This document shows, piece after piece, positions 1 to 30,123 of a stretch of DNA of 30,123 nt. The position numbers and the translations under genes are program-made. Source of the DNA: a virus. The stretch lies in IMG/VR virus record IMGVR_UViG_3300025759_000048; one strand, 5' to 3'. Under the pieces are notes generated by a model that saw nothing but the letters and a program-made list of their open reading frames with translations, ran no database searches and had not been told where the DNA came from. The number at the start of each line of letters is the position of its first letter. Positions within the stretch are counted from its first letter, which is position 1.

Positions 1-127
1 CTGCGGTCTGGACTGAGCCTGTCCCTAATTTGCTGCTTGTGACACTTCCTGAGGCCAATTTAGCCTCGGTGACACAGAGGCTCGCAAGGGCAGATGTTGA
101 AATTTCGCCATCTCCGACCTTGTCGGC
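1..127. repeat. Terminal direct repeat, identical to 29997-30123; closes the contig into a 29,996-bp circle
   Basis: Base-by-base comparison of the first 127 nt with the last 127 nt shows identity. An ORF continues in frame across the junction. Confidence 0.95.
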
Positions 128-361
128 AGTGATCGCATCATTGGCGAGGGCTGCTGTGGCAATAACACCGGCTGCAAAAAATGACGCAGTGTCGAGAGCT
201 CCTGTCGCTATAGCTGAGGATGTGACTGAGCCTGAGCCGAGTTTGGCTGAGGTAATACTCGAATCTGCGAGGGCGGATGTGCCGACCGCAGCCGAGGCAA
301 TTTTGGCGGCTACAATTGCCGAATTGGCAATCTGATCGCCTTTAATTTGTACTGAACCCAT
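1..361 (-). CDS. Tail-fibre protein, 5' part (first about 120 codons); continues at 29996 down to 28627 on the circular map
   Basis: ATG at 361-359 follows GGAGA-N10. My translation is MGSVQIKGDQIANSAIVAAKIASAAVGTSALADSSITSAKLGSGSV..., which joins in frame with the 28627-30054 ORF (361+29996-28627 is in phase). The same roughly 13-residue periodic motif runs through both parts. Confidence 0.8.
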   Translation of the reverse strand, partial: MGSVQIKGDQIANSAIVAAKIASAAVGTSALADSSITSAKLGSGSVTSSAIATGALDTASFFAAGVIATAALANDAITADKVGDGEISTSALASLCVTEAKLASGSVTSSKLGTGSVQTA

Positions 362-418
362 AGGTTTTTAATCTCCGATAAACATGTTTAATTTGTCGTA
401 GTCTCAAATTTTAAAAAT

Positions 419-736
419 CTAGATTTCTTCTAATATTACATGAACCTTAACATTTCCGGACGAGCTTTGTATAAAAATAGAGCTCGTCCGATTTTTGCCC
501 TTTCCGAGTTTCATGATGAGAAAATTCGATGCCGGGACAAATGCGTTATCTGTCGTGTCAATGTCGTCTCCCTCACTATATCCGTTTTGAGCTATATATA
601 TTTTTGTACTCTCACATCCGACAGAGACCTGATTGCATGCTGAGGGCAATAGTATCTCATCACAAGCGGCATCTCCGACAGTAAATGTCTTAAAGGCAGG
701 ATAGATATTTATAGATTGATAATCTCTTGTCGCCAT
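419..736 (-). CDS. Hypothetical protein (105 aa) in the head-fibre region
   Basis: ATG preceded by AGGAG-N8 and tightly packed with its neighbours. No motif recognised. Confidence 0.6.
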   Translation of the reverse strand: MATRDYQSINIYPAFKTFTVGDAACDEILLPSACNQVSVGCESTKIYIAQNGYSEGDDIDTTDNAFVPASNFLIMKLGKGKNRTSSIFIQSSSGNVKVHVILEEI

Positions 737-737
737 G

Positions 738-1004
738 TCATGAGCTCCTAATATAATCCACAGTCAAAAAATCTCCGACCTGGGGAGTAAAATTACAACT
801 AAATGTATTCTCGTTAACCTCGGAAAAATGCTCCCCGACAACTTGTCTCACTCCGTTGTAATATACTCGCAGAGATCCGGACTGATAATTCTCGGGGACA
901 GTGAATGAGGTCCTCTCTCCGTTGATCTGAGAGGTGACATTGGCTTTTTTCATATCGTCCGAGCCTCCTGAGGGAGGATTGATAAATGCAAATCGAAACG
1001 CCAT
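738..1004 (-). CDS. Hypothetical small beta-rich protein (88 aa)
   Basis: Tightly packed ORF. The pattern VYYNG...F...F....GD.L.VDY loosely resembles the C-terminal 60 aa of the fibre protein (VFKNG...F...LTF....GDALMIWY). Confidence 0.55.
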   Translation of the reverse strand: MAFRFAFINPPSGGSDDMKKANVTSQINGERTSFTVPENYQSGSLRVYYNGVRQVVGEHFSEVNENTFSCNFTPQVGDFLTVDYIRSS

Positions 1005-1010
1005 GTCATG

Positions 1011-1664
1011 TTAACCTTGTCGTCTCTGTCTATGTCGCCAAGCCTCGATGACCTTGTCTCTATTAGCTGCATAAAAATCCGGATCTTTCAGAGCTCTGTC
1101 GAGAAAACTCGGAGAGTCAGGAGAGGGGATGGCTCCGCTATTTGTGCGAGGGGGAGTCGCTCTCTCGAGCTCTGCCATCTGTGCCTGTGTACTGACCTCC
1201 TGAGGGACGGGAGGATCCTCTGTGGACGTGACGACCTCTCTCAGGGCTCGCAGATGTGGACGGATAGTCAGAGGGGCTTTATCGGGATTCTCGACCTGAG
1301 TATCGAGCCAATCTGACAGAGTCAGTCTCTCTTTCTCTGAGGCTCCCTTCTGAGATCTCTCATAAGACCACTCGATCGCCTCTATCAAATCCGGATCTGT
1401 GAGGCCATGTTTAGAGATTGACTGATATCTCTCAAATCTCCGCTCGGCTGTGTTTAATTTGGTCTGCATGTCGGATAATTGCTGATTCAGAATGTCGACT
1501 GAGGACATCGCCTTCTCGGCTTTTTCGAGTCGACTCTCCGCTTGTGCGAGTGCCTCCTCTGCGATTGTCGCTCTCTGTGCGACCTTTCCGACTCGCTCCT
1601 TTATGATACTTTCTATTTGTGATTTGAGGATATAGGTTTTTCCCTCATGTTCTATTTCATTCAT
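1011..1664 (-). CDS. Putative scaffolding protein (coiled-coil, 217 aa)
   Basis: GGAGA-N5-ATG. Lies directly downstream of the portal gene. The N-terminal half is heptad-like, charged and alpha-helical. No prohead protease is present in the genome. Confidence 0.45.
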   Translation of the reverse strand: MNEIEHEGKTYILKSQIESIIKERVGKVAQRATIAEEALAQAESRLEKAEKAMSSVDILNQQLSDMQTKLNTAERRFERYQSISKHGLTDPDLIEAIEWSYERSQKGASEKERLTLSDWLDTQVENPDKAPLTIRPHLRALREVVTSTEDPPVPQEVSTQAQMAELERATPPRTNSGAIPSPDSPSFLDRALKDPDFYAANRDKVIEAWRHRQRRQG

Positions 1665-1675
1665 CGTAATCTCCT

Positions 1676-3139
1676 TTAGAGGCTAAATTCCGCTCGCTCT
1701 CTGCGGATACGTTCCAATTCTCGACGTGCCTCTATGTCGTCAAGATCTGGGTTTAATATTTTGAGTGCATCGATAGGACTTATCAATCCTGCCGAGAGTT
1801 TTTGTACGACATCCTCTCTCTGAGCCTTTAGCTCGTCAGGAGAGAGGGGGAGAGAGTTATATTTGACTCTATACCCATCCTCAGGGAGGGACGTCCCTAG
1901 AAAACGATTACATAGCATAGCACAGAGGGACATCATCTCCTCATCCCCTCTCCTCATCTGAGGAGCCAGTCTGACAGATGCCGTCCTCTGACCATCTCTC
2001 GATATACTGAGAGCATATCCGGATCTCGGATCCCCGCTCTGTCGTATCACATCCGCAGAGATCCCAGCTGCCGTCGAGAATCTATACTCATACGCAGAGA
2101 TACTCTCGAGCAATTTTTGAGGATCTGAATATGTAAAACTGCCGAGGAGGGGTTGTCCTGTCATGTCGGGATCGGACTGAAACATGAGGATCGACGAGGG
2201 ATCGGTAGATATCGCAGATCTGCGACCGAGTAAATTTCCCTCTACCTGCTCTAACCCCTGAACAGAGACACCGACTGCGTACTTCTGAGGCCACGAGTTA
2301 TCCCTCACACAATGAACATAGAAGGATCCCAGAACTGCCGAGCTCAGGGTCCCATAGGGGAGAGCCGACATGTCGAAAGCATTAAACATAGAGCCGGTTT
2401 TTTCTGCATGGTATAAAACGACAGGGAGATAGGGGATCCCATCTCGAGATTGATAGGGATAGGCCTCTCCTCTCATTGCCTCGTGTCCCATATAGTCAGG
2501 ACTGAGATCTCTCCCGATCCCTCCTGATGGAGTCGCCTCAAAAATACCAAATAGAGGATTATTGAGATCTCTCACGTCTATGATGTCCCACGTCCATCTC
2601 GCCTCCTCAGGATTGAGGGGATGCATCCTCAGTCGGAGCTCCTGATAATAGAGAGGTATATCCGGAGCATCCTCAGAAGCCGCAGCGATCACAAAATCAG
2701 GAGAGACAGATCTGAAACATAGACCCGGCAATCGAGCGACTCCCCCGGGGACATGAGGAGCGACATCGACTCTCACAAACATCTCTCGTAGTCCGAGTGT
2801 CATTTGTTGGACTCTCTGCATCAATTGAAAATATCCGGCTCGTGTCACATATCCATTACGTCCGACGAGCTCAGAGATGTCTCCCTCATGAGAGACTCCC
2901 GGCTCAGTATGATATAGGACGGCAAGCTGTCGAGTGACCTGCTCAAATGCATTAAATGACATGTCAGAGACTCCGAGAGCCTCTCTCCTATCGGTCGGGA
3001 GATGTCTGAGAAGCTCATCCTCGAGATCTTGTTCCCACAGTCCGGTTAACATCCTGCGTCTAAGTGCTGTATGATCCCATCTCCTCTGCTCTACATCGGA
3101 TGGGGCTGTCGGTTTAGGAGGGATGGGGGAGGAATACAT
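1676..3139 (-). CDS. Portal protein (487 aa)
   Basis: Its start overlaps the terL stop (TAATG). Size and position immediately after the large terminase fit a portal. No diagnostic motif was checked. Confidence 0.7.
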   Translation of the reverse strand: MYSSPIPPKPTAPSDVEQRRWDHTALRRRMLTGLWEQDLEDELLRHLPTDRREALGVSDMSFNAFEQVTRQLAVLYHTEPGVSHEGDISELVGRNGYVTRAGYFQLMQRVQQMTLGLREMFVRVDVAPHVPGGVARLPGLCFRSVSPDFVIAAASEDAPDIPLYYQELRLRMHPLNPEEARWTWDIIDVRDLNNPLFGIFEATPSGGIGRDLSPDYMGHEAMRGEAYPYQSRDGIPYLPVVLYHAEKTGSMFNAFDMSALPYGTLSSAVLGSFYVHCVRDNSWPQKYAVGVSVQGLEQVEGNLLGRRSAISTDPSSILMFQSDPDMTGQPLLGSFTYSDPQKLLESISAYEYRFSTAAGISADVIRQSGDPRSGYALSISRDGQRTASVRLAPQMRRGDEEMMSLCAMLCNRFLGTSLPEDGYRVKYNSLPLSPDELKAQREDVVQKLSAGLISPIDALKILNPDLDDIEARRELERIRRERAEFSL

Positions 3140-4557
3140 TAGAACACCCTGATATTTTTTGGAATAGTAACTCTATAGTCTAGTATAGGCAATAATCCAT
3201 ATCTCAGGGCATCTATTTTGTGCCCTGAGGGATTGCGACTGTTTACGGATTGAGATTTGCTCAGAGTCCACGAGCGGATCGCTTTTATCGTCTCTCTGCA
3301 CTCAGGACGGATCCAAAAATGACGACGTGACATGATTGCGTGTATTAGTGATGCGCCAAAGTAGACGGAGTGACGCTTTTTTATCGCTTGTCGGACTGTC
3401 CAAGGGAGATTGCGAGGGGGATACCCGAGGATGCTCTCAAATGCTCTCATGAGGAGGATATTTGACATCCTATATTGATTTGCTCCTCTGTGCTCTCCGT
3501 CTCCTGTCCATCTGCAGATTTTTGGATCTACTCCGTAATTTTTGAGCATCTCGAGAATTGCCTGTGCATGGTGCTCGGGGGGAGCTTGTCCTGAGACATA
3601 CTCCCCGAGAACATAGACCCGGGGATTCTGCGGATCTTTCATGTCTATACAGCTCAGGATTGCGACCTGAGAGCCGGGGGTCGAGCCATGATCGATGCCG
3701 ACACAGAATCTATAGTCTCCCCCTTTTGGGACAGGCTGTGAGGAGATCATCTCGTCCTCAAAATTCTCGAAGATCACTCCCTGAGGAGCGACATCAAAAG
3801 ATCCCTCTACACGAGCGGCTCTGTCATAGGGGAGATAACCCTCGACTATGCGATCTATCTGCTCCTGACTCAGGATGTATCCCTGAGGGAGTCCGATCGG
3901 AGTAGTCGCTTCGACTGTCAGAGGGGCTCGATGTGCGGAGATCAATCCTCTCTCGATAAGATCTCTGAGATATGAGACGTCCACTCCCCCGACAGGAGTC
4001 AGAGAGAGCGCAAGGGTCCCACGTTTCCCACCCGCTCCCCCTCTGGATATGCGAGCTATAATCTCGTTGTACGTAGCAATATCGACCGGCTCGTCTACCA
4101 CTACAAGAGAGCAACTAGCAGAGGCCAATCCTAAGCCCTGATTGGCTGTTTTTATGCGTATGATGCTACCATTTCGAAATTTGACGAGAGGAGCCAATCC
4201 CCTAAAGCCCTTTCCTCTCACAAATTCACAGGAGGGATCCAGCTCATCTTTTGGTATCATGTCATATAATTTCTGTTGTATCGTCCGAGATTGCTCGTGA
4301 GAGTGAGTAATCATCCATGCCTCGATCGGAGGGGGATCCGTCCTGAGATAGGGATGTCTGTCGAGACAATGATATAGCAATAGGGCGCAACTCGCTATAG
4401 TTTTCCCGACTTGATTCCCTCCTATGAGTGCCTTGATTGGGGATGGGTCGGCTAAATATGCTTTCTGCGGGGGAGTAGGGCAAAAATAGACGAGCGGATC
4501 GTTGTCGCTTTTTTTGCGGAGCCACGAGAGCTTTTTCGCCATCTGACAGAGACTCAT
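3139..4557 (-). CDS. terL: Terminase large subunit
   Basis: Walker A GGNQVGKT and Walker B-like LVVVDEP. Length is 472 aa, with GGAGA-N8-ATG, and the portal gene follows. Confidence 0.85.
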   Translation of the reverse strand: MSLCQMAKKLSWLRKKSDNDPLVYFCPTPPQKAYLADPSPIKALIGGNQVGKTIASCALLLYHCLDRHPYLRTDPPPIEAWMITHSHEQSRTIQQKLYDMIPKDELDPSCEFVRGKGFRGLAPLVKFRNGSIIRIKTANQGLGLASASCSLVVVDEPVDIATYNEIIARISRGGAGGKRGTLALSLTPVGGVDVSYLRDLIERGLISAHRAPLTVEATTPIGLPQGYILSQEQIDRIVEGYLPYDRAARVEGSFDVAPQGVIFENFEDEMISSQPVPKGGDYRFCVGIDHGSTPGSQVAILSCIDMKDPQNPRVYVLGEYVSGQAPPEHHAQAILEMLKNYGVDPKICRWTGDGEHRGANQYRMSNILLMRAFESILGYPPRNLPWTVRQAIKKRHSVYFGASLIHAIMSRRHFWIRPECRETIKAIRSWTLSKSQSVNSRNPSGHKIDALRYGLLPILDYRVTIPKNIRVF

Positions 4558-4925
4558 TATTTACGTCTCCAAAATAGCTCGTAGCACAGAGAGCCCTCTG
4601 AGGTCTGAGCCTTGCAATAATTGACCATCGAGATTGTGTTAGCGATATTTGAGATCTCCTCACAGGTCGCTCCTGAGGTCTGAGAGTCTATCCCTCTGCT
4701 ATAGACGAGACATGTCATCTCACGACACAGGAGCCGATTCTCGGCATCTGTGATATTATCCGGAGTGCAGACCTCCTTTATTACGTCGAGATCTGTGAGC
4801 TGTTTGATAACCTCTTGCTGAGTCTGAGAGGTCGTATCATCTGAGGGAGACTTTTTTTGTGTCATGAGGAGAGCTCCCCCGGCTCCGACAATCAAACCTC
4901 CGATCACCAATAATATTTCTAACAT
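4557..4925 (-). CDS. Membrane-anchored Cys-rich small protein
   Basis: I prefer the internal ATG at 4925 (MLEILLVIGGLIVGAGGALLM), which follows GGAGGGGAGG and overlaps the upstream stop. One N-terminal TM helix; several Cys in the remainder. Confidence 0.5.
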   Translation of the reverse strand: MLEILLVIGGLIVGAGGALLMTQKKSPSDDTTSQTQQEVIKQLTDLDVIKEVCTPDNITDAENRLLCREMTCLVYSRGIDSQTSGATCEEISNIANTISMVNYCKAQTSEGSLCYELFWRRK

Positions 4926-5227
4926 CCTCCCCTCCTGTCGTTTAGTCTCTGTGTGCATCTGAGATAGTCCTCCTCTGTCATATCAAACGCAAATAATATG
5001 TCCCTCAGGGAGAGAGCCTCATCTCGTATGATTGCATATAGGAGAGAGTCTATCTCTGACTCTGAGACCTGAGTCCGATATGCAGAGATAATATTCCGCA
5101 GCTCTGACCTCGCAGAATCGAGAGAGACTACGAGATCGGAGAGGATACGAGATCCCCTGTCGACCTTAGTCACTCCGTCCAATATTCGAGCCTCTAGTCG
5201 CTCGTGATCTGTCGGCTCATCTGTCAT
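4919..5227 (-). CDS. Hypothetical protein (102 aa)
   Basis: ORF packed between the methyltransferase and the membrane protein, with overlapping stop and start codons. Confidence 0.5.
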   Translation of the reverse strand: MTDEPTDHERLEARILDGVTKVDRGSRILSDLVVSLDSARSELRNIISAYRTQVSESEIDSLLYAIIRDEALSLRDILFAFDMTEEDYLRCTQRLNDRRGGC

Positions 5228-6396
5228 ATAGCCTCCTCAAAAAGTCCTAATTGAGCATTCTCTCGTTTATACTCTTCACGAGCCCAGCTCAGTCTCCCCT
5301 CTATGATTGGGATATACTGAGACTCTCTCTCTATACCGATAAAATCATATCCCTCGAGGATCGCTGCGCATCCTGTCGTCCCAGATCCACAGAAGGGATC
5401 GAGAATAGTACTCCCCTTCTCCGTCCCTAGCAATCGACATAAAAATCTCATGAGTTTAAGAGGTTTTACTGTCGGATGGTGATTTGCGATAGGAGTCGTG
5501 ATCCCCTTTCCCGATGCTGCGTTTTTTAATCCTGCGGAGTCAGGCTCTCGTCCTGTGATCTCCGCTCCTGATTTTTTTGGGAGATCTTCGAGTCCTCTCT
5601 CCCTCTCAGATCGGCAGGGCTTAGAGCATTGATAAATATTTGCAGGCCAATATCCTCTATTATGATGCATTGGTGACATGTCCTCTCTGTCCCATTGCAT
5701 ATGTGTATATTTAAATCCCTGCCTTCCTCCCCATCCTGCTTTTCGATTGTCAGGACCTACCCAACATGGATCACCAAAAGCAAAACGACACGCATCTATA
5801 TTGATGGCTCCTGTCCCCCACTTTGCGACATTACGAGCGACAGAGAGACCTTTCTCGAGGGGCTTTCGTGCGAGTGTAGCCGGCTCAATTGCGGGTTTGA
5901 GTGCAGTCCCATATCCTCTATATCGTTTAGCGAGCTCAGACTGAGGCTCAGGAGGGACATAGACTCGAGGATCGGTCGGAGGAGTCATGACAAACCTCGG
6001 ATTATTTTTATCTGTATAAGATCCCCCTTCAATCCCGAGGAGACCTGCCTCTCTGTCGAATTGTTTTGAGATGTCGAGATTTTTTGGGAATCCTGAGAAG
6101 TAGATCCAATTAAACATATCTCGGATCTCAAATCCCCCATCCTCAATTGCACACGTCAATCTATGCACAGTCCGAGTCCCACCAAAAGCGACGAGATGGC
6201 CACCCGGCTTTAATACCCTGAGACACTCCCTCGCCCAATCGACACCGGGGACAGAGGCATCCCAATCTTTATTCATAAATCCTAAGCCATAGGGCGGATC
6301 TGTGATGATTGCGTCTATGCTGTCAGAGGGGAGAGTCCTCATCATCTCGATACAGTCTCCCTCTAATATTTTGTAGTCTCTCAAATCATCCCACAT
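5224..6396 (-). CDS. DNA methyltransferase, amino-MTase (N6-adenine or N4-cytosine), beta-class motif order
   Basis: DPPY catalytic motif (IITDPPYGLGF) lies near the N-terminus and the AdoMet motif FCGSGTTG near the C-terminus. The GTGAINIDACR segment is typical of phage orphan MTases. The start was moved from the TTG at 6423 to the ATG at 6396 (MWDDL), 1 nt after the terS stop. Confidence 0.8.
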   Translation of the reverse strand: MWDDLRDYKILEGDCIEMMRTLPSDSIDAIITDPPYGLGFMNKDWDASVPGVDWARECLRVLKPGGHLVAFGGTRTVHRLTCAIEDGGFEIRDMFNWIYFSGFPKNLDISKQFDREAGLLGIEGGSYTDKNNPRFVMTPPTDPRVYVPPEPQSELAKRYRGYGTALKPAIEPATLARKPLEKGLSVARNVAKWGTGAINIDACRFAFGDPCWVGPDNRKAGWGGRQGFKYTHMQWDREDMSPMHHNRGYWPANIYQCSKPCRSERERGLEDLPKKSGAEITGREPDSAGLKNAASGKGITTPIANHHPTVKPLKLMRFLCRLLGTEKGSTILDPFCGSGTTGCAAILEGYDFIGIERESQYIPIIEGRLSWAREEYKRENAQLGLFEEAI

Positions 6397-6397
6397 A

Positions 6398-7063
6398 TCA
6401 AGATCCGGATTTGAATGACACAATGTTAGATCCGACGAGGCTCCTCAGGTCGGACTCGACTCTCTGCCTCAGGATTGGAGGGAGTGCGATAATCGTATTC
6501 ACGATCTCAGAGAGGACCTGATCATCTGTCATGCTGTCGTATTGATCGATCGCTCCCTCCTCTGCGTCTAGTGCTCTGAGCTCTGACAGGAGAGAGACCA
6601 TCTGTCTCTGTAAGGCTGCGTATGCCTGCCATGATCCGGAGTCCTTCGCTTTCGCCATGCTTTCCCTGAGCTCGTCAATCTGCGTCCTGAGGATCTCCCT
6701 ATAGTCGAGAGGTTTGCTGTTTTTATTTTGGGATTTGATCTCTATCGTCTCGTGTGTCGTATCCGGTTTATATCCATGTCGTCTCGATAGGAGCCACATA
6801 GCCGATTTGACATCCCCCTGAGTGATTGAGGAGTGTATTGTCGTCAGAGCATCGAGGGCTCCCTGACATTCTGCCTCTCTGAATCTTTTGGCAAATTTTA
6901 AATAATCCGGTTTACGGTCCTTCTCTCCCTGAGCGAGCCAAGTGTAAAGAGTCGACTTAGAGATCCCTCCGCATTTAGCCGCAATCTCGATGGTCGCTCC
7001 TGAGCGGATCGCTGCGCAGATTTTTTTTATTGCATCCTCTGTAAATATTTTTGATCGTCCCAT
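6398..7063 (-). CDS. terS: Terminase small subunit-like HTH protein
   Basis: The N-terminus MGRSKIFTEDAIKKICAAIRSGATIEIAAKCGGISKSTLYTWL is a typical TerS-type HTH. The start was moved from the TTG at 7084 to the ATG at 7063, which follows GGAGA-N5. Confidence 0.6.
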   Translation of the reverse strand: MGRSKIFTEDAIKKICAAIRSGATIEIAAKCGGISKSTLYTWLAQGEKDRKPDYLKFAKRFREAECQGALDALTTIHSSITQGDVKSAMWLLSRRHGYKPDTTHETIEIKSQNKNSKPLDYREILRTQIDELRESMAKAKDSGSWQAYAALQRQMVSLLSELRALDAEEGAIDQYDSMTDDQVLSEIVNTIIALPPILRQRVESDLRSLVGSNIVSFKSGS

Positions 7064-7082
7064 CCTAGTCTCCAAATTTTTC

Positions 7083-7111
7083 AAAAAAAATAGAGGTTTT
7101 CTCTAAAACCT
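7083..7111 (-). terminator. Intrinsic terminator-like hairpin just upstream of terS
   Basis: The minus strand reads AGGTTTT-AGAG-AAAACCT followed by CTA-TTTTTTTT. Stem 7094-7100/7105-7111; T8 run at 7083-7090. Confidence 0.5.
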
Positions 7112-7124
7112 TGCGGTGTGCGCA

Positions 7125-7141
7125 GTAGGGGGGGGGCCTAC
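7125..7141. repeat. Hairpin with a G9/C9 homopolymer (GTAGG-G7-CCTAC)
   Basis: The run of nine G at 7128-7136 (C9 on the coding strand) is flanked by GTA and CCTAC. Confidence 0.9.
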
Positions 7142-7155
7142 CATGACACATAGAT

Positions 7156-7458
7156 CTATTTCGTGACCTGTGATATTAATCCTGCGAGCGCAGCCTGTAA
7201 TAATCTGCGTTTGCGTCTCTCTCTGCGGATCCGCTCGGCCATCTCTCGTATCATGTCTCTCTCAATCTGGACTTCCTGCTCAGATTTTTGAGGGATCTCC
7301 TCCTGTCGAGAGATCAATCTATCCAGCTCTCCATCTCGATACATCCGAAATGCAGCAGCGACGGCTCGAGTCTCCTCTAATCCCTCCATCCTCAGTCTGT
7401 CGACCGTCTGGGAGATAGCTCTGTCCTCTGAGATAGTCCTCGCTCGTTTTTTTGCCAT
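7156..7458 (-). CDS. Hypothetical basic helical protein (100 aa)
   Basis: GAGGA-N9-ATG. Arg/Glu-rich helical sequence. Last gene before the terminator and terS. Confidence 0.55.
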   Translation of the reverse strand: MAKKRARTISEDRAISQTVDRLRMEGLEETRAVAAAFRMYRDGELDRLISRQEEIPQKSEQEVQIERDMIREMAERIRRERRKRRLLQAALAGLISQVTK

Positions 7459-7529
7459 GTTATATTGTCCTCATATAGGATATATTACACACTCATAATG
7501 ATATTGCTACAAAAAATTACGGAGATAGG

Positions 7530-7901
7530 ATGCCTAAATATAAAGTTCCCTCAGATATACAACGGATAGCTCGTCAGGCTATCGAATACAATCTCTCTCT
7601 CCCTATGTCGAGACGTGCTGCATATAAACAGGAGGGTAAAGATAAAATGCCGGGGACAGGGATGCGGACGGCTCGCAGATTAGCGAGCGGAGCTGTGGAC
7701 GAGGCTCAGATGAGATTGATGAGAGCATGGTTTGCTCGACATGCTGAGTCCCCGGGCGAGAAGGATGCCCGAAAGGATAAGACGTCTAAGGCATCGATCG
7801 CTTGGGCTCTGTGGGGAGGCTCAGGGGCTCGGAGATGGGTGTCTATGATGATACGTGAGATTGAGAGGGAGCGGGAGAAGAAGGAGAAGAAGGACTATTA
7901 G
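7530..7901 (+). CDS. Hypothetical protein (123 aa), plus strand
   Basis: GGAGATAGG immediately precedes the ATG. The sequence (..GTGMRTARRLASG..MRAWFARH..IAWALWGGSGARRW) resembles a conserved phage domain I cannot name. Confidence 0.55.
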   Translation: MPKYKVPSDIQRIARQAIEYNLSLPMSRRAAYKQEGKDKMPGTGMRTARRLASGAVDEAQMRLMRAWFARHAESPGEKDARKDKTSKASIAWALWGGSGARRWVSMMIREIEREREKKEKKDY

Positions 7902-8079
7902 CCTCCTCTGTCTCTGAGTCCTCTGAGACGTCCTCTGAGTCCTCAGGGAGTATCTCTGACAGAACCTCCATATAAGCCTCGATAAGTGCGAGCCTTTTGT
8001 CCATCTCATGTCCTATCGGGATCCGTCTCATCCCCTCTGTGAGTATCACGAGATTGTCGGCAAATTTAGAGACATCCAT
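7843..8079 (-). CDS. Hypothetical acidic protein (78 aa)
   Basis: GGGGGAGAG immediately precedes the ATG. Its 3' end overlaps the convergent plus-strand gene by 59 nt. Confidence 0.45.
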   Translation of the reverse strand: MDVSKFADNLVILTEGMRRIPIGHEMDKRLALIEAYMEVLSEILPEDSEDVSEDSETEEANSPSSPSSPAPSQSHVSS

Positions 8080-8091
8080 CTCTCCCCCAAT

Positions 8092-8123
8092 AAAAAAATC
8101 CCTCAGGGTTTTAATCCTGAGGG
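8092..8123 (-). terminator. Intrinsic terminator
   Basis: 8-bp stem CCCTCAGG (8100-8107) with CCTGAGGG (8116-8123). On the minus strand it is followed by A-TTTTTTT (8092-8098). Confidence 0.6.
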
Positions 8124-8153
8124 CATCATAGCTTCATTCTTCACAGGTATATT

Positions 8154-8264
8154 TTAATCGAGTCGTTCCAGATGAGCAAGAATAAAAAGAGAAAGGAGGG
8201 AGAGGATAGTCATAGTGCAGAGGATGATCGGCTTAGCGATCTGACCTATCTCAACGAGTGTCAT
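8154..8264 (-). CDS. Small hydrophobic single-TM peptide (36 aa), not in the ORF track
   Basis: My translation is MTLVEIGQIAKPIILCTMTILSLLSLFILAHLERLD. Its ATG overlaps the upstream stop as ATGA, which suggests translational coupling. Confidence 0.4.
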   Translation of the reverse strand: MTLVEIGQIAKPIILCTMTILSLLSLFILAHLERLD

Positions 8265-8500
8265 GACTTGTCCTCACAGATACGATTGACAAGGTCTCGT
8301 GTGGCGACTTTTCCGATCTTGCGTATGAGGTCTCTGATCTGTCGCTCGTCGTCTGATTGTATGGATCCATTGAAGGGGATCTCGGTGATCTCCTCTATAT
8401 AGTCGTGATCTGAGATGAGCAGGGAGAGGAGCTGAGGATCGGATTTGAAGAAAGCAGATTGCACTCCGCTTGTGTATGTAATGATGATGATGTGTGACAT
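8261..8500 (-). CDS. Hypothetical protein (79 aa from the internal ATG)
   Basis: The ATG at 8500 (MSHIIIITYTSG) follows AGGAGA-N8. The upstream ATG at 8527 lies inside the GATTGATGGCCA repeat. Confidence 0.5.
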   Translation of the reverse strand: MSHIIIITYTSGVQSAFFKSDPQLLSLLISDHDYIEEITEIPFNGSIQSDDERQIRDLIRKIGKVATRDLVNRICEDKS

Positions 8501-8504
8501 GATT

Positions 8505-8870
8505 GTAGTCTCCTGATTGATGGCCACGATTGATGGCCAGATTTAGATTTATTTGTGGTCTCATGGTCAAAATGTTTCATGAGATGTAAACATTATTACT
8601 CATTTGTTTATATTGTGCAAACAAAATAATAATTATTTGTGGCCAAGCCCAGCTTGTGGCCACGATTGATGGCCACGTCAAAATCCCCATATACTCGGCA
8701 TTTTCGCAGAATTGCGGGTTTTTCGTGGCCACAAATGAAAATTGACGAAAGTGCCGATATACTCGGCATTATTTGGAATTGTGGCCACAAACTATAGATA
8801 TTTTATATATTTTTTATTAAAAAGTATAAATATAATAAATATAGAAAAGGCCACGAATTCGTGGCCACGT
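8505..8870. repeat. Cluster of nine TGGCCA-core palindromes/iterons plus an AT-rich segment; candidate origin or regulatory hub
   Basis: GATTGATGGCCA(C/G) occurs at 8505, 8518 and 8664. TTGTGGCCA(A/C) occurs at 8637, 8654 and 8779, and TCGTGGCCACAAA at 8723. An 18-bp perfect palindrome GGCCACGAATTCGTGGCC lies at 8849-8866. The stretch 8791-8848 is about 90% AT. ATATACTCGGCATT is repeated at 8689 and 8757. Confidence 0.8.
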
Positions 8871-8900
8871 TAATTATCTGCTCTGAGGGGAGGGAGACTC

Positions 8901-10253
8901 CTATGAGGGAGGCCACCATCCTCGGACTCTGTCTCCTCCCTCAGGAGGTCTCCGTCTGTCATACTCGTATCGATTACGTTGTAGTATATCGGAGATTATC
9001 TGACTATTCGCTCGGACTCCTGACTCGAGGAAGGGGGAGAGCTCCTCTCTCAATTGTCTCAGGATCTGAGCGACTGAGATGGGGAGATCTTCTGTCTCTG
9101 CGATAATCTCCTCAACCCTCTCTGTCATAGGATGGGTTTGCTCAAATGCCGAGCTCTCCCCTATATGCTCAATCTCCTCCTCATTCGTGAGCCACCATTG
9201 GCCGAGGTGCGCTTTTTTGGGATTTTTGGGATCTCTCATATACTCATCATATCTATAGAGGATCTCTGACCAAATATAAGGCATCCTATCCCTGAGCCGG
9301 GGGATGTCTATTTTTTTACTGCCGAGATCGACACACCATAGACGAGAGTTCCCTGAGGCATCTGTCAGGACGTTTTTTTTATTGGTCGTGTATGCAAATA
9401 CAGTCCGTCTCGGGACCTCCTCATTAAATTTCCCATATACAAACCGACAATCATCCTTCTGTATAGATAAAAATCGCTTCTCGATCTTTGCGTCCTTTGG
9501 TCTGCCTGCCATCTCTTGTAATTCATAGATGAGCTTGCCTCTGATCTGCATAACGGCATCCGGATAGTCTGACATGTCGAGTTCATTGTCTCCAAAATAT
9601 CGACGTCCGAGCGCATCATAAAAACAGATAGTCTCGAGGGCTCGTGATTTACCTATCCTCTGATGTCCGTACAATAGGAGGCAGGGATCCGCTTTTACGA
9701 GATTGTCGAGGGTCGCATACGCACGAGCGATAACAGACAGGAGCCATCTGTGAGAGTAGACTCGAGCCATATAGCCCGGCTCTCCCTTCTTAGCAGAGTC
9801 AGGAGATCCGAGATAGTGTAATAGTTTGTATGCCTCAGGTTTGTCTCGCTCAGGATTCCAGAGACCTCTCAGGGAGTCGAGATGGTCGTGTAGAGGATTG
9901 ATAATATTCTCCGACGAGACGATCTGGACTGCAGAGAGGACCTCCTCTTTTTTAAATGATACTCCCCATCGATCCTCACACAAAAAGCGCAGCTCAGGGA
10001 CATGAGATTTATCGGAGAATCTGACCTCCTTTTCATTCTCGTCTTTCCAAAATATGATGTTTGAGAAGCCATCCTGAGTGAGTCTCCCTCTGAGGAGGGG
10101 ATGATTGCGGAGTAATTGGACAATATTAAACAGGGAGGGTTTGATATAGTCTCCGTTATCTGTGCGTCTGACTCTGAGCTCGAATCCGAGATTGAGAAGG
10201 GCTTGTATCCGTCCATCTGTGCTGTGTATCTCTGTAATGTTTGGTCTAGTCAT
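8901..10253 (-). CDS. VirE/D5-like P-loop NTPase (primase-associated helicase candidate)
   Basis: Walker A-like LLLYGHQRIGKS, about 450 aa, directly downstream of the primase gene. The start was moved to the ATG at 10253 (MTRPNITEI), which follows AGGAGA-N4 and lies 8 nt after the upstream stop. Confidence 0.6.
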   Translation of the reverse strand: MTRPNITEIHSTDGRIQALLNLGFELRVRRTDNGDYIKPSLFNIVQLLRNHPLLRGRLTQDGFSNIIFWKDENEKEVRFSDKSHVPELRFLCEDRWGVSFKKEEVLSAVQIVSSENIINPLHDHLDSLRGLWNPERDKPEAYKLLHYLGSPDSAKKGEPGYMARVYSHRWLLSVIARAYATLDNLVKADPCLLLYGHQRIGKSRALETICFYDALGRRYFGDNELDMSDYPDAVMQIRGKLIYELQEMAGRPKDAKIEKRFLSIQKDDCRFVYGKFNEEVPRRTVFAYTTNKKNVLTDASGNSRLWCVDLGSKKIDIPRLRDRMPYIWSEILYRYDEYMRDPKNPKKAHLGQWWLTNEEEIEHIGESSAFEQTHPMTERVEEIIAETEDLPISVAQILRQLREELSPFLESGVRANSQIISDILQRNRYEYDRRRPPEGGDRVRGWWPPS

Positions 10254-10261
10254 GTCGTCTC

Positions 10262-11233
10262 CTATATAAAATTGTTTATTTCTGCGAGGTATCCGACAGA
10301 TGCCGACCATCCGCAGGATTTGAGATGTCCACATCGAGCGAGATGGCTATTGCGGATGGGGTCGATATAGAAATAACTACAATCCGTCCTCTGACAGGAG
10401 GGACAGGAGAATCCCTGAGCTCGATCTCCTCCTGAGGACATCCGGATCTCACATCCGAGTCTATCTGCGAGTCTCTGTCTCCAGCTCATCTGTGTACTGA
10501 GCATATGATAATAATATTTGCGTCTGTCAGAGTGTGAGACTCTGCGTCCCTCGAGATTTTTGAGATGTGCCTCTCTGCGCTCCCTCTCCTCCTCTGCGAG
10601 TCTGCGTTTCTCGTCCAATTTCGCTTCGTATGCGTAGCGGGCTCGATCTGCGTACATCTCCCAATCGACTATCTCTCCTGACTCGTACAATACTCGACGA
10701 GAGAGGGGCTTGTGTGTCATCGTATAGTAGGCTCGCCCGGGGTCGTTTACTGAGGTATCGAGTTTAAGCCATTTGAGATCTTTCCCCTGCAGAGTGCCAT
10801 ATTTAGAGACGATCGGGATGGTGACATGCTCCCTAAACCAGTCCATCATCCCATCAAAATAAAAACGCCACAGCTCCGCAGGGACAGGATCTCTCATAGG
10901 AAACACGACTCTGAATTTATCTTTTACTTTCTCGTCGTGAGAGTAGGATGTGTGTATAAAAAACGACAATTTTAAAAATACTAGAATGTCGTGTACCTCA
11001 TCAAATCGATAGTAATCATCGATATCGAGAACCATCAGAGAGAGCTCAATTGCGTTTTCATTCCCCTTTTTAGTCCCCTTTTTAAATATGCAGGGGCTCC
11101 AGCAAACTTGCTGTTTTTTGGGTAATAGGGGTCTCTCCTGAGTGACAATATCATAGACCTGAGTAAATGATAATTTGTGTGTCTCAAATCGCTCAGGTTG
11201 ATATATTTTGGGTAATAATGTTATATTAAACAT
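10262..11233 (-). CDS. Putative DNA primase/polymerase (AEP-like) with C-terminal zinc ribbon
   Basis: Acidic DxD-type motif LMVLDIDD, followed by IHTSYSHD. The C-terminal Cys/His cluster is CPSCQRTDC...ARCGHLKSCGW. Confidence 0.5.
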   Translation of the reverse strand: MFNITLLPKIYQPERFETHKLSFTQVYDIVTQERPLLPKKQQVCWSPCIFKKGTKKGNENAIELSLMVLDIDDYYRFDEVHDILVFLKLSFFIHTSYSHDEKVKDKFRVVFPMRDPVPAELWRFYFDGMMDWFREHVTIPIVSKYGTLQGKDLKWLKLDTSVNDPGRAYYTMTHKPLSRRVLYESGEIVDWEMYADRARYAYEAKLDEKRRLAEEERERREAHLKNLEGRRVSHSDRRKYYYHMLSTQMSWRQRLADRLGCEIRMSSGGDRAQGFSCPSCQRTDCSYFYIDPIRNSHLARCGHLKSCGWSASVGYLAEINNFI

Positions 11234-11270
11234 GATGTTTTATCATCTCCTTATTGTTTGTAAGTTGCTT

Positions 11271-11303
11271 AGGGAGGGAGAGTGTCACTCCCTCCCTTTT
11301 TTT
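11271..11303 (+). terminator. Strong GC hairpin with a T-run on the plus strand only
   Basis: AGGGAGGGAG (11271-11280) pairs with CTCCCTCCCT (11288-11297), then TTTTTT. On the minus (coding) strand the hairpin has no U-tail. Confidence 0.5.
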
Positions 11304-11673
11304 ATTGGTTGTGTGGTCGTATTTTGAGCTCGATATGAGGAGTCTCCTCTGAGCTCGCATAATATTTACGTGCATATAGTGATGAGATCACTTTGTCGTC
11401 CTTCAGAGGGAGCGCATCGAGTAAACTCTTTACGCAGTTATCGAGATCGGGTCTCCTGTCGTGTATCACTCTCCCTCCGTATCGAGGGAGCCTTCCGACT
11501 CGGTGAAATACAAATACAATCTCAATATGCAGAGGTCCCTCGGGGAGAGAGATCTGAGAGAGGAGGCTCGCACACTCTCTAACCCACTCCTGATATTTTT
11601 TGGGATAATACACTCCCCCTCCCCGAGTCACTCGAGGTCTGGGACAGGCTCGAGGCTCAATCATTAGTATCAT
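11302..11673 (-). CDS. rusA: RusA-family Holliday junction resolvase
   Basis: PRPRVTRGG..YYPKKY...LHIEIVFVF...RRPDLDNCVKSLLDAL matches the RusA signature (D.DN..K...D). Length 123 aa. Confidence 0.75.
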   Translation of the reverse strand: MILMIEPRACPRPRVTRGGGVYYPKKYQEWVRECASLLSQISLPEGPLHIEIVFVFHRVGRLPRYGGRVIHDRRPDLDNCVKSLLDALPLKDDKVISSLYARKYYASSEETPHIELKIRPHNQ

Positions 11674-11986
11674 TTTTTGATCTCCGATAGGACTCTCGTG
11701 TGATGGGATTGTGTTCTCTCTCCTCTAAATGATAAAGATGTTTACACATAGACGTATAATAGAATCCTGAGCAATTACACGAGCTCCAATCTCTCCCTGA
11801 GTATTTTGAGCGATATATGAGACAGCGATAGACTCCTCTGTCTTTTGAGACGACATCCGCAGCTATGACGAGATATAGCTCTCCGTTGATCTCCCTCCCC
11901 TGAGAGTCGAGATTGATGATCTCGACGTCCTCAGAGGCATCTATAATATGTCGTGAGACGTTACCCATAGAGGACTCCTGACTCAT
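11657..11986 (-). CDS. SWIM zinc-finger protein
   Basis: CNCSGFYYTSMCKHLYH fits the SWIM pattern CxC...CxH. An alternative start at 11968 follows AGGAG-N6. Confidence 0.55.
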   Translation of the reverse strand: MSQESSMGNVSRHIIDASEDVEIINLDSQGREINGELYLVIAADVVSKDRGVYRCLIYRSKYSGRDWSSCNCSGFYYTSMCKHLYHLEEREHNPITRESYRRSKNDTND

Positions 11987-13088
11987 GTATCAATCTCCCT
12001 ATATGCTCAGAGCATTGAGGGACAATTGCATTCCCTAAAGCTCTAAGTTTAGCCACCCGATGGGGAATCCCATCATCCACTCGACAAATTGGGGACGGAG
12101 CCGGGCATCTTTCCCAATAGCCGAACCCTGAGATTGACACAGATCCGATATTGTTTTGGGAAGATTGTTGTCTCTCTTTAATTGGCTGGGCGAGAAATTG
12201 TTTTTTGATGTGTCGACCGTCGGAGTCGGGAGCATCCTCCCTACAAATGCGTTTAGAGATCTCCCTCCGTTGTATTTTTGGATTGTCGGAGCTGTCGGAG
12301 TATGAGCGGCATCCTCTGCTGTCGGAGTGGGGAGCATCATATTGTAAAGGATCGCATCCTTTATCCCAAATGTGCGCTTGTCTGGGATCTTTTTCCCGTT
12401 TACTATCCTTCGAGTGTAGAGGGGCTTGTTCTGTTTTGCTAATGAGATCGCTCTCTCTGTCCTCTCGGGGCTGTTTATGTCTCCCATCGCTGTCGGAGTG
12501 GGGAGCATCATCTCCCCGATGGCTCCGACTAATGTCGCACCATGTCGCCCATCCCTCTCGCTCGGAGAGAGTCTCCTGATCTTTTTGTAGTCCTGAGATG
12601 TCCTCGGAGTAGGCAACACAGAACCATCTCTTTCTGAGATGAGGGGCTCCGAATTGACGAGCGGATATAATTCCCCATTCGCAGCTATACCCGAGTTCGG
12701 TAAGCGATCCAATAACTGATAATCCCCCTCGAAAAGTGACAGCTGAGACGTTTTCCAGCACGATAACTCGAGGTCGTATATCCCTGATAATTCTGTGCAT
12801 TTCCCACCAAAGACCCGATTTTTTCCCATGTAATCCCTCTCCTTTTCCTGCGATTGATATGTCCTGACAGGGGAATCCTCCGCAGAGTAGATCGACAGGC
12901 TCCAAATTATGAGAGGAGACCTCCCTGACGTCGTTATATATTTTTGATTGTGGCCAATGTTTCCGGAGTACCCTCTGACAGAATTTATCTTGTTCGACCT
13001 GCCAGATGGTCTCGCTATTGGGGATGGCTCTCTCTAATCCGAGCTCAAATCCCCCTATCCCTGCAAAAAGGGAGCCGATTTTTATCAT
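11961..13088 (-). CDS. DNA (cytosine-5)-methyltransferase, main frame: motifs I-VIII and X, but no recognisable TRD or motif IX
   Basis: Motifs seen: I LFAGIGGFELG, IV GGFPCQDIS, V SGLWWEMHRII, VI VLENV, VIII QFGAPHLRKRWF and X LGNAIVPQ. The start was set to the ATG at 13088, which follows GGAGGGAGA-N4 and overlaps the upstream stop as ATGA. Confidence 0.85.
   Translation of the reverse strand: MIKIGSLFAGIGGFELGLERAIPNSETIWQVEQDKFCQRVLRKHWPQSKIYNDVREVSSHNLEPVDLLCGGFPCQDISIAGKGEGLHGKKSGLWWEMHRIIRDIRPRVIVLENVSAVTFRGGLSVIGSLTELGYSCEWGIISARQFGAPHLRKRWFCVAYSEDISGLQKDQETLSEREGWATWCDISRSHRGDDAPHSDSDGRHKQPREDRESDLISKTEQAPLHSKDSKREKDPRQAHIWDKGCDPLQYDAPHSDSRGCRSYSDSSDNPKIQRREISKRICREDAPDSDGRHIKKQFLAQPIKERQQSSQNNIGSVSISGFGYWERCPAPSPICRVDDGIPHRVAKLRALGNAIVPQCSEHIGRLIHESGVLYG
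12035..12829 (-). CDS. Nested +1-frame ORF (264 aa) inside the C5-MTase gene, encoding TRD-like LPTPT/R repeats and a motif-IX-like element
   Basis: AAGGAGAGGG-ATTAC-ATG provides a start signal. LPTP occurs four times, at 12616-12605, 12505-12494, 12334-12323 and 12232-12221. The C-terminus reads PQFVEWMMGFPIGW. This is by far the longest same-strand alternative-frame ORF in the window. Confidence 0.55.
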   Translation of the reverse strand: MGKNRVFGGKCTELSGIYDLELSCWKTSQLSLFEGDYQLLDRLPNSGIAANGELYPLVNSEPLISERDGSVLPTPRTSQDYKKIRRLSPSERDGRHGATLVGAIGEMMLPTPTAMGDINSPERTERAISLAKQNKPLYTRRIVNGKKIPDKRTFGIKDAILYNMMLPTPTAEDAAHTPTAPTIQKYNGGRSLNAFVGRMLPTPTVDTSKNNFSPSQLKRDNNLPKTISDLCQSQGSAIGKDARLRPQFVEWMMGFPIGWLNLEL

Positions 13089-13429
13089 TTGCTCTCCCTC
13101 CATGCTGTGATTGTGGTGTCGATCTCCTCTTTTATGAGGTCTGCTTTTATGTCGAGATGTCTCTCAAAATAGCGAGCGATTATCCAATAGACGAGATGAG
13201 AGGGGATATATCCATAAAACCATTTTTTAGCAGTATTGAGCTTTACTCCGCAGAGCCGAGCCAGCTCAGGAAGTGAGAATCTGTCTCCGACCTGAGTCCT
13301 ATATTTTGTCAGTAATATCCCGAGCTCAGGACATCGAAGGGGGTCGGGGATCTTCTCCTTTTTTGGGGATCGTGACTGAGAGGGGGGAGGCTCCTGAGGA
13401 AGGATATTTTTATCAAAAGATCTCCTCAT
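13085..13429 (-). CDS. Putative HTH DNA-binding protein (114 aa)
   Basis: LPELARLCGVKLNTAKKWFYG looks like an HTH. ATGA overlaps occur at both ends. Confidence 0.5.
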   Translation of the reverse strand: MRRSFDKNILPQEPPPSQSRSPKKEKIPDPLRCPELGILLTKYRTQVGDRFSLPELARLCGVKLNTAKKWFYGYIPSHLVYWIIARYFERHLDIKADLIKEEIDTTITAWRESK

Positions 13430-13710
13430 TTGCCCTCCTCTGATTTGCGCATCTGTGAGACATGCACACTATAGAGGATCTCCCTGACGAGGGAGTGAAA
13501 CCCATCCTCTCCGAGTGAGACGAGATACTGAGCGATCTGAGTGATAATCTCACAAGTAGGGAGACGAGATCCTGAGCGATATAGAGAGACGGTCGAGCGA
13601 TTGACGTCTATTTGACGAGCGAATTCCGAGCCGCTTAGATTGTATTTATCGAGTATGTTATTGAGCCATTGAGCAAACCCGATGGCATCCTGAGGGACAT
13701 AATCTGTCAT
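13426..13710 (-). CDS. XRE/Cro-like HTH transcriptional regulator
   Basis: LSGSEFARQIDVNRSTVSLYRSGSRLP is a classic XRE-type HTH. The start was moved to the ATG at 13710, which follows AGGAGA-N7. It is the first gene of the leftward early operon. Confidence 0.7.
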   Translation of the reverse strand: MTDYVPQDAIGFAQWLNNILDKYNLSGSEFARQIDVNRSTVSLYRSGSRLPTCEIITQIAQYLVSLGEDGFHSLVREILYSVHVSQMRKSEEGK

Positions 13711-13728
13711 AGTGTAATCTCCTGTGTT

Positions 13729-13777
13729 TTGATTATGTCTCCAAATGATAATATAAATGTTGACGATATGCAATCAA
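13729..13777. promoter_or_regulatory. Back-to-back divergent sigma70-like promoters
   Basis: Plus strand: TTGATT (13729-13734)-N17-TATAAA (13752-13757), and also TGnTAATAT. Minus strand: TTGATT (13777-13772)-N17-TATTAT (13754-13749). The two -10 elements overlap. Confidence 0.5.
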
Positions 13778-13792
13778 TAAAAGGAGATAAAA

Positions 13793-14362
13793 ATGAAATT
13801 GGTATTTATAGATATAGAGACGACGCATCTAAATCCTGCGATAGGAGAGATCATCGAGATCTCGATGATCCGATGTCAGGATAATATCGAGATCCGATAT
13901 ACGACCAAAATAAAACCTCAGAGGATACACCATGCAGATCCCGGAGCTCTGAAAGTCAACGGCTACAATCCGGAGGAGTGGCAGGATGCGCCCGAGGCTA
14001 AATATGTCGCTCAAAAGATCTCCTCATTTATGATGAATGCCCATCCTGTGGGACATAACGTGTCCTTCGACGTCGAGTATCTGCGAGAATTCTGTCATCA
14101 AAACGGAGTCCCCTATCTAGCGAGTAGAAAGAAGATCGACACAGTCGTCCTATCGATGGAACATCTCCCCTTCCTGCCATCTCACTCTCTATCGACTCTG
14201 CGAGCCTTTTTTGGATTGTCTCTGATAGGAGCGCACAGAGCCGAGAAAGACTGTGAGGACATGAGATGGATATATAACAGACTCAATCGAGCTAGTGCAT
14301 TCTCGAGGCTCCTGTGGCGGCTCAAATATTGGTATATCAAGAATAAAAAAACCCTCTCATGA
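13793..14362 (+). CDS. DnaQ-like DEDDh 3'-5' exonuclease
   Basis: ExoI FIDIETT, ExoII GHNVSFDVEYL and ExoIII HRAEKDCED. AAGGAGA-N5-ATG. Confidence 0.8.
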   Translation: MKLVFIDIETTHLNPAIGEIIEISMIRCQDNIEIRYTTKIKPQRIHHADPGALKVNGYNPEEWQDAPEAKYVAQKISSFMMNAHPVGHNVSFDVEYLREFCHQNGVPYLASRKKIDTVVLSMEHLPFLPSHSLSTLRAFFGLSLIGAHRAEKDCEDMRWIYNRLNRASAFSRLLWRLKYWYIKNKKTLS

Positions 14363-14369
14363 GAGAGGG
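14345..14369 (-). terminator. Intrinsic terminator for the 90-aa moron gene, overlapping the exonuclease stop codon
   Basis: Stem CCCTCTC (14352-14358) with GAGAGGG (14363-14369). On the minus strand it is followed by T7 (14345-14351). Confidence 0.65.
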
Positions 14370-14396
14370 GAGATTGACTTGAGAGGGAGAGGGTTG

Positions 14397-14669
14397 TTAT
14401 TTCTTTACTGTCATGAATGTCCCGATATATCCATCCTCATCGCAGATATAGACATCTATGTCGTAAGTTATACGAGAGCCGAGATTCAAAAAGTATGATT
14501 TGAGATTGCTCATATTTTGCATGTCTTGATCTTGATTGTCCTCTGTGTACAGAGTCACGTTAAAGGATGCATCATTGTCTAAGAATCTGATTGAGAAATC
14601 GTCTGCTTTGATGTTGAGTTCTTTTGTGAGGATTGATACCATTTTTTGTTCGATTGTCTTTAGTGTCAT
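14397..14669 (-). CDS. Small acidic protein (90 aa) in an AT-rich moron
   Basis: About 15 Asp/Glu against 9 Lys/Arg. By eye the GC content is clearly lower than in the flanking genes. It has its own promoter and terminator. Confidence 0.65.
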   Translation of the reverse strand: MTLKTIEQKMVSILTKELNIKADDFSIRFLDNDASFNVTLYTEDNQDQDMQNMSNLKSYFLNLGSRITYDIDVYICDEDGYIGTFMTVKK

Positions 14670-14700
14670 GATGTAGTCTCCGGTTGTTGTTGATACTTAT

Positions 14701-14729
14701 ATATTATCTTATTGTTTTCAGAGTGTCAA
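14701..14729 (-). promoter_or_regulatory. Near-consensus sigma70 promoter
   Basis: The minus strand reads TTGACA (14729-14724)-N17-TAATAT (14706-14701), about 30 nt upstream of the 14669 start. Confidence 0.7.
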
Positions 14730-14821
14730 CATAATAATTAAGAAAAAATAGGAGAGAGAGATTATAATCCCTCTCTGCCGTAACTTTTCATCGGTCCTGA
14801 GACGACCTCAGAACATGATAA

Positions 14822-15187
14822 TTATATAGCGGCTTCTCCCTTTATGCTCTCTTTTATCTGCTCTTTTAGCCTCATCTCGTGTATCTGCTCTTTAAGAGGC
14901 TCGAGGATGGCAAATAGTTTTTTCTGTCCCTTCTCGAGGGAGTCTATGCGAGAGGAGAATCCGTCAATCAATTGATCTCTGTCTTTATTGAGATCGGAGA
15001 CGACTCTCTCAAATCTCTCCCTTACTGCGTCCTCATTAGCCCGAGCCTCGAGTCGGATCTCCCTCATCTCTTGTTGTTGTTCTTTATTGGTTTTTCTTTG
15101 GTCCCAATATTGATATAGAAGGAAGCCGAGAAAGGGGGCATTTGTAGCCAGATCGAGCCAAATTTGCGTCACTGTTTGCGGATCCAT
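14822..15187 (-). CDS. N-terminal TM plus coiled-coil protein (holin or i-spanin-like lysis candidate)
   Basis: APFLGFLLYQYW is a hydrophobic segment and is followed by a charged helical region. The gene directly follows the putative lysin. Confidence 0.35.
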   Translation of the reverse strand: MDPQTVTQIWLDLATNAPFLGFLLYQYWDQRKTNKEQQQEMREIRLEARANEDAVRERFERVVSDLNKDRDQLIDGFSSRIDSLEKGQKKLFAILEPLKEQIHEMRLKEQIKESIKGEAAI

Positions 15188-15189
15188 CT

Positions 15190-15789
15190 CTAGTCCTCCA
15201 ATAGTGTATAACTAAATTTATCATATCCGGATCCATGTCTCGTTTGCATTATGCACAGAGCAATCAGACGAGCAAAGTCCGCAGGATGTCGAATAGCTGT
15301 GCATCCTGCGGAGTAATATCTCGTGCTGTCGACAATTTTTGTCTCATGAGCTCGATGGATATTTATCCCAAACATGCCCGACTCCTCTCTAATGTGATCT
15401 GACGTCCCATCCTCAGTATTATCTCTGTATACAGTCACGACTCCCTCTCTCTGACAGAGGGCGAGATATTTTCCTCTGTGTAGATCTAATTTCCAACATC
15501 CTCGATATTGGCCTGCCTTTAGGATGGCGACTCCCTTCGGATTTGTAGGGTCGAGATGTTGCTCTTTTGAGGGGTCGACTGTGCATATATACGTCTCATG
15601 AATCCACAATCCCCCCTCTAAATATACGACATGAAATTTATCGTCAAATTTGCCGGGTCTGCGCTCCGCAGCTCTGACTCCTATCAAATTGAGATCGTGC
15701 TCTTTATCCTCAAATGTTACATATCCGAGATCTCTGACTCTCTGTAATATCGGAGGTCGCTCATCCCGGGGATATACTCTAATTCTCAT
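15190..15789 (-). CDS. Putative peptidoglycan hydrolase (endolysin candidate)
   Basis: Lies after the tail genes. The pattern GINIHRAHE...YYSAGCTAI resembles the His/Cys signature of YkuD-like L,D-peptidases. Recalled by eye only. Confidence 0.35.
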   Translation of the reverse strand: MRIRVYPRDERPPILQRVRDLGYVTFEDKEHDLNLIGVRAAERRPGKFDDKFHVVYLEGGLWIHETYICTVDPSKEQHLDPTNPKGVAILKAGQYRGCWKLDLHRGKYLALCQREGVVTVYRDNTEDGTSDHIREESGMFGINIHRAHETKIVDSTRYYSAGCTAIRHPADFARLIALCIMQTRHGSGYDKFSYTLLED

Positions 15790-17516
15790 TATCTCTCCTG
15801 TAATATAGGGTTCTCCTGTATGAGTATATCATATAACCATGATGCGCCATCGTATCGTTTCCCAATGATCATAACCCTATACTGAGAGAGGGAGATCTCA
15901 GAGTCTGAGAGGGAGATGATGTCTCCTATATCTAAATATCCCCACTCAAAACTCGCTCGGTAGGTCGTGATTTTTTCAGGGAGGGCTCTGCGTATGAGAT
16001 AATCCATCCCAATCCGAATTGCTGTCTCTCTGTCGTATACATAATCGAGCGAGATGGTCTGCTCTCTGCGTCCATATCTTTGCTGTGAGACTATCGCATA
16101 GGGAGAGACTATCTCATATTGAGCATTCACTCCCTCGAGCCTCTGTGCTCTAATGACTGCGACTCCTCTATATGCATCCTCTGCATTCGATGCCGTCCCC
16201 TGGGGAGCAAATCTCACAGTCAAATCATTGATAATCTCAGACCTCCGAGGGGAGATCGGCTCAATCCGTCTAAATGTCTCATCTGCTGTTATCTCGACTC
16301 TGGGATTGTTGATTGTGTCGTCTAATCTGTGATCTATGACAGGATACAATCCTGAGGGACCCGCTACGAGTGCAATTGGCAAATATGAGACGATATATCT
16401 CTGTAAAAAATCGTAGCACCTGATCTCGGGGTCGTTAATGTATCCTGCGAATTTGTATTTATTGAGGAGAGATCGGACTGAGGACATCGCCTGTCTGTCA
16501 TAGGTAATCCCTGAGGAGTCCAAAAGATAGACAATTAGATCTCCCCCTCCCTCGAGGGCTTGTCCTGTGTCATAGGGAGAGAGGAGACCTCCCCCATCAT
16601 CCCATCTAATCCAATACTCATAATCTGTATTGACGACAAATGATTGATCGATAGGAGAGGAGGCCTGCAAATTGATAAACGAGTAGACCTGTCCCTTACT
16701 CCCTACTTGACTATAGACAGGGACATTGGTGTCGACATTTCCCTGATTGTCGTATATGTCGACAGTCGAAGCCTTTACCGGATGACCGGCTATGACATAC
16801 CAAGCCGGAAAAGATCCGGAATTCTGAAATGCTATTTGATACGCAGGGGTAGAGGGGAATCCATAGCTGTCTCCGAGCTCATCTGTGATACTCCCCGGGG
16901 ATCCAATCACGACTGGGGATGATTTGCCGAGGTGCGGTCGGATAACTTCTGTGATACCATCCGGATCGACAGGAGGAGCGACTGCATTAGTCCGATAGGA
17001 CTCCTGAGAGAATTGAGTCGCAGAGAGAAACGCATTTTCTCCGACTACTCTCCTCAGGAGGGATTGATCTGAGAGCTCAATCTCATTCTCGACAGAGAAC
17101 TCGACATATCCGCTCGGCATGTCGGGATGGCCGTATATCGGAGAGGAGACGACTCCTGAGAATAGGGAGATCCGCTCATCATAGGATTGTTGTATCTCTC
17201 CTCTCTTGACTGTGACATAGTAAAACCGAGCCGGGCTCCTATCAATCCCCCTCCCCTGCAATTGCATATCTGAGACGTCAAAAGGGAGAAATATCGCCAT
17301 CGAGATAGCAGACTGAGAGAATTTGACTTTTCCGACCTCCTCTAATGAGAGCGAGAAATCTGGATTGTCGAGTTTCCCTTCATACAATACACTCTCCCCT
17401 CCCTCGTCAAATTGGACGGGATATGTCGAGAATCTATATGTTCTCCCTGCTATGTCGATCTCTAATAAAAAGCAAATCTCAGTACTGAGATAATCATATG
17501 CCGAGTATGTCCTCAT
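15789..17516 (-). CDS. Tail tip/distal tail structural protein (575 aa)
   Basis: Large ORF in the tail module with start and stop overlaps. No motif recognised. Confidence 0.55.
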   Translation of the reverse strand: MRTYSAYDYLSTEICFLLEIDIAGRTYRFSTYPVQFDEGGESVLYEGKLDNPDFSLSLEEVGKVKFSQSAISMAIFLPFDVSDMQLQGRGIDRSPARFYYVTVKRGEIQQSYDERISLFSGVVSSPIYGHPDMPSGYVEFSVENEIELSDQSLLRRVVGENAFLSATQFSQESYRTNAVAPPVDPDGITEVIRPHLGKSSPVVIGSPGSITDELGDSYGFPSTPAYQIAFQNSGSFPAWYVIAGHPVKASTVDIYDNQGNVDTNVPVYSQVGSKGQVYSFINLQASSPIDQSFVVNTDYEYWIRWDDGGGLLSPYDTGQALEGGGDLIVYLLDSSGITYDRQAMSSVRSLLNKYKFAGYINDPEIRCYDFLQRYIVSYLPIALVAGPSGLYPVIDHRLDDTINNPRVEITADETFRRIEPISPRRSEIINDLTVRFAPQGTASNAEDAYRGVAVIRAQRLEGVNAQYEIVSPYAIVSQQRYGRREQTISLDYVYDRETAIRIGMDYLIRRALPEKITTYRASFEWGYLDIGDIISLSDSEISLSQYRVMIIGKRYDGASWLYDILIQENPILQER

Positions 17517-20500
17517 AAGATCTCCCTGAGTGTCATAGTCGCAATTCTGACGAGCTCTCCTGACTCTGAGACATTCTCGTCTCCGAGTATATTCTCGACC
17601 TCAATCTCACCCTGCACAGATACGAGAGCCTGTTCATAATCTCGATGTAGCTCCTTTTGATCTGTGGTTTTATCTATGAGAGGGAGATAGACAATTGGTG
17701 TTTTCTCTCCCTGCAAATATTTGAGGAGTCCCTGCAATAGATAGGGGACATCATTAGCGATGGCGATCGGCTCCGCTCCCCCTGAGGAGCTCCCTATCCA
17801 GTAATTCGGATCTGGGTTATCTCCCTGCAAATCTGACAGGTCGACTCCCTCAGTCCAAGCGATCCGGAATGTCCTTCGAGATGGTCTGTTATTTTTTGTG
17901 TATACAATCCCATCCTGAGTCTCTGAGGAGACTGTCCCTGAGTCAATCGAGATGGTGCGTCCTCTCTGATATTGTTTACCTGGTATGAGGACCGAGCCGA
18001 GATGGAGGATCCCTATCTGAGCATAATTCTCGAGAGTCGTCTGAGCTGGGATCCTGAGACCGAGAGCCTCGAGTCGTAAACCGTTTAGATTGACAATTAG
18101 TGTCATGCTATTAGGGATAAGCTCAATCTCTGAGGGAGATAATCCTGTCAGACTCTCGTCAAGTAATAAAACCGCTTGTTTCGTGCCTGTCGTAGTCCCT
18201 CCGAATCTCCCCTCACTATTAGAGACGACTGTCCGCCATACATAGGACTCCTCTCCTGTCTCAATCCTCACCCGCCATCCTGCGCACTCGTTATATCTAA
18301 AGTAGGGCTGATTGGGGGCTGTATTTGCTCCCCTCACAGTCCTCCCTTGAACGAGACATTCTGACGAGATACTCCCTGAGAAGGTGTCTAAGACAGTCCA
18401 CGTCCCCGAGCTATAATACTCGAGCTTGCCTGTGATAAAATTATAATTCTGCAGATGTAAACCCACGTAGTCATTAGGGAGAGACTCGTCTATATGGACG
18501 GAGGTATCCGGATCGAGTTTAAATGCGATAAATTGCTCGGGGACATTTCCTGAGATAACACTCTCAGATCTCCAATAAACTCGACGAGTCGGAGATATGT
18601 CATAGAGGACATTCTCAATTTTAAAATTTGATGTCGGAGTGATCGAGAATTGATCTCCCTCATAGGTCGCTCCGTCTGTCCCTGAGATCCTGACATTGTC
18701 GGAGACATACGCATAATTGCCGGTCGGAGGATATGCTCTCTGAAATAGGTCCCCCGGAGAGGAGAATGAGACGAGATGATCATCTCCTATCTGAGGAGCT
18801 CGTGAAAAGTTTATATCACTCCAAATTGTCTCGAAGGCCGCAGGACCTCCCGACCAAGCCAGATGTCCCCACTTGACCTCGTTTAGATTTGATGCTCCTC
18901 CCCCTCCTGAGGAGAGAGTCCCTGTCCCTGCTGTCGTCCATCTGCGTTTATTGTTGATTGAGTCTATATCTCGATAATAGACTGTTATGTCATCACCTGA
19001 GAGCGCAATCAGGAGATCAATATCTGACAGAGAGAGTCCTGAGATAGTAAAGACATTTGAAGCGGCTATATTGTCGACCAATACAATCGCAGAGGGAGAG
19101 ACTCGGAGCTCTGCATCATAATTATCCGTCGTGTCGTCTGTTTTTATCCGGATCCCTCGTATATCATTAACATTATCCCCTCCTATCATTGAGGAGATAC
19201 GAGCCCTCACAATCATCCCTTTAGGGATAATCTCTGATGTCGCTATCCCTACCATAGAGGGGGAGACTGTGTAGTTTTTGAGCCGATCAATACGGACTCC
19301 TCCTGAGTCGAGACTCTCAGTCCCCGCTCCGGCTGTCGTGACTCCTGTAAAATTACTATATAGATCGAGACCGGGGTAATTATATGCAAATGATAATCTA
19401 TTCCACTCCGCATCCTGATCTGTCGAGTAATATGCAGAGGGGAGGGTTACAGAGGAGTATCCCCCGAGATATAACATCGAGATCGAGTAATTTGCCGCAG
19501 TCGACACAGGCTCGCAGAGGATGATTGATCTCCCTGACCACGTCAACCCAAATGAATTCTCGATCTGAGAGCTGTCGTCTCCTGTGCGGATTAATCTCCC
19601 CGCTCCGTTTTGGTCTCTCCCCATCTCCCTAAATGAGATCGCATCCTGAGACCAATAGATCCGATAGTCTCCTCCCCCTGCCTGCCGACGTGCGGAGATA
19701 TGATGAGAGGCTCCCTCATCTGTCCACGCCGAGATGTCCCCTCCTGTCATGACATTACTCGTCCCTCCTGTGACAGTCTGAGAGATAACATGATAGCCTC
19801 CTGAGTCTCTGAGTCTATGCGCAGAGATATAAGCGGAGGGGATTGTCATGTAATGAATTTCGTTTGTCGCACCTGCATAACAGAATCGAAATACTCCCTC
19901 GTGAGAGTAGAGGGAGATAGATCTGAATGAGTGATCGTCTATTTCTGCGCTTGTCGTGACGAGGGAGAAAGATCCCCCCATATCTGAGGAGGCATATTGT
20001 AATAATCGATTGCGCTTAGTCGCTGAGGTATCATTCCAGATGGTCTCAATCATAATCATAACCACTCCGAGAGCCTCTGCGATCCGGAGCCTCTGCGGAT
20101 TGTGGTTCTGATATGCTGCTCCCGATCCGGTGAGGGTCCCTATATTGAGAGCCTCGGGGAGAGCTCTGCGAGTGCGGAGTGTCCAAGTCGTCCCATCTGT
20201 CGAGTGATATGTGCGGAGATTGACTGTCTCGTCATCCCCTGCGAGATGGGCAAGTAAATAGGAGCCGTCTGAGAGTTTACACATCCCGGAGAGGAGAGCA
20301 TATCTCAGAGTCGTACTCTCTGAGTATATAGAGACATCTGAGCTGGTATCATCTATCTTTAATGTCGTAACTCTGACTGTGCGGTTTGAGGTCGTATCTC
20401 GTGCGTATGATATGAGGAGATCTCCCTCTCCTGTGTCGAGTCCTGAGGGAAAAGAATAGACTGTGCTCGACAATCTCGAAAAGTATAGATTTTTAAACCT

Positions 20501-20794
20501 CGAGATTGTGTTTTGAGGATCTCGTCCGTAATTGACAGAGGTTTGATTGTCCTCAAATATAAATCCGGCTCCGTATCCTGCGTATCCTGATTTTTGAGTT
20601 TTTATTGTGAGATCTGAGCCTGTCGTCTGATTGCCTGTCGCTATTAGTCTCATAGGTCCGTATCCGGTAGGGATGGGATCTCCTGCGATACTATCTCCGA
20701 CCGTAAAAGACGATTGAGCGAGCCATAGATTATTATTATTGAGTCCCAGAGGGACGAGAAACCCTCTCAGATAGTCCGGTGTAACATTAGGCAT
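17513..20794 (-). CDS. Large tail protein (1093 aa) with BNR/Asp-box-like repeats
   Basis: Immediately follows the tape measure gene. Asp-box-like SxDxGxTW occurs at YHSTDGTTWTL, with a weaker copy at YASSDMGGSFSL. Confidence 0.6.
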   Translation of the reverse strand: MPNVTPDYLRGFLVPLGLNNNNLWLAQSSFTVGDSIAGDPIPTGYGPMRLIATGNQTTGSDLTIKTQKSGYAGYGAGFIFEDNQTSVNYGRDPQNTISRFKNLYFSRLSSTVYSFPSGLDTGEGDLLISYARDTTSNRTVRVTTLKIDDTSSDVSIYSESTTLRYALLSGMCKLSDGSYLLAHLAGDDETVNLRTYHSTDGTTWTLRTRRALPEALNIGTLTGSGAAYQNHNPQRLRIAEALGVVMIMIETIWNDTSATKRNRLLQYASSDMGGSFSLVTTSAEIDDHSFRSISLYSHEGVFRFCYAGATNEIHYMTIPSAYISAHRLRDSGGYHVISQTVTGGTSNVMTGGDISAWTDEGASHHISARRQAGGGDYRIYWSQDAISFREMGRDQNGAGRLIRTGDDSSQIENSFGLTWSGRSIILCEPVSTAANYSISMLYLGGYSSVTLPSAYYSTDQDAEWNRLSFAYNYPGLDLYSNFTGVTTAGAGTESLDSGGVRIDRLKNYTVSPSMVGIATSEIIPKGMIVRARISSMIGGDNVNDIRGIRIKTDDTTDNYDAELRVSPSAIVLVDNIAASNVFTISGLSLSDIDLLIALSGDDITVYYRDIDSINNKRRWTTAGTGTLSSGGGGASNLNEVKWGHLAWSGGPAAFETIWSDINFSRAPQIGDDHLVSFSSPGDLFQRAYPPTGNYAYVSDNVRISGTDGATYEGDQFSITPTSNFKIENVLYDISPTRRVYWRSESVISGNVPEQFIAFKLDPDTSVHIDESLPNDYVGLHLQNYNFITGKLEYYSSGTWTVLDTFSGSISSECLVQGRTVRGANTAPNQPYFRYNECAGWRVRIETGEESYVWRTVVSNSEGRFGGTTTGTKQAVLLLDESLTGLSPSEIELIPNSMTLIVNLNGLRLEALGLRIPAQTTLENYAQIGILHLGSVLIPGKQYQRGRTISIDSGTVSSETQDGIVYTKNNRPSRRTFRIAWTEGVDLSDLQGDNPDPNYWIGSSSGGAEPIAIANDVPYLLQGLLKYLQGEKTPIVYLPLIDKTTDQKELHRDYEQALVSVQGEIEVENILGDENVSESGELVRIATMTLREIL

Positions 20795-23139
20795 TAGTAT
20801 CCCCTCCGAGCGTTTCGTGCGTCTGACAGTCCCATCCTCTGACGATCTGACATAAATCTATCATAATGTTTGTAAGGATTCATGACTATCACCTGAGGAG
20901 AGATTGTCTGTCCGTTTTGTAATCTGTTTACTCCCTGCTCTCCCCCGAGTCTATTGACTGTCGCCCGGTCGAGAACTGCCTCTCCTCTCTTGACAATGAT
21001 TGTCGACTCGTCAGGAGTCCTCTCAATCATACCCCCCATGTGGAATTGCGGAGGTTGTTGTGACATGACAATAGCGGCTTGTGCTGCGGCTGTGGCTATG
21101 TATCCCGCAATAGCCGCAGGGGCGAGAGGACCGAACTGAGCTGGGGCGGCTGTTATGCTTTTTGCTGTATTCATTGCGATCTCACCGAGCGCAGCGACCT
21201 TCTGAGCCGTAAAGAGAGCGACGAGTAATTTTTTGTTCTTATTTCCGGATTTTTGCAATAGCTCGAGAGAGGCTGTCGTGACAGTAGAGAGAGATTGTAG
21301 TATCGCAGATGTCCCCGAGGCTATCTGAGCTTGCCTTTTTTGCTCTGCGTCATCTCTGATCTTTTGTAGTGCTATCTCATGATTAAACTCGGCAGCTCTG
21401 AGGGCTTTTTGTCGATCTTCGTTTGCCTTGTCGATCTCCTCCTGAGTCTTAGCCTGTTTGATTGTGGCCTCTGTCGCTTCGTTAATCTTGTCTATTGTGT
21501 CCCTCTTTTGTAGTGCGAGCTTTGCCTCATTTGCAAATAATTCATCAGAGGCAGGAAGAGAATCTAACATTGCCATTAGAGCGACTCTCTCGAGATCTCC
21601 TCTGACCTGAGCGATTTGAGAGAGGCTCTCCTGTTTGTCGATCTGCTCATCTAATTTTTGATTGATCTCCTCTAAGTCTATTTTTTCTTTCTGTGTAATG
21701 AGTGCCTTTTGCTCTGCGACTAATGAGGATGCTCTCTCGACCTCCTCTCGAGCCTCCTCTAATCCGAGTCTCTCTGCCTCTGTCTGAGCTGTCGTCTCGA
21801 GCTCTATAATCTGAGCCTGCATTAGAGATAATTGATCGTCGAGTGCATCTCTGCGAGCCTGTGCGCTTCTGCTGATCTGCTCAGAGTCGGAGAGCATAGA
21901 CAGAGACATCTCCGCATTTTGAGCCTCGAGGGCGTTTATCTGATCTGTGAGTCCTGAGGTTATTTGTATGATTTTTAATCTGCGCTCCTCTGCTCTCTGA
22001 GTCGCCTCGGCTTGTCGTTTTTGTTTGTCTTTTGCCTCTATGACTGCGATCTCCGCAGCTAGGATCTTTTCTGTCTGATCTTTTGCTGCGCTATACTCTC
22101 CCCATATATCTCGCAGAATTATTTTTTTATCCGCAATAATCTTTTTCAGATCTTCCTCTTTATCTCGGCTCTCTGAGATCATTTTGCTAATCTCGAGTCT
22201 CTCTTTACTATTCATAGCGAGCCCTTTTTGGACTTCGTACATCTGGACTCTCTCGGCTTGTAAGAGATCAATCTGTGCCTGTGCTGTTTTGACTCTCTCT
22301 GTCGCTGTTTTCTCGAGATCTTGCATCCTCGTGTATAATTTAGAGGTCTCCTCTGTCTGTTTCTTTTTGGCTTCTCTTATGTCGAATTCTTTCTGAGAGA
22401 TCTGTCCTAATGCCAACAATCTCTCATTATCGAGTCGAGATAATTCCCTCCTCTGCTCTATTGCGTTTATGTCAAATCCGAGATCGAGATCCTCAGAGAG
22501 TCCCCTGAGCTCCTGTCCCAATCTCTCGATCTCCTTCCGTCCCTCTGATAGGCCGGTTTTAAATTTGTCGAATTCCTCTTTTGCCTTTTTTTGGTTGTGC
22601 GTAAATAGAGTATAAGCACCCGCAGCGAGCCCGAGGGTCCCCACAACCCCTATCATGACGAGATTGCCTGTCGCTAGTGATCTCGACATGGATCTCGCAG
22701 CCGAGCCGACCATCCCAATCTCCCCTGCCATCGCTGCGAGCTCAGGATTGATAAATCCGACCACATCCTCGAGGCTACCCATAGCCGCACCAAAATCTCT
22801 TGTTTGTCTGCGAGTCTGTTTTATGCGGTCCCCTGCTAGGTCAAAAGATCTCCCTATCTGCTTAGAGGATTTTTGAGCCTGATCTGCCTGATCTCTAAAT
22901 GATTGCTGTATTTTCGCAGAGGAGGCCTGATAACTTTTTGTCGTCTCACGAGCGGCTTTTTTGCTCTCCTGAGCCGCTTTCTGAGCCGCTTTTTGTGCCT
23001 TGTTAAATTCAGAGGCTAGGGCTCTCGTCATAGCCTGAGCCTCTTTTTTTGTCATCCCCGGGATCTGACCGAGGGAGTCCTGCAATTGTTTGAGATTGGC
23101 TCTGAGACTAATCTCGACGCTTTTATTCACATCTGCCAT
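20794..23139 (-). CDS. Tail tape measure protein
   Basis: 781 aa, long coiled-coil Ala/Gln/Glu/Lys-rich sequence with hydrophobic segments (LVMIGVVGTLGLAAGAYTLF). The C-terminal FHMGGMI...KRGEAVLD element is common in tape measure proteins. Confidence 0.7.
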   Translation of the reverse strand: MADVNKSVEISLRANLKQLQDSLGQIPGMTKKEAQAMTRALASEFNKAQKAAQKAAQESKKAARETTKSYQASSAKIQQSFRDQADQAQKSSKQIGRSFDLAGDRIKQTRRQTRDFGAAMGSLEDVVGFINPELAAMAGEIGMVGSAARSMSRSLATGNLVMIGVVGTLGLAAGAYTLFTHNQKKAKEEFDKFKTGLSEGRKEIERLGQELRGLSEDLDLGFDINAIEQRRELSRLDNERLLALGQISQKEFDIREAKKKQTEETSKLYTRMQDLEKTATERVKTAQAQIDLLQAERVQMYEVQKGLAMNSKERLEISKMISESRDKEEDLKKIIADKKIILRDIWGEYSAAKDQTEKILAAEIAVIEAKDKQKRQAEATQRAEERRLKIIQITSGLTDQINALEAQNAEMSLSMLSDSEQISRSAQARRDALDDQLSLMQAQIIELETTAQTEAERLGLEEAREEVERASSLVAEQKALITQKEKIDLEEINQKLDEQIDKQESLSQIAQVRGDLERVALMAMLDSLPASDELFANEAKLALQKRDTIDKINEATEATIKQAKTQEEIDKANEDRQKALRAAEFNHEIALQKIRDDAEQKRQAQIASGTSAILQSLSTVTTASLELLQKSGNKNKKLLVALFTAQKVAALGEIAMNTAKSITAAPAQFGPLAPAAIAGYIATAAAQAAIVMSQQPPQFHMGGMIERTPDESTIIVKRGEAVLDRATVNRLGGEQGVNRLQNGQTISPQVIVMNPYKHYDRFMSDRQRMGLSDARNARRGY

Positions 23140-23140
23140 T

Positions 23141-23704
23141 TTATTTCTTTTTGCCTCCTCTCATGAGGTCGTCCGCAATTACATTAACAAGTTTCGATGC
23201 GGCTCGCTTCGTAGGTTTCCAGAGGAGCTCGTCCGCTGTGCGAGTCCCAAATGCGAGATCGTTTAGTGTGTACTCTCCTGTCGTGATAGCCCACGCATAA
23301 GGGGCATCATTGCGCACAAATGCGACAATATCCTCTCCCTCTATAAGGATCCCTTTTTGTAGTCTATTTTTTGAGTCCTGAGATTTAGGAGACACTCTGA
23401 CAGGGATGGGATCATCTTTTATACGTCCTGACTCGTCAATCTCTCTCATGATAGCAGAGGCCTCCTGAGTGCCTTTCTGTCGTTTGAGGGCTCCAAATAT
23501 AGCCGCCTTCTTCTCGTCTGCTGTGCGAGGTCTCTGCGTCCTCACAGGCCATTGTCGATAGGCCTCCTCATATATCTCAGTCATCTCATTCTCGAAGATC
23601 TGACGGATAAGGGGGAGCTGGTCTAATAGATTGTTGACCATCCTCTCTAATTCGTCAGATACTCCGATCGCAGCGTTTCCCTGCTTGATAAAAACTTTAG
23701 CCAT
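23141..23704 (-). CDS. HK97 gp10-like neck/tail component (187 aa)
   Basis: NDAPYAWAITTGEYT resembles the ..PYA..vE.G motif of the HK97 gp10 family. Its position between the chaperones and the tape measure is unusual. Confidence 0.4.
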   Translation of the reverse strand: MAKVFIKQGNAAIGVSDELERMVNNLLDQLPLIRQIFENEMTEIYEEAYRQWPVRTQRPRTADEKKAAIFGALKRQKGTQEASAIMREIDESGRIKDDPIPVRVSPKSQDSKNRLQKGILIEGEDIVAFVRNDAPYAWAITTGEYTLNDLAFGTRTADELLWKPTKRAASKLVNVIADDLMRGGKKK

Positions 23705-23921
23705 CTCTATTCCTCATCCTGTGTATCTGCTCTCTATTATAGCGAGTTTTTCTCTCCTCTCTCTGTTTTTGTGTCTCAGTCTCGAGGATATAGTCGGCAA
23801 TTAGGGAGGTCTGAGTGTCAGGATCGAGGGAGCGGAACCAATCCGGATCTCTCCCCCATCTGCGACTCATGAGGAGCTCTAATCTGTCGAGATGTCCGAA
23901 TTTATGGAATGCGTAAAATTT
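23697..23921 (-). CDS. -1 frame extension (T-like) giving a roughly 185-aa G-T fusion chaperone
   Basis: My translation after the slip is YAFHKFGHLDRLELLMSRRWGRDPDWFRSLDPDTQTSLIADYILETETQKQREERKTRYNREQIHRMRNRDG. The stop at 23699-23697 overlaps the next ATG. This fills an otherwise non-coding 175-nt gap. Confidence 0.55.
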   Translation of the reverse strand, partial: KFYAFHKFGHLDRLELLMSRRWGRDPDWFRSLDPDTQTSLIADYILETETQKQREERKTRYNREQIHRMRNRDG

Positions 23922-24256
23922 GCCTTTTCGTCGACCTCTTTCTCGGTCGGGATTTTTGTCGCCATAAATGACAGAGCCTTCACTCCCTCCTCATAAATGA
24001 CAGATGCCACAATCCCCTCGCTCAGGAGTCTATCGAGACATGTGTGTCCGTACTCGAGAGGGGATGATTTGCCGGGTCTGTATTTTGGCAATTTGCGGAC
24101 GTGATCGAGACAGACTCCGAGCGCACCTGCGCAGAGACGAGCGAGACGTGCGTTGTCACTCTCAGATGTCCACAGAGAGACAAATTCAAAAGATGTAGCA
24201 AGGGAGGGAGTCGTCAGATCGATCTCCCCTCCCCATTTGCGGATAGATATTTTCAT
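23879..24256 (-). CDS. Tail assembly chaperone (G-like, 125 aa)
   Basis: Lies between the major tail protein and the tape measure. It carries an in-phase slippery heptamer near its 3' end. Confidence 0.6.
   Translation of the reverse strand: MKISIRKWGGEIDLTTPSLATSFEFVSLWTSESDNARLARLCAGALGVCLDHVRKLPKYRPGKSSPLEYGHTCLDRLLSEGIVASVIYEEGVKALSFMATKIPTEKEVDEKANFTHSINSDISTD
23915..23921 (-). promoter_or_regulatory. -1 programmed frameshift heptamer A AAT TTT
   Basis: The heptamer is in X XXY YYZ phase with the 125-aa ORF (a codon starts at 23920). The -1 frame stays open for 72 further codons. Confidence 0.55.
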
Positions 24257-24274
24257 GTAGTCTCCTGATATCTA

Positions 24275-24787
24275 TTAGGGAGTAGTCGCTGTGTAAGTGA
24301 CTCCTCCGTAGCATGTAAAGTTTATTGTAAATGAGGACGGATCTCCCTCAGTGAAGGAAGCAGTGCACACGCATTTAGAGAGAGTCGCCTCGTGTGTCTC
24401 TGTATCTGTGAGGGCTGTCGCATCGACCTGATATTGTATGTCGATACAATAAAACTCGACATAAGGAGTCCCCGAATTGCCTGTCGAGACGTTTGAGGAG
24501 TAATGTCCTGTCTTATTGATAAAGTCGAGAATACTACCGGCCTCGGCTCCATCTGTAAACTGTCGGAAATATGCGGAGAAAGATCCTGTCGCTGAGGGCT
24601 CATCATCCCCCTTTCTGACTGTCGTGATCGTCCCTCTGTCTCTGATCACAGTCTGAGCCGCCTTGGGAGTGTCAAATGTTACATTTCCCTCTTCATATGC
24701 GATCTCGAGGGTTACCGGTGTGCCGGTTGCGTCAGATAGTGTGATTACACCATCTCGACGTGTTTTTGGTAAAGTAGAATAGGCCAC
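24275..24787 (-). CDS. Major tail protein candidate (170 aa)
   Basis: GTG start follows GGAGA-N5. Beta-rich Thr/Ser-rich sequence. Lies just upstream of the chaperone pair. Confidence 0.55.
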   Translation of the reverse strand: MAYSTLPKTRRDGVITLSDATGTPVTLEIAYEEGNVTFDTPKAAQTVIRDRGTITTVRKGDDEPSATGSFSAYFRQFTDGAEAGSILDFINKTGHYSSNVSTGNSGTPYVEFYCIDIQYQVDATALTDTETHEATLSKCVCTASFTEGDPSSFTINFTCYGGVTYTATTP

Positions 24788-24796
24788 AATAATCTC

Positions 24797-25228
24797 CTAT
24801 GATAATATAAAGGTGTGTAGTGCTGAGAATTCAATCTCAGATATAATATACTCCTGAGAGTCAGGAGATCGACGAGAAGATCTGACAAATCGTATCTCTA
24901 TAGCTCGATTAAAGTCTCGAGCCATCACAGCTCCGATCACTTCCTGCTCTTTATCGAGTGCATTGCCATAATCTAACACGACATCATGAGGTCGTATCCG
25001 ATACGCAAATCTGACTCGCACAAGCGACTCGACATAGCACCCTATCGAATTCCTCTGTCTCTCATTAGCTGCATTTGTCGCAGACATCTCGACAGTAAAA
25101 CCCAGATGTCCGAGTGTATTTTGAGACCTGCCAAAATACTCAGGGAGCATCCTGACCTCCCTAAAGCCTGAGAGGTCGGATATATTTTGAGCGATCGCAG
25201 ATCTGACCTGAGAGACGGAGACAGCCAT
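24797..25228 (-). CDS. Tail terminator/head-tail joining protein candidate (143 aa)
   Basis: Called on position and size only. Confidence 0.4.
   Translation of the reverse strand: MAVSVSQVRSAIAQNISDLSGFREVRMLPEYFGRSQNTLGHLGFTVEMSATNAANERQRNSIGCYVESLVRVRFAYRIRPHDVVLDYGNALDKEQEVIGAVMARDFNRAIEIRFVRSSRRSPDSQEYIISEIEFSALHTFILS

Positions 25229-30123: not shown

What the first reader, a model, noticed from the sequence alone, without database searches (positions are those of the whole stretch)
11961..13103. C5 methyltransferase whose target-recognition region and motif IX are encoded by a 264-codon ORF nested in its own +1 frame
**Main frame (13088-11961).** It has C5-MTase motifs I, IV, V, VI, VIII and X. 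The roughly 180 codons between VIII and X should hold the TRD and motif IX. Instead they translate to a low-complexity Asp/Ser/Arg string (DAPHSDSDGRH, DAPHSDSRGCRS, DAPDSDGRH).

**Nested +1 frame (12829-12035).** The same DNA is open for 264 codons in the +1 frame and starts at an ATG preceded by AAGGAGAGGG-N5. It encodes what the main frame lacks:
- P.SG...NGELY...SEP..E.DGS.LPTP, then four (M)LPTPT/R repeats. This matches the variable region of phage-type C5-MTases as I remember it.
- PQFVEWMMGFPIGW, which resembles motif IX (E..R.mGFP).

**Overlaps.** The nested ORF overlaps motifs V-VIII at its 5' end. Its EWMMGFPIGW codons overlap RVDDGIPHRVAKLRALGN in the main frame.

**Chance or error looks unlikely.** Other same-strand shadow ORFs in this genome reach at most about 130 codons. 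All other long genes, up to 1093 codons, are intact.

**Possible explanations.**
1. A nested alpha/beta heterodimeric MTase. As I recall, M.EcoHK31I has motifs I-VIII and X in alpha, with beta encoded inside the alpha gene in another frame and supplying motif IX. M.AquI is split into two overlapping ORFs.
2. +1 then -1 recoding that gives a single polypeptide.
3. Two compensating indels from assembly error or decay.
Basis: partly seen in the sequence, partly recalled or inferred. Interest (0 to 1): 0.85.

Follow-up and report, generated by a model that had tools for sequence, protein, structure and literature searches.

The report
Phage methyltransferase with nested second subunit
A phage DNA cytosine methyltransferase gene carries a second gene inside it in a shifted reading frame; evolution keeps both frames intact in hundreds of related phages, so the enzyme is most likely built from two proteins read from the same DNA, an arrangement described so far for one bacterial enzyme.

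Summary
A C5-methyltransferase ORF (alpha, 11961-13088/13103, minus strand) fully encloses a 264-codon ORF (beta, 12035-12829) in its +1 frame.

It is not an assembly error. An independent metagenome contig differs by 1 nt. A relative with 85% identical alpha differs by one in-frame 111-nt deletion. 78 of 80 loci found through beta alone have the same nesting.

Both frames are under selection:
- Alpha has no stops where synonymous shuffles of beta expect 4.4 per locus (7.0 in the window).
- Beta's third codon positions vary most across the LPTPT region and motif IX.
- Alpha's synonymous sites are constrained where they overlap beta's N-terminus (P=4.5e-6).

No frameshift signals were found.

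Alpha holds motifs I-VIII and X, joined by a spacer of about 165 residues that is predicted disordered and is not conserved. Beta holds an N-terminal module, 1-4 LPTPT modules and motif IX; with alpha's motif X it aligns to M.HhaI 267-319.

Best reading: a two-subunit enzyme of the M.EcoHK31I type, here a phage orphan. Activity and dimerisation are inferred, not shown. The beta family is large (25,458 clusters) and is missing from Pfam and NCBIfam.

The parts
11961..13088 (-). Alpha ORF (375 aa plus stop): the C5-methyltransferase large subunit. An alternative upstream ATG lies at 13103.
   Evidence: - One search lists the ORF.
- Pfam PF00145 5.3e-48; TIGR00675 4.1e-41.
- P0247 is the identical 375-aa product called on an independent contig.
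- The ATG at 13088 overlaps the upstream ORF's stop as ATGA.
12035..12829 (-). Beta ORF (264 aa plus stop), entirely inside alpha in the +1 frame.
   Evidence: - One search lists the ORF.
- phrog_1008 1.4e-20.
- 378 small stand-alone homologues.
- 25,458 representative clusters.
- Nested in 78 of 80 related loci.
12835..12844 (-). Shine-Dalgarno-like AAGGAGAGGG, 5 nt upstream of the beta ATG. In the alpha frame it encodes part of GKGEGL.
   Evidence: Sequence. GGAG, GAGG or AGGA lies within -18..-4 of the beta ATG in 32 of 39 non-redundant loci.
13050..13067 (-). Alpha motif I (FAGIGG), the AdoMet-binding loop.
   Evidence: Aligned to M.HhaI FAGLGG.
12864..12878 (-). Alpha motif IV (GFPCQ), holding the catalytic cysteine.
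   Evidence: Aligned to M.HhaI GFPCQ. Invariant in alignment A3.
12747..12755 (-). Alpha motif VI (ENV). The same bases read W-K-T in beta.
   Evidence: The coupling LENV <-> W[KR][TM] is read directly from the sequence.
12621..12656 (-). Alpha motif VIII (QFGAPHLRKRWF). It overlaps beta SEPLISERDGS.
   Evidence: Aligned to M.HhaI YGIPQKRERIY.
12063..12593 (-). Alpha spacer (about residues 166-342): hydrophilic, low-complexity, kept free of stops but not conserved as protein.
   Evidence: - AF2 pLDDT below 50 and no secondary structure for residues 178-342.
- Alpha codon position 1 (= beta position 3) varies most here.
- 0 stops observed against 7.0 expected.
12015..12038 (-). Alpha motif X (LGNAIVPQ). 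The beta stop codon TAG (12035-12037) sits inside alpha's Leu-Gly codons.
   Evidence: - Invariant L351, G352, N353, A354, V356, P357, Q358.
- Aligned to M.HhaI FGNSVV.
- AF2 helix 355-370 at pLDDT 84-94.
- Stop-codon context.
12614..12829 (-). Beta N-terminal module (residues 1-72: M.K..VFGGKC...W[KR]T.Q.S...LP.SG...G.LY.L...E...DG). It overlaps alpha motifs V-VIII.
   Evidence: - Conserved in A1: M1, V6, G8, W25, P44, G47, G52 and L54 are invariant.
- Alpha 4-fold synonymous sites are identical in 0.54 of sequence pairs here, against 0.32-0.33 outside beta; per-column Mann-Whitney P=4.5e-6.
12101..12616 (-). Beta variable region: four LPTPT-anchored modules (residues 72-243), the presumed target-recognition part.
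   Evidence: - Beta codon positions 1/2/3 vary 0.40/0.36/0.63.
- Module number runs from 1 to 4 among relatives.
- The close relative L173 lacks exactly the first module through a 111-nt in-frame deletion.
12053..12100 (-). Beta motif IX (LRPQFVEWMMGFPIGW). The same bases read CRVDDGIPHRV in alpha, a sequence largely forced by beta.
   Evidence: - M252, M253, G254, F255 and P256 are invariant.
- Beta positions 1/2/3 vary 0.07/0.12/0.44.
- hhalign to M.HhaI 267-290 (RKLHPRECARVMGYPDSY): P=0.025 for beta alone, P=3.4e-4 together with alpha's motif X.

Best explanation
The locus encodes a phage 'orphan' DNA cytosine-5 methyltransferase made of two polypeptides read from the same DNA in two frames.

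**Alpha (375 aa)**
- It carries the complete catalytic large domain: motifs I-VIII at the N-terminus and the motif X helix at the C-terminus.
- These parts are joined by a disordered spacer of about 165 residues. The spacer's only selected property is that it contains no stop codon.

**Beta (264 aa)**
- It starts at its own ATG with a Shine-Dalgarno-like sequence inside alpha, in the +1 frame.
- It carries what alpha lacks: one to four LPTPT-anchored variable modules (presumed target recognition) and motif IX. In single-chain enzymes such as M.HhaI these make up the small domain.
- It also has a conserved N-terminal module of about 70 residues that overlaps alpha's motifs V-VIII. By analogy with M.EcoHK31I beta, I infer that this module docks beta onto alpha.

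**How it works**
- The two chains assemble into one enzyme that methylates the phage's own DNA, probably as protection against host restriction.

**Shown versus inferred**
- Shown: the nesting, its conservation, selection on both frames, and the placement of the motifs.
- Inferred: translation of both products, heterodimer formation, activity, specificity and biological role.
For: **The sequence is real**
- Contig L174, from a different metagenome, differs by 1 nt over alpha.
- L173 (alpha 85% aa identity) differs by 41 substitutions and one 111-nt in-frame deletion that removes exactly one LPTPT module. Both frames stay open.

**The architecture is conserved**
- Loci retrieved only through beta (pattern MMGFP, then tblastn) show an enclosing PCQ/ENV ORF, with beta in the +1 frame and motif X in alpha, in 78 of 80 cases.
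- The same holds in L002 and L004.
- It is also seen in a Bacillus toyonensis plasmid and an E. coli prophage, where only alpha is annotated.

**The alpha frame is kept open by selection**
- In 39 non-redundant loci, synonymous-codon shuffles of beta expect 4.4 alpha-frame stops (7.0 in the window); none is observed.
- The per-locus probability of zero stops has a geometric mean of 0.003.
- The third frame has as many stops as expected: 9.15 observed against 8.84.

**Beta is protein-coding**
- Beta codon position 3 is the most variable through the LPTPT region (0.40/0.36/0.63) and motif IX (0.07/0.12/0.44).
- In the close pair, substitutions in the overlap fall 17/4/8 on alpha positions 1/2/3, against 3/0/9 outside it.

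**Beta's N-terminus is also selected**
- Alpha 4-fold sites match in 0.54 of pairs in the overlap, against 0.32 and 0.33 on either side; P=4.5e-6 per column.

**Motif placement**
- Alpha aligns to M.HhaI 15-176.
- The AF2 model gives residues 1-165 and 353-375 with confidence and 178-342 as disordered. Foldseek matches it to M.HhaI at E=2.7e-15.
- Beta's last module and motif IX, joined to alpha's motif X, align to M.HhaI 267-319 at P=3.4e-4.

**Precedent**
- M.EcoHK31I beta lies wholly within alpha in another frame. Alpha has motifs I-VIII and X, beta has IX, and both are needed. N-terminal deletions of beta weaken its association with alpha (PMC2836561, PMC3404938).

**No restriction enzyme nearby**
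- The neighbours are HTH regulators, RusA, a primase/helicase and a polymerase exonuclease.
Against: - There is no direct evidence that either protein is made, that they bind each other, or that the pair methylates DNA.
- AF2 on beta alone gave a poor model (pLDDT 56) with no structural match.
- The beta profile has no sequence hit in the PDB.
- Pfam PF00145 does not score an A-B-A chimera higher than alpha alone.
- The motif IX assignment rests on one pairwise profile alignment (P=3.4e-4, HH probability 38%) plus the motif pattern.
- Part of beta's N-terminal conservation is forced by alpha's conserved motifs (LENV gives W[KR][TM]; W-G gives GGG), so only the synonymous-site excess counts as evidence for it.
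- I could not test homology to M.EcoHK31I itself because its sequence could not be obtained.
- The literature places the EcoHK31I TRD in alpha, not beta.
Confidence: 0.8

Rival explanations
1. Double programmed recoding. Ribosomes shift +1 from alpha into beta after motif VIII and shift back (-1) after motif IX, producing a single canonical polypeptide I-VIII/TRD/IX/X.
For: An A-B-A chimera has the canonical motif order. The window chimera aligns to PF00145 positions 2-320 of 324, and its C-terminal part is collinear with M.HhaI 267-319.
Against: - If the spacer were bypassed, the alpha frame there would not need to stay open. Yet it is stop-free in all 39 loci against 4.4 stops expected.
- Beta's first 70 or so codons would not be translated. 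Yet they have a conserved ATG and a Shine-Dalgarno-like sequence, and they constrain alpha's synonymous sites.
- An X_XXY_YYZ heptamer lies between motif IX and the beta stop in only 2 of 39 loci. A homopolymer of 6 or more bases follows motif VIII in only 3 of 37.
- Two efficient shifts in one gene would have no precedent that I know of.
Confidence: 0.04
2. Artefact or decay: two compensating indels from assembly error, or a pseudogene.
For: The layout looks like a canonical gene with a +1 shift and a later -1 shift. One E. coli copy is annotated as a pseudogene with an internal stop.
Against: - An independent contig differs by 1 nt, and an 85%-identical relative keeps both frames.
- The same nesting is found in 78 of 80 loci whose beta is only 27-60% identical to the window's.
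- Both frames carry signatures of purifying selection.
Confidence: 0.01
3. Both proteins are made but do not form one enzyme. Alpha is an autonomous methyltransferase (for example with relaxed specificity). Beta has a separate role, such as a regulator, a DNA-binding protein, or a partner of another protein.
For: - Alpha contains every catalytic and cofactor motif.
- Beta alone has no detectable fold match.
- The beta-like superfamily is very large and includes long multi-module proteins.
Against: - Beta ends in a motif IX that is collinear with alpha's motif X when compared with M.HhaI.
- Alpha has no conserved sequence between motifs VIII and X to bind DNA specifically.
- Beta was enclosed by a C5-methyltransferase ORF in nearly every locus examined. 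In actinophages it partly overlaps the end of a shorter alpha ORF.
- In M.EcoHK31I neither chain is active alone (PMC2836561).
Confidence: 0.12

Closest known systems
M.EcoHK31I (E. coli HK31, YGGCCR), a heterodimeric C5-methyltransferase
   Same: - Beta is encoded entirely inside alpha in another reading frame.
[quoted passage not shown]
- The subunit sizes are similar. The plasmid names pET3a-M38 and pET3a-C23 (PMC2836561) suggest about 38 and 23 kDa; I calculate about 43 and 30 kDa here, and relatives have alpha of 309 aa with beta of 187 aa.
- The N-terminal part of beta is dispensable for chemistry but important for association with alpha. That matches a separate conserved N-terminal module here.
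   Different: - EcoHK31I belongs to a restriction-modification system, whereas this is a phage orphan in a replication module.
- The literature places the EcoHK31I TRD in alpha. Here the alpha segment between motifs VIII and X is an unconserved, disordered spacer, and the conserved variable modules are in beta.
- Sequence homology between the two could not be tested.
M.AquI (CYCGRG), a two-subunit C5-methyltransferase, and the actinophage split methylases (e.g. Mycobacterium phage Stasia gp76/gp75, Streptomyces phages Sebastisaurus and Samy)
   Same: - Two polypeptides, with the split lying after motif VIII.
- In the actinophages, the beta ORF (phrog_1008) is homologous to the window's beta. 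It likewise overlaps the DNA encoding alpha's motifs VI-VIII by 170-270 nt in the +1 frame.
   Different: In these systems alpha stops soon after motif VIII and motif X lies in beta, so the overlap is partial and not nested. In the window, motif X is back in the alpha frame and alpha reads through the whole of beta.
Canonical single-chain C5-methyltransferases (M.HhaI, M.HaeIII; Pfam PF00145)
   Same: Same motifs in the same order, and the same large-domain fold for alpha.
   Different: The small domain (variable region plus motif IX) sits on a separate chain. The IX-X loop is 8 residues shorter than in M.HhaI. There is an extra beta N-terminal module.
Multispecific Bacillus phage C5-methyltransferases (M.SPRI, M.phi3TI)
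   Same: Phage-encoded, with a variable region built from a varying number of tandem modules. This comparison is from my own knowledge; the module counts here are.
   Different: Those enzymes are single chains. Whether each LPTPT module recognises a separate target is untested.

Membership tests
C5 DNA methyltransferase (PF00145 / TIGR00675) | Significant match to the family model, with motifs I, IV, VI and VIII | tested here: met
   PF00145 5.3e-48. TIGR00675 4.1e-41, above its cut-off. Alignment to M.HhaI 15-176. Foldseek E=2.7e-15.
C5 DNA methyltransferase (PF00145 / TIGR00675) | Motifs IX and X present and collinear in one chain | tested here: not met
   Motif X is in alpha and motif IX is only in the +1 frame (beta). 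They become collinear with M.HhaI 267-319 only when the two frames are joined.
M.EcoHK31I-type nested heterodimeric C5-methyltransferase | Beta ORF lies wholly inside the alpha ORF in another frame of the same strand | tested here: met
   Conserved in 78 of 80 related loci.
M.EcoHK31I-type nested heterodimeric C5-methyltransferase | Alpha carries motifs I-VIII and X | tested here: met
M.EcoHK31I-type nested heterodimeric C5-methyltransferase | Beta carries motif IX | tested here: met
   The invariant MMGFP block ends beta. hhalign to M.HhaI motif IX gives P=0.025 alone and P=3.4e-4 with motif X. Support is moderate.
M.EcoHK31I-type nested heterodimeric C5-methyltransferase | TRD located in alpha, as the literature describes | tested here: not met
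   The alpha segment between motifs VIII and X is unconserved and predicted disordered. Selection acts on the beta frame there.
M.EcoHK31I-type nested heterodimeric C5-methyltransferase | Both polypeptides required for methylation; they form a heterodimer | not testable with these tools
   This needs expression and activity assays. The structure tool accepted only single chains from this window or from the protein search.
M.EcoHK31I-type nested heterodimeric C5-methyltransferase | Sequence homology to M.EcoHK31I alpha and beta | not tested
   The sequence was not obtainable: PMC306636 is not held and there are no supplements.
M.EcoHK31I-type nested heterodimeric C5-methyltransferase | Partnered with a cognate restriction endonuclease | tested here: not met
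   The neighbours are phage regulators, RusA and a primase/helicase. The two immediate neighbours tested have no PADLOC hit.
M.AquI-type split C5-methyltransferase | Alpha holds I-VIII only; beta holds the distal variable region plus IX and X | tested here: not met
   In the window motif X is in alpha and beta stops inside alpha's L-G-N codons. The actinophage relatives do meet this.
Programmed ribosomal frameshifting gene | Conserved slippery site at the frame junctions | tested here: not met
   Slippery heptamers in 2 of 39 loci and homopolymers in 3 of 37.

The most novel reading that the evidence does not exclude
The nested or overlapping two-chain layout may be a common, largely unannotated way in which phages and prophages build C5-methyltransferases, rather than a one-off curiosity.

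- The beta family has 25,458 clusters at 50% identity and no Pfam or NCBIfam model.
- PGAP annotates only alpha in the Bacillus and E. coli examples.

In this reading, beta is a modular specificity subunit supplied in trans. Its LPTPT modules are gained, lost and reshuffled to change or multiply target specificity.

Alpha's spacer would then be a rare case of a long coding segment (about 165-180 codons here) selected only to remain open.

M.EcoHK31I would be a member of this family, and its 'TRD in alpha' would be a misassignment.
Probability: 0.3. Interest if true: 0.8.

Novelty: new member of a known kind. Interest (0 to 1): 0.6.

Why it matters
**For methyltransferase biology**
- Reviews cite only two natural two-subunit C5-methyltransferases, M.AquI and M.EcoHK31I (PMC3404938).
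- This locus shows the EcoHK31I-type nesting in a phage. It is conserved across hundreds of loci, with clear and separable selection on each frame.
- The split follows domain lines: alpha is the large catalytic domain and beta is the small recognition domain.

**For annotation**
- Gene callers and PGAP report only one of the two ORFs.
- As a result, many phage 'DNA cytosine methyltransferases' with a low-complexity middle are probably alpha subunits whose partner is missing from the databases.

**For the study of overlapping genes**
- This is a 795-nt same-strand nested pair in a dsDNA phage.
- Which frame is constrained changes along the gene: alpha only, then both, then beta only with alpha merely kept open, then alpha only.

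**For applications**
- Natural split methyltransferases have served as scaffolds for targeted methylation (PMC2836561).
- A large family with modular beta subunits would widen that toolbox.

Tried and rejected
**Tests that gave nothing useful**
- Pfam on A-B-A chimeras from the window, L004 and L169: scores did not rise (159.8 against 164.5 bits for the window), so the test is uninformative.
- Pfam on beta-like proteins that carry IX and X in one chain: no hits.
- Beta profile (A1), and the chimeric 'beta motif IX plus alpha motif X' profile (A2), against PDB sequences: no methyltransferase hit.
- AF2 of beta alone: pLDDT 56, and Foldseek found nothing.
- NCBIfam and PADLOC: no model for beta.

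**Things I could not obtain or run**
- The original M.EcoHK31I paper and its sequence: not held.
- blastn of the window gene against E. coli genomes found only a 113-nt motif IV match. That match did lead to a nested prophage example.
- I considered a linker-fused alpha+beta prediction with a paired alignment.

**Other checks**
- The genome-contig scan gave only distant, mostly C-terminal matches.
- Frameshift signals: none conserved.
- PDB entry 3g7u (a prophage CP-933R methylase) is not specially related.
- Single-linkage clustering of LPTPT modules was too coarse to define module types. Only the module counts are reliable.
Full report
**1. The observation**

The window carries, on the minus strand, an ORF at 11961..13103 (380 aa) and a fully nested ORF at 12035..12829 (264 aa).
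- The likely alpha start is the ATG at 13088. It overlaps the stop of the upstream ORF as ATGA, and relatives and the gene call on an independent contig begin MIKIGS.
- 13088-12829 = 259 = 3x86+1, so beta is in alpha's +1 frame.
The beta ATG is preceded by AAGGAGAGGG-ATTAC.
- Pfam PF00145 matches alpha only over residues 8-226, profile positions 2-214 of 324.
- Beta has no Pfam, NCBIfam or PADLOC match. It does hit phrog_1008 'DNA methyltransferase' at 1.4e-20.
- The next longest same-strand shadow ORF in the window is 133 aa.

**2. Not an artefact**

- A JGI contig from another metagenome (L174) differs from the window by 1 nt across alpha.
- An NCBI metagenome contig (L173, alpha 85% identical) differs by 41 substitutions and a single 111-nt deletion. 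The deletion is in frame for both ORFs and removes exactly the first LPTPT module of beta.
- In that pair, substitutions inside the overlap fall 17/4/8 on alpha codon positions 1/2/3. Outside the overlap they fall 3/0/9.

**3. The arrangement is conserved**

- A search with beta found 378 proteins. Those listed are 145-283 aa long, and only one carries a Pfam domain.
- The contigs of two hits (beta 35% and 45% identical to the window's) show the same nesting.
- An IMG/VR scan seeded only by beta (peptide pattern MMGFP, confirmed by tblastn) found 426 relatives. In 78 of the 80 loci kept, a PCQ/ENV-containing ORF fully encloses beta, beta is in the +1 frame, and a GN[AGS][VIL] motif X lies in alpha. 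Of the other two, one has an alpha that ends inside beta and one is cut by the contig end.
- The same nesting occurs in a Bacillus toyonensis plasmid: alpha of 251 aa is annotated, beta of 164 aa is not.
- It also occurs in an E. coli prophage. There alpha (601-1338) and beta (605-1360) overlap almost completely and PGAP annotates only alpha.

**4. Both frames are under selection (39 non-redundant loci)**

(a) Alpha is kept open.
- I shuffled synonymous codons within beta, from after alpha's motif VIII to beta's stop.
- The shuffles expect a mean of 4.4 alpha-frame stops (7.0 in the window). None is observed in any locus.
- The per-locus probability of zero stops has a geometric mean of 0.003 and was 0 of 2000 for the window.
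- The remaining frame behaves as expected, with 9.15 stops observed against 8.84.

(b) Codon-position variability (mean pairwise difference at positions 1/2/3).
- Alpha before beta: 0.32/0.21/0.61.
- Alpha after beta: 0.36/0.21/0.64.
- In the LPTPT region the pattern switches to the beta frame: beta positions 0.40/0.36/0.63.
- At motif IX: beta positions 0.07/0.12/0.44.
- So alpha's middle is not selected as protein; it is only kept open.

(c) Beta's N-terminus is selected as well.
- At 4-fold degenerate alpha codons with the same amino acid, the third base is identical in 0.32 of sequence pairs before beta and 0.33 after it.
- It is identical in 0.54 of pairs between the beta start and motif VIII. 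The per-column Mann-Whitney test gives P=4.5e-6.
- Some of beta's conservation there is forced by alpha (LENV reads W[KR][TM] in +1), so only the synonymous-site excess counts as evidence.

(d) Start and stop of beta.
- A Shine-Dalgarno-like tetramer precedes the beta ATG in 32 of 39 loci.
- The beta stop is usually a TAG formed inside alpha's A-L-G of motif X.

**5. Anatomy and likely mechanism**

Alpha:
- It aligns to M.HhaI 15-176, covering motifs I-VIII.
- AF2 with 48 homologues gives residues 1-165 at pLDDT around 90.
- Residues 178-342 fall below 50 with no secondary structure.
- A C-terminal helix at 355-370 scores 84-94.
- Foldseek returns M.HhaI at E=2.7e-15 over 167 columns with rmsd 2.0.

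Motifs IX and X:
- I built a profile from beta's last module and motif IX joined to alpha's C-terminus.
- It aligns to M.HhaI 267-319, that is RKLHPRECARVMGYPDSY (motif IX) and FGNSVV (motif X), with a loop 8 residues shorter; P=3.4e-4.
- Beta alone aligns to 267-290 at P=0.025.

Interpretation:
- In M.HhaI, from established structural knowledge, motifs I-VIII and X form the large domain, and the variable region plus IX forms the small domain.
- The two frames here therefore correspond to the two domains.
- Beta's extra N-terminal module of about 70 residues parallels the N-terminal part of M.EcoHK31I beta. Deleting that part weakens association with alpha but can be bypassed by tethering (PMC2836561).
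- I infer internal initiation of beta, assembly of the two chains, and methylation of phage DNA.
- No endonuclease is nearby. The gene sits among HTH regulators, RusA, a primase/helicase and a polymerase exonuclease, in a phage genome that also carries portal and tail genes.

**6. Rival explanations**

- Double recoding predicts that alpha's spacer and beta's N-terminus are free to decay. Both are maintained, and no slippery sites are conserved.
- Assembly error or pseudogene is excluded by sections 2-4.
- An autonomous alpha with an unrelated beta cannot be excluded without experiments. It fits poorly with the collinear IX/X pair, with alpha's lack of any conserved DNA-recognition segment, and with beta's constant link to a methyltransferase ORF.

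**7. Relation to what is known**

- The literature lists two natural two-subunit C5-methyltransferases (PMC3404938).
  - M.AquI: alpha holds I-VIII and beta holds IX-X.
  - M.EcoHK31I: beta is nested in alpha in another frame, alpha holds I-VIII and X, and beta holds IX.
- The window matches the second layout.
- Actinophage relatives match the first. Mycobacterium phages made up 128 of the 146 phage records with a beta match. In the three actinophage loci I read, alpha stops after motif VIII and a phrog_1008 beta carries IX and X, but the beta ORF still overlaps alpha's motif VI-VIII DNA by 170-270 nt in the +1 frame.
- A shared ancestor that already had that overlap, followed by a frame change between IX and X, is a plausible origin. 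This is inference.
- Differences from the published description of EcoHK31I:
  - This is a phage orphan with no restriction enzyme.
  - The conserved variable modules are in beta, whereas the EcoHK31I TRD was predicted to lie in alpha.
- EcoHK31I beta is about 23 kDa, judged from the plasmid name pET3a-C23, and it tolerates a 67-residue N-terminal deletion. I therefore suspect that it has the same organisation, but I could not obtain its sequence.

**8. Scale**

- A profile of beta finds 25,458 clusters at 50% identity with E<=1e-3, and 11,902 with E<=1e-10.
- Of the 246 proteins held from the beta searches, 237 have the MGFP-type motif IX, 3 also have motif X, and none has PCQ plus ENV.
- Alpha homologues number more than 7,754; those listed all carry PF00145 and are 239-375 aa long.
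- Beta carries 1-4 LPTPT modules in different relatives. The window has four.
- Whether each module is a separate target-recogniser, as in multispecific Bacillus phage methyltransferases, is speculation.

**9. Verdict**

- It is a new, phage-borne member of the rare EcoHK31I-type nested two-subunit C5-methyltransferases. Comparative evidence that both frames are functional is strong.
- The biochemistry is untested.
- Interest is moderate to high. The kind is known, but it appears far more widespread than the literature or current annotation suggests.

Noticed in passing
window 12151-12579 (+): A 142-codon ORF is open on the opposite strand, inside the dual-coding region. It may be a by-product of the stop-codon avoidance imposed by the two sense frames.
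   Followed up: no
window 13085-13103: The alpha ATG at 13088 overlaps the stop of the upstream 114-aa ORF (13085-13429) as ATGA, which suggests translational coupling. The longer 380-aa form starting at 13103 is probably not the real start.
   Followed up: partly
window 11657-11986 (-): A 109-aa ORF overlaps alpha's 3' end by 26 nt. It contains a Cys/His pattern, CNCSGFYYTSMCKHLYH, that resembles a SWIM-type zinc finger. It has no PHROG or PADLOC hit. A RusA-like resolvase follows at 11302-11673.
   Followed up: partly
L172 601-1360 (E. coli PT62 prophage, NZ_CP090448.1); L171 (E. coli PCP07014): In an E. coli lambdoid prophage, alpha (245 aa, GTG start at 601) and beta (251 aa, ATG at 605) overlap over almost their whole lengths. 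PGAP annotates only alpha. In strain PCP07014 the gene is marked as a pseudogene with an internal stop.
   Followed up: partly
L006 1177-1911 (Mycobacterium phage Stasia), L007 1159-1980, L008 1165-2226: In actinophages the second 'DNA methylase' gene is annotated as starting well downstream (e.g. Stasia gp75 at 1324). Homology to beta's N-terminal module extends upstream into the overlap with the first gene (match from 1201; the ORF is open from 1177). The annotated starts may be too short.
   Followed up: partly
L173 versus window 12500-12610: The close relative lacks 111 nt that correspond exactly to one LPTPT module (LPTPRTSQDYKKIRRLSPSERDGRHGATLVGAIGEMM). Modules are therefore gained or lost as in-frame units that keep both frames open.
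   Followed up: yes
P0114 (ENA contig, 237 aa): In one called protein, alpha's N-terminus (motifs I-IV, ...WPCQSIS) runs straight into the beta frame (...GGKCIELLATYN...). It is either a natural fusion or deletion variant, or a sequencing frameshift.
   Followed up: no
L170 1080-2199 (Bacteroides finegoldii plasmid NZ_OY725938.1); L025: These variants have an alpha frame that stops after motif VIII while a long beta continues. In L170 a detached alpha-frame remnant ends before motif X. They may be decaying copies or intermediates between the nested and split layouts.
   Followed up: no
P0168 (660 aa), P0174, P0203, P0227, P0233: Long beta-like proteins carry up to about a dozen LLPTP/WPTP modules and a conserved N-terminal extension (MSW.Y..., ...SLEDS...). 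P0168 and P0227 also have motif X in the same chain. None has the catalytic motifs.
   Followed up: no
window 1-30123: The window looks like most of a tailed-phage genome of about 30 kb, at about 47% GC. It has a portal-like protein, head-decoration and tail-fibre-like proteins, a 1093-aa ORF with no PHROG hit, and a replication module around the methyltransferase. Nearly all large ORFs are on the minus strand.
   Followed up: partly
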